DNA from: an uncultured Acidobacteriota bacterium
GTDB taxonomy: Bacteria > Acidobacteriota > Thermoanaerobaculia > Multivoradales > SZUA-115
Assembly (NCBI GenBank): GCA_963805975.1
Contig: CAWDVR010000002.1
Coordinates: 768,001-832,000, forward strand
Direction: 5' to 3'
DNA length: 64,000 nucleotides
Part shown: positions 1 through 64,000 of the stretch, one piece after another
How the letters are laid out: the number at the start of each line of letters is the position of its first letter
Position numbering within the stretch: position 1 is the stretch's first letter
Translations under genes and position numbers: made by a program
Notes under the pieces: generated by a model
Databases searched by the model: none
Told to the model about the DNA's origin: nothing
Seen by the model: only the letters and a program-made list of their open reading frames with translations

Positions 1-1
1 T

Positions 2-82
2 ACCGAGATCTACACCGTCGACAGCGATCTGCTGCGCTACCAGGCAGCCGGCGTCGAAGTTGTCGGCCTTCGGCGACCCTGA
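2..82 (+). CDS. 3' end of a gene entering the window, possibly a PIN-domain (VapC-like) protein
   Basis: Frame 2 reads TEIYTVDSDLLRYQAAGVEVVGLRRP* (TGA 80-82). It resembles the PIN C-terminal 'IxTxDxD' motif, but the fragment is short. Confidence 0.35.
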   Translation, partial: TEIYTVDSDLLRYQAAGVEVVGLRRP

Positions 83-83
83 G

Positions 84-527
84 CTACTCCACCTCCGCCT
101 GCTCCACCTGCCACTCGCCTTTCAGCTTCTGGCGGGTGACGGTGAGCTCGCACTGCCAGTCGCCGGCGCCGCGGCCGGCGGCGAGGGTGCCGCGGAGGAA
201 GCCTTCGAAGGCCACCGGCAGGGCTCCGGCACGGCTCGCCCCCTCGAAGGTGGCGTAGAAGTGGTCGCCGTGGATCGTGCCTTCCATCTCGGCGCGGAAG
301 GGCTGGTTCTCCCGGGTGGCCCCGGCCATCGAGCCCGAGAGCCGGGTACCCCGGGCGTTGATGCGGAACTCGACGGTACCGTGCACGCTGCCCTCGAAGG
401 TCCCCTTCCAGACGCCGCGGTTGGGCGACCGGCAGCCCCAGGCCAGGCCCATACAGAGGAGCAGGGCCGCGACCGCCCAGGAGCGCCTCCGACTCGCCGG
501 GCCGTCCGCACCGGCTCGATCGCGCAT
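84..527 (-). CDS. Hypothetical lipoprotein
   Basis: Hydrophobic N-terminus ending in lipobox-like LAWGC, then repeated beta-strand G-x-F/M-E-G motifs. Start codon uncertain. Confidence 0.6.
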   Translation of the reverse strand: MRDRAGADGPASRRRSWAVAALLLCMGLAWGCRSPNRGVWKGTFEGSVHGTVEFRINARGTRLSGSMAGATRENQPFRAEMEGTIHGDHFYATFEGASRAGALPVAFEGFLRGTLAAGRGAGDWQCELTVTRQKLKGEWQVEQAEVE

Positions 528-673
528 TCCGTAAATCCCTTCCATTGTGAGCGCCGGAAGCACCTCGAAGCCGAGGTCGTTTAGAATCCCGGCTTCAAGC
601 CTACCCGGTTCCATCGCCCACGCGGTGCTTGCGAACCAACCCGGCCCGCAATCCAGCAGCCAAGGAGGGAGAG

Positions 674-1909
674 ATGAGGATCGTCGTGTTTGGGGGATCC
701 GGCCGCATTGGCCGCGCCGTCGCCTGGGATCTTGCGCACGACCCGGCGATCACCGAGGTCGGCCTGGTCGGCCTCTTCGCCCGCGATCTCGAGGCCACCC
801 GCGACTGGATCGGCACCGGCAACCTGAGCCTCCACGCGGTGAGCGTGGACGACCGCCCTGCCATGCTGCGCCTGATGCAGGGCTTCGACGCCGGGGTGCT
901 CACCCTGCCGGACCGCCACACCAGCTACAAGCTCGCCGAGACCGCCATCGTCGCCCGGCTGCCGATCGTCGACATTCTCGAGGAGTATCACCGCCGCCCC
1001 GACCGCTACGAGACCGAAGGTCTGGAGCTGCCGCCCGGCGTGCGCTTCGACGAGTACGGCGAGTGGCTGCACGAGGAGGCGGTGAAGCACGACGTGACCT
1101 TCCTCGACGGCATGGGCCTCGCTCCCGGCCTGACCAACGTCACCGTCGGGGCGGCGATCCGCCAGCTCGACCGCGCCGAGTCCGCCGTGGCGCGCGTGGG
1201 GGGCATCCCCACCAAGGCGGCGGCGGCCAACCATCCGCTCTCCTACATGATCACCTGGGCCTTCGAGCACGTGCTGCGCGAGTACGTGATCCGCGTCAAC
1301 GTGCTCCAAGACGGCGAGGTGGTGGAGGTGGAGGCCGGGGCCGAGCGCGAGACCTTCCATTTCGGCGAGCTGGGACGGGACGAGCAGCTCGAGTGCGCCA
1401 TCACTCCCGGCATGCCGAGCTTCCTGTTCACGCGGCCCGAGCTGCGGTCGTTCGCCGAGAAGACCGTGCGCTGGCCCGGCCATTGGCAGGGCATCGAGAC
1501 CTTGAAACAGTGCGGCCTGCTCGACCTCGAGCCGGTGGCCTTCGAAGGCGCCGCGATCGTCCCCCGCCGCTTCCTCTCCACCCTCCTGACACCCCGCCTG
1601 CAGCCGGGTCCCGGCGAGTCCGATACCTGCGTGATGTACAACACCACGCTGGGAGAGAAGGACGGCCGGCGGGTGAAGATCGAGCACTTCATGTGGGAGG
1701 AAGGCGACCCCGCGCGCGGCCTCTCGGCCATGATGCGCACCACCGCTTTCCCGGCCGCCGTCGCCGCGCGCTTCCTCGCGGCGGGAAAGATCGAGGCCCG
1801 CGGGATCGTCGCCCCCGAGGACGGCATCATCGGGGCGCTCTACACCGAGTTCCTGGCCGAGCTCGAGCAGCGGGAGATCAGCATCCGCGAGGTGACGACC
1901 GAGCTGTAG
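674..1909 (+). CDS. Saccharopine dehydrogenase / lysine 6-dehydrogenase family oxidoreductase
   Basis: Rossmann GGSGRIG, GMGLAPGLTN and C-terminal SAMMRTT motifs; RBS AAGGAGG upstream. Confidence 0.85.
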   Translation: MRIVVFGGSGRIGRAVAWDLAHDPAITEVGLVGLFARDLEATRDWIGTGNLSLHAVSVDDRPAMLRLMQGFDAGVLTLPDRHTSYKLAETAIVARLPIVDILEEYHRRPDRYETEGLELPPGVRFDEYGEWLHEEAVKHDVTFLDGMGLAPGLTNVTVGAAIRQLDRAESAVARVGGIPTKAAAANHPLSYMITWAFEHVLREYVIRVNVLQDGEVVEVEAGAERETFHFGELGRDEQLECAITPGMPSFLFTRPELRSFAEKTVRWPGHWQGIETLKQCGLLDLEPVAFEGAAIVPRRFLSTLLTPRLQPGPGESDTCVMYNTTLGEKDGRRVKIEHFMWEEGDPARGLSAMMRTTAFPAAVAARFLAAGKIEARGIVAPEDGIIGALYTEFLAELEQREISIREVTTEL

Positions 1910-1921
1910 GGTGGTGCGGCG

Positions 1922-2482
1922 CTAGTTCTGCCGCTGCAAGGCCAGCTTCACGGGCGCCTTCGCCGGCTTGCCGTCGATGAAGAAGAGCCACTCCGCCTCG
2001 ACCTTGCCCTCGGCCTGGAAGCGCAGGGCGCCCTGGTGCAGGTGCGGCGCGTAGGTCGAGCCCAGGTTGGTGCCACCATCGAAGGTGAAACGCAGGTCGT
2101 CCGGCGTCGAGGCCGCGGTGTCGAGCCGCAGCCGAGGCTGGTTGCCGGTGGTGCAGTAGTGGGTGAGCACGAGACGGTCCTCGTCGAGGTAGTAGACGGA
2201 GACCATCTCCTGATCGGCGCCGGCATACTGGCGCTCGATCACCGCCCGGCCTGCGGCGGTGATCTCGTAGCGGACCTCCGCTCCCGGCCCCTTGCCGTCG
2301 CCCGGCGCCTTCCAGATACCTGCCAGGCCCTTGATGCGCTCGAAGGCGGCTTCGCCGTCGACCGGCGCAGGCGCCTGGGCGACGGCGAGAACGGGAGCCA
2401 ACGCCAGCAGAGCCAGTGTCACCAGAGTCCGCGCCGGTGCAACCATCCGGAACCGCGAGTCGATCGTCCGCCGCTCGTTCAT
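1922..2482 (-). CDS. Hypothetical exported protein
   Basis: Signal peptide (LALLALAPVLAVAQ) and EMVSVY...LTHYC..GNQPRL segment. Start could also be 2446. Confidence 0.65.
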   Translation of the reverse strand: MNERRTIDSRFRMVAPARTLVTLALLALAPVLAVAQAPAPVDGEAAFERIKGLAGIWKAPGDGKGPGAEVRYEITAAGRAVIERQYAGADQEMVSVYYLDEDRLVLTHYCTTGNQPRLRLDTAASTPDDLRFTFDGGTNLGSTYAPHLHQGALRFQAEGKVEAEWLFFIDGKPAKAPVKLALQRQN

Positions 2483-2531
2483 GGCCTTCCTCGCACTGAA
2501 AAGAGGCTCGCTCCCGTCATGCGAGCTCCCA

Positions 2532-2909
2532 TCATGCGAGCTCAGAGCGAACCGGGGCCGAACCGTACCTTTGCGTAGCATAGCCCAAGATCAATCCGAC
2601 GATCGATCCAGGCAGCATGATCTCCAGCCAGTAGGGCGGCTGCCCGGCCTGGAGGTTGATGAAGCAGACCAGGAAGGCCAGGAAGAGGCCCACCACGGCG
2701 CCGAAGACCAGCCCCTTGGGCAGCGACCTCACTTTGCGCGCGAAGTAGCCCGCGAGAAGGCCCACCAGCAACCCCTTGATGGTGGAACCGATGACGATGC
2801 CAACGATGCCCTGCTTGATCTCCGGCGTCGGCGCGGACACCAGGGCGGACAGCCCGTCGAAGGCTCCGAGCAATGCACCCAACAACACTCCCAGCAGCGG
2901 CTTGTTCAT
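2532..2909 (-). CDS. Small integral membrane protein (about 4 TM helices)
   Basis: Gly-rich hydrophobic segments; GGAGA RBS upstream. Confidence 0.7.
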   Translation of the reverse strand: MNKPLLGVLLGALLGAFDGLSALVSAPTPEIKQGIVGIVIGSTIKGLLVGLLAGYFARKVRSLPKGLVFGAVVGLFLAFLVCFINLQAGQPPYWLEIMLPGSIVGLILGYATQRYGSAPVRSELA

Positions 2910-2973
2910 CTCTTGTCTCCCCTTTCAGAAGCGCTATTACCCGTGATCGGGTCGTCCTTTGAGCCCCCGCCCA

Positions 2974-3987
2974 TCACAGCCCGCGCCACCAGAGGAGCGC
3001 GGTGCGCATCGCCAGATAGGCGAGGATGAGCAGGATCGGCACCCGGTGCTTGCGGACGAAGCGGGCAAGCCGTTCGGCCGGCCGCTCGCGGTAGGCATCG
3101 ATAGCCAGGCCGGCCAGATACTGGGAGACGTCTGCCGCCAGCTCCGGCGCCCCCGGATAGCGAGCGGCAGGGTCGGCTGCCAGGGCCTTGGAGCAGATGG
3201 CGGCCAGCGGCCGCGGCACCTCGGGAGGCAGCGGGTGACCCTGCTGCTCGCCGCCCGGCACTGGCGCCCGGCCGGTGAGCAGGAAGTAGAGCACCGCCCC
3301 CAAGGAGTAGACGTCGGTCCGCTCGTCGGTCCACTCCGTCTCCCCTCGCGCCTGCTCGGGTGCCATGTAGCCGGGGGTGCCCAGCACCGTGCCGCTCTGG
3401 GTGCCGGCACCGTTCGCCGGGATCGGGTCCGGTGACTCTCGATCCCGCGGCTCACGGGCTCCCCTCTCCTTGGCCACCCCCCAGTCCATCACCAGCACCT
3501 CGCCGAACGGCCCTACCATGACGTTCTCCGGCTTGAGGTCACGGTGGATCACGCCGTGGGCGTGCGCAAAGGCGACGGCCTCGCAGAGGCGCTCGAAGAC
3601 GACGAGCAGCGCCGCGAGGGGTCTCCCCGAGCGCGCCACCTCGTCGAGGCGCTTGCCCGCGATCAGCCGCATGGCGTAGAACCGGCGGCCGTCCGGCAGC
3701 TCGCCGGCCGCGTAGACCGGCACGATTCCGGGGTGCTCCAGGCGGGCGATGATCCTCGCCTCCCGCATCATCCGCTCCGCCGCCTCGCGGCCGGGATGCG
3801 ACAGCACCTTGAGCGCCACCTCGCGGTCAAGCTCGCGGTCGTGAGCGCGGTAGACCGTGCCCATGCCGCCCTGGCCGATGGGCTCGAGGAGGCGGAAGCG
3901 ATCGAGCTCCGGGGCCGGGACCCCCGCCGGAGGCTCGGCGGCGAGCGCGCGCAGGTGATCGACCGCGGCGTCGGAGAGCGCTCTCAT
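2974..3987 (-). CDS. Hanks-type Ser/Thr protein kinase with C-terminal TM helix
   Basis: [34 protein letters not shown] and DVYSLG motifs. Confidence 0.95.
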
Positions 3988-3994
3988 CGCGGCG

Positions 3995-4741
3995 TCAGGG
4001 CAGCTCGATGCCCAGGACCTGCCGCGCCTCGGCGCGGAGCTCCTGCTCGCTCGCCGTGCCGGCCCGCAGGCGCTCGAGGGCGAGGCGGCGGAACTCCCGG
4101 CGCACCCAGTACAGGTAGTTGGTCACCTGCGTGACGGGCAGATCGAGCTCCGCGCCGAGCTCGCCGTAGGTGGGGCGTCGCTCCTGGTCCTCGAGGTCGT
4201 AGCGCTCGAAGAGCCGGAAGTGGGCGCCCTTGCCCAGCTCCTGGCAGCGGCGGGAGAGGGCCTCGACCGTCGCCTCGAAGAAGCTCCGCGTCCACTCGCG
4301 CTGGAAGTACTCCTCGACGTCGAGGACCTCCGGCATGCCGCTCGCGGCCAGCTCCCCCTCGACGAACGCGAAGTCGAAAGGCACGACCTTCAGATCGCCG
4401 CCCCGCTTGGCGCGGCCGGCGGCGCGACGCTGGTTGGCAACGAAGCGGTCGACGCAGGTGCGCAGGTAGGTGCGGAAGCGGGCGACCTCCGGGTCGTAGC
4501 GGTCGAAGAACTGCTTTTCGAGCGCCCGGGTGAAGAACTCCTGGGTCAGATCCTCCGCTTCCTCCTTGGCCGCGCGCCAGCGCACCCGGAGATACTTGTA
4601 GACCGGCTTCCAGTAGCCCTCGGCCAGCGTGCCGAAGGCGCGACCGCGCTCGGCCTCGTCGGCGCTCGCCACGGCTTGCAAGAGGGAGTGCCGGGTGAGA
4701 GGGAAGGCTCCCGCGGGTGGTGCGGTGGGGGATCGATCCAT
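3995..4741 (-). CDS. ECF-type RNA polymerase sigma factor (kinase-associated type)
   Basis: [10 protein letters not shown]-terminal motif, [15 protein letters not shown] and region-4 HTH; directly upstream of the kinase. Confidence 0.85.
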
Positions 4742-4936
4742 GGCCTGACCGGCGTTTTCGCGAACCAGCAGTATAGCCAACGCCCTGGATTTGCCGGCCC
4801 GGGTCCGAGCTGCTATCCTCACCGTCCGCCGGGGCTTTCCTCCGGCAGGTTCATCCCCCCGCAGCGCTCCCTGTTCCGCGAAGAGACTGGAGCACACCGG
4901 CCGCAAGCCCGCCGGTCGAGGGATCTGGAGATCACC

Positions 4937-6778
<1,842 letters not shown>

Positions 6779-6783
6779 GCCCG

Positions 6784-6812
6784 AAAGAAAAAGGGCGCCC
6801 AAGAGGGCGCCC
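6784..6812 (-). terminator. Intrinsic terminator
   Basis: GGGCGCCC-N4-GGGCGCCC hairpin followed by a U-tract on the minus strand, between convergent genes. Confidence 0.7.
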
Positions 6813-6870
6813 GGGATCCGCCGGCTGCACCGGCGGTGCAGCACGAGCGGCTCTACTGCCGGTCGAGCAC

Positions 6871-7242
6871 CTAGCTCAGCACCTCGACGCGCGTCGCCTT
6901 CATCGTGAAGCCGTCGATGGTGAAGCTGACCGCGACCTTCTCGCCGACCTTGAGGTCGGTGATCCCGATCGGCTTGCCGTCTTCGCTGAAGGTGGCGGCG
7001 GGAGCCAGGGTGAAGCTCTGTACCTTGTCATCAGTCTTGACGGAAAGCGTCTTGGCGTCGGGATCGACCGCCGTCAGCTCACCGACGACCTTCTTGGCGT
7101 CGGCCTTGGCGCCATCATTGGCCGCGACACTCATGCTGGCCGGAGCCGAGGCCTCGTCGGCCGTTGCAGAAGCCACCGCCAAGCCCGAGAGAGCGAGCAC
7201 CGAGAGCGACAGGGCCGCGGTGACAGAAGCGACTTTCTTCAT
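6871..7242 (-). CDS. Small exported OB-fold-like protein (DUF5666/CusF-like)
   Basis: Signal peptide MKKVASV...ASATA, then 'GELTAVD...DLKVGEKVAVSF...KATRVEV' pattern; RBS AAGGAG. Confidence 0.7.
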   Translation of the reverse strand: MKKVASVTAALSLSVLALSGLAVASATADEASAPASMSVAANDGAKADAKKVVGELTAVDPDAKTLSVKTDDKVQSFTLAPAATFSEDGKPIGITDLKVGEKVAVSFTIDGFTMKATRVEVLS

Positions 7243-7308
7243 GTAGTTCTCCTTGTTGTCATCCGTTGCTGGGGCCGGGCCGTCCCGGCCTTCTGGAGAC
7301 CTACCTAG

Positions 7309-7324
7309 AGCACGGCCCGTGCCA
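7309..7324 (-). promoter_or_regulatory. Sigma54 (-24/-12) promoter
   Basis: Minus strand TGGCACGGGCCGTGCT with GG-N10-GC spacing, upstream of the 7242 start. Confidence 0.65.
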
Positions 7325-7458
7325 GAACCCTGCTTTCTGGCCTTAATGCCTGCCAGTAAAGGCTTTGCACCCATCGCTCGATCGTCGAGTCGCTGCTGGG
7401 CGGCGTGCCGGAGGCGTGCCATCGGGGCATCCTTCCCGGCCACCCAGGTTAGAAGCTG

Positions 7459-7489
7459 AAAAAAGGCCCTGCCTCACAGCAGGGCCTTT
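7459..7489 (-). terminator. Intrinsic terminator of the TonB-dependent receptor gene
   Basis: GGCCCTGC/GCAGGGCC stem followed by U6 on the minus strand. Confidence 0.8.
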
Positions 7490-7511
7490 GCGCTTCGATG
7501 AGAGGGCCGGT

Positions 7512-10478
7512 CTAGAAGCGGATGCCGACCGAGACGCGGAAGGTGCGTGGCTTTTGGAAAGCATCCGGGCTGATGGCCTGGCCGAACTGCGGCCCCTTGG
7601 CCCAGTGCACGCCCTCCACCGGGGTCTCGGTGAACGGGTTGAACGGCTGGCAGCGGGCGCCGCCGCACGAGGTGGCGGTGGTGTTGACCGCGGTGAAGAT
7701 GAGGGTGTTGAAGAAGTTCACGTCGGTCGAGGCGATCTCCTGCTCGTTGAACACGTTCAGCACCTCGGGCTGGACGAAGATCTCGAGGTCCCGGCCGAAG
7801 GCTCCCCACTTGAACGAGTAGCTGAGCGCGACGTCCGTGGCGAGGACGTCCGAGGTCTTGAAGGCACCGCGCTCCGAGAAGAAATACGCCACCGAGGTCG
7901 GAGGCTGCACGTAGCCGGGGTTGACGATGCCGTTCGGGTTGGTTGCGGAACGGCGAGTGTCGACGTTGCCCGCCGCCGAGTAGGGCCGGCCCGAGAAGTA
8001 GCTCTGCAACAGCGCCGCGTTCAGGCGGTGCCGCTGGTTGTTGATGATGTCGTAGCGCCCCCACAGCCGCAGGCGGTGCCGCTGGTCGCTCGAGAGGTCG
8101 CCCTTCGGGGCGTTCCAGGAGACGTCGCGGTACTCGGGGTAGTTGAGAATGGCGGAGCGTACCGGGCCGCTGGCGCGGGTCTCGCCGTCGAAGTTGCCCT
8201 GGGTGTGAGACCAGGTGTAGTTACCGCCGAGGTTCAGCCGGTCGTAGAGCCGGTAGGTGGCGGCGACGTGCACGCCGTCGTAGGTGCGCTCGAGCAGCGA
8301 GCTATCGTTCTCGATGATCGACAGGTCGGCAAACGCGCCGGTGGGCGTCCGCACACGGCCCGTCGAGAGGTCCCGGCGGTCGGCGTAGAAGTCCTCGCTC
8401 TCGCGGCGCACGTAGTCGACTCGCGCCAGGCCCCGGCTGCCCAGCCGCTTGGCGGCGCCCACGGTGTACTCGAGGGTGCTCGGCGAGGCCAGGCTATCGC
8501 GGATGAGCGTGGTGCCACCGGGGATGGAGATCGCGCGGGTGGGATCCGAGTCCGTGCCGCCGATCGTGTCGAACCACTCGAAGACCCGCCGGACCGCCTC
8601 TTCGGTGGGCACCAGCGGCCCGGTCGCGTTGATCGCCGGGCCCTCGTAGAACCACTGCAGGGTGGCCGGCGCGCCGGCCGCCGAGCTGGCGTCCGCCTGG
8701 TTGTTGGCCACCGCCGTCACGTACTCGGCGTACGAGGCATTGATCAGCCAGTCGCCGTCGCCCTTGGGATCGAAAGTGAGGCCGACGCGCGGCGAGAGCT
8801 TGGCATCGTCGATCACCTTGACGCCCTGGGCGTTCTTACCGTCGTTGACGTCGTAGCGGGCACCGATGTTGAAGCTCCAGTTGTTGTTGAGCCGCCAGCC
8901 GTCGTTGACGAAGTACGAGTTGGTCACGAAGTCCGTGCCGCTGGTGGTGATCAGGATCGGGTTCCACTGGATGGTGGTGAAGTTGCCGGCGCGGCCCGGG
9001 AGGATCACCGGGAAGACCTCGCCGCCCTGGATGATCCTGCCGGAGAGCAGGAGGCGGAAGTCGCTGCCCGACTGGTGGTTGTCGGCGGCCCGGATGTCGT
9101 TGAAGTGGTCGTAGCCGAACACCAGGTCGTGCGAGCCGAGCTTGTCGCCCGACAGGAACCAGGAGCCCTTGACCAGGTAGTTCTCGTTGTTGCGCTCCTC
9201 GTCCGGATCGCAGGCGCCGCAGAAGGTGGGGCTGTTGAAGCGGTTGCCGGTGCCCTGCGGATTGTCGACCAGGAGCGTGCCGCGGATGCGGTCGGTGAAC
9301 TGCGAGCCGGAGTCGACGAAGGTGAACTCGCGCTCCGAGTACTGGGCCTCGACGAAGAAGTTGCGGGTCAGGACGCCCGAGTAGTGGGCGGAGGCGAGGG
9401 TCTGCGGCAGCTCGCGGGCGTAGACGCTGGCGAGGTCGAGGACGCTGCCGAAGATCACGCCGCCGTCTTTCTCTTCGACGTCCATGTAGGAGCCCACCAG
9501 GCTGTGGCCCTCGGCCAGGCTGAAGGTCACTTTGCCCTCGAGGCGGGTCTCCGAGTCGTCGTTGGCGTAGGGAAGATTGGTGAGCACCGTCTGGGCGACG
9601 GCGCTGGTGTCGAGGTCGCGGCCGGCGAGGAAGAACCACAGCCGGTCGCGCCACAGGTAGCCGCCGAGGGTCGCCTCGTAGGTCTCGTTGATGGTGTCCG
9701 CCTGACTCACGGTGAGCGGCGTCTCGGCGCCCCAGTCCTCGTTGGTGAAGTTGGTGCGCAGCGAGCCTTCGAACTGGTTGCCGCCGGACTTGGTCAGCAC
9801 GTTGACCACGCCGCCGGCGAACCGGCCGTACTCGGCCGAGATGCCCGAAGTAGTGGTGGTGGTCTCCTGGATGGCGTCCTCGATGAAGAGGTCGTTGGGC
9901 TGGCCGCGCAGGTTCTCGTTGACCACCACGCCGTTGACCAGGAACAGGCTCTCGTAGGACTGCGCGCCCGAGATCACGATGCCGTCGGCCGGGCCGCCGG
10001 TCGAGACGCCAGGCGCCAGAGTGACGGCGCCGGCGATGTCGCGGTTGACCGGCAGCTCTTCCAGGAACACCTTCTCGTAGGTGGTCGAGGCCTGGGGCGT
10101 CTGCGAGATGGTCTCGTAGGCGCCGGTGACCATCACCTCTTCGCTGACGCCCTCGAGCGACATCGCCATGTCGAGCTGGCTCGACTGGGCGGCCGAGAGC
10201 TTGATCGTCTGCTCGGCGGTTTGGAAACCCGAGATCTCGAACTTGACGGTGTACTCGCCGGCCGGCATGAACGGGAAGATGTAATCGCCGTTGGCCGTGG
10301 TCTGGGTGACGCGGGCGCCCTGGAGGGTCTCCGAGGTGGCGGTCACCGTCACCCCCGGCAGCGGCTGGTCGTCCGCCAGCACCCGGCCCGAAAGGGTGCC
10401 GGTGGGGTTTTGTGCAAGGGCCGGCAAGGCCACGAACGCCCCCAGCACGAGCAGGGTCCGAAACAAGGTGGATCGCAT
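7512..10478 (-). CDS. TonB-dependent receptor, Oar-like, with N-terminal carboxypeptidase-regulatory domain
   Basis: Signal peptide, GTLSGRV..LPGVTVTA, plug SAEYGRFAGGVVNVLTKSGGN, C-terminal ...VSVGIRF. Confidence 0.93.
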   Translation of the reverse strand: MRSTLFRTLLVLGAFVALPALAQNPTGTLSGRVLADDQPLPGVTVTATSETLQGARVTQTTANGDYIFPFMPAGEYTVKFEISGFQTAEQTIKLSAAQSSQLDMAMSLEGVSEEVMVTGAYETISQTPQASTTYEKVFLEELPVNRDIAGAVTLAPGVSTGGPADGIVISGAQSYESLFLVNGVVVNENLRGQPNDLFIEDAIQETTTTTSGISAEYGRFAGGVVNVLTKSGGNQFEGSLRTNFTNEDWGAETPLTVSQADTINETYEATLGGYLWRDRLWFFLAGRDLDTSAVAQTVLTNLPYANDDSETRLEGKVTFSLAEGHSLVGSYMDVEEKDGGVIFGSVLDLASVYARELPQTLASAHYSGVLTRNFFVEAQYSEREFTFVDSGSQFTDRIRGTLLVDNPQGTGNRFNSPTFCGACDPDEERNNENYLVKGSWFLSGDKLGSHDLVFGYDHFNDIRAADNHQSGSDFRLLLSGRIIQGGEVFPVILPGRAGNFTTIQWNPILITTSGTDFVTNSYFVNDGWRLNNNWSFNIGARYDVNDGKNAQGVKVIDDAKLSPRVGLTFDPKGDGDWLINASYAEYVTAVANNQADASSAAGAPATLQWFYEGPAINATGPLVPTEEAVRRVFEWFDTIGGTDSDPTRAISIPGGTTLIRDSLASPSTLEYTVGAAKRLGSRGLARVDYVRRESEDFYADRRDLSTGRVRTPTGAFADLSIIENDSSLLERTYDGVHVAATYRLYDRLNLGGNYTWSHTQGNFDGETRASGPVRSAILNYPEYRDVSWNAPKGDLSSDQRHRLRLWGRYDIINNQRHRLNAALLQSYFSGRPYSAAGNVDTRRSATNPNGIVNPGYVQPPTSVAYFFSERGAFKTSDVLATDVALSYSFKWGAFGRDLEIFVQPEVLNVFNEQEIASTDVNFFNTLIFTAVNTTATSCGGARCQPFNPFTETPVEGVHWAKGPQFGQAISPDAFQKPRTFRVSVGIRF

Positions 10479-10698
10479 GGTTTTCTGCCTCCTTTTTCGT
10501 CGCCGCTCGGCGCGGCGGGATAGTTCTATTGCGAACGCGTTCTCTTCCGCGAAGGCACCGTGTCGCTGAGCAGGGGACGTCTGCAAGCCCTCCGCCACTG
10601 CCCAAGCTCAGTGCTATCAGGCAGTTAGAGCGCTCATAGCGGCGCCCGCTTCAACGAGTTGGATGTAGATGCAAGATGCTGAAGTGATTATAGCTTTG

Positions 10699-12030
10699 TC
10701 ACGAGGAAGTCACGGGGAGGCGGAGCGTCGCCTCGCAGCCCGGACCGGTCCTGCGGTTCGCCAGCACCAGGCTGCCGCCGTGCGCCTCGGCGATCTGCCG
10801 CGACAGCACCAGGCCGATGCCGCTGCCCGCCGGCTTGGTGGTGAAGAAGGGGACGAAGAGGTTCGAGGTCTGGGGCAGGCCGGGCCCCTCGTCCTCGATC
10901 GAGAGGACGAGGGCGGCTCCTTCGCGAACCCAGGAGATGAAGACGCCGCCACCGGTCTCGTTCGCGGCGTCCGCGGCGTTCCTCACCAGGTTGATGAGCA
11001 GTTGCTCGAGCTGGTCGGGGTCGGCGGAGAGCACCTGCTCCGGCCCCGGCTCGACCTCCACCGCGACCCTGGTCTCGAGCGTGGCGATCCGCCGCACCAG
11101 GGAGCCGATCGCCACCGGCCGGGCCTGTGGCGGCGGCAGCCTGGCCAGCCGGGAGTAAGCGCTCATGAAACGCGACAGCGCGTCCGAGCGTTGGGCGATG
11201 ACGGCGAGGCCGCCGGCCATGTCCTCACGCCAGTCGTCGGCCAGCACCGGCCGGCCGAGGAGCGCCGCCAGGGTGGCGGCCATGGACTTGATCGGCGCCA
11301 GGGAGTTGTTGAGCTCGTGCCCCAGCACCCGCAGCAGCCTCTTCCACGCCTGGCGCTCCTCCTCGCGCAGGGCCTGGGAGAGGTTGGCGATCACCAGCAG
11401 GTGGTGCGGCAGCCCGCCCTCGCGGAAGCCGCTCCTCCTCACTCCCCAGCGCCCCGAGCCGCCGGGGAAGGCGCGCTCCACGGTTCCCGCCACCTCGCCC
11501 TCCACCAGGTCGGCCAGGCCGAGCTCGGCGGCGGTCCGGCCCAGCAGCTCCTCGGGCGGCCGGGCCAGCAGGCGCTCGCCGGCCGGATTGACGAGCCGCA
11601 GCGCGAGGTCGCCGCCGAAGGTGAAGATGGCGACGTCGATCTCCTCGATGACCTTGCGCAGCAGCATGGTCGCCTCGACCGCGCCCAGGCGCTGCTCCAT
11701 CAGAGTGGCGGACAGCACGTTGATCTCCCGCATCACCTCGCCCAGCACGTCGTCCGCGGCGGCGCTCCGGGCGCGCAGCGAGAAGTCCCCCTCGCGCGAG
11801 GCCTGGAGCAGGTTGGCAATGGTCTGCAAGGGGTAGACGACGCGCTTGCGCAGCAGCGCCGCCAGCCCGAACCAGAGGCAGAGGATGAAGACCGAGAGCG
11901 TCCACTGCACCTTGGGCGCATGCTCGCCGAACCACAGGAGAGCGAGCGCCACGAACGACCCCGGCAGGCCGGCGGCCAGCGCCAGCAGCAGGATGCGCGT
12001 CTCGTAGCGCGGGGCAGGTAGGCGGGGCAC
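10699..12030 (-). CDS. Membrane sensor histidine kinase (NtrY-like, PAS)
   Basis: Two TM helices, H-box HELNNSL, INLVRNA, DEGPG, FFTTK, GSGIGL. Confidence 0.93.
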   Translation of the reverse strand: MPRLPAPRYETRILLLALAAGLPGSFVALALLWFGEHAPKVQWTLSVFILCLWFGLAALLRKRVVYPLQTIANLLQASREGDFSLRARSAAADDVLGEVMREINVLSATLMEQRLGAVEATMLLRKVIEEIDVAIFTFGGDLALRLVNPAGERLLARPPEELLGRTAAELGLADLVEGEVAGTVERAFPGGSGRWGVRRSGFREGGLPHHLLVIANLSQALREEERQAWKRLLRVLGHELNNSLAPIKSMAATLAALLGRPVLADDWREDMAGGLAVIAQRSDALSRFMSAYSRLARLPPPQARPVAIGSLVRRIATLETRVAVEVEPGPEQVLSADPDQLEQLLINLVRNAADAANETGGGVFISWVREGAALVLSIEDEGPGLPQTSNLFVPFFTTKPAGSGIGLVLSRQIAEAHGGSLVLANRRTGPGCEATLRLPVTSS

Positions 12031-12039
12031 GGCGGGAGC

Positions 12040-13398
<1,359 letters not shown>

Positions 13399-13412
13399 GG
13401 TGCTTGCGAAGA

Positions 13413-13428
13413 GGCAACCCGCGTGCCA
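13413..13428 (-). promoter_or_regulatory. Sigma54 promoter directly upstream of the response regulator
   Basis: Minus strand TGGCACGCGGGTTGCC matches the TGGCACG-N4-TTGC consensus. Confidence 0.75.
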
Positions 13429-13449
13429 GGGCGGGCGAGCGTGACGAGG

Positions 13450-14148
13450 TCAGGTCCGGGGCGTGCCGGTCAGTGAGTCTTCCTGCACCCAGCCGTCGCG
13501 CAGGCGGATGATGCGGTGGCCGTAGCCGGCGTTCTCCTGCGAATGGGTGACCTGGACGATCGTCGTCCCTGCCTGGTTCAGGCGGGTGAAGAGCTCCATG
13601 ATCTCCCGCGCCTGCTCGCTGTGCAGGTTGCCGGTGGGCTCGTCGGCGAAGATCACCTTGGGGCTCATGATCACCGCCCGCGCCACGCCCACGAGCTGCT
13701 GCTGGCCGCCCGAGAGCTGGTTGGGGAAGAGATCTTTCTTGCCGACGATCGCGAAGCGGTCGAGGGTGTCGGCCACCAGGGCCTCGCGCTCGGTGCGCTT
13801 GATGTTGAGGTAGGAGAGCGGCACGTCCAGGTTCTCGGCCACGGTCAAGTTGTCGAGCAGGTGATAGCTCTGGAAGACGAAGCCGATGTTGCGCTTGCGC
13901 AGCTCGTTTCTCTCCTTCACCTTCAGGGCGTGGATCGGTTCGCCCGCGAAGAAGTACTCGCCCGTCCACTCGCCGTCGAGCATGCCGAGGATGTGGAGCA
14001 GCGTCGTCTTGCCGGCGCCCGAGGGACCCATGATGGTGACGAACTCGCCCTGCTCGATGCCCACGGTGATGCGCCGCAGCACGTAGGCCATGCCACGGCC
14101 GACCTGGTAGGCCTTCTCGACGTTCTTGAGCTCGATCATCGGTGCCAT
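13450..14148 (-). CDS. ABC transporter ATP-binding protein (LolD/MacB-type)
   Basis: GPSGAGKT, LSGGQQQ, FADEPTGNL, VTH. Confidence 0.93.
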   Translation of the reverse strand: MAPMIELKNVEKAYQVGRGMAYVLRRITVGIEQGEFVTIMGPSGAGKTTLLHILGMLDGEWTGEYFFAGEPIHALKVKERNELRKRNIGFVFQSYHLLDNLTVAENLDVPLSYLNIKRTEREALVADTLDRFAIVGKKDLFPNQLSGGQQQLVGVARAVIMSPKVIFADEPTGNLHSEQAREIMELFTRLNQAGTTIVQVTHSQENAGYGHRIIRLRDGWVQEDSLTGTPRT

Positions 14149-14228
14149 GGCGGGATCCTCGGGAATGAGAGCGAGGGCCCGAACCGCGGCGCAACGCGGT
14201 CCGGGCCTCGGGGCGGGACGTTTGGAGC

Positions 14229-14972
<744 letters not shown>

Positions 14973-15049
14973 AGTTTCCCTCGTTTATCAGTCGGATCGG
15001 TTACCTGACCTGTATAACGGCCGTCGCTCGACTTTGTTCCAGCAGCTCG

Positions 15050-16303
15050 TCACTTGAGCTGGATCACCTCGTGCTCGTCGTAGTTCGAGGTGTCCGAGAG
15101 GATCACCTGGTCGCCCTGCTGCAGGCCCTCCAGGATCTCGATCTCGTTGACCGACGCCCGCCCCAGCTTGACGAGCTGGCGCTGCGCCTCGCCGTCGGCC
15201 ATCACCTTGTACAGCTCGACGTCGCTGTTCGCCTGCCCAGAGGTCGGCCGCCCCATCTTGAGCACGTCGGAGAGGAGCGCGATCTCGATGATGCCCTCGA
15301 CCGAGAGGTCCGGCCTGGCGCCCTTGGGCAGCTCGCCGACGATCTCCACGTCCACCGTCACGGTGCCCTCCCGCACCGCCGGGTCGATGCGCTGGACCTT
15401 GCCCTCGACCACACCGTTCCTGGTGTCGATCTCGGCCCGCTGGCCGTTCAGGAGATCCTTGGCCTGGACCTGGGGAATCTGCAGCACGGCCTTGAGCCGG
15501 CTCGGGTTGGCGACCCGGGCGAGGCTGGCTCCCGGCTGCACGCGCTGCCCCACTTCGACCGGAACGTCCTGCAGCACGCCGGAGATCCCGGCCCGCACCT
15601 GGAGGCGGCTGATCAGGCTCTGGCGGAGCGCGTAGACGGCGCGCAGCTGCGCGACCTGCGTCTTCTGAGAGGCGATCTGCGCGACCACCGACTCGCGCTT
15701 CTTGGCCAGGCGCTGCACCTCGATCTGTGCCCGCTCGGCGAGCTGCTTTTCCCGAAGCTCGGCGCGCTTGAGCTCGATGGCCGGCGTCAGCCCCTCCTTG
15801 GCAAGCTCCTTCTGCGCCGCGGCGTCCAGCTTGGCCGACTCGTAGTCCGCCTGCACGCCGGCGGCCTCGGCCTGCTGGTTCAAGACCTCGCTCTCGAGGC
15901 GCACGGCGAGGTCCGTCGATTGCCCTTCGGCCACCTCGAGCGCCAGCCTGGCGTCGAGCTCCTGCTGCTCGAGCGTAGGGTTGGTGAGCTCGAGGATCAC
16001 GCTCTCGGGAGTCACCTCGGTGCCCGGCAGGATGACCTTCCTGCTCACCGTGCCGTCACTCTCGGCGGTGACCCACTGGATCTCTTCGGGCTGCAGCGTC
16101 CCCGGGCCACGCACCCGGAGCGGCATGTCCCCCCGCTCCACGGTGCCCAACCAGACCGTCTCACGCTCGACCGGGAAGGCACTGGCTTTCAAGGTCGACA
16201 GCCAGACGGTGATCAGGACGAGAGCCAGGAGGCCCGCTCCGCCCAACGCGATCTGCCGCTGCTTCTTTTTTTTCTTTTCTGACTCGTCGCGAGGCTTGTC
16301 CAT
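15050..16303 (-). CDS. Efflux periplasmic adaptor subunit (MacA/HlyD family)
   Basis: N-terminal TM anchor, coiled coil, lipoyl-like VRAGISGVL..VEVGQRV and C-terminal GL.QGDQVI. Confidence 0.9.
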   Translation of the reverse strand: MDKPRDESEKKKKKQRQIALGGAGLLALVLITVWLSTLKASAFPVERETVWLGTVERGDMPLRVRGPGTLQPEEIQWVTAESDGTVSRKVILPGTEVTPESVILELTNPTLEQQELDARLALEVAEGQSTDLAVRLESEVLNQQAEAAGVQADYESAKLDAAAQKELAKEGLTPAIELKRAELREKQLAERAQIEVQRLAKKRESVVAQIASQKTQVAQLRAVYALRQSLISRLQVRAGISGVLQDVPVEVGQRVQPGASLARVANPSRLKAVLQIPQVQAKDLLNGQRAEIDTRNGVVEGKVQRIDPAVREGTVTVDVEIVGELPKGARPDLSVEGIIEIALLSDVLKMGRPTSGQANSDVELYKVMADGEAQRQLVKLGRASVNEIEILEGLQQGDQVILSDTSNYDEHEVIQLK

Positions 16304-16368
16304 CGAGGCGACTCCTCTAACACCGATTGCGGCCCGAGCGACCGAAGTGCGGCGTGAAATTGCGGTGG

Positions 16369-16384
16369 TGCACCCATCATGCCA
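16369..16384 (-). promoter_or_regulatory. Sigma54 promoter of the adaptor/ABC operon
   Basis: Minus strand TGGCATGATGGGTGCA with GG-N10-GC spacing. Confidence 0.65.
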
Positions 16385-16467
16385 TTGGCAGACACATACG
16401 GGTAGAGCGCGGCGGAGTTGCGGAGCGCGTCCCAAACGGCCCAACGGGCAGGAAGATAACCTGTGAA

Positions 16468-16505
16468 CGTTCGCTTTCGGGATGCCGTCGTCCCAACAAC
16501 GGACA
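16468..16505. promoter_or_regulatory. Paired candidate upstream activator sites for the NtrC-family regulator
   Basis: CGTTCG-N5-GGGATG (16468-16484) and CGTCCC-N5-CGGACA (16489-16505; reverse complement TGTCCG-N5-GGGACG), 21 bp apart and about 85-120 bp upstream of the -24 box. Confidence 0.5.
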
Positions 16506-16579
16506 AGAAAGCCCCGAAGCGAGCGCGCCGGGCGGCCGCCGCTTCAGGGCTAGGGGTCGAGCCTCTGTTCTAGTCCGGC

Positions 16580-16927
16580 TTACGTTTCCAGCCCGCGAAA
16601 GAAGTTCTGCCGCAGCTTGTCGTTGAACTGGTGGTCGGTCAGCCGGTAGTAGATGGTCTGAGCGTCGCGGCGCGGTGCCACGAGACCGTAGGCACGGAGC
16701 TTCGACAGGTGCTGCGAAACCGCCGACACCGAGACGCCGAGCATCTCGGCCAAATCGCAGACGCACAGCTCTTTCATGTTCTCGAGCAGGTAGAGGAGCT
16801 TGAGCCGCGTCGCGTTGCCCGCCAAGTTGAGTAGGTCGGCTGCTTCTTCCAAGTCAGGGGAGACCTCCAGGTTCTGGCGGATCTGGGAGATCTCCTTCTG
16901 CGAAATGCTGGGACCCTCGGTCTTCAT
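16580..16927 (-). CDS. ArsR/SmtB family metalloregulator
   Basis: TRLKLLYLL, ELCVCDLA, VSQHLSKLR, IYYRL; strong RBS AGGAGGTG. Confidence 0.92.
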   Translation of the reverse strand: MKTEGPSISQKEISQIRQNLEVSPDLEEAADLLNLAGNATRLKLLYLLENMKELCVCDLAEMLGVSVSAVSQHLSKLRAYGLVAPRRDAQTIYYRLTDHQFNDKLRQNFFRGLET

Positions 16928-17238
16928 GCTCACCTCCTACGGTTGCCACGGGTTGAGGGGGTTGGGGCCCACGCCGCGGAGGGCGTGGGGTTCAAAAATG
17001 GCATCAAAAGCATAGGCATTTCGACTTCAATAGATCTACGCACAGGATACGAGAATCATTATACGCTGCTTTGCCTCGAATTTGCGAAACGCCAAAAAAA
17101 TTGAGGGCTCCTAAGCATGTAGTTGGTCGCCCGTAGGCCCTCGCTCCGAGCTTGCTTGCGCACAACTTGGAGCATGATTTCTTTAAGAACTGATTGTCTC
17201 CGGACCTGGTCCGTTTGTCAACCGGCGCTTGCCGCCGG

Positions 17239-19670
<2,432 letters not shown>

Positions 19671-19674
<4 letters not shown>

Positions 19675-21002
19675 TCCTCGCCCGTGGCTCCCCCATCGAG
19701 CGGCACCAGCAGCCCTTCGAGTCGCGCCGCGGCCTCGTGCAGTCGGCCGAGCGCCGCCAGGTGGTCGGCCTCGGCCTGAAACCACGTGCGCTGGGCCATC
19801 AACACTTGCGGATACGCGGCCATCATCGCCTGGTAACGCTCGAGATAGGCGCGGTATGCCTGCTCGGCCCGCGGCAGGATCCCTTCCCGGTAGACCGAGA
19901 CCATTCGGTGAGCCGAGCTGTACTCGGCCCAGACGTCGGCGAAGCGCCTCTCGAGCCCTCCCTCGAGCACCGTGACCTCGGCCCTGGCGCGGGCGGCTGC
20001 CGCCTCCGCCTCGGCGATCGAGCCCTGGCCGCGGTCGAAGAGCGGTAAGGGCACGCCGATCTCGAAGAACCCTTCCCAGCCCACGCGAGGCCCCTCGCGG
20101 ACCACCCTCTCCCGCCCCTGGAGCGCGCCCGCGGTGATCTCCAGGTTGGGCACCGCCCGCGCTCGCACCGCCGCCAAGTCTGCCTCGGCCACGGCCAGCC
20201 GAGCCAGGGCGCCGGCACGCTCGGGACTGTCTCGGAGCACGCGCGCGCGTACCGTGGCCTCGTCGAGCCCCGGGAGCGGCGCTAGGTCCTCGGACACGCG
20301 GGCGATCTGTCGCCGAGGCTCGCCGGCGGCAGCGGCCAGGCTCGCCAGGGCGGCCGTCAGCTCGGTGCGGGTAGTCTCCTCTGCCAGGGCCACGAGCTCG
20401 GCCTCGATCTCGGCGGCGGTAAGGTCCGACTCGTCCGCGACACCGGTGTTATAGAGCTGCCAGGCGATCTCGACCGCCTCGTCGGCGAGCCGCGAGAGCC
20501 GCGTCCGCGCGGCGAGCAGGCGCTGTGCCGTGGCTGCTCGGGCATACCCGACCCGTACCGCCGTCAGGGCCGCGAGCCTCGTCCTCTCGGCCTGGGCCTC
20601 GAGCTCGACCACGCGCGCCTCGGCGGCCTTGCGACCCTTGGCGAGCTTTCCCCCGAGAACGAGCTCCTGCTCGACGAAGAAGCCGTAGCGCGCCGTGTCT
20701 TCACGACCGGATTCGAGCGAGATGTCCTCACCCGCGACGCCCAGAGTCGGATTGGGCCATAGGCCGGCCTGCAACCGGGCCCCCCGACCGCCGCGCTCGG
20801 CTGCGGCAGCGGCCGCCAGCGCGGGATGGTTGTCGAGCACCAGCGATTCGAGCTCGGCGAGCGTGGTCACGGGTCCGGCCGGGGCCTCCACCGGCGCCGC
20901 CCGGGGTGCCGGGTGATGGTGCTCGTGCTGCGCCGTGGCCGTCTCTGTCGCGAAGGCCGCGATGCAGAGGACGGCCGCGGTGGTCCGCCCCCACCTGTTC
21001 AC
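19671..21002 (-). CDS. TolC/CzcC family outer-membrane efflux protein
   Basis: Signal peptide with [22 protein letters not shown]; GTG start overlaps the oxidase stop codon. Confidence 0.85.
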
Positions 21003-22306
21003 CGGCCACCGCCGTGCGAATGGCCTTCGTGCCCGCTCGCCGGCGGCGGCTCCACCGCCTCCGCCTTGAGGGCCAGGATGCGGTCGTACATCTCCGGCTC
21101 GAGCACCCGCACCAGGGTCATCATGCCCATCATGGCGCCCGTCCAGGTCGGCCTCAGGCCCAACGTCTCGGGCTTCTCGACCGCCTTGTCCATCGCCATG
21201 AACATGTCCTGCGGGTAGCCGGGCACGGTGCGCGCGTTCGGTGCGGGCGGGTGGAAAGACATCGCGTGCTCGGCGCCCGGCTCGGTGAGCGGTCCGACCA
21301 TCGTGGTCATGTGGTTCATCATGTGGTGCGGCAGGTGGCAGTGGAGCATCCAGTCGCCGGCGTGCCTGGCCTCGAACTCCACGTCCCGCGCCTGCGCCAC
21401 CCCCACGATCTCGGTGTTGCCCGGCTTCCACGCCGAGCGCGGGATGCGCCCGCCCTCCGTCCCCGTCACCCACCAGGTGTTGCCGTGGAGGTGGATGGGG
21501 TGGTGGTCCATGCCGAGGTTGATCATCCGGATCCGTACCCGCTCGCCCTTCTTGACCAGCATCGGTGTGGTCGCGGGCCCGGACTTGCCGTTGAAGGTCA
21601 GCCAGTTGAACTCCATGGCCAGGGTGTTGGGCGTCTGGTTGTTGGGCAGGATCGCCCACTCCTGGAGAGCGATGCCGAAGTCGCGCTGGCAGAGCGGCGC
21701 ATGAGGCCTGGCGGGATGGATGATGAAGAAGCCTAAGGCACCCATCATCTCCTGCATCGGAAAATGGGAGTGGTAGAAGAAGGTGCCGTTCTGCCGCACC
21801 GTGAACTCGTACACGTAGCGGCCGCCGGGGGCGATGGGGTCGACCCCCAGGCCCGGCACGCCGTCCTGCAGCATCGAGACCTCGAGGCCGTGCCAGTGGA
21901 CGGCGGTCTCTTCCGGCAGGTGGTTGTCGACCACGAAGCGCAGGCGGTCGCCCTCCACCACTTCGATCGTCGGCCCCGGCACCGAGCCGTTGTAGCCCCA
22001 GAGGTTGAACGGCTGGCGCCAGGGCAGAAACCGCTGCTTCACCACCTCGCAGCGGAGGTGAAACTCCTTGGCGCCGTCCACCCACCGCCACGGCAGCTTG
22101 GCCACGTCCGGCGTCTCGACCGGCACGTAACCGAGCTTGCTCGCGTCGGCGGCTTTGGGTGGCGGCGGATCAGAGGGTGCGGGGTGGTGGCCCTCGTGCT
22201 GCGGCTCCGCCTGCGCGAGGCCGCGGACGGTCGCCAGCCCGGCCGCAGCCAGCGCGCCGCCACGCAGGAAGTCGCGGCGGTTACTCTCTCGCCGGTTACT
22301 GGCCAC
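20999..22306 (-). CDS. Tat-exported two-domain multicopper oxidase
   Basis: RRDFL Tat motif, VHWHG, FYHSH, HPIHLHG, HCHLPHH; Met-rich tail. Confidence 0.92.
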   Translation of the reverse strand: MASNRRESNRRDFLRGGALAAAGLATVRGLAQAEPQHEGHHPAPSDPPPPKAADASKLGYVPVETPDVAKLPWRWVDGAKEFHLRCEVVKQRFLPWRQPFNLWGYNGSVPGPTIEVVEGDRLRFVVDNHLPEETAVHWHGLEVSMLQDGVPGLGVDPIAPGGRYVYEFTVRQNGTFFYHSHFPMQEMMGALGFFIIHPARPHAPLCQRDFGIALQEWAILPNNQTPNTLAMEFNWLTFNGKSGPATTPMLVKKGERVRIRMINLGMDHHPIHLHGNTWWVTGTEGGRIPRSAWKPGNTEIVGVAQARDVEFEARHAGDWMLHCHLPHHMMNHMTTMVGPLTEPGAEHAMSFHPPAPNARTVPGYPQDMFMAMDKAVEKPETLGLRPTWTGAMMGMMTLVRVLEPEMYDRILALKAEAVEPPPASGHEGHSHGGGR

Positions 22307-22703
22307 CCTTGCCGCCGGAGAGCGCCGCCGCGTACTCGTCGAAGGTCTTCTGGCTCTCGAAGTAGAAGACCGTGCCGTCCTCGAGCGCACCGATCACCGC
22401 CATGGCCTTGTCGACCGGCTTGCCGGTCACCGGATCGACGGCGCTACGGCTCGCCGCGTCCTTGGCCAGGCGCTCTTTGCACATCTCGCAGCAGCCGTAG
22501 TAGGTCTTGTGGTCGAACTCGACCGGGATCTGGTCCTTGCTGAACACCGCGTTGTTGACCATGCAGACCTTCTTGGCCTCGACGCGGGTGAGCTTGCCCT
22601 GCGCCGGCTGGGAGGCGGTGGCAGTGTCGGAAGCCGAGGCGGTCGTCGCCGCGAGCAGGCAGAAGACGAGCGAGGCTGCGAACAGAATGCGATGAGTCTT
22701 CAT
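22296..22703 (-). CDS. Exported YHS/TRASH-like metal-binding protein
   Basis: Signal peptide, VCMVNN, YYGCCEMC, DPVTGKPVDKA. Confidence 0.8.
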   Translation of the reverse strand: MKTHRILFAASLVFCLLAATTASASDTATASQPAQGKLTRVEAKKVCMVNNAVFSKDQIPVEFDHKTYYGCCEMCKERLAKDAASRSAVDPVTGKPVDKAMAVIGALEDGTVFYFESQKTFDEYAAALSGGKGGQ

Positions 22704-22843
22704 GGTGGAGCTCCTTCCGTTTGCATTTCCGATATTGGACATCCGGCCGCGGCAACACGCCGCGACCGACCGCGCGGAGCCGGAGCGCTCGCTGGCCGCC
22801 GGTGCCAGGACACGGCGGTGCCTCGCGCGCTCGTTGGAGCGCG

Positions 22844-23245
22844 CTAGATCAGGAAACTCGAGTGGAGGGTATAGAGGCCGTCGTCGGGCGGTGGAGCCGG
22901 ATCGCTGAGCAGATCCGCCTGGGGCAGCGGCCTCGAGGCCGGCAACGCCAGGCTCACGGCGCACGAAACCAGGGTTGGTAGCGGAAGCGGGGGCGCGAAG
23001 GCCGGCGTGGTCGCGACCGGCTCGGCCAGCGAGCCGCAGCAGCCGTCCACCGGGCCCGCCTGCGAGGTCGAGCCGCAGTCGTCCGCACTCGCTTCGCAGC
23101 AATCGTGCCCGCTGCAGCAATCCTCGGCCGGGGTAGGCATGCCGCAACTCACGCCGTGGCAGACGGGCGCCGCAGCCGACAGGACCCAGACCGCTGCGAG
23201 CAGCAGGAAAACCGAGGCGCGGACCCGGGGGCGAGAGGCCGTCAC
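22844..23245 (-). CDS. Cys-rich small protein heading the copper operon
   Basis: TM helix, CHGVSC..CCSGHDCC..CC, Pro-rich tail ending LYTLHSSFLI. Start uncertain. Confidence 0.55.
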   Translation of the reverse strand: MTASRPRVRASVFLLLAAVWVLSAAAPVCHGVSCGMPTPAEDCCSGHDCCEASADDCGSTSQAGPVDGCCGSLAEPVATTPAFAPPLPLPTLVSCAVSLALPASRPLPQADLLSDPAPPPDDGLYTLHSSFLI

Positions 23246-23326
23246 GCAGGGCAGTATACGCCTAGTCGCCGAGATGCAGTCGGCCGCAGATCCGTTCAGA
23301 GTCCGGTTCAATCGGCCGAAACGGCC

Positions 23327-23356
23327 TTGACGACATAGTCACCTGGTGACTACTAT
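23327..23356 (+). promoter_or_regulatory. vapBC promoter with palindromic operator
   Basis: -35 TTGACG (23327) and -10 TACTAT (23351); perfect inverted repeat TAGTCACC-T-GGTGACTA (23336-23352) spans the spacer. Confidence 0.75.
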
Positions 23357-23362
23357 CTGGCC

Positions 23363-23629
23363 ATGAAAACCGTCGGGGTCGCAGCTTTAAAGGCCAGACT
23401 GAGCGAGCACCTGCGCGAGGTCCAGCAAGGGGAGATCGTGACCGTTGTAGACCGCAAGACGCCGGTGGCACGGCTGGTGCCGTACGAGCGAGAGCTGCCG
23501 ACAGGGCTCAAGGTACGGATGCCCCTGCCGGGCAGTTTGCGGCCGGGCCAAGTACCGCTGCCGGCGCCGGTCGACCTCCCCTTCGACGTGGTCGAGCTCC
23601 TGCTCGAGGACCGCCGGAACGGACGTTGA
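23363..23629 (+). CDS. Phd/YefM-family antitoxin
   Basis: MKTVGVAALKARLSEHLREVQQGEIVTV...PVARLVP. Confidence 0.9.
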   Translation: MKTVGVAALKARLSEHLREVQQGEIVTVVDRKTPVARLVPYERELPTGLKVRMPLPGSLRPGQVPLPAPVDLPFDVVELLLEDRRNGR

Positions 23630-24042
23630 TCGTCTACCTCGACTCTTCCGTGGTGCTGCGCCGGCTGCTGGGCCAGCCTGGAGCCCTAGACTCCTGGGAA
23701 GCCATCGAGCGAGGCGTGGGGAGCGAGCTGGTGGAAGTGGAGTGCCTTCGCACCCTGGATCGGTTGTGGCTCTCAGGCTCCCTGATCAAAGAGACTCTGG
23801 TTGAGCTCCGCGAGGCCGTCTTTCGACTGACTGCCACCCTAGAGGTGGTGTCAGTCTCGCGACCGATCCTCAGCCGCGCAGCGCAGCCGATGCCGACCGC
23901 GTTGGCTACCCTGGACGCGGTCCATCTCGCGACCGCTCTCGCCTGGCAGGAGAACCTCGAGACCCAGCTCCTGATGGCGACCCACGACCAGGCGCTCGCC
24001 GCTGCCAGTCGCGCTTTTGGCTTGCGCGTGATCGGAGCCTGA
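23626..24042 (+). CDS. vapC: VapC-family PIN-domain toxin
   Basis: YLDSS, TLDAVHLATAL, ATHD; start overlaps the antitoxin stop codon. Confidence 0.88.
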   Translation: MIVYLDSSVVLRRLLGQPGALDSWEAIERGVGSELVEVECLRTLDRLWLSGSLIKETLVELREAVFRLTATLEVVSVSRPILSRAAQPMPTALATLDAVHLATALAWQENLETQLLMATHDQALAAASRAFGLRVIGA

Positions 24043-24095
24043 CGCCGGCGAGCAGCCTCACGCCAGGGGGCCGGTGCGCAGCAGGCTCAGGGCTC

Positions 24096-25925
24096 TCACC
24101 AGCCGCACACCCGTCCTCTGTTCTGCTCGTCGAGCCAGGTCTTGAGCGGCGCGAAGTAATCGAGGATCGCCGTGGCGTCCATCTGCCGCTCGCCGGAGAG
24201 CGCTTCGAGGGCCTCCGGCCAGGGCCGCGAGCTGCCCATGGCGAGCATCTTCTCGAGCTTCTCGCCGGCCGCTTTGTTGCCGTAGATCGAGCCGCGATGG
24301 AGCGGCCCCTGGCAGCCGGCCGTCGCGCAGAGCGCGCGGTGGAACTGGAACTGGAGGATGTCGGCGAGGAAGTAGCGCGTGTACGGCACGTTGCCCGGCA
24401 CATGGAACTTGGAGCCGGGGTCGAAGTCCGCTTCGCTCCTCGCCACCGGCGGCTCGATGCCCTGGTACTTGCGCACCAGCTCCCACCACGAGCGGTTGTA
24501 GTCGGCGGGCTTGATCTCGCCCGAGAACACCTTCCAGCGCCACTGGTCGATGAGCAGCCCGAAGGGCAGGAAGGCCACCTTGTCGAGCGCGCGCTGCATC
24601 AGGAGGCCGAGGTCCTTCGACGGATCGGGCTCGTTCGGGATCAGGCCGATGTCCTTGAGGTACTTGGGGGTCACCGACAGCGCGACGGTGTCGCCCACGG
24701 CCTCGTGGAAGCCGTCGTTGGCGCTGTCGCGATAGAGGTGCGGCTGGTGCTTGTAGGCGCGCTGGTAGAAGTTGTGCCCCAGCTCGTGATGGATGGTCGA
24801 GAAGTCCTCCTCGTCGATGCCGATGCACATCTTGATGCGCAGGTCGTCCTCGGCGTCGATGTCCCAGGCGCTCGCGTGGCAGATCACCTCGCGATCCGGC
24901 GGGCGCACGAACATCGAGCGTTCCCAGAAGGTCTGCGGCAGGGGATCGAAGCCCAGCGAGGTGAAGAAGCGCTCGCCGGAGCGCACCATCTCCTTCTCGT
25001 CGTACTTGGCGGCCCTGAGCGCCGCCGTCAGGTCGAAGCCGGGGTCGGCGTCGGCGGGCCCCACCAGCGAGTAGATGCCCTGCCAGTCCTGGGCCCACAT
25101 GTTGCCCAGGAGGTGGGCGGGGATCGGCCGGTCTGGCGGCACCAGCTTGGTGCCGTAGTGCTCGCCGAGCTTGGCCCGCACGTGGCAATGGAGAGCGTCG
25201 TAGAGCGGCTTGACCTGGCCCCACAGCCGGTCGAGCTCCGCCCCGAAGTCGTCCGGCGGCATGTCGTAGGCCGAGCGCCACAGGGCGCCGACGTCCGGGT
25301 AGCCCAGCTCGCGGGCGCCTTGGTTGGAGATCTGGACCAGGCGTTCGAACTCGGGCCGCATGGGCGGCGACACCGTGCGCCAGCCCACCCAGATGTCCTG
25401 GAGCTCGGCAGGGTCGCGGCCCTCCCACATCATGCGCTCCATGACGTCGAGCGTCAGGCACTCGCCGTTCGGCTTGCAGTACTTGCCACTCCCGAAGCGC
25501 GAGTTGAGGGAGGCGGCGAGACGCGCCAGCTCGGAGCCCAGGGCCGGGTCGGAAGGCGCCGGCAGGACGAGCCCGCGCTTCAGGATCTCGAGCTTGCGCC
25601 GCACGTCGTAGGGCAGCTCGAGCCCGTTGAAGCGCGCCGCCTGCTTGGCGATCTCGACGCCCGCCGCGGTCACGCGCTCGCTGGCGAGGGCGCCCAGGAT
25701 CTCGGTGTCGTGGGTGATGTGCGTCTCCTGCACCCAGGCGGCGCGCTGCGCCTCCTCCGCGAGGCCGGCCAGCCGCTTCTCCGCCGCCTCGGCGAAGGCC
25801 TGGGCCTCCTGGGCGGTGGGCGCCGGGGCGGCGCCCGCCTTCACCTTGTCTGCACCGAGAGCGGCCAACGCCGGCACCAGCGTCAGGCAGGCCGAGAGCA
25901 CCAAGAGAATCTGGAATCGGGTCAT
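24096..25925 (-). CDS. Peptidyl-dipeptidase A (ACE-like, M2 family metallopeptidase)
   Basis: PAHLLGNMWAQ, CHASAWD, HHELGH, GFHEAVGD; signal peptide. Confidence 0.95.
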   Translation of the reverse strand: MTRFQILLVLSACLTLVPALAALGADKVKAGAAPAPTAQEAQAFAEAAEKRLAGLAEEAQRAAWVQETHITHDTEILGALASERVTAAGVEIAKQAARFNGLELPYDVRRKLEILKRGLVLPAPSDPALGSELARLAASLNSRFGSGKYCKPNGECLTLDVMERMMWEGRDPAELQDIWVGWRTVSPPMRPEFERLVQISNQGARELGYPDVGALWRSAYDMPPDDFGAELDRLWGQVKPLYDALHCHVRAKLGEHYGTKLVPPDRPIPAHLLGNMWAQDWQGIYSLVGPADADPGFDLTAALRAAKYDEKEMVRSGERFFTSLGFDPLPQTFWERSMFVRPPDREVICHASAWDIDAEDDLRIKMCIGIDEEDFSTIHHELGHNFYQRAYKHQPHLYRDSANDGFHEAVGDTVALSVTPKYLKDIGLIPNEPDPSKDLGLLMQRALDKVAFLPFGLLIDQWRWKVFSGEIKPADYNRSWWELVRKYQGIEPPVARSEADFDPGSKFHVPGNVPYTRYFLADILQFQFHRALCATAGCQGPLHRGSIYGNKAAGEKLEKMLAMGSSRPWPEALEALSGERQMDATAILDYFAPLKTWLDEQNRGRVCGW

Positions 25926-25926
25926 T

Positions 25927-27102
25927 TCATGCTCCTGACGCGAGCGCGTTCGCGATGCGGGAAAGGGCCGTCTCGAGGGTCTGCCGCGAGCAGGCGAAGG
26001 AGATGCGTACGTGGTCGTCGTCCCCGAAGGCGATGCCCGGCACTACCGCCACCCCGGCCTGGTGCAGCAGGAACTCCGAGAGCTCCACCGAGCCCTGGCG
26101 GCCCGGCCGGTAGCAGCCGGCGACGTTGGGGAAGGCGTAGAAGGTACCGCGCGGCGGCGCGCAGCGGAACCCGGGGATCCGCGCCAGGCCCGCGGTGACG
26201 AGATCGCGGCGCGCCAGGTACTCGGCGATCATCGCCTCGACCTCCGGCTCGGCCGCGGCCAGCGCCCCGAGCGCTCCCTTCATGGCAAACGAGGTGGGGT
26301 TCGAGGTGCTGTGGCTCTGGAGCGTCGCCATCGCCTTGACGAGGCCGGGCGGGCCGAACACGTAGCCCAGCCGCCAGCCGGTCATGGCGTAGGTCTTGGA
26401 GAAAGAACCGACCAGCACCACGGTCTCCGGGAACTCCGCCGCCAGGCTCGCCGAGCTCGCGAAGCCGTCGCCGTAGACGAAGCGGTCGTAGGTTTCGTCG
26501 GCGATGAACGGGATGCCGCGCGCCGCGCAGGCTTCGACCACGCGCCGCAGATCCTCGGCCGCCATGATGCCGCCGGTCGGGTTGGATGGTGAGTTGACGA
26601 GCACGGCGCGGGTGCGCTCGGAGAGCGCCCTGAGGATGGGCTCGGCGTGGATCGTGAACCCGTCCTCGCCGGCCGTCGGCACCAGCACCGGGGTCGCGCC
26701 GGTCAAGCGGATCTGCTCGGGAAAGCTCACCCAGCAGGGGCTCGGCAGCACCACCTCGTCGCCCTGATCGAAGAGGGCGAGCGCCAGGTGGTAGAGGGCC
26801 ATCTTCGCGCCCACCGTGATCAGGCCGTCCCCGGCGCTCCAGGGAGCTCCATAGCGGCGGGCGAGCACCGCGGCCACGGCCTGCCGCAGCTCCTTGAGAC
26901 CATTGCCGTCCGTGTACTTGGTAAAGCCCTGGGTGAGGGCCTCGCGCGCGGCGTCGACCGCCACCCTGGGCGAGCCGAAGTCGGGCTCGCCGACGCCCAG
27001 GTCCAGCACGTCTTTCCCCTGGGCGCGCAGCTCGGCCGCCAGCCGTCCCACCTTGAGCGTGGTCGACTCGCCGACTCGCGCCATGCGGGCCGCGAGCTTC
27101 AT
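25927..27102 (-). CDS. PLP-dependent aminotransferase class I (aspartate aminotransferase-like)
   Basis: GEPDF, NSPSNPTG, DETY, SFSKTYAMTGWRLGY. Confidence 0.92.
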   Translation of the reverse strand: MKLAARMARVGESTTLKVGRLAAELRAQGKDVLDLGVGEPDFGSPRVAVDAAREALTQGFTKYTDGNGLKELRQAVAAVLARRYGAPWSAGDGLITVGAKMALYHLALALFDQGDEVVLPSPCWVSFPEQIRLTGATPVLVPTAGEDGFTIHAEPILRALSERTRAVLVNSPSNPTGGIMAAEDLRRVVEACAARGIPFIADETYDRFVYGDGFASSASLAAEFPETVVLVGSFSKTYAMTGWRLGYVFGPPGLVKAMATLQSHSTSNPTSFAMKGALGALAAAEPEVEAMIAEYLARRDLVTAGLARIPGFRCAPPRGTFYAFPNVAGCYRPGRQGSVELSEFLLHQAGVAVVPGIAFGDDDHVRISFACSRQTLETALSRIANALASGA

Positions 27103-27178
27103 GGGAGGCCTGAATCCACGGCGCGGATGGTATCACCGGGCGGCGGCCCGAACGGTGGCCATGCTATTCTCGAAGCGT

Positions 27179-28057
27179 ATGCGGAAACGGCTGCCCGCCC
27201 TGGCGCTCGCCGCTCTCTGGACCGCTTCGACGTGGGCGGTGCCCTCTGCCCATGCGAGCGCTGCGGGCGCCGGCTGGCTGACGAGCCTCGGCGAGGCGAA
27301 GAAGGCGGCCGAGGCGAGCGGGCGGCTCCTGGTGGTGGACCTCTACGCCGACTGGTGTGGGTGGTGCAAGGTGCTCGAGCGCGAGGTGTTCTCCTCGCCC
27401 CAGTTCAAGCAGTACGCGAGCAAGTTCGTCCTCCTGCGGGTGGACGTCGAGGACGGCGGCGAGGGCTCCATGCTGCAGAGCCGCTTCGAGGCCTACTCGT
27501 TGCCCACCACCCTGGTGCTCGATCCCGATCTCGTGCTGGTCGGCCGGGTCGAAGGCTATGCGCCGGTGGACGGCTTCCTGAAGAGCCTGGAGGGCGAGAT
27601 CGCCACCTACGGCAAGCTCGCCGCCCGCTTCGACAAAGAGAAGGGAAGCTCCAACCTGCGGGTGCTCGAGGGGCTCGCCGGCGAGCTCTTCGCCCGCACG
27701 GACGGCCGCCGGGCCGCCGCTCTCTACCAGCGGATGATCGACGCCGGCAAGCCGTCGCCGGCGATAGTGCCGCGCATCGAGTACCAGCTCGCCGAGTCCT
27801 GGCGCCTCGCCGGCGACTACGGCAAGGCCCGCACCGCTCTCGAGGCCGCGCGGCGCGACGCCACGGCGCGCAAGGACTCGGCGGTGGTCGAGGCCTGCGA
27901 TCTCCTGGCGGCGCGCATCGCCCAGGCGAGCGGTGACTGCCGGCAGGCCATCACCGCCCTCGAGGCGTTCCTCAAGCAGTATCCGCAGAGCGGCTTCCAA
28001 GAGTTCGCCCGTCACAACCTGCGCTCTCTCAAGCAGCAGGGCCCGTCCTGCTCGTAG
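27179..28057 (+). CDS. Exported thioredoxin-family protein with C-terminal TPR
   Basis: Signal peptide, YADWCGWCK, SLPT, helical TPR-like C-terminus. Confidence 0.85.
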   Translation: MRKRLPALALAALWTASTWAVPSAHASAAGAGWLTSLGEAKKAAEASGRLLVVDLYADWCGWCKVLEREVFSSPQFKQYASKFVLLRVDVEDGGEGSMLQSRFEAYSLPTTLVLDPDLVLVGRVEGYAPVDGFLKSLEGEIATYGKLAARFDKEKGSSNLRVLEGLAGELFARTDGRRAAALYQRMIDAGKPSPAIVPRIEYQLAESWRLAGDYGKARTALEAARRDATARKDSAVVEACDLLAARIAQASGDCRQAITALEAFLKQYPQSGFQEFARHNLRSLKQQGPSCS

Positions 28058-28060
28058 CTC

Positions 28061-28135
28061 GGACGGCCGGCACAGGTCCGGCCGCTACGTTCAGAACGTG
28101 CTTCCGGACGTAGCGGCCGGGCTCGTACCGGCCGT
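28061..28135. repeat. Inverted doublet of GTAG-family REP sequences (REPIN/BIME-like)
   Basis: Minus strand GTAG-CGGCCGG-ACCTGTG-CCGGCCGT and plus strand GTAG-CGGCCGG-GCTCGTA-CCGGCCGT; 13-bp perfect inner inverted repeat at 28078-28090/28108-28120. Confidence 0.7.
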
Positions 28136-28204
28136 GCGACCTCAGGCATGAAAGGTCCCGGGCGGCGGGGCATAGGCGAGTGCGCTCGTCCTGTTAGAGA
28201 ATCC

Positions 28205-30055
28205 ATGTCGATGACGACCTGCCTCCGCGGCACCGCGCTCGCCTGTCTCGCTTTCTCCCTGGCCCTCCCCGCCGCCGCCGTTCGGCCCCAGGTCGAGAAG
28301 GCCAAGGTGAGCTTCGCGCTCGATCGCACCGCCTACGAGCCCGGCACCACGGCTCGCCTCGCCGCGGTGCTGGACATCGAAGACGGCTGGCACGTCAACG
28401 CCAACCCGGCGAGCTTCGACTACCTGATCCCGACCGCGCTCGAGCTCGAGGCGCCGGCCGGCTGGCCGCAGGCCGCGGTGACCTATCCGCAGGGCAAGAG
28501 GCTCCCCTTCGCGTTCGCCGAGGAACCGCTCTCGGTCTACGACGGACGGGTGGCCCTGGTGGCCCGGATGGCGGTGCCGTCCGAGGCCGGCGCGGGGGCG
28601 GTGAAAGTCCGCGCCACCGTCACCTACCAGGCTTGCGACGACAGCTCCTGCCTGCCGCCGGTGACCAAGGAGGAGGAGGTCGAGATCAGGGTTGGCGCCG
28701 GCGGCGAACCGGCGAACGATGGGGTGTTCACGGCGGCGAGCAGTGCCCCCCCGCCCTCGGGCGGCGCGCCCCGGCGCGGCCTCCTCGGCATCCTGCTGCT
28801 CGCGCTGCTGGGCGGGTTGATCCTGAACGCCATGCCCTGCGTGCTGCCGGTGCTCTCGCTCAAGGTCTTCGGCCTGGTCAAGAGCGCCGGCGGGGGGGGC
28901 CGCGCGGTGTCGGCCGGCGCCCTCGCCACCGCGGCCGGCATCCTGATCTCGTTCTGGGCCCTGGCCGCCGCCGCCGTCGCCGCCAAGTCGGCCGGCTCGG
29001 CCGTGGGCTGGGGCATCCAGTTCCAGAACCCCGCCTTCGTCACCTTCCTGACGGTGGTGGTGCTGCTCTTCTGCCTCAACCTCTGGGGCCTGTTCGAGAT
29101 CACGCTGCCGGCGCGGCTCGGCCGCCTGGAGGGCCAGGGCAGGCGCGAGGGCGCCGCCGGCCACTTCGCCTCCGGGCTCTTCGCCACGCTGATGGCGACG
29201 CCCTGCTCGGCTCCCTTCCTCGGCACCGCGCTCGGCTTCGCCCTGGGCCAGACGGCGGCCGTGATCCTCGCCGTCTTCACCGCCGTGGGGATAGGGATGG
29301 CGCTCCCCTACCTGGTGCTCGCGGTGGCGCCCGGTGCGGCCCGGCTGCTGCCGCGGCCCGGTGCCTGGATGGACACGGTGCGGGGCCTGATGGGCTTCCT
29401 GCTGGCCGGCGCCGCGGTGTGGCTGCTCTACGTGCTCTCCGCCCAGGTCTCCCCGGTGCGGCTGGCGGTGATCGAGGTCTGCCTGGTGGTGATCGCGCTC
29501 TTCGTCTGGCTGCGCCACCGCGCCGCGACGGGGCCGCGGCCGGCCGCTCGGCTGCTGGTCACCGGCGGGCTCCTGGCGGCGCTCGTCGCCACCCTGGCCC
29601 TGGCCTGGAAGGTGGAGGCGCCTGCCTCGAGCCGGGCGGCCGCCGAGACGCCGGGGCTGATCTCCTGGGCGCCCTTCGACCGCGCCGAGGCCGAGGCGCT
29701 CGCCGCCGAAGGACGGCTGGTGTTCGTCGACGTGACCGCGGACTGGTGCTTCACCTGCAAGTTCAACGAGAAGCTGGTGCTCGACACGGCCGAGGTGGCG
29801 GGTGCCTTCGCGCGCCAGGACGTGCTGGCGATGAAGGCGGACTGGACCAATCGCAACGACGAGATCGGCGACTACCTGGCGAGCTTCGACCGCTACGGCA
29901 TCCCGTTCTACGTCCTCTACCGCCCCGGCGCTCCGCCCAAGGTGTTCAGCGAGCTGCTGAGCAAGGAGGCGGTGCTGGCGGCCGTGGAGGAGGCGGCGAG
30001 CCTCAGGACTGCCGCTCGCCTTCCTCTGCCTGCCTCTCCTTCGCCTTCTCCCTGA
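28205..30055 (+). CDS. dsbD: Thiol:disulfide interchange protein (DsbD family)
   Basis: GWHVNAN, YQACDDSSCLPP, LNAMPCVLPV, ATPCSAPF, TADWCFTCK. Confidence 0.9.
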   Translation: MSMTTCLRGTALACLAFSLALPAAAVRPQVEKAKVSFALDRTAYEPGTTARLAAVLDIEDGWHVNANPASFDYLIPTALELEAPAGWPQAAVTYPQGKRLPFAFAEEPLSVYDGRVALVARMAVPSEAGAGAVKVRATVTYQACDDSSCLPPVTKEEEVEIRVGAGGEPANDGVFTAASSAPPPSGGAPRRGLLGILLLALLGGLILNAMPCVLPVLSLKVFGLVKSAGGGGRAVSAGALATAAGILISFWALAAAAVAAKSAGSAVGWGIQFQNPAFVTFLTVVVLLFCLNLWGLFEITLPARLGRLEGQGRREGAAGHFASGLFATLMATPCSAPFLGTALGFALGQTAAVILAVFTAVGIGMALPYLVLAVAPGAARLLPRPGAWMDTVRGLMGFLLAGAAVWLLYVLSAQVSPVRLAVIEVCLVVIALFVWLRHRAATGPRPAARLLVTGGLLAALVATLALAWKVEAPASSRAAAETPGLISWAPFDRAEAEALAAEGRLVFVDVTADWCFTCKFNEKLVLDTAEVAGAFARQDVLAMKADWTNRNDEIGDYLASFDRYGIPFYVLYRPGAPPKVFSELLSKEAVLAAVEEAASLRTAARLPLPASPSPSP

Positions 30056-31382
30056 GCGCCCGGAACCTCGCGAGCCGCGCTCCCAGCTCCGCCTCGAAGC
30101 CCTCTCCCCCGGGCTCGTAGAACCGGGTGCCGAGGAGAGTCTCGGGCAGGCAGTCGAGGCCGCCCACTCCTTCCTCCGTGTCCGGCGCGTAGACGTAGCC
30201 CTTGCCGTAGCCCAGGCCCGACATCAGCTTCGTGGGGGCGTTGCGGATGACCAGCGGCACCGGGTCCGCCGGCCGTTCCTCGACCGTCCGGCGCGCCTCG
30301 CCGTAGGCCACGTAGGCGCGGTTGCTCTTGGGGGCCAGCGCGAGGTACACGGCGAGCTCCGCCAGCGCCAGCTCCCCCTCGGGCGAGCCCAGGCGGCGGA
30401 AGGCGTCCCAGGCCGCGAGCGAAAGCGGCAGCGCCTGGGGATCGGCGAGGCCGATGTCCTCGCTCGCCATGCGGGTCATGCGGCGGGCGAGATAGAGCGG
30501 GTCCTCGCCGGAGGCGAGCATGCGGGCGAGCCAGTAGAGGGCGGCGTCCGGGTCGCTCTCGCGCACCGACTTGTGGAGCGCCGAGATCAGGTTGTAGTGC
30601 TCCTCGCCGGACTTGTCGTAGAGCAGCACCTTGCGCTGCGACACGCGCCGCACGTCCTCCGCCTGGATGGCGCCGCCTTGCCCGGCGTCCGCCGCCGCCA
30701 GCTCCAGGAGGTTCAGGAGCCGGCGCGCATCCCCCGAGGCGAGCTGCGCCAGCTCGGCCAGGGCTGCATCATCGGCCGAGACCTCGAGCGCCCCCAGGCC
30801 CCGCTCGGCGTCGGCCAGCGCACGCCGCGCCAGGGCCTCGAGATCCTGTGTCGACAGCGGTTGCAGCACGACCACCCGGCAGCGCGACAAGAGCGCCGCG
30901 TTGAGCTCGAAGGAAGGGTTCTCGGTGGTGGCCCCGACCAGCACAATGTCGCCGCTCTCGACGTAGGGCAGGAAGGCGTCCTGCTGGGCGCGGTTGAAGC
31001 GGTGGATCTCGTCGACGAAGAGCAGGGTCCGGCGGCCGGTGGCACGGCGCAGGCGCATGGCGTCGGCCATCACCTCCTTGACCTCCTTGATACCGGCGGT
31101 CACGGCCGAGAACGGCACGAAGCTCCAGGTGGTCTCGATGGCGATGATGCGGGCGAGCGTCGTCTTGCCGCTGCCGGGCGGCCCCCAGAAGATGAGCGAC
31201 GGCACGCGGTGGTCGGAGATGGCTCGCGCCAGGAAGCCGCCCTTGCCCACCATCTCCTGCTGCCCCACCACCTCCTCGAGGCTCCGCGGGCGCAGCCGCT
31301 CGGCGAGCGGCGTGCCGGCAACGCTCGCCGGCGCCTCCGCCCGCGCGCCGGCTTCCTGGTCGTCGAAGAGGGAGGGGGCCAC
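30003..31382 (-). CDS. rarA: Replication-associated recombination protein A
   Basis: PLAERLRP, WGPPGSGKTT, FVDEIHRFNRAQQD, YDKSGEEHYNLISALHKS, ASEDIGLADP. Confidence 0.96.
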   Translation of the reverse strand: MAPSLFDDQEAGARAEAPASVAGTPLAERLRPRSLEEVVGQQEMVGKGGFLARAISDHRVPSLIFWGPPGSGKTTLARIIAIETTWSFVPFSAVTAGIKEVKEVMADAMRLRRATGRRTLLFVDEIHRFNRAQQDAFLPYVESGDIVLVGATTENPSFELNAALLSRCRVVVLQPLSTQDLEALARRALADAERGLGALEVSADDAALAELAQLASGDARRLLNLLELAAADAGQGGAIQAEDVRRVSQRKVLLYDKSGEEHYNLISALHKSVRESDPDAALYWLARMLASGEDPLYLARRMTRMASEDIGLADPQALPLSLAAWDAFRRLGSPEGELALAELAVYLALAPKSNRAYVAYGEARRTVEERPADPVPLVIRNAPTKLMSGLGYGKGYVYAPDTEEGVGGLDCLPETLLGTRFYEPGGEGFEAELGARLARFRALREKAKERQAEEGERQS

Positions 31383-31683
31383 AGGGTGATTCTATGGCCG
31401 GGAGGCGAGCCGCCGGCTCAACCGGTGCGCTGCGCGGGCCTGGGGCGAGGCAGGAAATAGACGTTCGACCAGGGCCGCAGAAGCGCCCGGCACTCGCGCT
31501 GCGACAGAGCTCGGGAGGCGACGGCCCTGGGCGCACGAGGGCGCCGGGAAGCGAGGATCGGATCGACGCCGCGTTCGAGCACCGCAGCGAGCAGCCACTG
31601 GCAGAGCGTGCGGCGCGCGGCTGAGCCGCGAAAGGTCGTCACCCGAGCATCTTAGCCGCGATGGAACCACGTGTACCTTGCCC

Positions 31684-31726
31684 ATCGTCCATCACGTGGA
31701 CGATAATCGTCCACGTGATGGACGAT
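31684..31726. promoter_or_regulatory. Perfect 43-bp nested palindrome (two ATCGTCCA-N5-TGGACGAT units) over the promoter and start codon of the DUF4143 gene
   Basis: ATCGTCCATCACGTGGACGAT-A-ATCGTCCACGTGATGGACGAT; candidate -35 TTGCCC at 31678 and -10 GATAAT at 31702; ATG at 31718. Confidence 0.75.
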
Positions 31727-32953
31727 TATCAGATCCTCCCTCGCCTGGCTTCCGGCCTGCTCCAACGTGTCATGGAGGTTTCGCCAGTGGTCGTGGTGAT
31801 GGGTGCTCGCCAGACCGGAAAGAGCACTCTCGTCCAATCCGAACCCTCGCTCGCAGATGCGCTCTACCTGACCCTCGACGATCTCGCCGCACGCGAGCGG
31901 GCGATAACCGCCCCGGACGACTTCGTACACAGCGCGCCCCGCCTGATCCTCGACGAGGTCCAACGCCAGCCGGAGCTGGTCCTCGCCATCAAGCGGGCCG
32001 TCGACCGTGATCGCCCGCGTGTCCCCGGCCGCTTCGTGGTCACCGGCTCGGCGAACCTCCTGCTCATGCAACGGATCTCCGAGACCCTGGCCGGCCGGGC
32101 AACCTACGTCACCCTGTGGCCGCTCTCGCGGCGGGAAAAGCTGGGGTTGGGGCGGGCCGGTCTCTGGGACGAGCTCTTTTCGACGCCGCCCCGTCAGTGG
32201 TACGACCTTCTTCGGCAGCAGCCGCCTCGGTCGGTAAGCTGGGAGGCCGAGGTCCGAGTCGGGGGCTACCCGACGCCCGCGGCGGAGCTCAGGTCAGACG
32301 CAGATCGAGCGATCTGGTTCGATGGCTACTTGCGGACCTACCTCGAGCGCGACCTCCAAGACCTCGCCGCGATCGACAACCTGCTGGACTTCCGGCGCCT
32401 GATGCGTGCGACTTGCCTGCGGCTCGGCAACCTCGTCAACCAGGCCGAGCTGGGGCGGGACACGGGCATTCCTCGTCCCACCGTTCATCGCTACCTGAAC
32501 CTCCTCGAGACATCCTTTCAACTGGTGCGCTTGGAGCCCTATGCGGTCAACCGGACCAAGCGACTCATCAAGGCTCCCAAGCTCTACTGGAGCGACCCTG
32601 GCCTGGCCCTCTACCTGAGCGGCCTCGAGCAGCCAACGGGTTTTCACCTGGAGAACCTCGTGCTCGTGGATCTCCTCGTCTGGCGCGATGCACAGGTGCC
32701 GCGGCCGGAGGTTCTCTACTGGCGCACGGCCGCCGGGCTCGAGGTCGATTTCGTCATCGAGCACCGCCGCGGGCTTCTACCCATCGAGGTGAAGGCTACG
32801 TCCCGACCGGGATCGAAAGATATCCGCGCGCTGCAAGCGTTTCGCGACGAGTACCCTGACCTCTTCCTCGGCGGCCTGCTGCTCCACGATGGCGAGGAGA
32901 CGCAGTGGCTCTCGGACTCCATCCTCGCGGTCCCCTGGCATCGGGTCGTCTGA
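31718..32953 (+). CDS. AAA_14 ATPase with wHTH and DUF4143 / PD-(D/E)XK C-terminal domain
   Basis: GARQTGKST, LILDEVQ, VTGSAN, ETLAGR, HTH (AELGRDTGIPRPTVHRYL), KAPKLYWSD, EVDFVIE..IEVK. Confidence 0.92.
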   Translation: MDDYQILPRLASGLLQRVMEVSPVVVVMGARQTGKSTLVQSEPSLADALYLTLDDLAARERAITAPDDFVHSAPRLILDEVQRQPELVLAIKRAVDRDRPRVPGRFVVTGSANLLLMQRISETLAGRATYVTLWPLSRREKLGLGRAGLWDELFSTPPRQWYDLLRQQPPRSVSWEAEVRVGGYPTPAAELRSDADRAIWFDGYLRTYLERDLQDLAAIDNLLDFRRLMRATCLRLGNLVNQAELGRDTGIPRPTVHRYLNLLETSFQLVRLEPYAVNRTKRLIKAPKLYWSDPGLALYLSGLEQPTGFHLENLVLVDLLVWRDAQVPRPEVLYWRTAAGLEVDFVIEHRRGLLPIEVKATSRPGSKDIRALQAFRDEYPDLFLGGLLLHDGEETQWLSDSILAVPWHRVV

Positions 32954-32982
32954 GGAAAAGTGGCCGGTAGGGGCCGCAGCCG

Positions 32983-34008
32983 CTATGCCGGCCGCACGGC
33001 ACCGGCGGCGATCGAGGCCACGACCTGGTCGGTGAACTCGGAGGTCGAGGCCGTGCCCCCCAGGTCGCGGGTATAGACCTGCCGCGTGACGATGGTGTCG
33101 TAGAGGCCGCCGCGCACGCGCTCCGCGATCTCGTTCAGGCCCAGGTGGCGGAGCATGAGGATCGCCGAGCGCACGAGGGCGAGCGGGTTCGCGAGATTCT
33201 TGCCGGCGATGTCGGGGGCGCTGCCATGGACGGCCTCGAACACGGCGACGGTGAGGCCGAGGTTGGCGCCCGGCACCACGCCGAGGCCGCCCACCAGCCC
33301 GGCCGCGAGGTCCGAGACGATGTCGCCATAGAGGTTCTCGAGCACCAGCACGTCGTACTCCTCGGGCCGCACCACGAGCTGCATGCAGAGGTTGTCGATG
33401 ATCTTGTCGTCGAAACGGATCTCCGGGTACTCCTTCGCAACTGTGCGGCAGCAGTCGAGAAAGAGCCCGTCCGACTTCTTCATGATGTTGGCCTTGTGCA
33501 CGGCCGTGACGCGCTGGCGGCCGTGGAGGCGCGCGTAGTCGAAGGCGAAGCGGGCGATGCGCGTGGAAGCCACGGCGGTGATGATCTTCAGGCTCTCGAC
33601 CACCCCCGGCACCACCTCGTGCTCGAGCCCGCGGTAGAGGCCCTCGGTGTTCTCGCGCACGATGATCAGGTCGACGCCGGGGAACTTGGTCGGCAGGCCG
33701 GGCAAGGTGCGCGCCGGCCGCAGGTTGGCGTAGAGGTCGAGCTCCTGGCGGAGCTGGACGTTGATCGAGGAGAAGCCCTTGCCCACCGGCGTCGTCACCG
33801 GGCCCTTGAGCGCCACCTTGTTGCGGCGGATGGACTCGAGCACCTCTGCCGGCAGCGGCACGCCGTGCTTCTCCACCGCCTCGGCGCCGGCCACGTGACG
33901 CTCCCATTCGAAGTCCGCGCCCGCGGCGGCGAGGATCTCGAGCGTCGCATCCGCCACCTCCGGGCCGATGCCGTCGCCGGCGAGAAGGGTGATGGTGGGC
34001 TTGCTCAT
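32983..34008 (-). CDS. icd: NAD-dependent isocitrate/isopropylmalate dehydrogenase family protein
   Basis: GDGIGPEV, SINVQLRQELDLYANLRP, RENTEGLY, VHKANIMK, NLYGDIVSD, FEAVHGSAPDIAG. Confidence 0.88.
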   Translation of the reverse strand: MSKPTITLLAGDGIGPEVADATLEILAAAGADFEWERHVAGAEAVEKHGVPLPAEVLESIRRNKVALKGPVTTPVGKGFSSINVQLRQELDLYANLRPARTLPGLPTKFPGVDLIIVRENTEGLYRGLEHEVVPGVVESLKIITAVASTRIARFAFDYARLHGRQRVTAVHKANIMKKSDGLFLDCCRTVAKEYPEIRFDDKIIDNLCMQLVVRPEEYDVLVLENLYGDIVSDLAAGLVGGLGVVPGANLGLTVAVFEAVHGSAPDIAGKNLANPLALVRSAILMLRHLGLNEIAERVRGGLYDTIVTRQVYTRDLGGTASTSEFTDQVVASIAAGAVRPA

Positions 34009-34194
34009 GGCGGGCGGGAAGGTATCACAGCGGGAGCATTCCCAGCCCCGAGACGAGCGGCCGATTTCCACCGCCTGCATTCTCGCGCCTGAGACCCCAA
34101 ACCAACGAAAAGGCCCGCAAACACGAGGGTTTCCGCGTGGTCTCGCCCTTGCTCTCCACGACCGACAGACCATCGATCGAAAGGAGCCTCGGGT

Positions 34195-35961
34195 ATGGAG
34201 CAAGGGAAGAATAGAAAAGTATGCCCTCGCTGGCGGGCTGCCGCGCTCGCGGGAGTGCTGGCTGCCACGGGGACTACCGCCGCAGTCGCGGCCCCTCACC
34301 ATTCGACGTTCGTGGATCAGTCCGTGCTGTCGGTGATGGAGCCGGGCAAGGCCTACCGCGTGCGGGTGCGGCTCAAGAACACGGGGACGAACACCTGGAG
34401 CGCGGCGCAGAGCTACCGCCTCGGCTCGCAGAACCCGCAGGACAACATGACCTGGGGCCTCAACCGCGTCAACCTGCCGGCAGGGCTGAGCGTCCCGCCC
34501 AACGCCATCCACGAGTTCGTCTTCGACGTCCAGGCGCCCTCGGCCGCCGCCACCTACAACCAGCGCTGGCGGATGGTGCGCGAGGGGGTCGAGTGGTTCG
34601 GCGACTTCACGCCGAACGTGGCGGTGCGCGTCAACTCGAACCTGGGCTGGAAGGGCACGCACCTCTCTCGCATGTGCCGGGTGTGGGCGCTCGGCAACCT
34701 CGGCGCTCGCCAGACCGTGCCGGGCGTGAGCTATCTGGACCTCGCGGACCGCGTGGCGCAGGCTGGCTGCCGCCTGCTCAACTGGGGAGGCTCGGGCTGG
34801 GACAAGGCCACCGACGGGCACGCCTTCGCGGCGACCGATCCCTACTGGGACCGTGCCGAGGCGTTCATCCACCGCACCAAGACGGGCAACCCCGAGGCAC
34901 GCTTCATCTACACGCTGGCCGAGGTCATGCACCCGAGCAAGGTGGCAACGGTGCAGGAAGGGCTCCCGGTGTGGACGGACATCGCGCCCCTCGAGTGCCT
35001 GCGCGACTCCCCGGCCCTCAAGCGCTACATGTTCCGCTGGTTCTTCAAGGAAAACGACGACGTGGTGTGTACCCCTGCCGGCCAGCCGGTGCCGGCCGGG
35101 GGCTGCCGCTGCTCCACGCACCCGACCTGCCCGTCGAACCATTTCTGCCCTGCCACCACGACCAACCCGGAGTGGGTGAACCACATCCCAGACGTGCGGC
35201 AGGAAGCGACGAAGGTCTGGTGGGCGAAGCTCGCGAGCCACGCCTGCAGCAGCGGTTTCGAGGACATCAACTTCAGCCTGGCTTTCCGCTCGGCCAGCCT
35301 CGACTGGCCCGCCTATGGGAACCTCCAGGAGATCATGAACCGGGTGCGAGCGGTCGCCTGCGGTGCGGACACCAGCTTCGGGGTGGAGGACCTGCGTCGC
35401 GCGCCGGAGGGCGCGCCACCGCTGGCCAGCATCGGCGAGCGCTTCCTCAAGCGGATCGACAAGATCCAGAAGCTCTCGCCTGGCGAAACCTACAACAGCC
35501 GCGGCTGCTTCCAATTCGACAACGACCCCGGCCAGCCAGGGGACCTCTGCATCCCACGCGAGCGGTTCGAGACGCCGGGTTATCCCGCGAGCTACGGCTC
35601 GCCGTATGTGGAGCTCGACGGGGACTCTCGCTGGCGGTTCTTCACCGCGTCCTACGAGGCGCGCCGGCGGTTCCTGCTCCACAGCCTGCGCTCGGCGCGG
35701 GCGACCTACGGCAACGGCGTGCCGACCTTCTTCGAGGTGCCGATGGTCCTGCCGGTGCCGGCGGCGTCGTTCACCGAACAGTTGGGGCCCTTCGGCGATC
35801 CCATCGGTTGGAGCCTGACCTGGGACGACCTCGAGGACTCGGCCGGGCCGCTCCCGGTATGCTCGACACCCGCCTGGCCGGGCGGAGCGCCCTTCCCGGT
35901 TCACGGCGTCGCCGATCTCTGGTCGTGCGGCCACGGGGACCTGTTCCCCGCGAGCTGGTGA
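34195..35961 (+). CDS. Secreted hypothetical protein: NBR1-like Ig domain followed by a Cys/Trp-rich unknown domain
   Basis: Signal peptide; 'RLKNTGTNTW...YRLGSQNPQDN.TWG...WRMVREGVEWFG' Ig-like module; long ORF with GC-rich third positions. Confidence 0.7.
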   Translation: MEQGKNRKVCPRWRAAALAGVLAATGTTAAVAAPHHSTFVDQSVLSVMEPGKAYRVRVRLKNTGTNTWSAAQSYRLGSQNPQDNMTWGLNRVNLPAGLSVPPNAIHEFVFDVQAPSAAATYNQRWRMVREGVEWFGDFTPNVAVRVNSNLGWKGTHLSRMCRVWALGNLGARQTVPGVSYLDLADRVAQAGCRLLNWGGSGWDKATDGHAFAATDPYWDRAEAFIHRTKTGNPEARFIYTLAEVMHPSKVATVQEGLPVWTDIAPLECLRDSPALKRYMFRWFFKENDDVVCTPAGQPVPAGGCRCSTHPTCPSNHFCPATTTNPEWVNHIPDVRQEATKVWWAKLASHACSSGFEDINFSLAFRSASLDWPAYGNLQEIMNRVRAVACGADTSFGVEDLRRAPEGAPPLASIGERFLKRIDKIQKLSPGETYNSRGCFQFDNDPGQPGDLCIPRERFETPGYPASYGSPYVELDGDSRWRFFTASYEARRRFLLHSLRSARATYGNGVPTFFEVPMVLPVPAASFTEQLGPFGDPIGWSLTWDDLEDSAGPLPVCSTPAWPGGAPFPVHGVADLWSCGHGDLFPASW

Positions 35962-36049
35962 TCTTCCGCTGAATAGAAGAAGCTCGACGGCAGCCGGACG
36001 GTGCCACCAGGCCCGCCCGGCTGCTTCGGCTCCCCGCCCCTCTCCCCGC

Positions 36050-39000
36050 CTAGCGGCCCAGCTCTTCGAGCCGGGCCACCACGTCGCGATAGTTGGTGTT
36101 GACGCCGTAGATGTCGACGAAGGTCTTGTAGGCGCTGTCGCGCTCGCCGGTCAGCAGGTAGGCGCTGCCGAGCTCGTAGAGCAGGCCGAGCGACTCGTTC
36201 TCGGAGAGCGCGGGGTTGTCGAGACCGCGCTTGTACCACTTGACGGCGAGCTCCGGCAGGCCCTTGTCGATGAAGCACATGCCGAGCATGGAGCAGCAGT
36301 CCACCAGCCGGTCGGGATGCTTGGCGGAGAGCTGGAACTCGCCGATCGCCTCGTCGAGCAGACCCATCTCGCGGTAGGCGATGCCGAGGTTGAAGTGGGT
36401 CTCGTAGTCCTCGGGGGAGAGGTGCTCGGCCACGCCGCGCTTGAAGCCTTCGACGATCTCCTCGAGCGACTGCTCGTGCGGTTGGGCGAAGAGGCTCTCG
36501 CCGTGGATCGCCTCCTCCTTCCGGAGCTCTTCTTCGAGCTCGGCCGCGAGGTTGAAGAAGCCCTCCTCGGCCTCGAAGATCTTCTGGTCGGCCGCCGGGC
36601 CGGCGGCGGCCTGCGCCGAGGCCTCGTCGAGCCAGGACAGGTCGGCCTCGTCGAGCGCCGGCGCCACGGGCTCGGCGGCGAAGATCTCGATCCCGTCGAG
36701 GTCGTCGGCGGTGGCGGCGAAATCCTCGGGCAGCTCGGGTGGGGCCGGCGGAGCCTCCGCCGCGGGCTCGGGCGCCAGAGACGGCGGTGCGAAGAGCGGC
36801 GCAGGCGCGGGCGGTGGGACTGGAGCCGGCGTCCCGGGAGCGGGCGCTCCCGAAGCCAGGCCCTCGGCCTCGATGTCGGCGCCGATGCTCTTGAGGTCGA
36901 AGAGGTCGCCAGCCTCTGCGGCGGCCACCGGAGCCGGCGGCGGGGGCGGCGCCGAGACCGGCTTCGCCGGGCGGGCGGCAGCAGGCCGGCCCCGGACGCT
37001 GCCGGCGATCTGGGCCAGGGTGGCGTCCAGGTCCTGGATCGGCGCCTTCTTCTTGGGTGCCGGGGCCGACGCCGGGGCTTCGACCGGCAGCGGCGGCGCC
37101 GGAGCCGCCACCTCGGCAGCCGGAGGCGCGGGGGGCTCCGAAGCCTTCTCGAAAGGAACCTCTTCGAACAGCTCCAGCGGCGGGAGCTGCTCTTCGGCCT
37201 CGGCCGCGAACGGGGGCAGCGATCCCTCGAAAGAGCTCCACGGCTCGCCGGCGAGCGCCGGGGCGTCGAACCCGTCGAAGCTGAGGTCGATCTCCGCCGG
37301 CTCCGGCTCGAGGGCAGGAAGCGGCGCGTGCTCGACGGCCGCCGGGGCCTCGTCGTGCGGCTCGGGCAGCGCCGCCGCTTCCACCACCAGGGGCTCTTCC
37401 GATACCGGGGGTTCTGCCGGCCGAGGTCTGACCTCGGGCTCGGCCACGGCGGCGCCCGGTGCGGCGGTCACGCGGCGCTCGCCCTCGATACGGAAGCCGG
37501 CCGCGAGCAGGCGCTCGCGGACTTCCTGCCACGGCTCCGGATTGCCCATCTCGGCCGCGATGGCGCCCATCTCGTTGGCGAGCATCACCACCCGCTCGTG
37601 GCGGCCCATCTCGAGATAGAGGCCGATCTGTACCGCGTAGGCCCCCAAGTGGTTGGGGTTGATCCGGAACACCTCTTCGAGGCGCTCCAGGGCCTTGTCC
37701 CGCATGCCGTACTTGGCGAGCACCTCGGCCTCGGTCAGGAGGTCGTCCTCGTGCGCGTGACGCCGCGGCTCGAGCTCGGCCGCCGTCCGTTCGAGGAGGT
37801 CGATGTCGAGATCGGGCACGGCCTCCGCACGGTCGCGCTCGTCGGCGAAGTCGAACTCGGGCTGCACTTCCCACGGCTGAGGCTCGACCGCGGGCGCCTC
37901 GCTGGCCGGCGCTTCGATGACCACGGCCGGCGGCGGCGGGGCCGCTGTCCGGCCGGCGGCCGAAGGTTCGAAGGGCGGCACCTCTGCCGGCGGCCGGGGC
38001 GGCTTCTCGAGCATGTCCGGCGGCGGTGCGACCTGGCTCGCCGGTGTCGCGTCGTCGTCGAGGTCGAAAACGAAGACCTCGTCGAGGTCGAGGTCGAACT
38101 CCACCGGAGGCGGCGCTCGCACCGGTTCCGGCGGAGCGGCACCGGCCGCGGTGTCCTCCTCGAGCAGCATCTCGACCGGGCTGTCCTCCGGAGGCCGCTC
38201 TTGCCGGGGGTGGGGCTGGGATTCCTCGGCCAGCCGGCCGCCGTGATCGTCGACAAAAGCCGGCGGCTCGGGCCGCGGTGGAGGCGCCGGTCGGGAGACG
38301 GCGGCGGGCGGTGGCGGAGCCGGCTCGACCTTGGACCGCGGGTGGACGAGGGGCAGCTCTCGCGCCACCGGCTTCTCCGGCACCGGCGGAGCGCTCGGCG
38401 CCAGACCGTGGCCGAGGTCGCCAAGGCGCTGCTCGATCCCCGGGTTGCGCTTGGTCACGGCGGCAAGCAGCCGCGCCGCCGCGCCGTCCTGCCCGGCCGC
38501 GCGCAGGCTCTGGATCGCATCCCGCAGCAGCTCGTGGTTCTCGGGGTCGATGTCGAGAGCCTTTTCCCAAACCCGGGTGGCACCCTCCCACTGGCCGCTC
38601 GCGACGAGCTGCCCGGCGATGGTGCGGTACTCGCCGATCGCCTCGGCGATCGCCCCCTGCTGCTCCAGGAGGTCGGCCAGCCTGGCGCGGTGCGAGGGGT
38701 TCCCCGGCTCGAGCTGCACCATCCGCCGGCAGATGGCGGTCGCCGCCGGGGCGTCGTTGTGCTTCTGGAAGTAGTCGGCCAGCACCTGGTACTGGGTGCG
38801 CGCCTCGTTGACCAGGCCCTGGCGGTGGTAGAGCTCGGCCAGGCGCTCGTAGATGTCGAGCCGCGTGGGGTCGAGCTTGATGATCTTCTTGTAGATGGCG
38901 ATCGCTTTGACGAAGAAGCCGTCGTCCGTGTAGTGCTCGGCGATGCGGACGAAGAGCGTGATCGCCTCGCCGTGGCGCTCCAGGCGGGCGTAGAGGTCGC

Positions 39001-39136
39001 CCACGCGGTTGAGCGTGTTGGTGTCGCGCGGGTTGTCCGCCAGCACCTTGCGGTACTCGCGGATCGCCGCCTCCACCTTGCCGCGGGCGACGAGGCGCTC
39101 GGCCTGCTGGATGACCTTCTCGCGGGTGGCGGCCAA
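36050..39136 (-). CDS. Large TPR protein with acidic/Pro-Ala linkers (SgmX-like C-terminus)
   Basis: N-terminal TPRs, low-complexity centre, C-terminal EDYETHFNLGIAYREMGLLDEAIGEF. Confidence 0.8.
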   Translation of the reverse strand: MAATREKVIQQAERLVARGKVEAAIREYRKVLADNPRDTNTLNRVGDLYARLERHGEAITLFVRIAEHYTDDGFFVKAIAIYKKIIKLDPTRLDIYERLAELYHRQGLVNEARTQYQVLADYFQKHNDAPAATAICRRMVQLEPGNPSHRARLADLLEQQGAIAEAIGEYRTIAGQLVASGQWEGATRVWEKALDIDPENHELLRDAIQSLRAAGQDGAAARLLAAVTKRNPGIEQRLGDLGHGLAPSAPPVPEKPVARELPLVHPRSKVEPAPPPPAAVSRPAPPPRPEPPAFVDDHGGRLAEESQPHPRQERPPEDSPVEMLLEEDTAAGAAPPEPVRAPPPVEFDLDLDEVFVFDLDDDATPASQVAPPPDMLEKPPRPPAEVPPFEPSAAGRTAAPPPPAVVIEAPASEAPAVEPQPWEVQPEFDFADERDRAEAVPDLDIDLLERTAAELEPRRHAHEDDLLTEAEVLAKYGMRDKALERLEEVFRINPNHLGAYAVQIGLYLEMGRHERVVMLANEMGAIAAEMGNPEPWQEVRERLLAAGFRIEGERRVTAAPGAAVAEPEVRPRPAEPPVSEEPLVVEAAALPEPHDEAPAAVEHAPLPALEPEPAEIDLSFDGFDAPALAGEPWSSFEGSLPPFAAEAEEQLPPLELFEEVPFEKASEPPAPPAAEVAAPAPPLPVEAPASAPAPKKKAPIQDLDATLAQIAGSVRGRPAAARPAKPVSAPPPPPAPVAAAEAGDLFDLKSIGADIEAEGLASGAPAPGTPAPVPPPAPAPLFAPPSLAPEPAAEAPPAPPELPEDFAATADDLDGIEIFAAEPVAPALDEADLSWLDEASAQAAAGPAADQKIFEAEEGFFNLAAELEEELRKEEAIHGESLFAQPHEQSLEEIVEGFKRGVAEHLSPEDYETHFNLGIAYREMGLLDEAIGEFQLSAKHPDRLVDCCSMLGMCFIDKGLPELAVKWYKRGLDNPALSENESLGLLYELGSAYLLTGERDSAYKTFVDIYGVNTNYRDVVARLEELGR

Positions 39137-39147
39137 TGTGCGGGCCC

Positions 39148-39792
39148 TCAGCAGACCGCGGCGCGCGGCAGAACCGAGCGGAAGGTGAGGCGGTGGAGCG
39201 GGCAGGGGCCGTGGGTGACGAGCGCCGACAGGTGCTCGGGCGCGCCGTAGCCCTTGTGCGACGCGAAACCGTAGTGCGGGAAGTCGCGGCCGAAGCCGAC
39301 CATCAGCCGGTCGCGCGCCACCTTGGCGACGATCGAGGCCGAGGCCACGGCGTAGGAGACGGCGTCGCCGCGGATCAAGGGCAGGTAGGGAACGCCGAGA
39401 CCGGGCAGCGGGACGGCGTCGATCACCACGCAGTCCGGCGCCGGATCGAGGCCGGCGAGGGCCCGGCGCATGGCCAGGCGGGTCGCTTCGAGGATGTTGA
39501 CGCGATCGATGTCACCCGCGTCGACGGCGGCCACCGAGACCGCCAGCGCGCTCGCCCGGATCTGGTAGGCCAGGCGTTCGCGCTCCGCGGGATCGAGGTT
39601 CTTGCTGTCGTCGACGCCGGGCACCAGGCGCTCCGGGTCCGGGATCACGGCTGCCGCCACCACCGGGCCGGCCAGCGCCCCTCGCCCGACCTCGTCCACT
39701 CCGGCGATGCGCAGATAGCCGCACTGCTGGAGCAGGCCTTCGAGGCCTCGCATCAGGCGCAGTCGGTAGGCTTCGGCGAACAGCTCCAGCAC
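39148..39792 (-). CDS. rnhB: Ribonuclease HII
   Basis: GVDEVGRGALAGPVVAAAV, DDSK, ASIVAKVARD, HKGYG, HRLTF. Confidence 0.95.
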   Translation of the reverse strand: MLELFAEAYRLRLMRGLEGLLQQCGYLRIAGVDEVGRGALAGPVVAAAVIPDPERLVPGVDDSKNLDPAERERLAYQIRASALAVSVAAVDAGDIDRVNILEATRLAMRRALAGLDPAPDCVVIDAVPLPGLGVPYLPLIRGDAVSYAVASASIVAKVARDRLMVGFGRDFPHYGFASHKGYGAPEHLSALVTHGPCPLHRLTFRSVLPRAAVC

Positions 39793-39903
39793 GGTACTGA
39801 CGTGCTCCTCGGTTGCTCTACGGTCCCTCGTTCGCCTCGGATCGGCCGGCGCAGAGCTTTCTGCAACCGGCGGGTCTGGTTGCGCACTGTGCCCGGGCGG
39901 TCC

Positions 39904-40281
39904 TCAGCCGCCGCCCGCCGCGCTCTCGCTGGGGCGCTCGTCGCGCCGCTCTTCGATGCGGGCTGCACGGCCCCGCAGATCGCGCAGGTAGTAGAGCTTG
40001 GCGCGCCGCACCTTGCCGCGGCGGACGAGCTCGATCTTGTCGAGCACCGGCGAGTGCAGAGGAAAGATCCGCTCGACGCCGACGCCGCCCGAGATCTTGC
40101 GCACGGTGAAGGTCTCGCGGACGCCGCCGCCCCGGCGGGCGATGATCACGCCCTGGAAGATCTGGATCCGCTCTTTACTACCTTCGACTACCCGCACGTG
40201 TACCTTGACGGTATCGCCGGGACGAAACTCTGGGATGCCGCCGCGCAGATACGCGGCCTCGACCTGCTGCAACTGGTTCAT
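39904..40281 (-). CDS. rplS: 50S ribosomal protein L19
   Basis: [35 protein letters not shown]. Confidence 0.98.
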
Positions 40282-40329
40282 CGTGACCTTCCCTTGAAAG
40301 AAAGAAACCCGAAAAGGAGACGCTCCGCA

Positions 40330-41079
40330 TCATTCCGCATCCGAGCCGGGGATTGCAAGTGTCGTCCGTGATTCACTTTGCGGCCGGTCGGCAGGGGCGA
40401 GGCGGGCCGGCGCCAGGAGGTCCGGGCGCTTGCGGCGCGTCGCCTCCAGGGCCTTCTCCCGCCGCCAGCGCTCGATGGCCGCGTGGTCGCCCGAGAGCAG
40501 CACCGCCGGCACCGGAAGACCCTCGACCTGCGGTGGCCGGGTGTAGTGGGGATGGTCCAGCAGGCCGCCGCGGAAGCTGTCGCGCTCGACCGAGCCGGCG
40601 AGCCCCACCACCCCGGGCACCTGGCGCGACACCGCCTCGATCAGCACCATGGCCGGCAGCTCCCCTCCCGACAGCACGTAGTCGCCAATCGAAACCTCCT
40701 CGTCCACCACCGTCTCGAGCACCCGCTCGTCCAGCCCTTCGTACCTGCCGCAGAGCAGCAGGAGCTCGCCCCTACCGCCCAGCTCGCGCACCTTGGCCTC
40801 GTCCAGCCGCCCCCCCTGGGGCGAGAGCAGAACCCGCCACGGCGCGCTCTCGCCACCCACCTCCCGCACCGCCCTGATCCACGGCGGCGCCGTCATCACC
40901 ATGCCGCCACCGCCGCCGTAGGGCTCGTCGTCGACGCTCCTGTGGCGGTCCTCGGTGAAGCCCCGCAAATCGTGGACCGCCACCTCGAGCAGGCCCTTCT
41001 CGATCGCCCGCCCCACCAGGCTGGTCCCGAGGAAGGTCGAGAACAGCTCGGGGAAGATGGTTATGACCTGGATGCGCAT
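40330..41079 (-). CDS. trmD: tRNA (guanine-N1)-methyltransferase
   Basis: VDDEPYGGGGGMVM, CGRYEG, SIGDYVLSGGE, YTRP, LLSGDH. Confidence 0.97.
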   Translation of the reverse strand: MRIQVITIFPELFSTFLGTSLVGRAIEKGLLEVAVHDLRGFTEDRHRSVDDEPYGGGGGMVMTAPPWIRAVREVGGESAPWRVLLSPQGGRLDEAKVRELGGRGELLLLCGRYEGLDERVLETVVDEEVSIGDYVLSGGELPAMVLIEAVSRQVPGVVGLAGSVERDSFRGGLLDHPHYTRPPQVEGLPVPAVLLSGDHAAIERWRREKALEATRRKRPDLLAPARLAPADRPQSESRTTLAIPGSDAE

Positions 41080-41618
41080 GCTTCGACGAGGCCGGGAGGC
41101 AGATCGAGCTCGATCGACCTCGCCTCGACATCGATCGAGCGGATGAAGCGCTCGACGAACGGCACCAGCACTTCACCCGCCGGCCCCGAGACCACCAGCA
41201 TCTGCCCGCCGCCCTCCTCCACCAAGTCCGTCACCTCGCCCAGCACGCCGGCCTCACGGTCGTGGCAGCGGCAGCCGACGAGCTGGAACTGGTAGAAGGC
41301 GCCCGCAGGGGGCGGCGGCACCTCGTGCGGCTCGACCTCCAGGGTCGAGCCCCGCAGCGCCTCGGCCGCGTTGCGGTCCGCGACGCCCTCGAAGGTGACG
41401 AGGGAGAAGCCCTTGTGCGGCCGGGCCGCCGCCACCGTGAGAGCGCGCCGGCCACCGCGCCGGTCCACTGCCGTGAACTCGCGGCCCTCCGCCAACCGCC
41501 CGGGCACATCGGACAGCAGCTCCACCGCCACCTCGCCGCGAATGCCATGGGCGTGGTGGACGACGCCGACCACCACGGTCTCGGCCGGCTGGCTAGTCGT
41601 CGAGGATCTCGAGACCAT
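41061..41618 (-). CDS. rimM: 16S rRNA processing protein RimM
   Basis: HGIRGEV, DRNAAEALRG, FYQFQLVG, VPFV; operon context. Confidence 0.92.
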   Translation of the reverse strand: MVSRSSTTSQPAETVVVGVVHHAHGIRGEVAVELLSDVPGRLAEGREFTAVDRRGGRRALTVAAARPHKGFSLVTFEGVADRNAAEALRGSTLEVEPHEVPPPPAGAFYQFQLVGCRCHDREAGVLGEVTDLVEEGGGQMLVVSGPAGEVLVPFVERFIRSIDVEARSIELDLPPGLVEACASRS

Positions 41619-41856
41619 ACTGCGCGCTCTCGGCGTCCCCACGGCAATCGAGCAGCGTGCGCAGCGCGCGGGCCGTCCGGCCGCGGCGGCCGATCACCTG
41701 GCCCATGTCCTCGGGGGCCGCCGTCACCTCGAAGACTGTGGCGCGGCGCATCGGCACCGCCACCACCGACAGCTCCTGCGGCTGGTCGACGATCTGCCTC
41801 AGCAGGCTTTCGAGGTCCGCGCGGACCGCTTCGGGGTCGGATCTGGGCTCGGACAT
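41593..41856 (-). CDS. khpA: KH-domain RNA-binding protein
   Basis: EDMGQVIGRRGRTARALRTLL; lies between rpsP and rimM. Confidence 0.9.
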   Translation of the reverse strand: MSEPRSDPEAVRADLESLLRQIVDQPQELSVVAVPMRRATVFEVTAAPEDMGQVIGRRGRTARALRTLLDCRGDAESAQYGLEILDD

Positions 41857-41878
41857 GGGAGTGGATCAGGAGCCCGGC

Positions 41879-42109
41879 TCAGGCGCGGCCAGCGAGGCTC
41901 TTGACCGTCTCGGAGACCTGGGCGCCCTTGCTCACCCAGTAGTCGTAGCGCTCGCGGTCGAGCTTGACCTCGGCCGGCTTGCGCTCGGGATCGTAGTGGC
42001 CGATCTGCTCGACGGCCGCGGCCCTGGGGGTGCGGCGGCTGTCAGAGACCACCACCCGGTAGAAGGCGCGGTTGGTGGTGCCGGTGCGCCGCAGTCGAAT
42101 CGTCAACAT
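41879..42109 (-). CDS. rpsP: 30S ribosomal protein S16
   Basis: MLTIRLRRTG...FYRVVVSDSR...GHYDP...GAQVSETV. Confidence 0.97.
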   Translation of the reverse strand: MLTIRLRRTGTTNRAFYRVVVSDSRRTPRAAAVEQIGHYDPERKPAEVKLDRERYDYWVSKGAQVSETVKSLAGRA

Positions 42110-42255
42110 GGCTTTGGAAGGACCTCCGGGGGTTGTTTCGACGCACGGCGAGCGTTCCGCCCAGCCGCGCGAAGCGTCGGATGCTACCAGGAAGCCGGAC
42201 CAGGCGCCAGTCCCGGGCGGGCTCGGCGGCCCGGAGAGCATGTTACGCTGTCGCC

Positions 42256-44148
42256 ATGACCAAACGTCTCACGACTCCCATGGTTCGCGACCGGCGCGGA
42301 GCGCCGCTCCGGCCGGCGACCTGGGACGAGGCGTTGGATCGAGCCGCCGCCGGCCTCTCCTCCGTGGTGGAGGCCCGCGGCCCGCGCGCTTTCGGGCTCT
42401 TCAGCTGCTCGAAGGCGACGAACGAGATGAACTACGCGGCGGGCAAGTTCGCGCGCGCGGTCATCGGCTCGAACAACGTCGACAGCTGCAACCGCACCTG
42501 ACACGCCCCGAGCGTCGCCGGTCTGGCGACTGTGTTCGGAGCGGGTGGCGGCACGAGCTCCTACCAGGAGATCGAAGAGACGAGTTGTATCTTGCTGTGG
42601 GGCTCGAACGCGCGGGAGACGCACCCGATCTTCTTCCACCATCTGCTGAAGGGCATGAGAAACGGCGCCCGCCTCTACACGATCGACCCGCGCCGCACCT
42701 CCTCGGCCGCCTGGGCCGACCTGTGGGCCGGGCTCGAGGTGGGCACGGACATCGCGCTCGCCCACACCATGGCGCGGGAGATCATCGCCGCCGGGCTCGT
42801 CAACCAGGAGTTCGTCGAGCACGCGACCAGCGGCTTCGAGGCCTATCGTGAGTCAGTCGAGCCCTGGACTCTGGAGCGCGGCGCGGCCGAGACCGGCGTG
42901 CCGGCGGCGGTGATCCGCGAGATCGCCCACGCCTACGCCCAGGCGCCCCGCGCCATGATCTGCTGGACGCTCGGCATCACCGAGCACCACAACGCGGTCG
43001 ACAACGTGGTGTCGCTCATCAACCTCTCGCTGCTCACCGGCCACGTCGGCCGCTACGGCTCGGGGCTCAACCCGCTCCGGGGCCAGAACAACGTCCAGGG
43101 CGGCGGCGACATGGGGGCGCTCCCCGACCGCCTGCCCGGCTTCCAGCACCTGGAGAACGCGCCGCTGCGCGAGAAGTTCGAGGCCGCCTGGGGCGCCAGG
43201 ATCCCGCCGCAGGGCGGCTGGCACCTCTCGGGGATGTTCGACGCCATGGAACGCGGCGAGCTCACCGCCCTCTACGTGATCGGCGAGAACCCGTTGCGCT
43301 CCGAGGCGGACCAGCACCGGGCGAGGAAGCTGCTCGAGGGCCTCGAGTGCCTGATCGTGCAGGACGTGGTCGAGACCGCCACCTCCGAGATTGCGGACGT
43401 GGTGCTGCCGGCGGCGGCGGGCTGGTGCGAGTCCGAAGGTACTGTCACCTCGAGCGAGCGGCGGGTGCAGCGGGTGCGTCGCGCCCTGCCGCCGCCGGCC
43501 GGCGCCCGCGACGACCTCGAGATCATCTTCGGCCTGGCCAACCGCCTGGGCAAGAGCTGGGGCGAGCCCGACCCCGAGGCGCTCTGGAACGAGCTGCGGA
43601 CCGTCTCCCCCATGCACGCCGGCATGAGCTATGCGCGGCTCGAGGCCGAGGGCGGCATCCAGTGGCCCTGCTACGACGACCACCACCCGGGCGAGCTCTT
43701 CCTGCACAGCCGGCTCTGGGAGCGGCCGGTGAAAGGGCCGCGGGCGCCCTTCAGCGTGGTCGAGCACGACCTGCCGGTCGACCGCCTGGACGACGATTTC
43801 CCGATGCGCCTCACCACCGGCCGCCGGCTCGAGGAGTACAACACCGGCGTGCAGACGGCGGGCTACAGCTCGCCGGTGCGCCGCGGCGAGACCCTGGACC
43901 TCTCCCCCGAGGATGCCGTGCGGCTGGGTTTCGCCGAGGGCGAGAGGGCGCGTGTCTCGTCGCGCCGCGGCAGTGTCGAGGCGCCGGTGCACATCGACCC
44001 CGCCCTGCGGCCGGGGCTGTCGTTCATGACCTTCCACTTCCCCGAGGAAGTGCCCACCAACCTCCTCACCATCGATGCCACGGACCCGCGCTCCGGCACG
44101 GCGGAGTTCAAGGCGACGGCGGTCCGCATCGAGCGCCCAGAGGCCTGA
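42256..44148 (+). CDS. Selenocysteine-containing Mo/W-bisPGD formate dehydrogenase-like catalytic subunit (in-frame UGA 42499-42501)
   Basis: ORFs 42133-42501 and 42532-44148 share one frame and join as NNVDSCNRT-U-HAPSVAGL; also NPLRGQNNVQGGGDMG and LTTGRR; SECIS follows the UGA. Confidence 0.9.
42499..42536 (+). promoter_or_regulatory. Bacterial SECIS element
   Basis: UGA, 12 nt, then GUCGCC-GGUCU-GGCGAC hairpin (42514-42530) resembling the E. coli fdhF SECIS apical loop. Confidence 0.8.
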
Positions 44149-44151
44149 GCC

Positions 44152-46080
44152 TTGGACATCCGGGTCACCGGCGCCGAGCCGAGCGCGGAGGAGCGGGCGG
44201 CGGTCGATCGACTGCTCGGGCCGGCGCCTTCGAGCTGGGAGGGCGGGGAGCGGGGCCGGGGTGAGGACGCGCGGTCCGCTCGCGCCGGCTTCCACGAGTC
44301 CCGCGAGCGGCGGGACCTGCTGCTGCCGGCGCTCCACGCCGTGCAGGACCGCGTGGGCTGGATCAGCGAGGGCGCGCTCAACTACATTTGCCTGCGGCTG
44401 ATCGTGCCGCCCGCCGAGGCCTGGGGCGTGGTGAGCTTCTACCACCTGTTCGCGACCGAGCCCCGGCCGCCGCTGGTGGTCCACGTCTGTGACGACCTCG
44501 CCTGCCGGCTCCACGGCGCGGAGCGGCTGTGCACAGCTCTCGAGCACTCGGCAGGGCCGGAGCGAGCGCCGCTCGCCGGCGGCCGCACCACCTGGCAGCG
44601 CAGCCCCTGCCTCGGCCAGTGCGAGCGCGCCCCGGCGGTGCTGGTCCAGACCGCCGGCGAGGCGCCGCACGCCGAGGTGCTGGCCCCGGTGGCGGAGGCG
44701 GACGTGCTCGGTGCTCTCGGCCTCGCCCTGGACCGAGTGCAAGTACCTGCCGCCGGAAATGACCTGGAGGCAGTGCCGGATCGCCTCGCCGCAGCGCGCG
44801 TGTCCACACCCCAGGCGGGAAGCGACGGCCTGCGGCTCCTCGCCCGGGTCGGCGTGGTCGACCCCGAGAGCCTCGAGGCCTACCGCGCGAGCGGCGGCTA
44901 TCAGGCCCTCGCCCGCGCCCTGGAGCTGGGACCCGCGGGCGTGACCGGAGAGGTGCTGGCCTCGAAGCTCCTGGGCCGCGGCGGCGCCGCCTTCCCCACC
45001 GGCCGCAAGTGGCAGGCGGTGGCCGCGGCCCCGGCCCTGCCGCGCTACCTGGTGTGCAATGCCGACGAGTCCGAGCCCGGCACGTTCAAGGACCGGGTAT
45101 TGCTCGAGGAAGACCCCTTCGCGGTCGTCGAGTCGATGACGATCGCGGCTTTCGCCTGCGGCTGCGAGCGCGGCTTCGTCTACCTGCGCGGCGAGTACCC
45201 TCTCGCCCACCGGCGCTTGGATAACGCCATCGCCGCGGCACGGCAGGCCGGTCTCCTGGGCGACGACGTGGCCGGTTCGAGCTTCCGCTTCGATCTCGAG
45301 ATCCGCCGCGGCGCTGGCGCCTACATCTGCGGCGAGGAGACGGCGCTCTTCAACTCGATCGAGGGCAAGCGCGGCGAGCCGCGCTCGAAGCCGCCGTTCC
45401 CCAGCGAGTTCGGCCTGTTCGGCAAGCCGACGGTGGTCAACAACGTCGAGACCCTGGCCAACGTGCCCTGGGTCCTGCGCGAAGGCGGCGCGGCCTTCGC
45501 CGCGCTCGGCAGCGGCGGCTCGACCGGCAGCAAGCTGTTCTGCGTCTCCGGCCACGTCACCCGGCCGGGTCTCTACGAGGTGCCGTTCGGCACCACGCTG
45601 GGAGAGCTGCTGGAGCTGGCGGGCGGGGTCGCCGGGGGGCGAAGCCTCGCGGCCATCCTCTTGGGCGGGGCCGCGGGCGCCTTCGTGGGGCCGGAGGCTC
45701 TCGCCACCCCTCTCACCTTCGAAGGCACCCGCGCCGCGGGCGCCACGCTCGGCTCGGGCGTGGTGCTGGTCTACGACGAGACCGCCGACTTGGGCGACGC
45801 CCTGCTGCGCGTCGCGAGCTTCTTCCGGCACGAGTCCTGCGGCCAGTGCGTGCCCTGCCGGGTGGGCACCGTGCGCCAGGAAGAGCTGCTCCAGCGCTTG
45901 CGCCGAGCCCGGCCCCTGGGCTCGCGGGCCGAGGAGCTGGCGCTCTTTGCCGAGCTCTCGCAGGCGATGCGCGACGCCTCGATCTGCGGCCTCGGCCAAA
46001 CCGCCTCCTCCGCCATCGAGTCCGCCCTCGCCCGCTTCGATCCCTTCCCTGCCGCCCCTCCCTTTGGAGCGCAGCCGTGA
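44152..46080 (+). CDS. NuoE-NuoF fusion (NAD/FMN-binding diaphorase subunit)
   Basis: CDDLAC..CLGQC 2Fe-2S; GRGGAAFPTG, NADESEPGTFKDR, GAGAYICGEET, ESCGQCVPCR..SICGLG. Confidence 0.92.
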   Translation: MDIRVTGAEPSAEERAAVDRLLGPAPSSWEGGERGRGEDARSARAGFHESRERRDLLLPALHAVQDRVGWISEGALNYICLRLIVPPAEAWGVVSFYHLFATEPRPPLVVHVCDDLACRLHGAERLCTALEHSAGPERAPLAGGRTTWQRSPCLGQCERAPAVLVQTAGEAPHAEVLAPVAEADVLGALGLALDRVQVPAAGNDLEAVPDRLAAARVSTPQAGSDGLRLLARVGVVDPESLEAYRASGGYQALARALELGPAGVTGEVLASKLLGRGGAAFPTGRKWQAVAAAPALPRYLVCNADESEPGTFKDRVLLEEDPFAVVESMTIAAFACGCERGFVYLRGEYPLAHRRLDNAIAAARQAGLLGDDVAGSSFRFDLEIRRGAGAYICGEETALFNSIEGKRGEPRSKPPFPSEFGLFGKPTVVNNVETLANVPWVLREGGAAFAALGSGGSTGSKLFCVSGHVTRPGLYEVPFGTTLGELLELAGGVAGGRSLAAILLGGAAGAFVGPEALATPLTFEGTRAAGATLGSGVVLVYDETADLGDALLRVASFFRHESCGQCVPCRVGTVRQEELLQRLRRARPLGSRAEELALFAELSQAMRDASICGLGQTASSAIESALARFDPFPAAPPFGAQP

Positions 46081-46985
46081 GCACCGACCCGATCTGGTTC
46101 AACCCGGCCCCGCCGCCGTCTCGCGTGCCGGCGGCGCCGCCCCGCGCGCCACGACCGCAGGTGGAGCTCTCGATCGACGGCCAGGCGGTCACCGTGGAGC
46201 AGGGCGCGACCGTGCTCGAGGCCTGCCGGAAAGCCGGCGTCGAGGTGCCGACCCTCTGCTACCTGGAGACGCTCACGCCGGTCAACGCCTGCCGCCTCTG
46301 CGTGGTGGAGCAGGAAGGCGCGAGGGTGCTGGTGCCGGCCTGCTCGCGCAAGGCCGAGCCGGGGATGAAGATCCACACCAACTCGGAGCGCGTGCGGCTG
46401 TCGCGCAAGCTGGTGCTGGAGCTCCTGGGCTCGTCAGTCGATCTCTCGACCGCTCCCGGCCTGGCCGAGACCATGGCCGAGTATGGCGCCCGCCCGGAGC
46501 GCTTCGGCACCGGTGCCACCGTGGCGCAGCCGCCCAAGATCGACAACGACCTCTACGTGCGTGACTACGGCAAGTGCGTGCTTTGCTACAAGTGCGTGGA
46601 GGCCTGCGGCTACGACGCCCAGAACACCTTCGCCATCGCCGTGGCCGGCCGCGGCTTCGACGCCCACATCTCGACCGAGTGGGACGTGCCGCTGCCCACC
46701 TCGGCCTGCGTCTACTGCGGCAACTGCATCGCCGTCTGCCCCACCGGGGCGCTGATGGCGAGCCCCGAGTTCGAGCTGCGCCGCGAAGGAAAATGGGACG
46801 AGTCCCGCCAGACGAAGACCGACACCATCTGCGGCTACTGCGGCGTGGGCTGCACCCTCACCCTGCACGTCCAGGACGAGCGCATCGTCAAGGCCACCTC
46901 GCCCTTCGAGAACTCCGTGACGCAGGGCAATCTTTGCGTCAAGGGCAGGTTCGGGTTCGAGTTCGTGCAGAAAGGGCGGGGCTAG
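46077..46985 (+). CDS. Fe-S subunit: 2Fe-2S, two 4Fe-4S and a C-terminal Molybdop_Fe4S4 domain
   Basis: PTLC..CRLC..C; CVLCYKCVEAC; CVYCGNCIAVCP; TICGYCGVGC...LCVKGRFG. GTG start overlaps the upstream stop. Confidence 0.9.
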   Translation: MSTDPIWFNPAPPPSRVPAAPPRAPRPQVELSIDGQAVTVEQGATVLEACRKAGVEVPTLCYLETLTPVNACRLCVVEQEGARVLVPACSRKAEPGMKIHTNSERVRLSRKLVLELLGSSVDLSTAPGLAETMAEYGARPERFGTGATVAQPPKIDNDLYVRDYGKCVLCYKCVEACGYDAQNTFAIAVAGRGFDAHISTEWDVPLPTSACVYCGNCIAVCPTGALMASPEFELRREGKWDESRQTKTDTICGYCGVGCTLTLHVQDERIVKATSPFENSVTQGNLCVKGRFGFEFVQKGRG

Positions 46986-48308
46986 CTAGCCGCCCAGCGC
47001 CCGCTTCAGCCAGCTTCCCTTGACGCCCTTGAGCATCTTGCGCATGCCCTTGTACTGCTTCAGGAGCTTGTTGATGTCCTGGACGGTGGTGCCGGAGCCC
47101 TGGGCGATGCGCCGCTTGCGGCTGCCGTCCAAGAGCTGAGGCAGGCGGCGCTCGCGGGCGGTCATCGAGTTGACGATCGCCTCGACGCGCTGCAACTGGC
47201 TCTCGTCCACGTTGGCGGCGTCGAGCCCCTTGAGCGGCCCCACCTTGGGCATCAGCTCCATCACCTGGCCCAAGGGCCCCATCTTCCGCAACTGGCGGAG
47301 CTGATCGCGCAGGTCCTCGAGCGTGAACTCGCGGGAGATCAGGCGCTTGGCCAGGCGCTCGGTCTCGCCCGAGTCGAGCCCCTTTTCGGCCTTCTCGATC
47401 AGCGACAGCACGTCGCCCATGCCGAGCATGCGCGAGGCGATGCGGTCCGGGTGGTAGAGCTCCAGGTCGTCGGCCTTCTCGCCCATGCCGACGTAGCGGA
47501 TCGGCACCTGGGCAACAGTACGGATCGAGAGCGCCGCTCCGCCGCGGCTGTCGCCGTCGAGCTTGGTCAGGATGACGCCGGTGAGCGGGAGCTGCTCGGC
47601 GAACTCCTGGGCGCTCTTGACCGCGTCCTGGCCGGTCATGGCGTCGGCCACGAAGAGGGTCTCGGAGGGCTTGATGAGCTCGGCCAGCGCGCGGATCTCC
47701 TGCATCAGCGCCGCGTCCACGTGCAGGCGGCCGGCGGTGTCGACGATCACTACGTCGTGGCCGCGGTCCTTCGCCTCGCGGATGGCACGGGGAGCGAGCT
47801 CGAGCACCGTCTCGCCCGGCTGCGGTGTCGCCACCGCCACTCCCACCCCGGCCCCCACCTGCCGGAGCTGCTCGACGGCCGCGGCGCGCTGCAGGTCGCC
47901 GGCCACCAGCAACGGGTGGCGGCCGCGGGCCTTGAGCTGCTTGGCGAGCTTGCCGGCGGTGGTGGTCTTGCCCGAGCCCTGGAGGCCGCAGAGCATGACC
48001 ACCGTGGGACGGCCGTCGAGCTTGAGCTCGGCCCCGGCACCGGGGCCGCCCAGGAGCTCGATCAGCTCGTCGCGGACGATCTTGATCACCTGCTGGGCGC
48101 CCGACAGGCTGGCCAGCACCTCCTGGCCCTCGGCCCGCTCGCGCACGCGGTCGATGAACGGCTTGACCACACGCACGTGGACGTCCGCCTCGAGGAGCGC
48201 CAGGCGCACCTGGCGCAGCGCCCCGGCCAGCACGTCGGCGGAGATGCGGCCCTCACCCCGAAGCTGGTGAAAGACCTCTTGCAGCTTGCCCTGGAGACCG
48301 TCGAACAT
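46986..48308 (-). CDS. ffh: Signal recognition particle protein
   Basis: LLEADV, GLQGSGKTTT, DTAGRLH, TKLDGDSRGG, GMGDVLSLIEK, SRKRRIAQGSG. Confidence 0.97.
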   Translation of the reverse strand: MFDGLQGKLQEVFHQLRGEGRISADVLAGALRQVRLALLEADVHVRVVKPFIDRVRERAEGQEVLASLSGAQQVIKIVRDELIELLGGPGAGAELKLDGRPTVVMLCGLQGSGKTTTAGKLAKQLKARGRHPLLVAGDLQRAAAVEQLRQVGAGVGVAVATPQPGETVLELAPRAIREAKDRGHDVVIVDTAGRLHVDAALMQEIRALAELIKPSETLFVADAMTGQDAVKSAQEFAEQLPLTGVILTKLDGDSRGGAALSIRTVAQVPIRYVGMGEKADDLELYHPDRIASRMLGMGDVLSLIEKAEKGLDSGETERLAKRLISREFTLEDLRDQLRQLRKMGPLGQVMELMPKVGPLKGLDAANVDESQLQRVEAIVNSMTARERRLPQLLDGSRKRRIAQGSGTTVQDINKLLKQYKGMRKMLKGVKGSWLKRALGG

Positions 48309-48401
48309 GGATTGCACCTCGTGGCGCCACCCTGACGATCGGGCGGCGGGAGGCGGATGCTACCACCGGCGGAAGGGGCCGGCGCTGCTAGAATTCCCGA
48401 C

Positions 48402-48672
48402 ATGAGCGACCCGACCTCGACCGCGTCGAAACGAGCGCGCGGCAACGCGGAAAGGCTGGCCGATACGGGTCTACCGGCTTGGTGGCGAGCCTTCCGCCGA
48501 CCTCAGTGCCACGACCACTGCCACCGACCGGTTGTCCATGATGTGGCCTCTGGCACTGGATGCCTGGACCCTTGCCGGTCGCACGATCCCCGACTACCCG
48601 CGGCACCAGACGCCCTGCTTTCTTCGGCGCCCGCTCGCGGGCTCGGCGCACGCCGTTGGAGCCCGCGACTGA
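48402..48672 (+). pseudogene. Small gene upstream of the nucleotidyltransferase, apparently frameshifted (+1)
   Basis: ATG 48402 follows TGCTAGAAT. The coding-like sequence (RKGWPIRVYRLG...MMWPLALDAWTLAGRTIPDYPR) is in the +1 frame, which has a TGA at 48403 and ends at TGA 48670-48672. Span is 271 nt. Confidence 0.5.
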
Positions 48673-49421
48673 ACGACGACTTCCAGGATTTGCTCGCTGC
48701 GCTGCAGGCGACCGAATCGCGATTCCTGATCGTCGGGGCTCACGCTCTCGCGGTCCATGGCGTCCCTCGCGCGACAGGCGATCTCGACGTCTGGGTGCGC
48801 CCTGACTCCGAGAACGCGGCTCGCGTGCTCCGCGCGCTGATCGAGTTCGGGGCGCCGATCGAGTCATTGAAGGTGACGATCGGCGATCTCTCCTCACCAG
48901 GGATGGTGTTGCAGATCGGGCTGCCTCCTCGGCGTATCGACATCTTGACCGAGATCAGCGGTGTCGACTTCGACGAAGCCTGGGCTTCACGCACCGTGGC
49001 TACGGTGGGCGCGCTTCAGATCTCTTTCCTGGGCCGAGAGGCGTTCCTGCGAAACAAGCGAGCCAGCGGGCGTCCGAAGGATTTGCTGGACATCTCCCTA
49101 CTCGACGCCGAGACTCGACGACGAGAGCAGCGACTGACTGCACGAGCGGCTGCGGTGGTCGTGATCCCGGCTGAAAGGCCGGAACGCCGTGCGACAGGCG
49201 TCCCGGCAGGTGCAGGCGAGTCAGCTTACGGCGTAACCTCGATCAGGCGGTCGGTGTTGTACTCGGTGACGAAGATCGAGCCGGACACCGGGTCGAGGAG
49301 CATGCTGGTCGGGCCTTCGAGGTCGTCGACCAGCACGGTCGGCGGGCCGGCGGGCGTGGCGAAGTGCAGGATGCGGCCGTGGCCGCCGCCCAGCAGGTTG
49401 GACGAGTGCTCGAGCACGTAG
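48669..49421 (+). CDS. Nucleotidyltransferase-like protein (DUF6036-type), possibly degenerate
   Basis: LNDDFQDLL, GAHALAVHGVPRATGDLDVWV, RIDILT, NKRASGRPKD. No nearby ATG, and the ORF runs past the expected end (about 49110) into the convergent gene. Confidence 0.65.
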   Translation: MNDDFQDLLAALQATESRFLIVGAHALAVHGVPRATGDLDVWVRPDSENAARVLRALIEFGAPIESLKVTIGDLSSPGMVLQIGLPPRRIDILTEISGVDFDEAWASRTVATVGALQISFLGREAFLRNKRASGRPKDLLDISLLDAETRRREQRLTARAAAVVVIPAERPERRATGVPAGAGESAYGVTSIRRSVLYSVTKIEPDTGSRSMLVGPSRSSTSTVGGPAGVAKCRMRPWPPPSRLDECSST

Positions 49422-50528
49422 TAGCTGCTGCCGTCCACCTGCACGTCGATGACACAGGACAGACCGGTGATCAGCGGCGTGCTGGTGCCGTCGGTGCTGT
49501 TGTAGGAGTGGATCTCCGAGCGGCCGGGCACGAACGGCGAGCCGGTGAAGAGTGTCACCAGCAGGCCGCCGCCGGCGCCGTGGCGCACCCGGTTCGAGAC
49601 CACCTCGACGGTGGGCCGGCCGGAGCCCGGGAAGTTCGGGTTGGGGAGCTCGGCGAAGATCGTCTTGCTGACCAGCTTGCCGCTGGCGAACGGAGCGCTC
49701 CGGATGCGGTTGGAGCCGGCGTCGGCGATCCAGAGCGTGGTCCGATCCGCCAGGCGGTCGCCCAGGGGGCTGTCGAGGTTGTTCCAGGCGAAGCGCTCGG
49801 CGGAGGCGAGGACCGCCGCCTCGCTGGCACCGTGGTCCAGCTCGTCGAGGTAACGCTGGGCATTGAGGTCACGCAGGTCCCGCACCGTGAGCCCGCCGGT
49901 CAGCGCCAGGCCGAACGGGTTCGCCTTGCGGACGACGGTGCGCGGGTCCTGGATCAGGTCGCGGACGTCGGCCACCAGGCGCACGGTGGCGTGCTCGCCG
50001 GAGGCGTTGCTGAGCTCCACGTTGTAGCCGTCCGCGAGCTGGCCGTGCTGCGCCACGGTGAGCGCCAGCCCCTCGACGACGGCGTCGAGCGGGCGGTCGA
50101 AGGTGGCGACCACCACCGAGCTCATGATCGGCGAGGAGGGCCCGATCGGGTTCGGCGCGTCCTGGCCGGCGGCGGCGCCGCGCTTCACCACGTCACCCTC
50201 GCCGATGAGGATGATCAGCGTACGACCCTTGAGGATGACGTCGTGCGGGCCCGAGGGAGCGCCGGTCGCGGGGATGCCGGCAGGCAGGCCGGAGAGCAGC
50301 GAGCGGACGACACCGGACGAGCGGGCGACCAGCGAGATACGCCCGACGTTGGTGCCGAAGCCGGACTCGGCGACCACCAGGTTGCCGGCGTCCGAGAAGA
50401 CCACGGAGGTCGGCGAGACCACGGGCGCGAGAACATCGTGCTGGGCGCTGGCGATCGGAGCGGCCGACGACAGCCGCTACGAGCGCAGCTCCGAAGATCA
50501 GAAAACGACAGAATCGTGCTGCAGACAT
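49226..50528 (-). pseudogene. ScyD/ScyE-family beta-propeller secreted protein with a +1 frameshift in the signal peptide
   Basis: LVVAESG..GRIS, ANPFGL, IADAGSN, LFTGSPF motifs. ATG 50528 (with GGAGG RBS) starts a signal peptide in another frame; span 1303 nt. Confidence 0.65.
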
Positions 50529-50640
50529 GGAAAACCCTCCTTGCGATTTAATGGTGACGGTCCTCTAGTGCCCGGAGGCGTGGCAAAGGGGACAGCTCGC
50601 GCAAAGAGGTTCGTTCAGGCCGGAGGGCAGCCCCTTCGCC

Positions 50641-51705
50641 TCATGGGCACGTCGCCAGCGCCCCGGTGTCGGTGATGGTCACCGCAGTGCGGCCGAGGGG
50701 GTTGTGGTAGCTCGCCTGCTGGCCGGTCGAGAGGTCGGTGACGGTCAGGTCGTACTCCACGTTGGTGGTGCCGGCGGCGAACACCCAGTAGCGGCCATTG
50801 ACCGCGCAGCCGTCGAGCACCTTCACCTGCAGCTCCCAGTTGCTGTCGCGGAAGAACCACAGGAGTCCGGCGTCGGCGGTGCGGGCCTCCGTGGCGCGGG
50901 CCGCGCCGACGAGGCCGGAGGGCGCGCGCCAGGTGGCCTCGACGGCGAAGCGGCCCTCCCGCAGGCAGAGGCGGGTGTCGCTCGGCTGGCAGCCGCCGGC
51001 CGTGTGGTAGGTCTGTGAGAGCAGAAATGCGAAGCCTTCCTCGAACGTGCCCGGCGGCCAGCCGCTGTGGCCCTGGCCGGGTGCGATCTCGCTCTCGACC
51101 GCCACACCGAGCCGCTGGAGCTGGTCGCGGATGGCGGCGAAGCTCTGGCCGGTGTAGTTGGGGTCCTGGTTGCCGTAGTAGAGGCGGATGGGCGCCGTGT
51201 AGTCCGCGTCCTCCACCCCGAGCACCGTACGGTAAGGCGCACCCAGGGAGAAAACCCCTGCAAAGCGCAGCCTGGTGCCGTAGGCGAGCACGAAGGCATA
51301 GGCGCCGCCCGAGGAATGGCCGGCGATCGACACCCGCCGGGGGTCGACCGTGATCTCGGCCCGCAACTGGCGCAGGCTGTCCTCGATCGTCGCCTGGTCG
51401 TCACCGATGCCGAAGCCGAGGTTGGAGACCGACTTGGGCAGGACCAGCGCGCAGCCGAGGGCGTCGGCCACGGGCTCGAGAAGGTCCTGCCAGTGCTCGG
51501 GAAAGGCCCCGGAGCCGTGCAGGAAGACGACGACCGGCGCCGGCTGGCCCTGGTCCAGCGCCGCCGGCAGGTAGCGGAGGGCGTACTCGCCCGTGGCCTC
51601 GATCTCGTAGCGCCGCCAGCCCGGGTCGGCCGCCCAGGCCGAGCCGGCGAGGAGAACAGGCAGCGCCAGGAGGGCTGCGCGAACGATCCGATGCCGGTTT
51701 CCCAT
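50641..51705 (-). CDS. Secreted alpha/beta-hydrolase (esterase/PHB-depolymerase-like) with a Cys-bounded C-terminal accessory domain
   Basis: Signal peptide, VFLHGSG, GHSSGG nucleophile, YGNQD, GHSGW; C-terminal CQPSDTRLCL..WFF..VKVLDGC..TCP. Confidence 0.85.
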   Translation of the reverse strand: MGNRHRIVRAALLALPVLLAGSAWAADPGWRRYEIEATGEYALRYLPAALDQGQPAPVVVFLHGSGAFPEHWQDLLEPVADALGCALVLPKSVSNLGFGIGDDQATIEDSLRQLRAEITVDPRRVSIAGHSSGGAYAFVLAYGTRLRFAGVFSLGAPYRTVLGVEDADYTAPIRLYYGNQDPNYTGQSFAAIRDQLQRLGVAVESEIAPGQGHSGWPPGTFEEGFAFLLSQTYHTAGGCQPSDTRLCLREGRFAVEATWRAPSGLVGAARATEARTADAGLLWFFRDSNWELQVKVLDGCAVNGRYWVFAAGTTNVEYDLTVTDLSTGQQASYHNPLGRTAVTITDTGALATCP

Positions 51706-51779
51706 GCCGTGCCAGCCTAGCAGGCCCGTGCCGCCCGCGGCAGCCCCGGTGGCTCCGCGGTTTACAATCCCGTCCGCCC

Positions 51780-53129
51780 ATGGACGACGCGACCCTCGAC
51801 TCGCTCTTTGCCGCCCTGGCGGCCACGCCGGGGAACCTCGAGCTGCGGCGCGTGCTGGCCCGTGCCCTGGCCGCGCGGGAGGAGCCGGCGCGGGCTCTCG
51901 AGCTGCTGACCGGCGACGATCCGCAGGCCCTGACCGCCGACGACCGCCTCCTCGCCGCCGACCTCGCGCTGGCGGCCGGCGACCCCGAGCGTGCCCTGGA
52001 GCATGCCGCGGGCAGCTCGCCCGAGGCGCTGATCCGGCAGGCGCGGGCGCTCGCCGCCCTCGGGCGCCAGCCGCAGGGCCGTGCGGCCTACGACCAGGCC
52101 GTGGCCGCCAACCCGGCGCTCGAAAGCCTGGATCTGAAGCAGCGTCTCGGCGCCACGGTGCGCACCTTCCCCAGGGTCGCGGAGCGCGGGCGCCCGCGCC
52201 TGGCCGTGATCTCGAACGACGACACGGACGCGAGCGAGGTCAAGCGCCTGCTGGTCCCCGAGGTGGAGCGCGTCTCCTTCGCCGACGTCGGCGGCCTCGA
52301 CGAGATCAAGAAGCAAATCCACAAGCGCATCATCCTGCCGTTCCAGAAGCCCTCTCTCTTCGCGCGCTTCAAGCGGCGGGCAGGCGGCGGCATCCTGCTC
52401 TACGGGCCGCCGGGCTGCGGCAAGACCCTCCTCGCCCGCGCCACGGCCGGCGAGTGCGGCGCCGCCTTCTTCAGCGTGGCGATCAACGACATCCTCGACA
52501 TGTACATCGGCGAGTCGGAACGGAAGCTCCATGCTCTCTTCGAGCAGGCGCGGGAGAAGGCGCCCTCGGTGCTCTTCTTCGACGAGCTCGAGGCGCTGGG
52601 CGGCCGGCGCGAGCACACCCGCGAGTCCACCTCCTCGAAGCTCGTCAGCCAGTTCCTGACCGAGATGGACGGCTTCGCCCAGGGCAACCACGGCGTGCTG
52701 ATCCTGGCTGCCACCAACGTGCCGTGGGCCATCGACCCGGCCTTCCGCCGGCCGGGGCGCTTCGACCGCGTGCTCTTCGTGCCGCCGCCCGACCGGCCGG
52801 CGCGCGCCGCCATCCTCGAGCTGCTCCTCGCCGGGCGGCCCACCGCCGGCGCGCTCGACACCGGGAGCCTCGCCGCGGCGACCCCCGGTTTCTCCGGTGC
52901 CGACCTGGGCAACCTGGTCGAGACGGCGAGCGACGAGGCGATCGAGGCCAGCCTCGAGCGCGGCAGCGAGGTGCCGATCGGCCCCGAGCACCTGAAGGCG
53001 GCGCGCGCCGAGGTCAAGCCGACCACTCTCGAATGGCTGACCACGGCGCGCAACTACGCCCGCTACGCCAACGAGGGCGGCCAGTACGACGAGGTGCTGG
53101 AGTTCCTGAAGACCCACGGGAAGAGCTGA
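51780..53129 (+). CDS. Classic-clade AAA ATPase with N-terminal TPR region
   Basis: FADVGGL, GPPGCGKT, DMYIGESE, FFDELE, ATNVPWAIDPAFRRPGRFDR, FSGADL. Confidence 0.92.
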   Translation: MDDATLDSLFAALAATPGNLELRRVLARALAAREEPARALELLTGDDPQALTADDRLLAADLALAAGDPERALEHAAGSSPEALIRQARALAALGRQPQGRAAYDQAVAANPALESLDLKQRLGATVRTFPRVAERGRPRLAVISNDDTDASEVKRLLVPEVERVSFADVGGLDEIKKQIHKRIILPFQKPSLFARFKRRAGGGILLYGPPGCGKTLLARATAGECGAAFFSVAINDILDMYIGESERKLHALFEQAREKAPSVLFFDELEALGGRREHTRESTSSKLVSQFLTEMDGFAQGNHGVLILAATNVPWAIDPAFRRPGRFDRVLFVPPPDRPARAAILELLLAGRPTAGALDTGSLAAATPGFSGADLGNLVETASDEAIEASLERGSEVPIGPEHLKAARAEVKPTTLEWLTTARNYARYANEGGQYDEVLEFLKTHGKS

Positions 53130-53605
53130 TGACGGCGGCGGGCTACCACATCGAGGACGAGCCGCGGCCCGGCCCCTGGCAGCACCTCGCGATGCAGCCG
53201 TTCTGGCCGCTCCTGGCGATGATGCTCGCCGGCTCGTGGCTCGGCCTGCCGTGGTTCGTGGTCAACGGCTTCGTGGTGGGGAGCCCCACCCGCTGGCGGG
53301 AGGCGGCGCTCGCCGGGGCCGGCCTCGCCGGCAGCGTGGCGCTGGTCGTGCTGCTCTCGGTGCTGGTCCAGACGGCGGCGCTCTCCGCCACCACGCTGCC
53401 TTACGCCGCGGTGGGAATCACCGTGTGGAAGCTCGCCGTGGGCTACGTCCTCTTCCTCTGGCAGCAGCGGAGCATCCACCTCTACGAGTACTTCGGTGGC
53501 ACCCTTGCCAACGGGCTGCCGGTTCTGCTCCTGGCCAGCATCGCCGGCGGTCGGCTGCTGTCCAAGGCCGTGACCCACCCTCTCTGGCGGATCGTCCTCT
53601 CGTGA
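53129..53605 (+). CDS. Hypothetical integral membrane protein (about 4 TM helices)
   Basis: TGATG coupling to the AAA ATPase; hydrophobic helices. Confidence 0.75.
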   Translation: MTAAGYHIEDEPRPGPWQHLAMQPFWPLLAMMLAGSWLGLPWFVVNGFVVGSPTRWREAALAGAGLAGSVALVVLLSVLVQTAALSATTLPYAAVGITVWKLAVGYVLFLWQQRSIHLYEYFGGTLANGLPVLLLASIAGGRLLSKAVTHPLWRIVLS

Positions 53606-53618
53606 GCGCCCACCGGCA

Positions 53619-54551
53619 ATGAACGGACGGGGTCTCGACCTCGAGCTGGCGCGCGCCCGCGAACAGATGCGCCAGGGCCAAGCGGACGCCGCGATCGAGT
53701 CGCTGCGCAAGGTGCTCTCCGCCGAGCCCGAGCACGCCGCGGCGCACGCGCTCCTCTCCTCGTGCCTGCTCGCCGACAAGCGGCTCCACGCCGCCCTCCA
53801 CGAGGCGCGCGCCGCCCTGCGGCTCGATCCGGTCCTGCCGGAGGCGCGCCTCGCCCTGGCGGCGAGCCTGCTCGCGAAGCGCGACCTGAAAGGCGCCGCC
53901 GCGGAGCTCGAGGAGCTGCGGCGGATCGCTCCGGCGAGCGACGCGCCCTACCGGATGCTCGCCGAGATCGAGAAGCTCAAGGCCAACCGCGCCGAGGTGA
54001 GACGGCTCCTCGAGCAGGCCCTGGCGCTCGACCCCGAAGATCCCGAGACCCTGGTCGAGCTGGGCGAGTGGCACCTCGAGCGCGGCGACGACGCCACGGC
54101 CCGCGCTCTGGCCCGCGAGGCGCTCTCGATCGTGCCCACCCTGCCCTCCGCGCTGGTGCTGATGGGACATTGCCTGCTGCGCCACGGCGAGGTCGAAGAA
54201 GCCCGCCAGCACGCCGTGTGGGCGCTCGCCCAGCGGCCCGACGACACCGCGGCGCTGGCGCTCCTCGCCGCCATCAAGGCGCGCGGCAACTGGTTCCTGG
54301 GCCTCTGGTGGCGATGGAGCGTGTGGATGGGAGACCTGGGCGACGGCCGCGCGCTCCTGGTGCTGTTCGGGGCTTATATTCTCTACCGCTTCGGCGTGGT
54401 GGCGCTGACGCAGAGCGAGGCGAAGGGACCCGCGGCGATCCTGCAGATCGCCTGGCTCTCCTTCTGCGTCTACACCTGGGTGGGGCCGGGCCTCTTTCGG
54501 CGTGCGCTCCGGAAAGATCTCGAGACGGTCGTGCTCAAGAAAGGTTTCTGA
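53619..54551 (+). CDS. TPR protein with C-terminal membrane helices
   Basis: Repeated AL.LDP TPR motifs and two C-terminal hydrophobic segments. Confidence 0.8.
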   Translation: MNGRGLDLELARAREQMRQGQADAAIESLRKVLSAEPEHAAAHALLSSCLLADKRLHAALHEARAALRLDPVLPEARLALAASLLAKRDLKGAAAELEELRRIAPASDAPYRMLAEIEKLKANRAEVRRLLEQALALDPEDPETLVELGEWHLERGDDATARALAREALSIVPTLPSALVLMGHCLLRHGEVEEARQHAVWALAQRPDDTAALALLAAIKARGNWFLGLWWRWSVWMGDLGDGRALLVLFGAYILYRFGVVALTQSEAKGPAAILQIAWLSFCVYTWVGPGLFRRALRKDLETVVLKKGF

Positions 54552-54559
54552 CTCCAACC

Positions 54560-56002
54560 ATGGAACGCCGCGCCAAGATCGTCGCCACCCTGGGGCCCGC
54601 GAGCTCCGAGCCCGCCATGGTCCGGCGCCTGCTCACCGCGGGGGTGGACGTGGTGCGGCTCAACCTCTCGCACGGCGACCAGGAGTCCCACCGCCGGCTG
54701 CTCGCCACGGTACGCGCCGAAGCCGCCGCGCTCGGCCGGCACGTGCCGGTGCTCGCCGACCTCATGGGGCCCCGCTACCGCCTGGGCACCATCGCCGGCG
54801 GGCCACGCCTGCTGAAGCGTGGCGAGCGCGTGACGCTCGGCGCCGGGCCCGGGAGCTTCGACCTGCCGGTGGACGACCGCCAGCTCGTGGCGCACCTGCG
54901 GGCCGGGGAAACGGTGCTGATCGACAACGGCCTGGTCGAGCTCGCGGTGGAGGCCAAGCGCGCCGGGAGGGTGACGGCGCGGGTCACGACGCCCGGCCTG
55001 GTCTCGACCCGCAAAGGCATCAACCTGCCGGACACCGAGCTGCCGTTCGTGATCTCGAAGAAGGACCGCTCGGACCTCGCCTTCGCGGTACGCGAGGGCG
55101 TGGACTACGTGGCCGCGAGCTACGTGGCCGGTGCCGCCGACTTGAAGGCCCTGCGCCGCGCGGCCGCGCGCTTCGGCGAGCCGCCGCCGCTGGTGGCCAA
55201 GCTCGAGCGCAAGGCGGCCATCGAACGGCTGGACGAGATCCTCGCCGAGACCGACGCGGTGATGGTGGCGCGCGGCGACCTGGGGGTCGAGGTGCCGCTC
55301 GACCAGGTGCCGGTGCTGCAGAAGCGCATCGTCGCCGCCAGCCGCCGGACGGGCCTGCCGGTGATCGTGGCCACGCAGATGCTCGAGTCGATGATGGAGC
55401 GCCCGCGCCCGACCCGCGCCGAGGCCACCGACGTGGCCAACGCCGTGCTCGAGGGCGCGGACGCGGTGATGCTCTCCGGCGAGACCGCGGCCGGCCGCTA
55501 CCCCGTCGAGGCGGTGAAGATGATGGCGCGCATCATCGAGCGCGCCGAGGCCTACCGCCGCGAGTTTCCGGAACGGATCACCCTGCGTCACGCCGCGGCC
55601 CCGACCCGTGGCGGTGCTCCCGACCCCCGGCAGGAGGCCGCCCGCGTGGTGTGTGCCACCGCGGCCCAGGCCGCGGACGAGCTGGGGGTCGCCTTCATCG
55701 TCGCCTTCAGCCAGGGAGGCTTCACCGCGCGCTCGATCGCCCGCTACCGGCCGACCGCACCGATCCGCGTCTTCACCACCGACGCCGCCGTGGCCCGCCA
55801 GGTGCAGCTCCTGTGGGGCATCCGGCCGCTGCTCATCGAGCGCGACGTGGACCACCTGGACGAGGTGGTCGAGGTGGTCGACCGCCAGTTGCGCCAGGCG
55901 CGGCTGGTCCGGGGCGGCGACTCGATCGTGCTCCTGATGGGTGACCCGATCCGCGAGCGCCCGCTCACCAACCTCATGCGCGTGCACCGCTTCGCCCCAT
56001 GA
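54560..56002 (+). CDS. pyk: Pyruvate kinase
   Basis: RRAKIVATLGPAS, RLNLSHG, MVARGDLGVE, ATQMLESM, MLSGETA. Confidence 0.97.
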   Translation: MERRAKIVATLGPASSEPAMVRRLLTAGVDVVRLNLSHGDQESHRRLLATVRAEAAALGRHVPVLADLMGPRYRLGTIAGGPRLLKRGERVTLGAGPGSFDLPVDDRQLVAHLRAGETVLIDNGLVELAVEAKRAGRVTARVTTPGLVSTRKGINLPDTELPFVISKKDRSDLAFAVREGVDYVAASYVAGAADLKALRRAAARFGEPPPLVAKLERKAAIERLDEILAETDAVMVARGDLGVEVPLDQVPVLQKRIVAASRRTGLPVIVATQMLESMMERPRPTRAEATDVANAVLEGADAVMLSGETAAGRYPVEAVKMMARIIERAEAYRREFPERITLRHAAAPTRGGAPDPRQEAARVVCATAAQAADELGVAFIVAFSQGGFTARSIARYRPTAPIRVFTTDAAVARQVQLLWGIRPLLIERDVDHLDEVVEVVDRQLRQARLVRGGDSIVLLMGDPIRERPLTNLMRVHRFAP

Positions 56003-56712
56003 TCCCGCTGCGCGACCTCAACCGCAGCCGGACCTTCCCATGGGTGACGGTGGGGCTGATCGCCGTCAACGCCCTGCTCTTCCTCTACGAGCTGTCGCTC
56101 GGCGACCGGCTCGAGGGCTTCCTCTTCCAGGCGGCGTTCGTGCCCGCCAAGGCCTTCGCCTCCGGGCCCGGTGCCGGCCTCGACTTCGGCCTGGCGAGCG
56201 GCCTGCTGTCGATGTTCCTCCATGGCGGCTGGATGCACTTCCTCGGCAACATGCTCTTCCTGTGGATCTTCGGCGACAACGTGGAGGACCTGCTGGGCCG
56301 CTTCCGCTACCTGGTCTTCTACCTGCTCTGCGGCTACGCGGCGACCTTCGCCCACGCCTTCGCGAGCCCCGGCTCCACGGTGCCGGCGATCGGCGCCTCG
56401 GGCGCCATCGCAGGGGTGCTCGGCGCCTACCTGGTGCTCTTCCCCGGCGCCCGCGTCGTCACCCTGATCTTCCTCGGCTTCTTCAGCCAACTGGTGGAGC
56501 TTCCGGCGCTCCTCTACCTGGGCATCTGGTTCGTGATCCAGTTCTTCTCCGGCGTGGCCTCGGTCTCCTCGGACACCACGGCGGCCCAGGGCGGCGTCGC
56601 GTGGTTCGCGCACATCGGCGGCTTCGTGGCCGGGCCGATCCTGTACTTCCTCCTGGGCGGGCGCCGGCCGCCCCGCGACGCCTACCCGCCCCGGCGCTCG
56701 CCCTACTCCTGA
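55999..56712 (+). CDS. Rhomboid intramembrane serine protease
   Basis: MIPLRD, MFLHGG..HFLGNM, GASGA, AHIGGF. Confidence 0.95.
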   Translation: MIPLRDLNRSRTFPWVTVGLIAVNALLFLYELSLGDRLEGFLFQAAFVPAKAFASGPGAGLDFGLASGLLSMFLHGGWMHFLGNMLFLWIFGDNVEDLLGRFRYLVFYLLCGYAATFAHAFASPGSTVPAIGASGAIAGVLGAYLVLFPGARVVTLIFLGFFSQLVELPALLYLGIWFVIQFFSGVASVSSDTTAAQGGVAWFAHIGGFVAGPILYFLLGGRRPPRDAYPPRRSPYS

Positions 56713-58208
56713 TGCGGGGGCCCTGGCAGAGCTGGCGAGCCGCCGCCTTCGTTGTCCTGGGGCTCGGTGCGCTGGCCGCGCTCGACGGTTTCTGGATCGA
56801 GCCGCGGCTGCTTCTGCTCCGCGACGAGGTGGAGCTCGGGCTCGAGCACCCACCGTTTCGCATCCTCCACCTGAGCGACCTGCACGTGGGGCGCGAGACG
56901 CAGATCGAGCGCCGCCTGCTCGCCGCCGCCGCCGCCGAGCGCCCGGATTTGATTGCCATCACCGGCGACATGGTGGCCGACACTCACGACCTGCCCAGGC
57001 TCGCGGAGCACACGGTGGCCGCCGCCCGCGTGCTGGCCGAGCTGCGGGCCGTGGCCCCGGTGGTGGCGGTGCAGGGGCACAGCGAGTACTACGGGCCGGT
57101 GGTGGCGACCCTCGGGCGCTCGGGGCTCGCCTGGCTCTCGAACGAAGGCCGGCGCGCCGGCAGCGGCGCCGGTTTTCTGCTCCTGGGGCTCAACCAGCAG
57201 GTGGGCAGGGAGTCGACGAACCCCGGCTCCGAGCCGCCCTACAAGCCGCTCACCGTGGGCGGCGAGGCCGCCTTCGGCCGCGACGAGGAGGGCTGGGAGA
57301 ACGCCTACGACCACTACGACCCGGCGCCCGCGAGCCTGGTGGCGGACGGGGGGCCGCTCTCCTGGACCTCGTACACGCTGGACTGCGAGATCCGGCTGGG
57401 GGACGCCGAGGCGGAGGCCGGGGTCGCGGTGCTCAGCCGCTACGTGCTGGGGGAGGACCGGTTGCTCCAGATCCGCCGGCCCTCGCCCGAGGGCGGTCCG
57501 CCCACCACTTTCAGCCTGGTGCCCCACGGCACGGCGCTCACCGACGGTCAGACGGACACCGGCGTCGCCCCCGAGCCCGGACGCTGGTACCGGCTGAAGG
57601 TGGCGACCGAGGTGGAGACGGCCGAGAGCCGGGTGCGATTCAAGGCCTGGCCGGCGGACGAGGCCGAGCCCAAGGACTGGCAGGCGTGGGCCACCGACGC
57701 CTCTCCCGAGCGGCTCACCGCCGGCACCGTGGGCCTCTGGGCCCGGCAGGGGACCGCCGCCTTCCGCAACCTCATCGTGACCGCCGCGGACGGCACGGTG
57801 CTGCTCACCGAGTCGCTGACCGGCGGCACCCTCCCGGCCGGCTTTCGTGAGGGCGCCCGCGCCACGCGACTCGAGCTCGCCCTCGCCCGCTCGCCCAGGC
57901 CGCCGCCCGGCACGCCGGTCATCGTCCTCGCCCACACCCCCGGCCCGGTGCTCGAGGCCGCCCGCCTGGGTCTCGACGCCGTGCTCGCCGGCCACACCCA
58001 CGGCGGCCAGGTGCGCCTGCCCGGCCTGGCCCTCCTCACCCGCTCCACCATGGGCCTGCACTATGACCTGGGAGTCTTCGACTTCGCGGCGCCGAACCCA
58101 CGAGGCTGGACTCGTCTCTATTTGAATCCCGGCGTCGGCACCTCGAAGCTCGCAGTGCGCTTCTTCTGCCCGCCGCGGTACGCGGTGGTGGAGGTGGGGA
58201 GTCGCTGA
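56712..58208 (+). CDS. Calcineurin-like metallophosphoesterase (YkuE-like) with a large inserted beta-sandwich domain
   Basis: LSDLH, ITGD, QGHSE, LAHTP, AGHTHGGQ; roughly 200-aa insertion. Confidence 0.85.
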   Translation: MRGPWQSWRAAAFVVLGLGALAALDGFWIEPRLLLLRDEVELGLEHPPFRILHLSDLHVGRETQIERRLLAAAAAERPDLIAITGDMVADTHDLPRLAEHTVAAARVLAELRAVAPVVAVQGHSEYYGPVVATLGRSGLAWLSNEGRRAGSGAGFLLLGLNQQVGRESTNPGSEPPYKPLTVGGEAAFGRDEEGWENAYDHYDPAPASLVADGGPLSWTSYTLDCEIRLGDAEAEAGVAVLSRYVLGEDRLLQIRRPSPEGGPPTTFSLVPHGTALTDGQTDTGVAPEPGRWYRLKVATEVETAESRVRFKAWPADEAEPKDWQAWATDASPERLTAGTVGLWARQGTAAFRNLIVTAADGTVLLTESLTGGTLPAGFREGARATRLELALARSPRPPPGTPVIVLAHTPGPVLEAARLGLDAVLAGHTHGGQVRLPGLALLTRSTMGLHYDLGVFDFAAPNPRGWTRLYLNPGVGTSKLAVRFFCPPRYAVVEVGSR

Positions 58209-58265
58209 GCCGCGGTCTTGTGCACGGCTGGCCGCAGCCCTACGACGAAGGCAGCCAGCCCCGTC

Positions 58266-58530
58266 TCAGCCGCGGGTCCGGAACACCACCACGACCTCTT
58301 CGCCGCCCTCGGAATGGCGGCTGACGTCGCAGATCACGAACTGCTCCCGCAGCGAGCGCTCGCGGGCTGCCGGGGTCAGCCGCGGGTCGTCCGCGAACTG
58401 GATCTCCGTGACTCTCGTCTGCCCCCCGGAGAGCGGCACGATCTCGACGTGGATATGGGCCGGCAGCGTGCTCGCCGGGTAGCCGCCGGGCCGGATCGTC
58501 TTCACCTCGAAGCGCCCTCGCTCATCGGTG
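58266..58530 (-). pseudogene. C-terminal fragment of an intradiol dioxygenase-like protein
   Basis: TDERGRFEVKTIRPGGYP..PAHIHV..EIQF motif; no start or N-terminal half before the MMPL stop at 58550. Confidence 0.65.
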
Positions 58531-58549
58531 AGCTCAGCCGAGGATGCGG

Positions 58550-61123
58550 TCAACCGGCGGCAGGCGTGTGCCTCTTCACCCGGAGCGCCAGGTAAGCCGG
58601 CAACAGGGCCACCGCCACGATCAGCGTGGAGATGGCGCCGATCGTCGCCACGTAGCCCGTGCTGCGCAGGCCGGGGTAGTGCGAGACGGCGAGCGAGCCG
58701 AAACCGGCAATGGTGGTGAGCGCCGCCACCACCACGGCGTTGCCGGTCTCCGCGAGGCCGGCGGCGATGTCGCCGCCCTCGCTCTTGAGCTCGTTGTAGC
58801 GGTGCATCATGTGCAGGCCGTAGTCGACGCCGATCCCCAGGATCATGGTGGTGACGAAGACGTTCATGAAGTTCATCTGCAGCCCGAAGAGCACCATCCC
58901 GCCCAGCATCCACAGCACGCCCACCGCCAGCGGCACCTGGCAGAAGAGGGCCAGGCGCACGTCGCGGAAGTCCGCCCAGGAGAGCAGGAAGACCAGGAGG
59001 GTCCCCAGCAGCATGCCGATCCAGGCATCGCGCCGCACCCGGTCGCGCATGATCTGGCTCACCACGTTGGCGCCGGTGAGGATCGCGTCCGGGCCGACCT
59101 CGGCGGCCAGGGCATGGGCCTCGGGCGGCGCCTGGCGGCGCCAGCGCTCGCCCGGCTGGTAGAGCTTCACCACGCTCTGCCACTGGCCGTTCTTCTGGCG
59201 CAGCAGGCGGCCGACGAGCTGGCCGGCCTGGCCCTCGAGTCCGAGGTCCCCGAGGTGGATCGGCTGGCTCGGCGACAGCGACTTCGTCAGCAGATCGAGA
59301 CCATGCGCGAACGGCTCGGGCCGCAGGCCCTCGGCGGCGAGCGCGGTCTCGAAGTCGGTGCGGATCCGGGCCGGGTCCAGGCTTCCGTCCTGGCGGCCCG
59401 CCGTGAGCCAGGTGAGGGCCTGCTGCTGCTTGCTGGGCGCGGGCACGAGGGTGGTCAGGCTCGAGACGCCGGTGAGCACGCCGTCGGCCACCAGCTTCTT
59501 GGCCTTCGCCGTCGCGAGCTCCGTGCGCTCGAGGAGCGCGTCGAGGTCCGGCCCGGAGAACAGCAGCATCATGTAGTCGAACTCCGACTTGAAGTGCGCC
59601 TGCACCTCCTCCTCGACCTCGACCCCCTGGTTGCCCGCCGGCCGCATCTGACGCCAACTGTCCTGGAACTTGAGATTGAGAGCGAGCACGCCCGAGGCCA
59701 GGGTGATCACCGCGCCGGCGGCGAGCACGGCGCGCGGGTAGCGGAAGCAGAAGCGGATCAGCCGGCCGACGCCGAAGCTGTGCAGGTAGAGCTTGGGCTG
59801 CGTCAGCCGTTTCGAGTGGCGGGCCTCGCTCCAGCCCAGCATGGCCGGCAGCAGCACCAGCACCGCGGCGAGGCAGAACAGGATGCCGGTGCCGGTCAGG
59901 ATGCCCATCTGCCGCAGGCCGGTGAAGTCGGTGAAGGTGAAGGCGTAGAACGACGCCGCGGTGGTCAGCGCCCCGACCACGATGCCGCGCGCGCAGTAGG
60001 TCATCACCACGTCGAGCGCCTGGTCGAAGGTGCGCCCGCGGTTGCGCTCCTCGACGAAACGGCCGTAGGCCACGACCACGAAGTCCACCCCGAGCCCGGC
60101 CAGGAGCGCGGCCGTGCCGCTGGTGGCCGAGGAGAGGACGCCGAACACCAGCGAGGAGAAAGCGAAGGTCAGCGCCAGGCCCACGGTCAGGGGCAGGAAG
60201 GCGTAGATCATCGTCCCCAGGCGCCGGAAGGCGATCACGAAGACCACCAGCACCAGCGCCATCGAGGTGTAGCCGTTGAGCTGCATGTCCTCTTTGATCA
60301 GGCGCTCGTCGAACATCGCGGAGACGTGCGGCCCGCCGACCTTGACCAGCGGCGCCTCTTCGCGGCCGCCCATCGTCGGCCATTCGGCGGTGGTGGCGGT
60401 GATCGCCGCCTGCACCTTGGCGTAGAGCGCCTGGTCGAAGGCGATGTTCTGCGGCGGCTGGCGCGGCTTGGCGAGGACGAGCAGCAGGCGCTGGTCCTGC
60501 GACAGGTAGTAGCCGCTCATCCAGTCGACCGACATCGAGCCCTGGCCGCTCTCGATGCGGCCGATGAACATCTCGGCCAGCCCGGCCGGATCGAGCCGGA
60601 TCAGGTCGCGGAGGACGATCGACTGGGGCGTCGAGATCAACCGCCGGAGCTCGGCGGCACGACGGGAGAGGCCCTCGGTCGAGAGCTTCTTCGCCACCGC
60701 CGTGCGGTCCTCGTCGGAGACGAAGAGCATGGCCTGCGGCAGGAAACCCTCGATCAGCTTCTCGGGATCGTCGATCCGGTGCTCGACGGCCTCGATCTCG
60801 GGAATCTCGGCCAGCCGGGGAGCGAGCGCGTCGGCGAAGGCCTCGTAGGGATCGACCGCCGTGCCCTCGGGGATCGCCACCGTGATCAGCAGGTAGTCGA
60901 AGGTGCCGAAATCGGCCAGCGTCGAGATGTAGGCATTGAGCGCCGGGTCGTTCTTCGGCAGCAGGTTCAGGACGTCGGTGTCGAAGCGCAGGCGCGAGAT
61001 CAGCACGCCCGAGATCGCCAGCAGCACGGCCGTGACCAGGAAGACCTGGTAGTAGTGGCGCTGGGCGTAGCGCGCCAGACGCTGCATCAGGCCCCTTTCG
61101 GGGGCGGTGGGCGGCTCGTGCAA
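58550..61123 (-). CDS. MMPL/RND-family lipid exporter
   Basis: Two repeats of periplasmic domain plus TM block with GLGVDF and GIGVDY motifs. Confidence 0.9.
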   Translation of the reverse strand: MHEPPTAPERGLMQRLARYAQRHYYQVFLVTAVLLAISGVLISRLRFDTDVLNLLPKNDPALNAYISTLADFGTFDYLLITVAIPEGTAVDPYEAFADALAPRLAEIPEIEAVEHRIDDPEKLIEGFLPQAMLFVSDEDRTAVAKKLSTEGLSRRAAELRRLISTPQSIVLRDLIRLDPAGLAEMFIGRIESGQGSMSVDWMSGYYLSQDQRLLLVLAKPRQPPQNIAFDQALYAKVQAAITATTAEWPTMGGREEAPLVKVGGPHVSAMFDERLIKEDMQLNGYTSMALVLVVFVIAFRRLGTMIYAFLPLTVGLALTFAFSSLVFGVLSSATSGTAALLAGLGVDFVVVAYGRFVEERNRGRTFDQALDVVMTYCARGIVVGALTTAASFYAFTFTDFTGLRQMGILTGTGILFCLAAVLVLLPAMLGWSEARHSKRLTQPKLYLHSFGVGRLIRFCFRYPRAVLAAGAVITLASGVLALNLKFQDSWRQMRPAGNQGVEVEEEVQAHFKSEFDYMMLLFSGPDLDALLERTELATAKAKKLVADGVLTGVSSLTTLVPAPSKQQQALTWLTAGRQDGSLDPARIRTDFETALAAEGLRPEPFAHGLDLLTKSLSPSQPIHLGDLGLEGQAGQLVGRLLRQKNGQWQSVVKLYQPGERWRRQAPPEAHALAAEVGPDAILTGANVVSQIMRDRVRRDAWIGMLLGTLLVFLLSWADFRDVRLALFCQVPLAVGVLWMLGGMVLFGLQMNFMNVFVTTMILGIGVDYGLHMMHRYNELKSEGGDIAAGLAETGNAVVVAALTTIAGFGSLAVSHYPGLRSTGYVATIGAISTLIVAVALLPAYLALRVKRHTPAAG

Positions 61124-61147
61124 GGTGAGGGCTCTCCGGTTGGGCGG

Positions 61148-61807
61148 CTAGACCTTGCCACGGGCGGCGGCCGGGGCCTCGCTCCGGGCCGGGCTCTCGC
61201 CGTCGGGGGTCGCATGGCGCTCCGGCTCCCCGCCGAAGCGATGCTCGCCGTAGAGGATCAGGCGGCCGAAGCGGATGAAGTAATGGACGCCCGAGTACAT
61301 CGAGATGGCGAGCGCAACCCACAGGAAAACGGGCGCCACCCACACCGCCGGCGGCGCCAGGTCACGCAGCTCGAGCAGCTTGTCGTGAATGATGAGGAGC
61401 GAGATGGCGATCACGTGGACCACGGTCTTGACCTTGCCCCAGAAGCCGGCGGCGATGATGATGCCCTCGCTCGCCGCGAAGCTGCGCAGCGCCGAGACCG
61501 CGAACTCGCGGGCGATGATGGCGACCACCATCCAGGCCGGCGCGGTCGCCGGGTTGAGCTCTACCAGAGAGATGAAGGCGGCCGCCATCAGGATCTTGTC
61601 CGCCGCCGGATCGAGGAGCTTGCCGAGGCGGGTCTCCTGCTGGCGCCGGCGGGCGAGGAAGCCGTCGAGGAAGTCGGTGAGCGAGGCGACGAGGAAGAGA
61701 CCGAGCCCCCACCACTCCTTGTTCTCGAACTTGGTCAAGAGGACCACGACCAGGATCGGCACCAGGACGATGCGGCCGAGAGACAGGAGGTTGGGCAGGT
61801 TGAGCAT
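61148..61807 (-). CDS. pgsA: CDP-diacylglycerol--glycerol-3-phosphate 3-phosphatidyltransferase
   Basis: NLPNLLS.GRI, TDFLDGFLARR, GKLLDPAADK, REF.VS.LR, GKVKT. Confidence 0.93.
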   Translation of the reverse strand: MLNLPNLLSLGRIVLVPILVVVLLTKFENKEWWGLGLFLVASLTDFLDGFLARRRQQETRLGKLLDPAADKILMAAAFISLVELNPATAPAWMVVAIIAREFAVSALRSFAASEGIIIAAGFWGKVKTVVHVIAISLLIIHDKLLELRDLAPPAVWVAPVFLWVALAISMYSGVHYFIRFGRLILYGEHRFGGEPERHATPDGESPARSEAPAAARGKV

Positions 61808-61875
61808 GCGCTTTGGGCGGCATCATCGCCTGGTGGCAACGATACCCCACCCCGCGAGCACCGGGATCGTCGACG

Positions 61876-62529
61876 TTATTGCCGCCGCGGCGGATCGGTG
61901 GTGATGAGCAGGCGGCCCGAAGCGTCGCGGACCAGGAACGGGATACGGCCCTTCTGGCTCTGGGCCAGGGTCGCCGCCGGCACCGGCATCTCGCGCCCGT
62001 GGAAGAGCTGGAGCACGCGGCGCACGTAGTCGCGGGTCTCGGGGTAGGGCGGGATGCCGCCGTAGCGCTCCACCGCGCCGGGCCCGGCGTTGTAGGCGGC
62101 GAGGGCGATCTCCACGCGGTCCTGGAAGCGGTTCAGCAGCCACCGCAGGTAGGAGGTGCCGCCGCGCACGTTCTGCTCCGGGTCGTAGGGGTCGTCCACC
62201 GCCATGTCCTGGGCGGTGGCGGCGGTGAGCTGCATCAGGCCCATGGCCCCCTTGTTCGACCGCGCCTGCGGGTTGTAGCCGGACTCGACCTGGATCACCG
62301 CCCGCACCAGCTTGGGCTCCAGGCGCTGCTCCTGGCAGTGGCGCTCGATCACCGTCCCCAGGTTCTCGCCGGGCACCGGCGCGAGCTGGACCGAGTGGCG
62401 CCGGGCGCGGTGCTCGGCACCCTCGTTGGTGATCACCTTGAGCCCGTCCGGCCGCGTCTCGACGCGCACGCCAGCGGCAGCCGGCAGAGCCAGCACCGAG
62501 GCACAGAGGAGGAACAGGCCGCGCTTCAT
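61876..62529 (-). CDS. Lytic transglycosylase (SLT domain)
   Basis: VESGY, KGAMGLMQL, AYNAGPG, IPPYPETRDYV. Confidence 0.93.
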   Translation of the reverse strand: MKRGLFLLCASVLALPAAAGVRVETRPDGLKVITNEGAEHRARRHSVQLAPVPGENLGTVIERHCQEQRLEPKLVRAVIQVESGYNPQARSNKGAMGLMQLTAATAQDMAVDDPYDPEQNVRGGTSYLRWLLNRFQDRVEIALAAYNAGPGAVERYGGIPPYPETRDYVRRVLQLFHGREMPVPAATLAQSQKGRIPFLVRDASGRLLITTDPPRRQ

Positions 62530-62622
62530 CAACCGTTCTTGGTCAAAACCCGATAAGGGAGAAGCATCTTACACCCGCCCGGGGGCCGGGGGAAGGGCGA
62601 GCCGCCGGCTTGGGAGCCGCGC

Positions 62623-63999
62623 TCAGGTGGTGGAGCCCAACTGCCTGCGCACCAGGCCCTCGGCCGCAGCCAGGGCCTCGGGGAGCTTGGCCGGTTCCCG
62701 GCCGCCGGCCTGGGCGAAGTCGGGACGGCCGCCACCGCCGCCGCCGACCAGCGCCGCGGCGGCCTTGACCAGCTCGCCGGCGTGGACCCGGCCGGCGAGG
62801 TCCTTGCTGGCGCTCGCCACCAGGCTCACCTTCTCGCCCTCGCGGGCACCCAGGAAGACCACGCCGGAGCCCAGCTTGGAGCGCAGCGTGTCCGCCATGT
62901 TGCGCAGCTCGTTGGCCGGCGCGTACGGCACCTCCCGCACCAGCACCTTGACGCCGTCGATCACTGTCTCGCCGCCGTCCTCTCCCCCGCGGGCTCCCGA
63001 GACCAGCTCCAGGCGGAGCTTCGCCAGCTCGTCTTCGCGCTCCTTGACGGTGCGGCGCAGGCGCTCGATCTCCTCGGAGGCGCGCTCGGCGGGCACCCCC
63101 AGCGCCTCCTCGATGCGCTGCAGGTGGCCCCTTCTCGCCCGGACCTCGGCGAGCGCCCCCTCGCCGGAGATCGCCTCGATGCGGCGCACCCCCGAGGCAA
63201 TGCCCCGCTCGCCGGTCAGCAGGAAGGGGCCGATCTCGCCGGTGTTGGCCACGTGGCAGCCGCCGCAGAGCTCGAGAGAGACGCCGGGCACCTCGACCGT
63301 GCGTACGGTCTCGCCATACTTCTCGCCGAAGAGGGCCATGGCGCCGGCGGCCAGCGCCTCGCGGTAGGGCCGCTCCGAGATCCGCGTGGGTGTCGAGCGC
63401 AGGATCTCCTCGTTCACCCGTGCCTCCACCCGTTCCAGCTCTTCGGCGGTCATCGGCCGCGGGAACGTGAAGTCGAAGCGCAGGCGGTCCGGCGCCACCA
63501 GCGAGCCGGCCTGGCGTGCCCCCTCGCCCACCACCTCGTGCAGCGCCGCGTGCAGCAGGTGGGTCGCGGTGTGGTTGCGCTGGATGGCGCGCCGGCGGGA
63601 GGCGTCGACCTCGAGGTCCACCCTGGCGCCGGCCTCGAGAGGCCCTCCGGCTCCCACTTCGAGCAGATGGAAGAAAAGCCCGCTGCCGTCCTTCTGCGTG
63701 TCCGTCACCCGCGCGGAGCCGCCCGCCCAGGTGACGACGCCCTGATCCCCGACCTCGCCGCCGCCCTCGGCGTAGAACACCGTGCGGTCGAGCACGGCGG
63801 CGCCGCTCGTGCCGGGAGGGAGCCGCTCGACCCGGACGCCGTCGAGCGTCGCCAGGCGGAGGACCGTCGCGCCGCTGAGCGCCATCGCCCCGTAGCCCTC
63901 GAAGGCGGTGGCGCCGCCCTCGCCGCGCAGCGCCTGGGCGAGGGCGGCGAGCCGCTTCTGCCCCTCGCCCGTCGCCTTGCGCGAGCGTTCCCGCTGGCG
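62623..63999 (-). CDS. alaS: Alanine--tRNA ligase (3' part; continues beyond the window)
   Basis: FYAEGGGEVGD, NHTATHLLH, RLRFDF, ELCGGCHV, GGGGGRPDFAQAGG. Confidence 0.97.
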   Translation of the reverse strand, partial: RQRERSRKATGEGQKRLAALAQALRGEGGATAFEGYGAMALSGATVLRLATLDGVRVERLPPGTSGAAVLDRTVFYAEGGGEVGDQGVVTWAGGSARVTDTQKDGSGLFFHLLEVGAGGPLEAGARVDLEVDASRRRAIQRNHTATHLLHAALHEVVGEGARQAGSLVAPDRLRFDFTFPRPMTAEELERVEARVNEEILRSTPTRISERPYREALAAGAMALFGEKYGETVRTVEVPGVSLELCGGCHVANTGEIGPFLLTGERGIASGVRRIEAISGEGALAEVRARRGHLQRIEEALGVPAERASEEIERLRRTVKEREDELAKLRLELVSGARGGEDGGETVIDGVKVLVREVPYAPANELRNMADTLRSKLGSGVVFLGAREGEKVSLVASASKDLAGRVHAGELVKAAAALVGGGGGGRPDFAQAGGREPAKLPEALAAAEGLVRRQLGSTT

Positions 64000-64000
64000 C

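Follow-up and report, generated by a model that had tools for sequence, protein, structure and literature searches.

Relation to described systems

STAND proteins are defined by a P-loop ATPase, a helical domain with a GxP motif and a winged helix, and AVAST (Avs) proteins by an N-terminal effector and a large C-terminal repeat sensor. Orc1/Cdc6 initiators and iteron-binding Rep proteins combine an AAA+ ATPase with a winged helix that reads specific DNA, and autoregulation is known among initiators, as it is already well known for nuclease and toxin genes. The controller (C) proteins of restriction-modification systems, e.g. C.Esp1396I, are reported to bind two dyads on the promoter of a nuclease operon as a cooperative tetramer, and several transcripts of such systems are leaderless (PMC2691842). 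The AbiEi/Rv2827c antitoxins are described as repressing their own promoter, where they bind inverted repeats cooperatively (PMC7319586). PDC-S01, in which an ATPase is fused to a PD-(D/E)xK domain, has been ranked as the fourth most common defence across prokaryotes, with 29,494 bacterial and 9,986 archaeal instances (PMC12988326), and is presented as very abundant and unvalidated (PMC12988326, PMC13356809); PDCs are defined by embedding and are described as having a low association with other systems (10.1101/2024.01.29.577857). The family named in the original prediction as widespread but poorly characterised is a named PADLOC candidate, PDC-S01.

One such gene, encoding the protein P0001, lies in the window, i.e. 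the 64,000-nt stretch from an uncultured Acidobacteriota bacterium that was analysed here. By analogy, the array over its start likely works like the double operators of C proteins and the autoregulation of AbiEi, yet it belongs to neither, nor to Avs. C-protein systems have a separate small HTH reader and a methyltransferase, whereas the predicted reader in the present case is part of the ATPase-nuclease chain itself; no controller or cognate methyltransferase gene was found at the locus, where the flanks are rarA-like and icd-like and there is no conserved partner. The putative leaderless transcript is a further likeness to the C-protein systems. AbiE, as described, is a type IV, two-gene toxin-antitoxin system with a nucleotidyltransferase toxin and no ATPase (PMC7319586), whereas P0001 is encoded by one gene with a convergent downstream neighbour. 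The archaeal STAND-like ATPases PAB2304 and SSO1545 and the ATPase modules of Avs5 and NLRs share with P0001 the order of ATPase, helical domain and winged helix, but P0001 comprises just 411 aa, bears its effector at the C-terminus and has no repeat sensor domain; its nuclease motif is C-terminal and it matched no Avs model. Orc1/Cdc6 and Rep resemble it in the helical phasing of their sites, whereas the fold match is weaker, P0001 has a C-terminal nuclease motif, and its sites are promoter dyads rather than an origin.

The literature searched, covered as titles and passages and including 10.64898/2026.10.19.760177, yielded no case in which a STAND winged helix reads the promoter of its own gene, nor any account of an operator, self-regulation or a helix-base code for PDC-S01. 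The residue-base code for the PDC-S01 operator and the link to Thermus are what is new here, and a defined DNA site together with such a code gives the first direct handle on a family without a shown function or ligand.

Architecture of the encoded protein

Judged from its sequence, P0001 is a member of PDC-S01/COG1373. It matched the PADLOC model PDLC04790 (PDC-S01) with an E value of 3.3e-109 over aa 5-409, i.e. near full length, as well as Pfam AAA_14 (PF13173; 88 bits, cut-off 27) and DUF4143 (PF13635; 129.4 bits, cut-off 28.1), and HTH_IclR scored just under its cut-off. Together with the EVDF...IEVK motif, these matches agree with the earlier description of an ATPase with an HTH and a PD-(D/E)XK-like C-terminus. 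P0001 matched no NCBIfam family, a PDB sequence search returned 2FNA as the sole and weak match, and a search of the ESM Atlas returned AAA_14/DUF4143 clusters only. G29, G34, K35, E80 and R127 were present in 199/199 relatives, and the nuclease motif was nearly as uniform (E312 in 199/199, D344 in 198/199, E357 in 196/199 and K359 in 198/199). Given how little the Walker residues and the nuclease motif vary across these 199 relatives, both sites are probably under selection. DUF4143 has been placed in the PD-(D/E)xK superfamily as a domain of unknown function (PMC3424549).

The AlphaFold model of P0001, built from a 39-row alignment (pLDDT 91), contains in order the ATPase core, a helical domain, a winged helix and a C-terminal alpha/beta domain. 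Within the modelled winged helix, helices at aa 222-234, 242-249 and 253-265 are followed by a beta hairpin with a basic loop. G183 and P185, the GxP residues of the helical domain, are invariant in the 39 alignment rows. Fold searches with about aa 1-292 to 1-300 gave 2QEN (PAB2304; Z 15.7, rmsd 4.6, 256 aligned) and 2FNA (SSO1545; Z 15.2, rmsd 4.0, 254 aligned) as the best matches, followed by NLR and Avs5 modules (Avs5 Z 11.7 and 11.0), and Foldseek added the Orc1/Cdc6 initiators 2QBY and 2V1U; the fold match to 2QBY had a Z of 10.3 and an rmsd of 7.5. The GxP residues, the model and the fold matches to 2QEN, 2FNA and NLRs correspond to the STAND class, and P0001 is accordingly modelled as a STAND-like ATPase with a winged helix and a nuclease motif. 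Folded alone, the nuclease domain reached a pLDDT of 42, which is unusable, and its profile matched Hjc 1GEF at an E value of 0.36.

Putative operator array over the predicted promoter and start codon

The palindrome consists of two 21-nt arms (31684-31704 and 31706-31726) that are 100% complementary and separated by a 1-nt gap, giving 43 bp in total, and each arm has the form ATCGTCCA-N5-TGGACGAT (Table 1). Recomputation confirmed the original prediction both in these exact, individually palindromic arms and in their placement: the element starts just after a predicted -35, covers the predicted -10 and holds the ATG and the next two codons, which make up its last 9 nt. The last half-site thus overlaps the start codon; translation could alternatively begin at GTG 31715, which is in frame. 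TTGCCC and GATAAT, spaced by 18 nt, form the sole sigma70-like promoter in 31000-33600 (0.1 expected), as a consensus match rather than a mapped promoter; in 20/23 R-type relatives, the best TTGACA-like hexamer likewise falls at -27 relative to the centre of the array.

Table 1 Features of the PDC-S01 locus, in coordinates of the window
Feature	Position	Strand	Remark
rarA/mgsA-like flanking gene	30003-31382	-	Points away from the P0001 gene
Remnant	31422-31621	-	About 200 bp, matching the 5' end of a G101 TPR-CHAT reading frame at 79% identity; outside the module
Stretch absent at the same site in the same-genus genome G101	31622-32979	.	Promoter, operator and gene only
Predicted -35, TTGCCC	31678-31683	+	Consensus match
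Operator array (putative)	31684-31726	.	Four 9-bp half-sites in alternating orientation
Half-sites	31684-31692, 31696-31704, 31706-31714, 31718-31726		22-bp period; dyad axes spaced by 11 bp
Inner dyad, TGGACGAT-A-ATCGTCCA	31697-31713	.	Kept by all subtypes
Predicted -10, GATAAT	31702-31707	+	At the array centre
PDC-S01 / AAA_14+DUF4143 gene	31718-32953	+	P0001, 411 aa
AAA_14 ATPase core	31784-32137	+	aa 23-140
Walker A	31802-31825	+	G29-S36; Walker B is D79-E80
Predicted winged helix	32381-32617	+	aa 222-300; AlphaFold model
Predicted recognition helix	32474-32512	+	aa 253-265, third helix of the winged helix
PD-(D/E)xK-like nuclease domain	32630-32950	+	DUF4143; EVDF...IEVK motif present
Isocitrate-dehydrogenase-like flanking gene	32983-34008	-	Convergent with the P0001 gene

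The arm pattern gave 2 exact matches and 3 with at most three mismatches, against 0.12 expected, and 0/100 shuffles reached 3. Across the 5.36-Mb genome, the arm motif at 0-1 mismatch occurs at just these two places, and the 43-bp element ranks fifth in length among the 29 perfect inverted repeats with arms of at least 14 and a loop of at most 10. Because the motif is confined to these two places and has no dispersed copies, the element is not part of a genome-wide (REP-like) repeat family, a possibility that had been named beforehand as one that would count against a link to this gene. An assembly artefact is unlikely, given the near-identical arrays in relatives; contigs from other DNA runs have the same order, and 45 nt of the array region recur there with 7 differences.

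The palindrome could also act as structure, as had been suggested, either as a DNA cruciform or as an mRNA hairpin hiding the start codon. The full region as RNA does fold at -37.7 kcal/mol (z -7.0), but a transcript begun at the predicted promoter (about 31714) would include no more than the final 13 nt of the array, and its folding is not better than that of shuffles (z -1.4). Moreover, read-through across the array is not expected, since the upstream gene points away. Perfect 21-bp arms were found in 2/151 relatives, 8 being the commonest count of mismatches, and the 3-nt spacers were complementary in 7/42 (3.6 expected; 102/2000 permutations reach 7). Because perfect pairing is not conserved, a role as cruciform or hairpin appears extremely unlikely. 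Perfect arms being rare, spacer pairing marginal and the transcript fold like that of shuffles, the perfection of the palindrome here is therefore incidental.

Conservation of the array with the gene

Upstream DNA was clean for 263 of 269 unique full-length family genes. An inverted repeat of 9 bp with 8 or more matches lies upstream of 170/263, against 39 in shuffles, and the same test gave 78 in windows further upstream, 68/257 downstream and 80/300 at other starts. An 18-nt direct match upstream of family genes peaked at a lag of 22 (30 vs 0-1), and a four-half-site score of at least 32/48 peaked at a period of 22 only. This score was passed by 44/76 close loci (0 shuffles, 0 far windows) and by 19/187 distant loci (0 shuffles, 5 far windows), 168/187 of the latter lying under the threshold, so that the 22-bp array marks some subfamilies; many of the other subfamilies, judged by eye, have single long dyads or nothing clear. 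Related dyads occupied the same place at the 80 best genome loci. When the search started from the motif, 10/401 genomes held one inner-dyad site each (0 with the reversed control); 8 of these sites lay at the start of a family gene, one stood before an apparent family N-terminus without the rest, and one looked like chance.

For the comparison of sites and residues, 199 genes at least 38% identical were collected, 164 of them at least 45% identical; 151 of the 164 loci were registered on the GAT-N-ATC centre. The 13 dropped loci have no clean dyad; among them are L378, in which Q253 occurs together with a single G half-site, and L445, which lacks a dyad. The expectation that orthologues and paralogues carry a palindrome over their start, co-varying with the recognition helix, found support among the closer relatives: 151/164 loci keep the dyad and its bases track the helix residues, although the inner dyad in 151/151 is partly built in, because registration required inner symmetry. 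Retention of the two outer half-sites differs between types, with 19 and 20 of the 23 R-type loci, 38 and 26 of the 64 Q-T/S-type loci and 1 and 2 of the 64 QPQ-type loci. With the outer half-sites nearly absent in the QPQ type, the inner dyad over the -10 is, on this alignment, the core, which the outer half-sites extend, and it is likely the primary dimer site. The proposal of a tandem operator is thus supported in that the array is conserved with the gene, but what all subtypes share is the inner dyad, centred on the 1-nt gap, and not the two 8-5-8 arms, as the 64-locus clade keeps the inner dyad almost alone. At 134/149 loci, a distance of 12-13 nt separates the array centre from the first in-frame start, and a Shine-Dalgarno-like word was found in 1/151 relatives; both fit a leaderless or near-leaderless transcript, which is likely on these sequences.

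A two-step switch like that of the restriction-modification controller proteins would use the same half-sites differently, with activation from the upstream half-sites at low protein level and repression when all are filled. C.Esp1396I is reported to activate from its distal site and to repress from the proximal one (PMC2691842), the first half-site of R-type loci borders directly on the -35, a position from which an activator could contact the polymerase, and the -35 here (TTGCCC) is weak. However, the universal inner dyad sits on the -10 itself, the QPQ-type loci nearly dispense with the outer half-sites that such a switch would need, and several R-type relatives have near-consensus -35 hexamers, which together make a two-step switch very unlikely.

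Dyads over the -10 are typical of repressor sites in general, and the site could be read by a separate host transcription factor. Against such a factor, the genome contains no second site with at most one mismatch, the site travels with the gene across many phyla, and no neighbour gene is conserved. It also differs between paralogues of one genome, each of the three paralogues here (53, 32 and 29% identical) having a different palindrome, and it follows the helix residues of the gene itself, as described below. Reading by a host factor is extremely unlikely on these grounds, and reading by the encoded protein is preferred.

Residue-base covariation and proposed self-operator

Contacts of arginine with guanine and of glutamine with adenine are standard in helix-base recognition. 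In the registered loci, R253 goes with G at base 4 of the half-site in 46/46 inner half-sites and Q253 with A4 in 255/256; T255Q goes with A at base 6 in 54/64 loci vs 0/87; and H257Q goes with C at base 5 in 4/5 loci vs 0/135, the exception being one Q257 locus that retains T5, as do loci with R, L or G at 257. Among 403 alignment columns, R253 ranks first (MCC 1.0), T255 (MCC 0.87) is tied first with Y259, likewise in the helix, and H257 (MCC 0.89) is tied first with A177. This binary measure was adopted after plain mutual information, which is biased to many-state columns, had put such columns above T255 for base 6. Five of five further loci (L539, L541, L542, L547 and TT_P0211), which are kin of the same clades, obey the R/Q rule.

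Part of this signal can stem from shared descent combined with M28, a strong clade marker (MCC 0.95). On trees built without the helix region, the three traits change 2, 1 and 3 times. Independent changes come to about five overall, and the well-supported branches supply 1, 1 and 2 independent pairs, which is not enough for a sign test to reach significance. A 49-row tree (25 R rows and 24 of 139 Q rows) places H257Q with C5 at two separate positions inside the R clade and does not firmly place the outlying R locus L363. Taken together, the covariation is strong circumstantial evidence, though not proof, that the protein's own helix reads the operator.

The palindrome is most probably a self-operator with a recognition code (probability about 0.78): the encoded protein likely binds the array via its predicted winged helix and would thereby shut off its own gene. 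Points against this reading are the overlap of the last half-site with the start codon, the distant subfamilies that mostly fall under the threshold for the 22-bp array, and the deviating loci L378, L445 and the Q257 locus with T5. In this model, the predicted winged helix would bind the four phased half-sites over the predicted -10 and start, a dimer occupying the inner dyad and additional subunits the outer half-sites, so that four heads would lie on one face of the DNA with a 22-bp period. The bound subunits would block RNA polymerase, and autorepression would keep the ATPase-nuclease at a low level. Such a cassette could regulate itself in whatever host it enters, with no need of a partner gene, and paralogues with different helices could coexist. 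More speculatively, a trigger such as processed foreign DNA may cause an ATP-dependent change by which the operator is released and the nuclease licensed. The idea of a self-contained module with its own tandem operator, put forward in the original prediction, is thus favoured by the conservation, the paralogue-specific operators, the residue-base covariation and the empty site in relatives, all of them comparative observations.

Thermus homologue and possible defence function

TT_P0211 on plasmid pTT27 of T. thermophilus HB27, assigned by coordinates and sequence, is 57% identical to P0001, carries Q253/T255/H257 and has, 12 nt before its start, the ATCATTCA dyad that the code predicts. Its RNA is reported to rise from about 24 to 156 FPKM (6.6-fold) with a plasmid in the wild type, and 1.6-fold, not significantly, without Argonaute (PMC4406477). 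A CRISPR array lies upstream of TT_P0211, and in the authors' list the gene is given as reverse to it. The crRNAs also go up under this condition, and the neighbour immediately upstream of TT_P0211 gains a similar absolute amount, from 199 to 314 (PMC4406477). With the upstream CRISPR array, the rising crRNAs and the similar gain in the upstream gene, read-through may therefore explain the induction. The published induction data for TT_P0211 make testing cheap.

P0001 is a defence candidate by its sequence family, and its anti-phage role is putative. One PDC-S01 coding sequence, vector-induced in E. coli B, is not among the protectors against T4, T5 and T7 named in the accessible part of a phage screen (10.1101/2024.09.26.614923); the screened construct held the coding sequence only, i.e. 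not the native promoter, and the operator may bear on that result. PADLOC matches were found in the immediate neighbours in 17 of the 120 scanned among 214 cluster representatives vs 9/95 controls (p=0.40), the control matches coming from 2/12 regions. That the protein is a one-piece sensor-effector against mobile DNA is a tentative reading, to which we give somewhat less than an even chance. A broader proposal seems rather unlikely as a whole: each PDC-S01 protein would be a single-gene sensor of foreign or processed DNA that represses itself, the winged helix of its STAND-like ATPase having turned into a sequence-specific reader with a simple three-residue code. Each paralogue, of up to 30 mutually orthogonal copies per genome, would stay on an operator of its own until some trigger, such as that in Thermus cells with Argonaute and plasmid, releases it and arms the nuclease.

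Insertion and spread of the unit

The gene stands alone between rarA/MgsA-like and isocitrate-dehydrogenase-like flanks, as originally noted, and the suggested comparison of this locus in relatives found the gene absent at the same site, including in G101. The match of G101 to the window ends at 31621 and resumes at 32980; in this interval G101 has an ECF sigma/TPR-CHAT cluster, of which the window retains 200 bp. The rarA-icd gap is without the gene in 8/19 relatives' loci, where it measures 29-320 nt, and in 0/19 relatives was a PDC-S01 gene found within 1.5 kb of rarA. By this comparison the unit is a bare 1.3-kb insertion. GC3 of the P0001 gene is 0.82 vs 0.94-0.95 for the flanks, and AGCCGC occurs at both insertion junctions (31654-31659 and 32978-32983), which is a weak signal. 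A contig from another DNA run has the same gene order.

Such a unit raises the alternative that the array is a docking or recombination site for cassette movement, with operator copies as ends or with an initiator-like loading site at which the nuclease nicks, and that gene control is secondary. The insertion comprises promoter and gene only, Orc1/Cdc6 initiators are among the fold neighbours, and the family appears as a single-gene system without a fixed partner, the 259 neighbours of close relatives falling into 214 clusters, 193 of them singletons. Family matches occur in 59/101 genomes of the phylum, dispersed at 0-30 per genome, and a second operator copy (18/19 match) lies at most 100 nt behind the gene in 3/133 loci (L432, L441, L516 type) vs 0/139 control windows. 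However, the other 130/133 loci have no downstream operator copy, none lies behind the gene here or at the empty site in G101, and the post-stop sequences are unrelated among close relatives. Moreover, the array is always on promoter and start, and only 1-2 of the 10 sites from the motif search are without the gene. A cassette with matched operator ends was accordingly rejected for this locus, and a movement site is improbable for the array in general; the self-operator remains the preferred reading. Viral contigs searched with the family patterns yielded no relative, which also speaks against movement, and annotated phages contributed 4 unannotated records at 24-31%.

Paralogues and operator variants of the PDC-S01 family

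The source genome encodes three paralogues of the window gene, each with its own palindrome (see table). That of the C3 paralogue has the core GT(T/C)CAC-N3-GTGGAC in common with the operator of the window gene, and because of this common core, cross-talk between the two loci may be possible. The C5 paralogue carries a 22-bp double array with even-centred dyads, of the TACTCA type, which is common to the clade of that paralogue.

Among the relatives, the array upstream of the gene is lengthened to about four 22-bp units at locus L072, and a further array unit was present in 2 of the 151 loci. At three loci (L432:3818, L441:3822 and L516) a second operator array lies behind the gene, directly past the stop codon. 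The L432 and L441 copies have a handful of codons after them that read like the N-terminus of a family protein. At L542 (genome G083), the R-type gene is broken into two frames and the four-site operator is intact.

Predicted helix types and accompanying sites

Locus L017 combines the helix RTTVNR with a shifted half-site of the ATCGACC type, suggesting that N257 is associated with A at half-site base 5; this is the lone case, and it was left out of the residue–base counts. The sister clades (L245, L246, L109, L268, L104 and L379-L381) have 22-bp arrays of their own, of the types TCA[AG]CCAC and ATCCACCAC, with xTLKRY and STARR helices.

Genomic surroundings

Turnover marks the interval between rarA and icd: the same-genus genome G101 has an ECF sigma and TPR-CHAT cluster in it, and the window a remnant of that type.

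Features of the source genome, the window and the G101 interval
Feature	Location	Strand	Remarks
PDC-S01 paralogue	G000 C2:415049	(-)	own palindrome
PDC-S01 paralogue	G000 C3:389874	(-)	own palindrome
PDC-S01 paralogue	G000 C5:291911	(-)	own palindrome
ECF sigma + TPR-CHAT cluster	G101, rarA-icd interval; L347:4500-9560		
Remnant of G101-type cluster	window 31422-31621		200 bp
PIN-domain gene	window 23626-24042		7.6 kb from the operator locus
Predicted protein, 588 aa	window 34195-35961		signal-peptide-like start, N_BRCA1_IG domain, cysteine-rich stretch

In Thermus thermophilus strain SG0.5JP17-16, where this adjacency was seen, a type I-C cas3-cas5c operon has the plasmid-borne homologue (L535, 3022-4242) immediately on its upstream side.

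Among the perfect inverted repeats in the source genome, the three with the greatest length (C4:369709, C2:477388 and C2:619310) have one sequence in common and form a REP-like family unrelated to the operator of the window gene. Within the window, the 588-aa protein had no Pfam match apart from N_BRCA1_IG, and the PIN-domain gene is likely a member of a toxin-antitoxin pair.

Follow-up and report, generated by a model that had tools for sequence, protein, structure and literature searches.

A gene for a putative formate dehydrogenase (FDH) in an uncultured Acidobacteriota bacterium is divided by an in-frame UGA, which raises the questions of whether this codon is read as selenocysteine (Sec) and what enzyme the gene and its neighbors encode. 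The gene lies in a stretch of 64,000 nucleotides, here called the window, which corresponds to C2:768001-832000 of a genome of 5.36 Mb in 6 contigs that is 96% complete. The four aligned contig sets are relatives, no listed piece covers the entire stretch, and these sets give no firm evidence on the UGA codon. The features of the locus, with two further genes of the same genome, are as follows.

42256..44148, + strand: catalytic Mo/W-bis-MGD subunit, putative formate dehydrogenase, 630 aa, with Sec82 (predicted), His83, and Arg275
42499..42501, + strand: in-frame UGA at the metal-ligand column, predicted Sec codon from the alignment to FdhF residue 140 and the TGA of relatives
42514..42530, + strand: bacterial SECIS-type hairpin with a 6-bp stem and a GGUCU loop (42520-42524), from folds and conservation
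44152..46080, + strand: fused NuoE-like ([2Fe-2S]) and NuoF-like (FMN, NAD(H), [4Fe-4S]) diaphorase subunit, 642 aa, from profile and domain matches
46077..46985, + strand: separate Fe-S subunit, 302 aa from GTG, with PF13510, PF12838, and PF04879
C3:622607-622834, - strand: likely SelW/Rdx-family selenoprotein, 76 aa, CxxU, TIGR02174 at 58.9 bits (cut-off 34.2)
C3:209057-209620, - strand: likely AhpD-like selenoprotein, 188 aa, CxxU, TIGR01926 at 107.9 bits (cut-off 81.8)

The in-frame UGA and the ligand column

The frame that starts at the ATG at 42256 encodes 630 residues and features a single internal TGA at 42499-42501, which is codon 82 in the context SCNRT-U-HAPSVAGL and is followed by 548 open codons. 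An ORF scan splits the gene into two parts that share a frame, 42133..42501 and 42532..44148, as the original prediction described. Alignment with E. coli FdhF (PDB 1aa6) places codon 82 at the X of residue 140 in DCCARV-X-HGPSVAGL, in agreement with the earlier assignment of the TGA to the metal-ligand position. His83 and Arg275 correspond to FdhF residues 141 and 333, as counted from the alignment, and U82-H83 together with R275-G-Q match the C/UH and RGQ motif of class I enzymes in the available text of PMC8808070.

The original prediction had called for an alignment of homologues to see whether Cys or Sec occupies this column. The alignment reveals a TGA at the ligand column in 109/109 related loci from several phyla, of which 80 come from a genome scan (among the matches listed, with at least 600 candidates) and 29 from the same class as the window. 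A one-off error is thus ruled out. The closest relatives among the matches listed belong to Acidobacteriota/Thermoanaerobaculia (76-82%), which would point to the lineage of the window. In one class of another phylum 212/294 genomes match at E ≤ 1e-100, a tally in which four genomes are marked as unpublished (G357, G385, G386, and G387; nothing else in this analysis depends on them), and all 150 matches listed of those 212 genomes carry one TGA. Cys codons (TGC/TGT) occur in 55 relatives, which were found in 3/401 genomes, 2/151 genomes, and 50 metagenome stretches with search patterns based on the family motif, the pattern behind the 2/151 count being too strict for known Cys genes. Cys also occupies the ligand column in 14 full-length protein records (13 named Saccharopolyspora), for which only the protein sequences were compared. 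One full-length homologue on a single contig, P0072, has an Arg at this column, one base away from TGA, which is possibly an error.

The ligand motif is missing from 105/120 of the best database homologues, and the commonest start of these records lies a few codons downstream of the motif, so the selenoenzyme nature of this family is under-annotated. The original prediction expected automated annotation to call the gene a pseudogene; the error that is seen consists of truncated records and not of pseudogene calls.

The hairpin and the selenocysteine machinery

The sequence GTCGCC-GGTCT-GGCGAC begins 12 nt past the TGA, where a hairpin had been predicted, and it forms at 42514-42530 in all four folds. 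Bacterial SECIS elements feature an apical loop 16–37 nt after the UGA (PMC10778597, available text) and a conserved G in the loop (PMC1794560, figure legend). The loop of this hairpin begins 18 nt past the UGA, and G22 and G23 are invariant in 102 sequences. The 44 nt after the TGA fold with a z of -2.65, and the other three windows give -0.32, -1.07, and -1.77; the folding energy of the hairpin alone is weak evidence. Among the 88,688 TGA triplets of the genome, 409 are followed by a 6-bp stem in the same register, and only 2 of these, one of which is the catalytic gene, also have a GGTCT loop.

The TGA and Cys forms were compared to see whether the hairpin is selected. The sets comprise 126 of 128 TGA loci (2 were outside the extraction pattern) and 49 of 55 Cys loci (after removal of duplicate and truncated ones). 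The six-pair stem is complete in 126/126 TGA genes vs. 1/49 Cys-codon genes, and the Gly codon of the loop is GGT in 120/126 vs. 5/49, while GGT makes up 7% (TGA set) and 6% (Cys set) of the other Gly codons of the same genes. These counts are not independent, since the sequences are kin and the Cys controls apparently belong to one or a few lineages, and the amino acids inside the stem differ between the two sets as well. In the 102 distinct sequences 612/612 cells are paired, a score that 0/500 shuffles attain. One stem pair changes from C-G to G-C in 12/102 sequences by two synonymous changes; it is the only pair with a two-sided change compared with the most frequent type, and after a shift of +3 columns 86% of the cells still pair. 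The extended lower stem is poorly conserved, with pair 15-33 present in 87/126 genes. The position and conservation of the hairpin are far beyond chance. In loci L111-L121 and L124 the hairpin survives two amino-acid changes (VV-GL-T vs. VA-GL-A), with a C-G pair becoming U-A. An Rfam search over 41000-48000 returned no SECIS family and one weak unrelated miRNA match, and a blastn comparison of this region with E. coli genomes gave a 42-nt napA match only. No sigma-70 promoter-like site was found, and the count of terminator-like sites equals that of shuffles.

The genome encodes the machinery that Sec insertion requires, with each component above its own family cut-off. SelA is encoded on C3 (PF03841, 439 bits), selB is located at C2:570783 (TIGR00475, 356 bits), selD lies on C5 (C5:432085-433011, - strand; TIGR00476, 255 bits), and selC is a 100-nt tRNA with a UCA anticodon (ARAGORN; RF01852, 71 bits). 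All four lie outside C2:768001-832000, as the original prediction had said of the window, and the search of the genome, in which their absence would have spoken against Sec, found every one of them. The four genes occupy separate sites on C2, C3, and C5, none of which adjoins the FDH operon. SelD ends a 797-codon open frame and appears to be the last part of a fusion with a long N-terminal domain, which we take to be of the NADH-dehydrogenase-like kind, and its motif has Cys and not Sec. By analogy with the E. coli system, SelB would bind the GGUCU hairpin and deliver Sec-tRNA(UCA).

A motif scan for selenoproteins gave 147 candidates, 30 of them with a hairpin, and recovered the catalytic FDH gene. 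Two of the three candidates that were examined are convincing CxxU selenoprotein genes, one of the SelW type and one of the AhpD type. The hairpin of the SelW-type gene shares its GGUCU loop with that of the FDH gene but lies 3 nt farther from the UGA, and the AhpD-like gene has a downstream hairpin whose loop differs from GGUCU. With these two likely selenoprotein genes and the four machinery genes, the earlier proposal that the organism uses selenium gains support. The third TGA candidate, C3:661844, was rejected, as the frame ahead of it does not look coding, and a search by codon bias for other in-frame TGAs was discarded because it missed the catalytic FDH gene, its own positive control.

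Presence of selA also follows the form of the gene in relatives, as it is found in 45/48 genomes with the TGA form vs. 2/5 with the Cys form. In the other 3/48 TGA-form genomes selA was not found with TIGR00474. One of these three, G097, has the UGA form and is rated 100% complete in 700 contigs; its missing selA is likely an assembly gap.

Two other readings of the UGA have to be weighed. If the TGA were a true stop in a pseudogene, or a misassembled TGC/TGT, the splitting of the gene by standard gene callers and the truncation of the 105 listed homologues would follow directly, but this is scarcely credible in view of a TGA in every one of the 109 loci across several phyla, the long open frame past the TGA, a selectively conserved hairpin, and full Sec machinery in the genome. 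Conservation in the aligned sequences effectively refutes it. Decoding of the UGA as Trp or Cys, whether through a changed genetic code or by a suppressor tRNA, is highly improbable. SECIS-directed recoding does have natural exceptions in other species (PMC10778597, available text), but in this operon UGA terminates both the catalytic gene and the next gene, the sole UCA tRNA at default stringency is the tRNA-Sec described above, and relatives exchange the UGA codon for Cys. From the combined sequence evidence UGA codon 82 is very likely read as Sec.

The recoding itself is ordinary textbook biology and is not new, because FdhA is the commonest bacterial selenoprotein and occurs in 67/75 Sec-using bacterial genomes, with frequent Sec-to-Cys conversions in Sec-FDH (available text of PMC1794560). 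In the available text of PMC5640789, a Sec FDH gene with a SECIS is reported from Amycolatopsis methanolica; its partner is fdoH, so it is of a different type.

An alpha subunit divided between two genes

The catalytic protein starts at the MGD-binding domains, with PF00384 at 4-429 and PF01568 at 517-621, both over cut-off. A Pfam scan reveals no PF04879 (Molybdop_Fe4S4) domain and no Fe-S cluster motif in it. The protein covers E. coli FdhF 58-686 and R. capsulatus FdsA 308-932, and it matches positions 51-672 of the TIGR01591 profile with 609 bits, under the cut-off of 666. A divergent gene begins ~150 bp upstream and leaves no room for an Fe4S4 domain ahead of the catalytic gene.

The missing part is found two genes downstream. 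The GTG of the Fe-S subunit gene overlaps the TGA stop of the NuoE-NuoF gene, and the protein features one [2Fe-2S] and two [4Fe-4S] sites as well as a C-terminal Molybdop_Fe4S4 domain with a CVKGRFG lysine that aligns with FdsA 295. This subunit is equivalent to the N-terminal third of FdsA, as it aligns with FdsA 18-302 and with positions 1-50 of the TIGR01591 profile. Side by side, the two gene products cover FdsA 18-302 and 308-932, and the profile divides likewise (1-50 and 51-672). The alpha subunit is therefore encoded by two genes with the C-terminal part first, and is not the single chain of FdsA or MeFDH1. Since the match stays under the whole-length TIGR01591 cut-off and the proximal [4Fe-4S] domain sits on the 302-aa gene, the catalytic chain is not a canonical FdhF/FdsA member; it nevertheless likely works like FdhF/FdsA. 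The identity of a formate-dehydrogenase-like catalytic subunit in the original prediction holds up, and what that prediction overlooked is that the subunit is split from its own Fe-S domains.

The same layout recurs in relatives. The order catalytic-NuoEF-FeS is found in 72/83 loci, with NuoEF downstream of the catalytic gene in 76/83, and 0/83 show an in-frame Fe4S4 motif preceding the catalytic gene. The 7/83 loci without NuoEF include 5 that end within 1.4 kb and 2 that carry other genes for 6 kb. In 19 loci the catalytic and NuoEF genes are separated by 0.9-3.9 kb of unrelated, varied genes. These interrupted loci (within L036-L100, mostly Chloroflexota by title) have inserts that include a serine dehydratase in two and an acetamidase/formamidase in two; a formamidase would plausibly supply formate. 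Sampled neighboring ORFs reveal no recurring fourth subunit or metal-transport gene, and fdhD is adjacent in 1/20 sampled loci. By record title the split layout extends over about six phyla: Acidobacteriota, Actinomycetota, Chloroflexota, Myxococcota, Methylomirabilota, and Planctomycetota. One doubtful Saccharimonadales title is also present among the split-FDH matches listed.

The split operon is widespread, and its only unusual trait is the Fe-S part on a separate gene. No description of a split and reordered alpha subunit was found in the openly accessible literature searched (supplements excluded), which included the Discussion of PMC8808070 and the available part of PMC13397495; the trees in the supplement of PMC8808070 might affect how new the split is. 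We consider it reasonably probable that a catalytic chain without an Fe-S cluster typifies a widespread soil-bacterial Sec-FDH family, with the proximal cluster and the lysine provided in trans, and that databases hide this family, as most database records start after the UGA.

The predicted enzyme, its relatives, and its significance

The three genes likely encode a soluble, non-bifurcating, NAD-linked Sec formate dehydrogenase whose Fe-S wire comes from a separate protein encoded two genes downstream. As parts of this prediction, formate is the highly probable substrate and a three-chain NAD-linked complex is quite probable. By analogy with the E. coli enzyme, Sec82 would ligate the metal of the bis-MGD cofactor, and His83 and Arg275 would be active-site residues. 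The 302-aa protein would, from its homology, dock in place of the FdsA N-terminus and contribute both the proximal cluster and the CVKGRFG lysine. Electrons from formate would in that case enter at the metal, move through the proximal [4Fe-4S] cluster, two [4Fe-4S] clusters and one [2Fe-2S] cluster, and reach NAD+ through the [4Fe-4S] cluster and FMN of the NuoE-NuoF fusion without bifurcation.

The path in FdsABG runs through A1, A2, A3, A5, B6, and FMN, and the His-ligated A4 cluster is off the path (PMC7171172, available text). The motif of the His-ligated cluster is found in 0/63 Fe-S subunit frames and is also missing from the gene in the window; because A4 is off the path, its loss leaves the wire unbroken. 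The A1-A2-A3-A5-B6-FMN path is complete by motif in the three-gene set. Beta subunits of bifurcating HydABC and Bfu-type FDH feature A/E232, M234, F367, and GGPSG (PMC7311640, available text). In the NuoF half the corresponding residues are T, K, Y, and GGAAG, so this half differs from the bifurcating pattern and has all three residues of the non-bifurcating kind.

Molybdenum is somewhat more likely than tungsten. The genome features fdhD, moeA, and modA, and tupA was not found with a PF12849 query, which gave a single match. That match is presumably a phosphate-binding protein, which tilts the choice towards Mo and does not settle it.

The catalytic chain resembles E. coli FdhF in having Sec, His, and Arg at the aligned positions 140, 141, and 333 (E = 5e-134 over FdhF 58-686) and a hairpin immediately after the UGA. 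Unlike here, FdhF has its own N-terminal domain, which holds a [4Fe-4S] cluster, ahead of residue 58, and it feeds formate hydrogenlyase, whereas the present catalytic gene neighbors a NuoEF diaphorase. The resemblance to FdsABG(D) from Rhodobacter capsulatus and Cupriavidus necator (PDB 6tg9) lies in the tiling of FdsA by the two genes and the NuoE/NuoF-like diaphorase; those enzymes feature a Cys ligand in contrast to the predicted Sec, have the A4 motif that is missing here, and have separate G and B subunits that are fused here. The alpha subunit of MeFDH1 from Methylorubrum extorquens features three [4Fe-4S] and one [2Fe-2S] clusters (one less than in R. capsulatus FdsA), and the MeFDH1 beta subunit equals FdsB plus FdsG (PMC10869683, available text). 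The same cluster inventory and a fused beta chain are predicted here; unlike the two genes in reversed order with a predicted Sec, MeFDH1 (PDB 7vw6, 7e5z) is a tungsten enzyme with a Cys ligand and an alpha subunit of one chain. Unsplit Sec-FDH alpha subunits of the same class (L125-L135) share the UGA column, a similar GGUCU hairpin, and the lack of a His-cluster motif, with 43-49% identity over the first 300 residues, but their Fe-S domains are fused in frame ahead (10/11 with two ferredoxin motifs).

A selenoprotein with a substrate other than formate, e.g., an NADH-fed assimilatory nitrate reductase or some unknown Mo/W-bis-MGD oxidoreductase, is quite unlikely. The NasC and NasA models match the chain too (387 and 368 bits), the FDH model stays under its cut-off, and the family is uncharacterized, with cultured members that bear generic names only. 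Set against this, the 609-bit FDH match lacks only positions 1-50, and these are encoded by the partner gene; the ten best structure matches of the catalytic chain are FDH-family chains. The ligand is followed by His, where nitrate reductases have Met, and the Arg at FdhF 333 is kept. No nitrite-reductase or nitrate-transporter family is named among the sampled neighboring ORFs. An enzyme that is indeed a Sec FDH, but whose catalytic chain is modular, or whose complex serves another acceptor (NADP+, ferredoxin, or quinone) or mainly reduces CO2, is unlikely as well. The distance of the partners, 0.9-3.9 kb in 19 loci and >6 kb in 2, would suit such a chain, and in structure the NuoF half is closest to hydrogenase and Bfu beta subunits, but the prevailing three-gene order, the non-bifurcating residues, and the single close FDH catalytic gene found in the genome argue for the NAD-linked three-chain enzyme.

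The recoding matters for annotation only, and the split is of greater interest. The FDH structures that were compared have the proximal cluster within the catalytic chain. If the cluster does reside in a separate chain, this would allow a test of what the cluster and the lysine add to catalysis, and the catalytic chain would be a detachable module that could serve as a modular CO2/formate catalyst. Three Cys-form genomes have the same three-gene layout, and these natural Sec and Cys forms offer a direct Se-versus-S comparison. The split family is common in some soil lineages, as in the class with 212/294 matching genomes.

The operon is flanked by what we take to be a ribosomal-protein/tRNA-methyltransferase cluster (39904-42109, - strand) and an SRP-like GTPase gene (46986-48317, - strand), and thus presumably sits inside an ffh-rpsP housekeeping block. 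Elsewhere in the window, a gene at 31661-32953 (+ strand) encodes an AAA_14 and DUF4143 ATPase, and a 588-aa ORF at 34195-35961 (+ strand) features an N-terminal Ig-like NBR1 domain (PF16158) followed by a Cys-rich remainder without a Pfam match.
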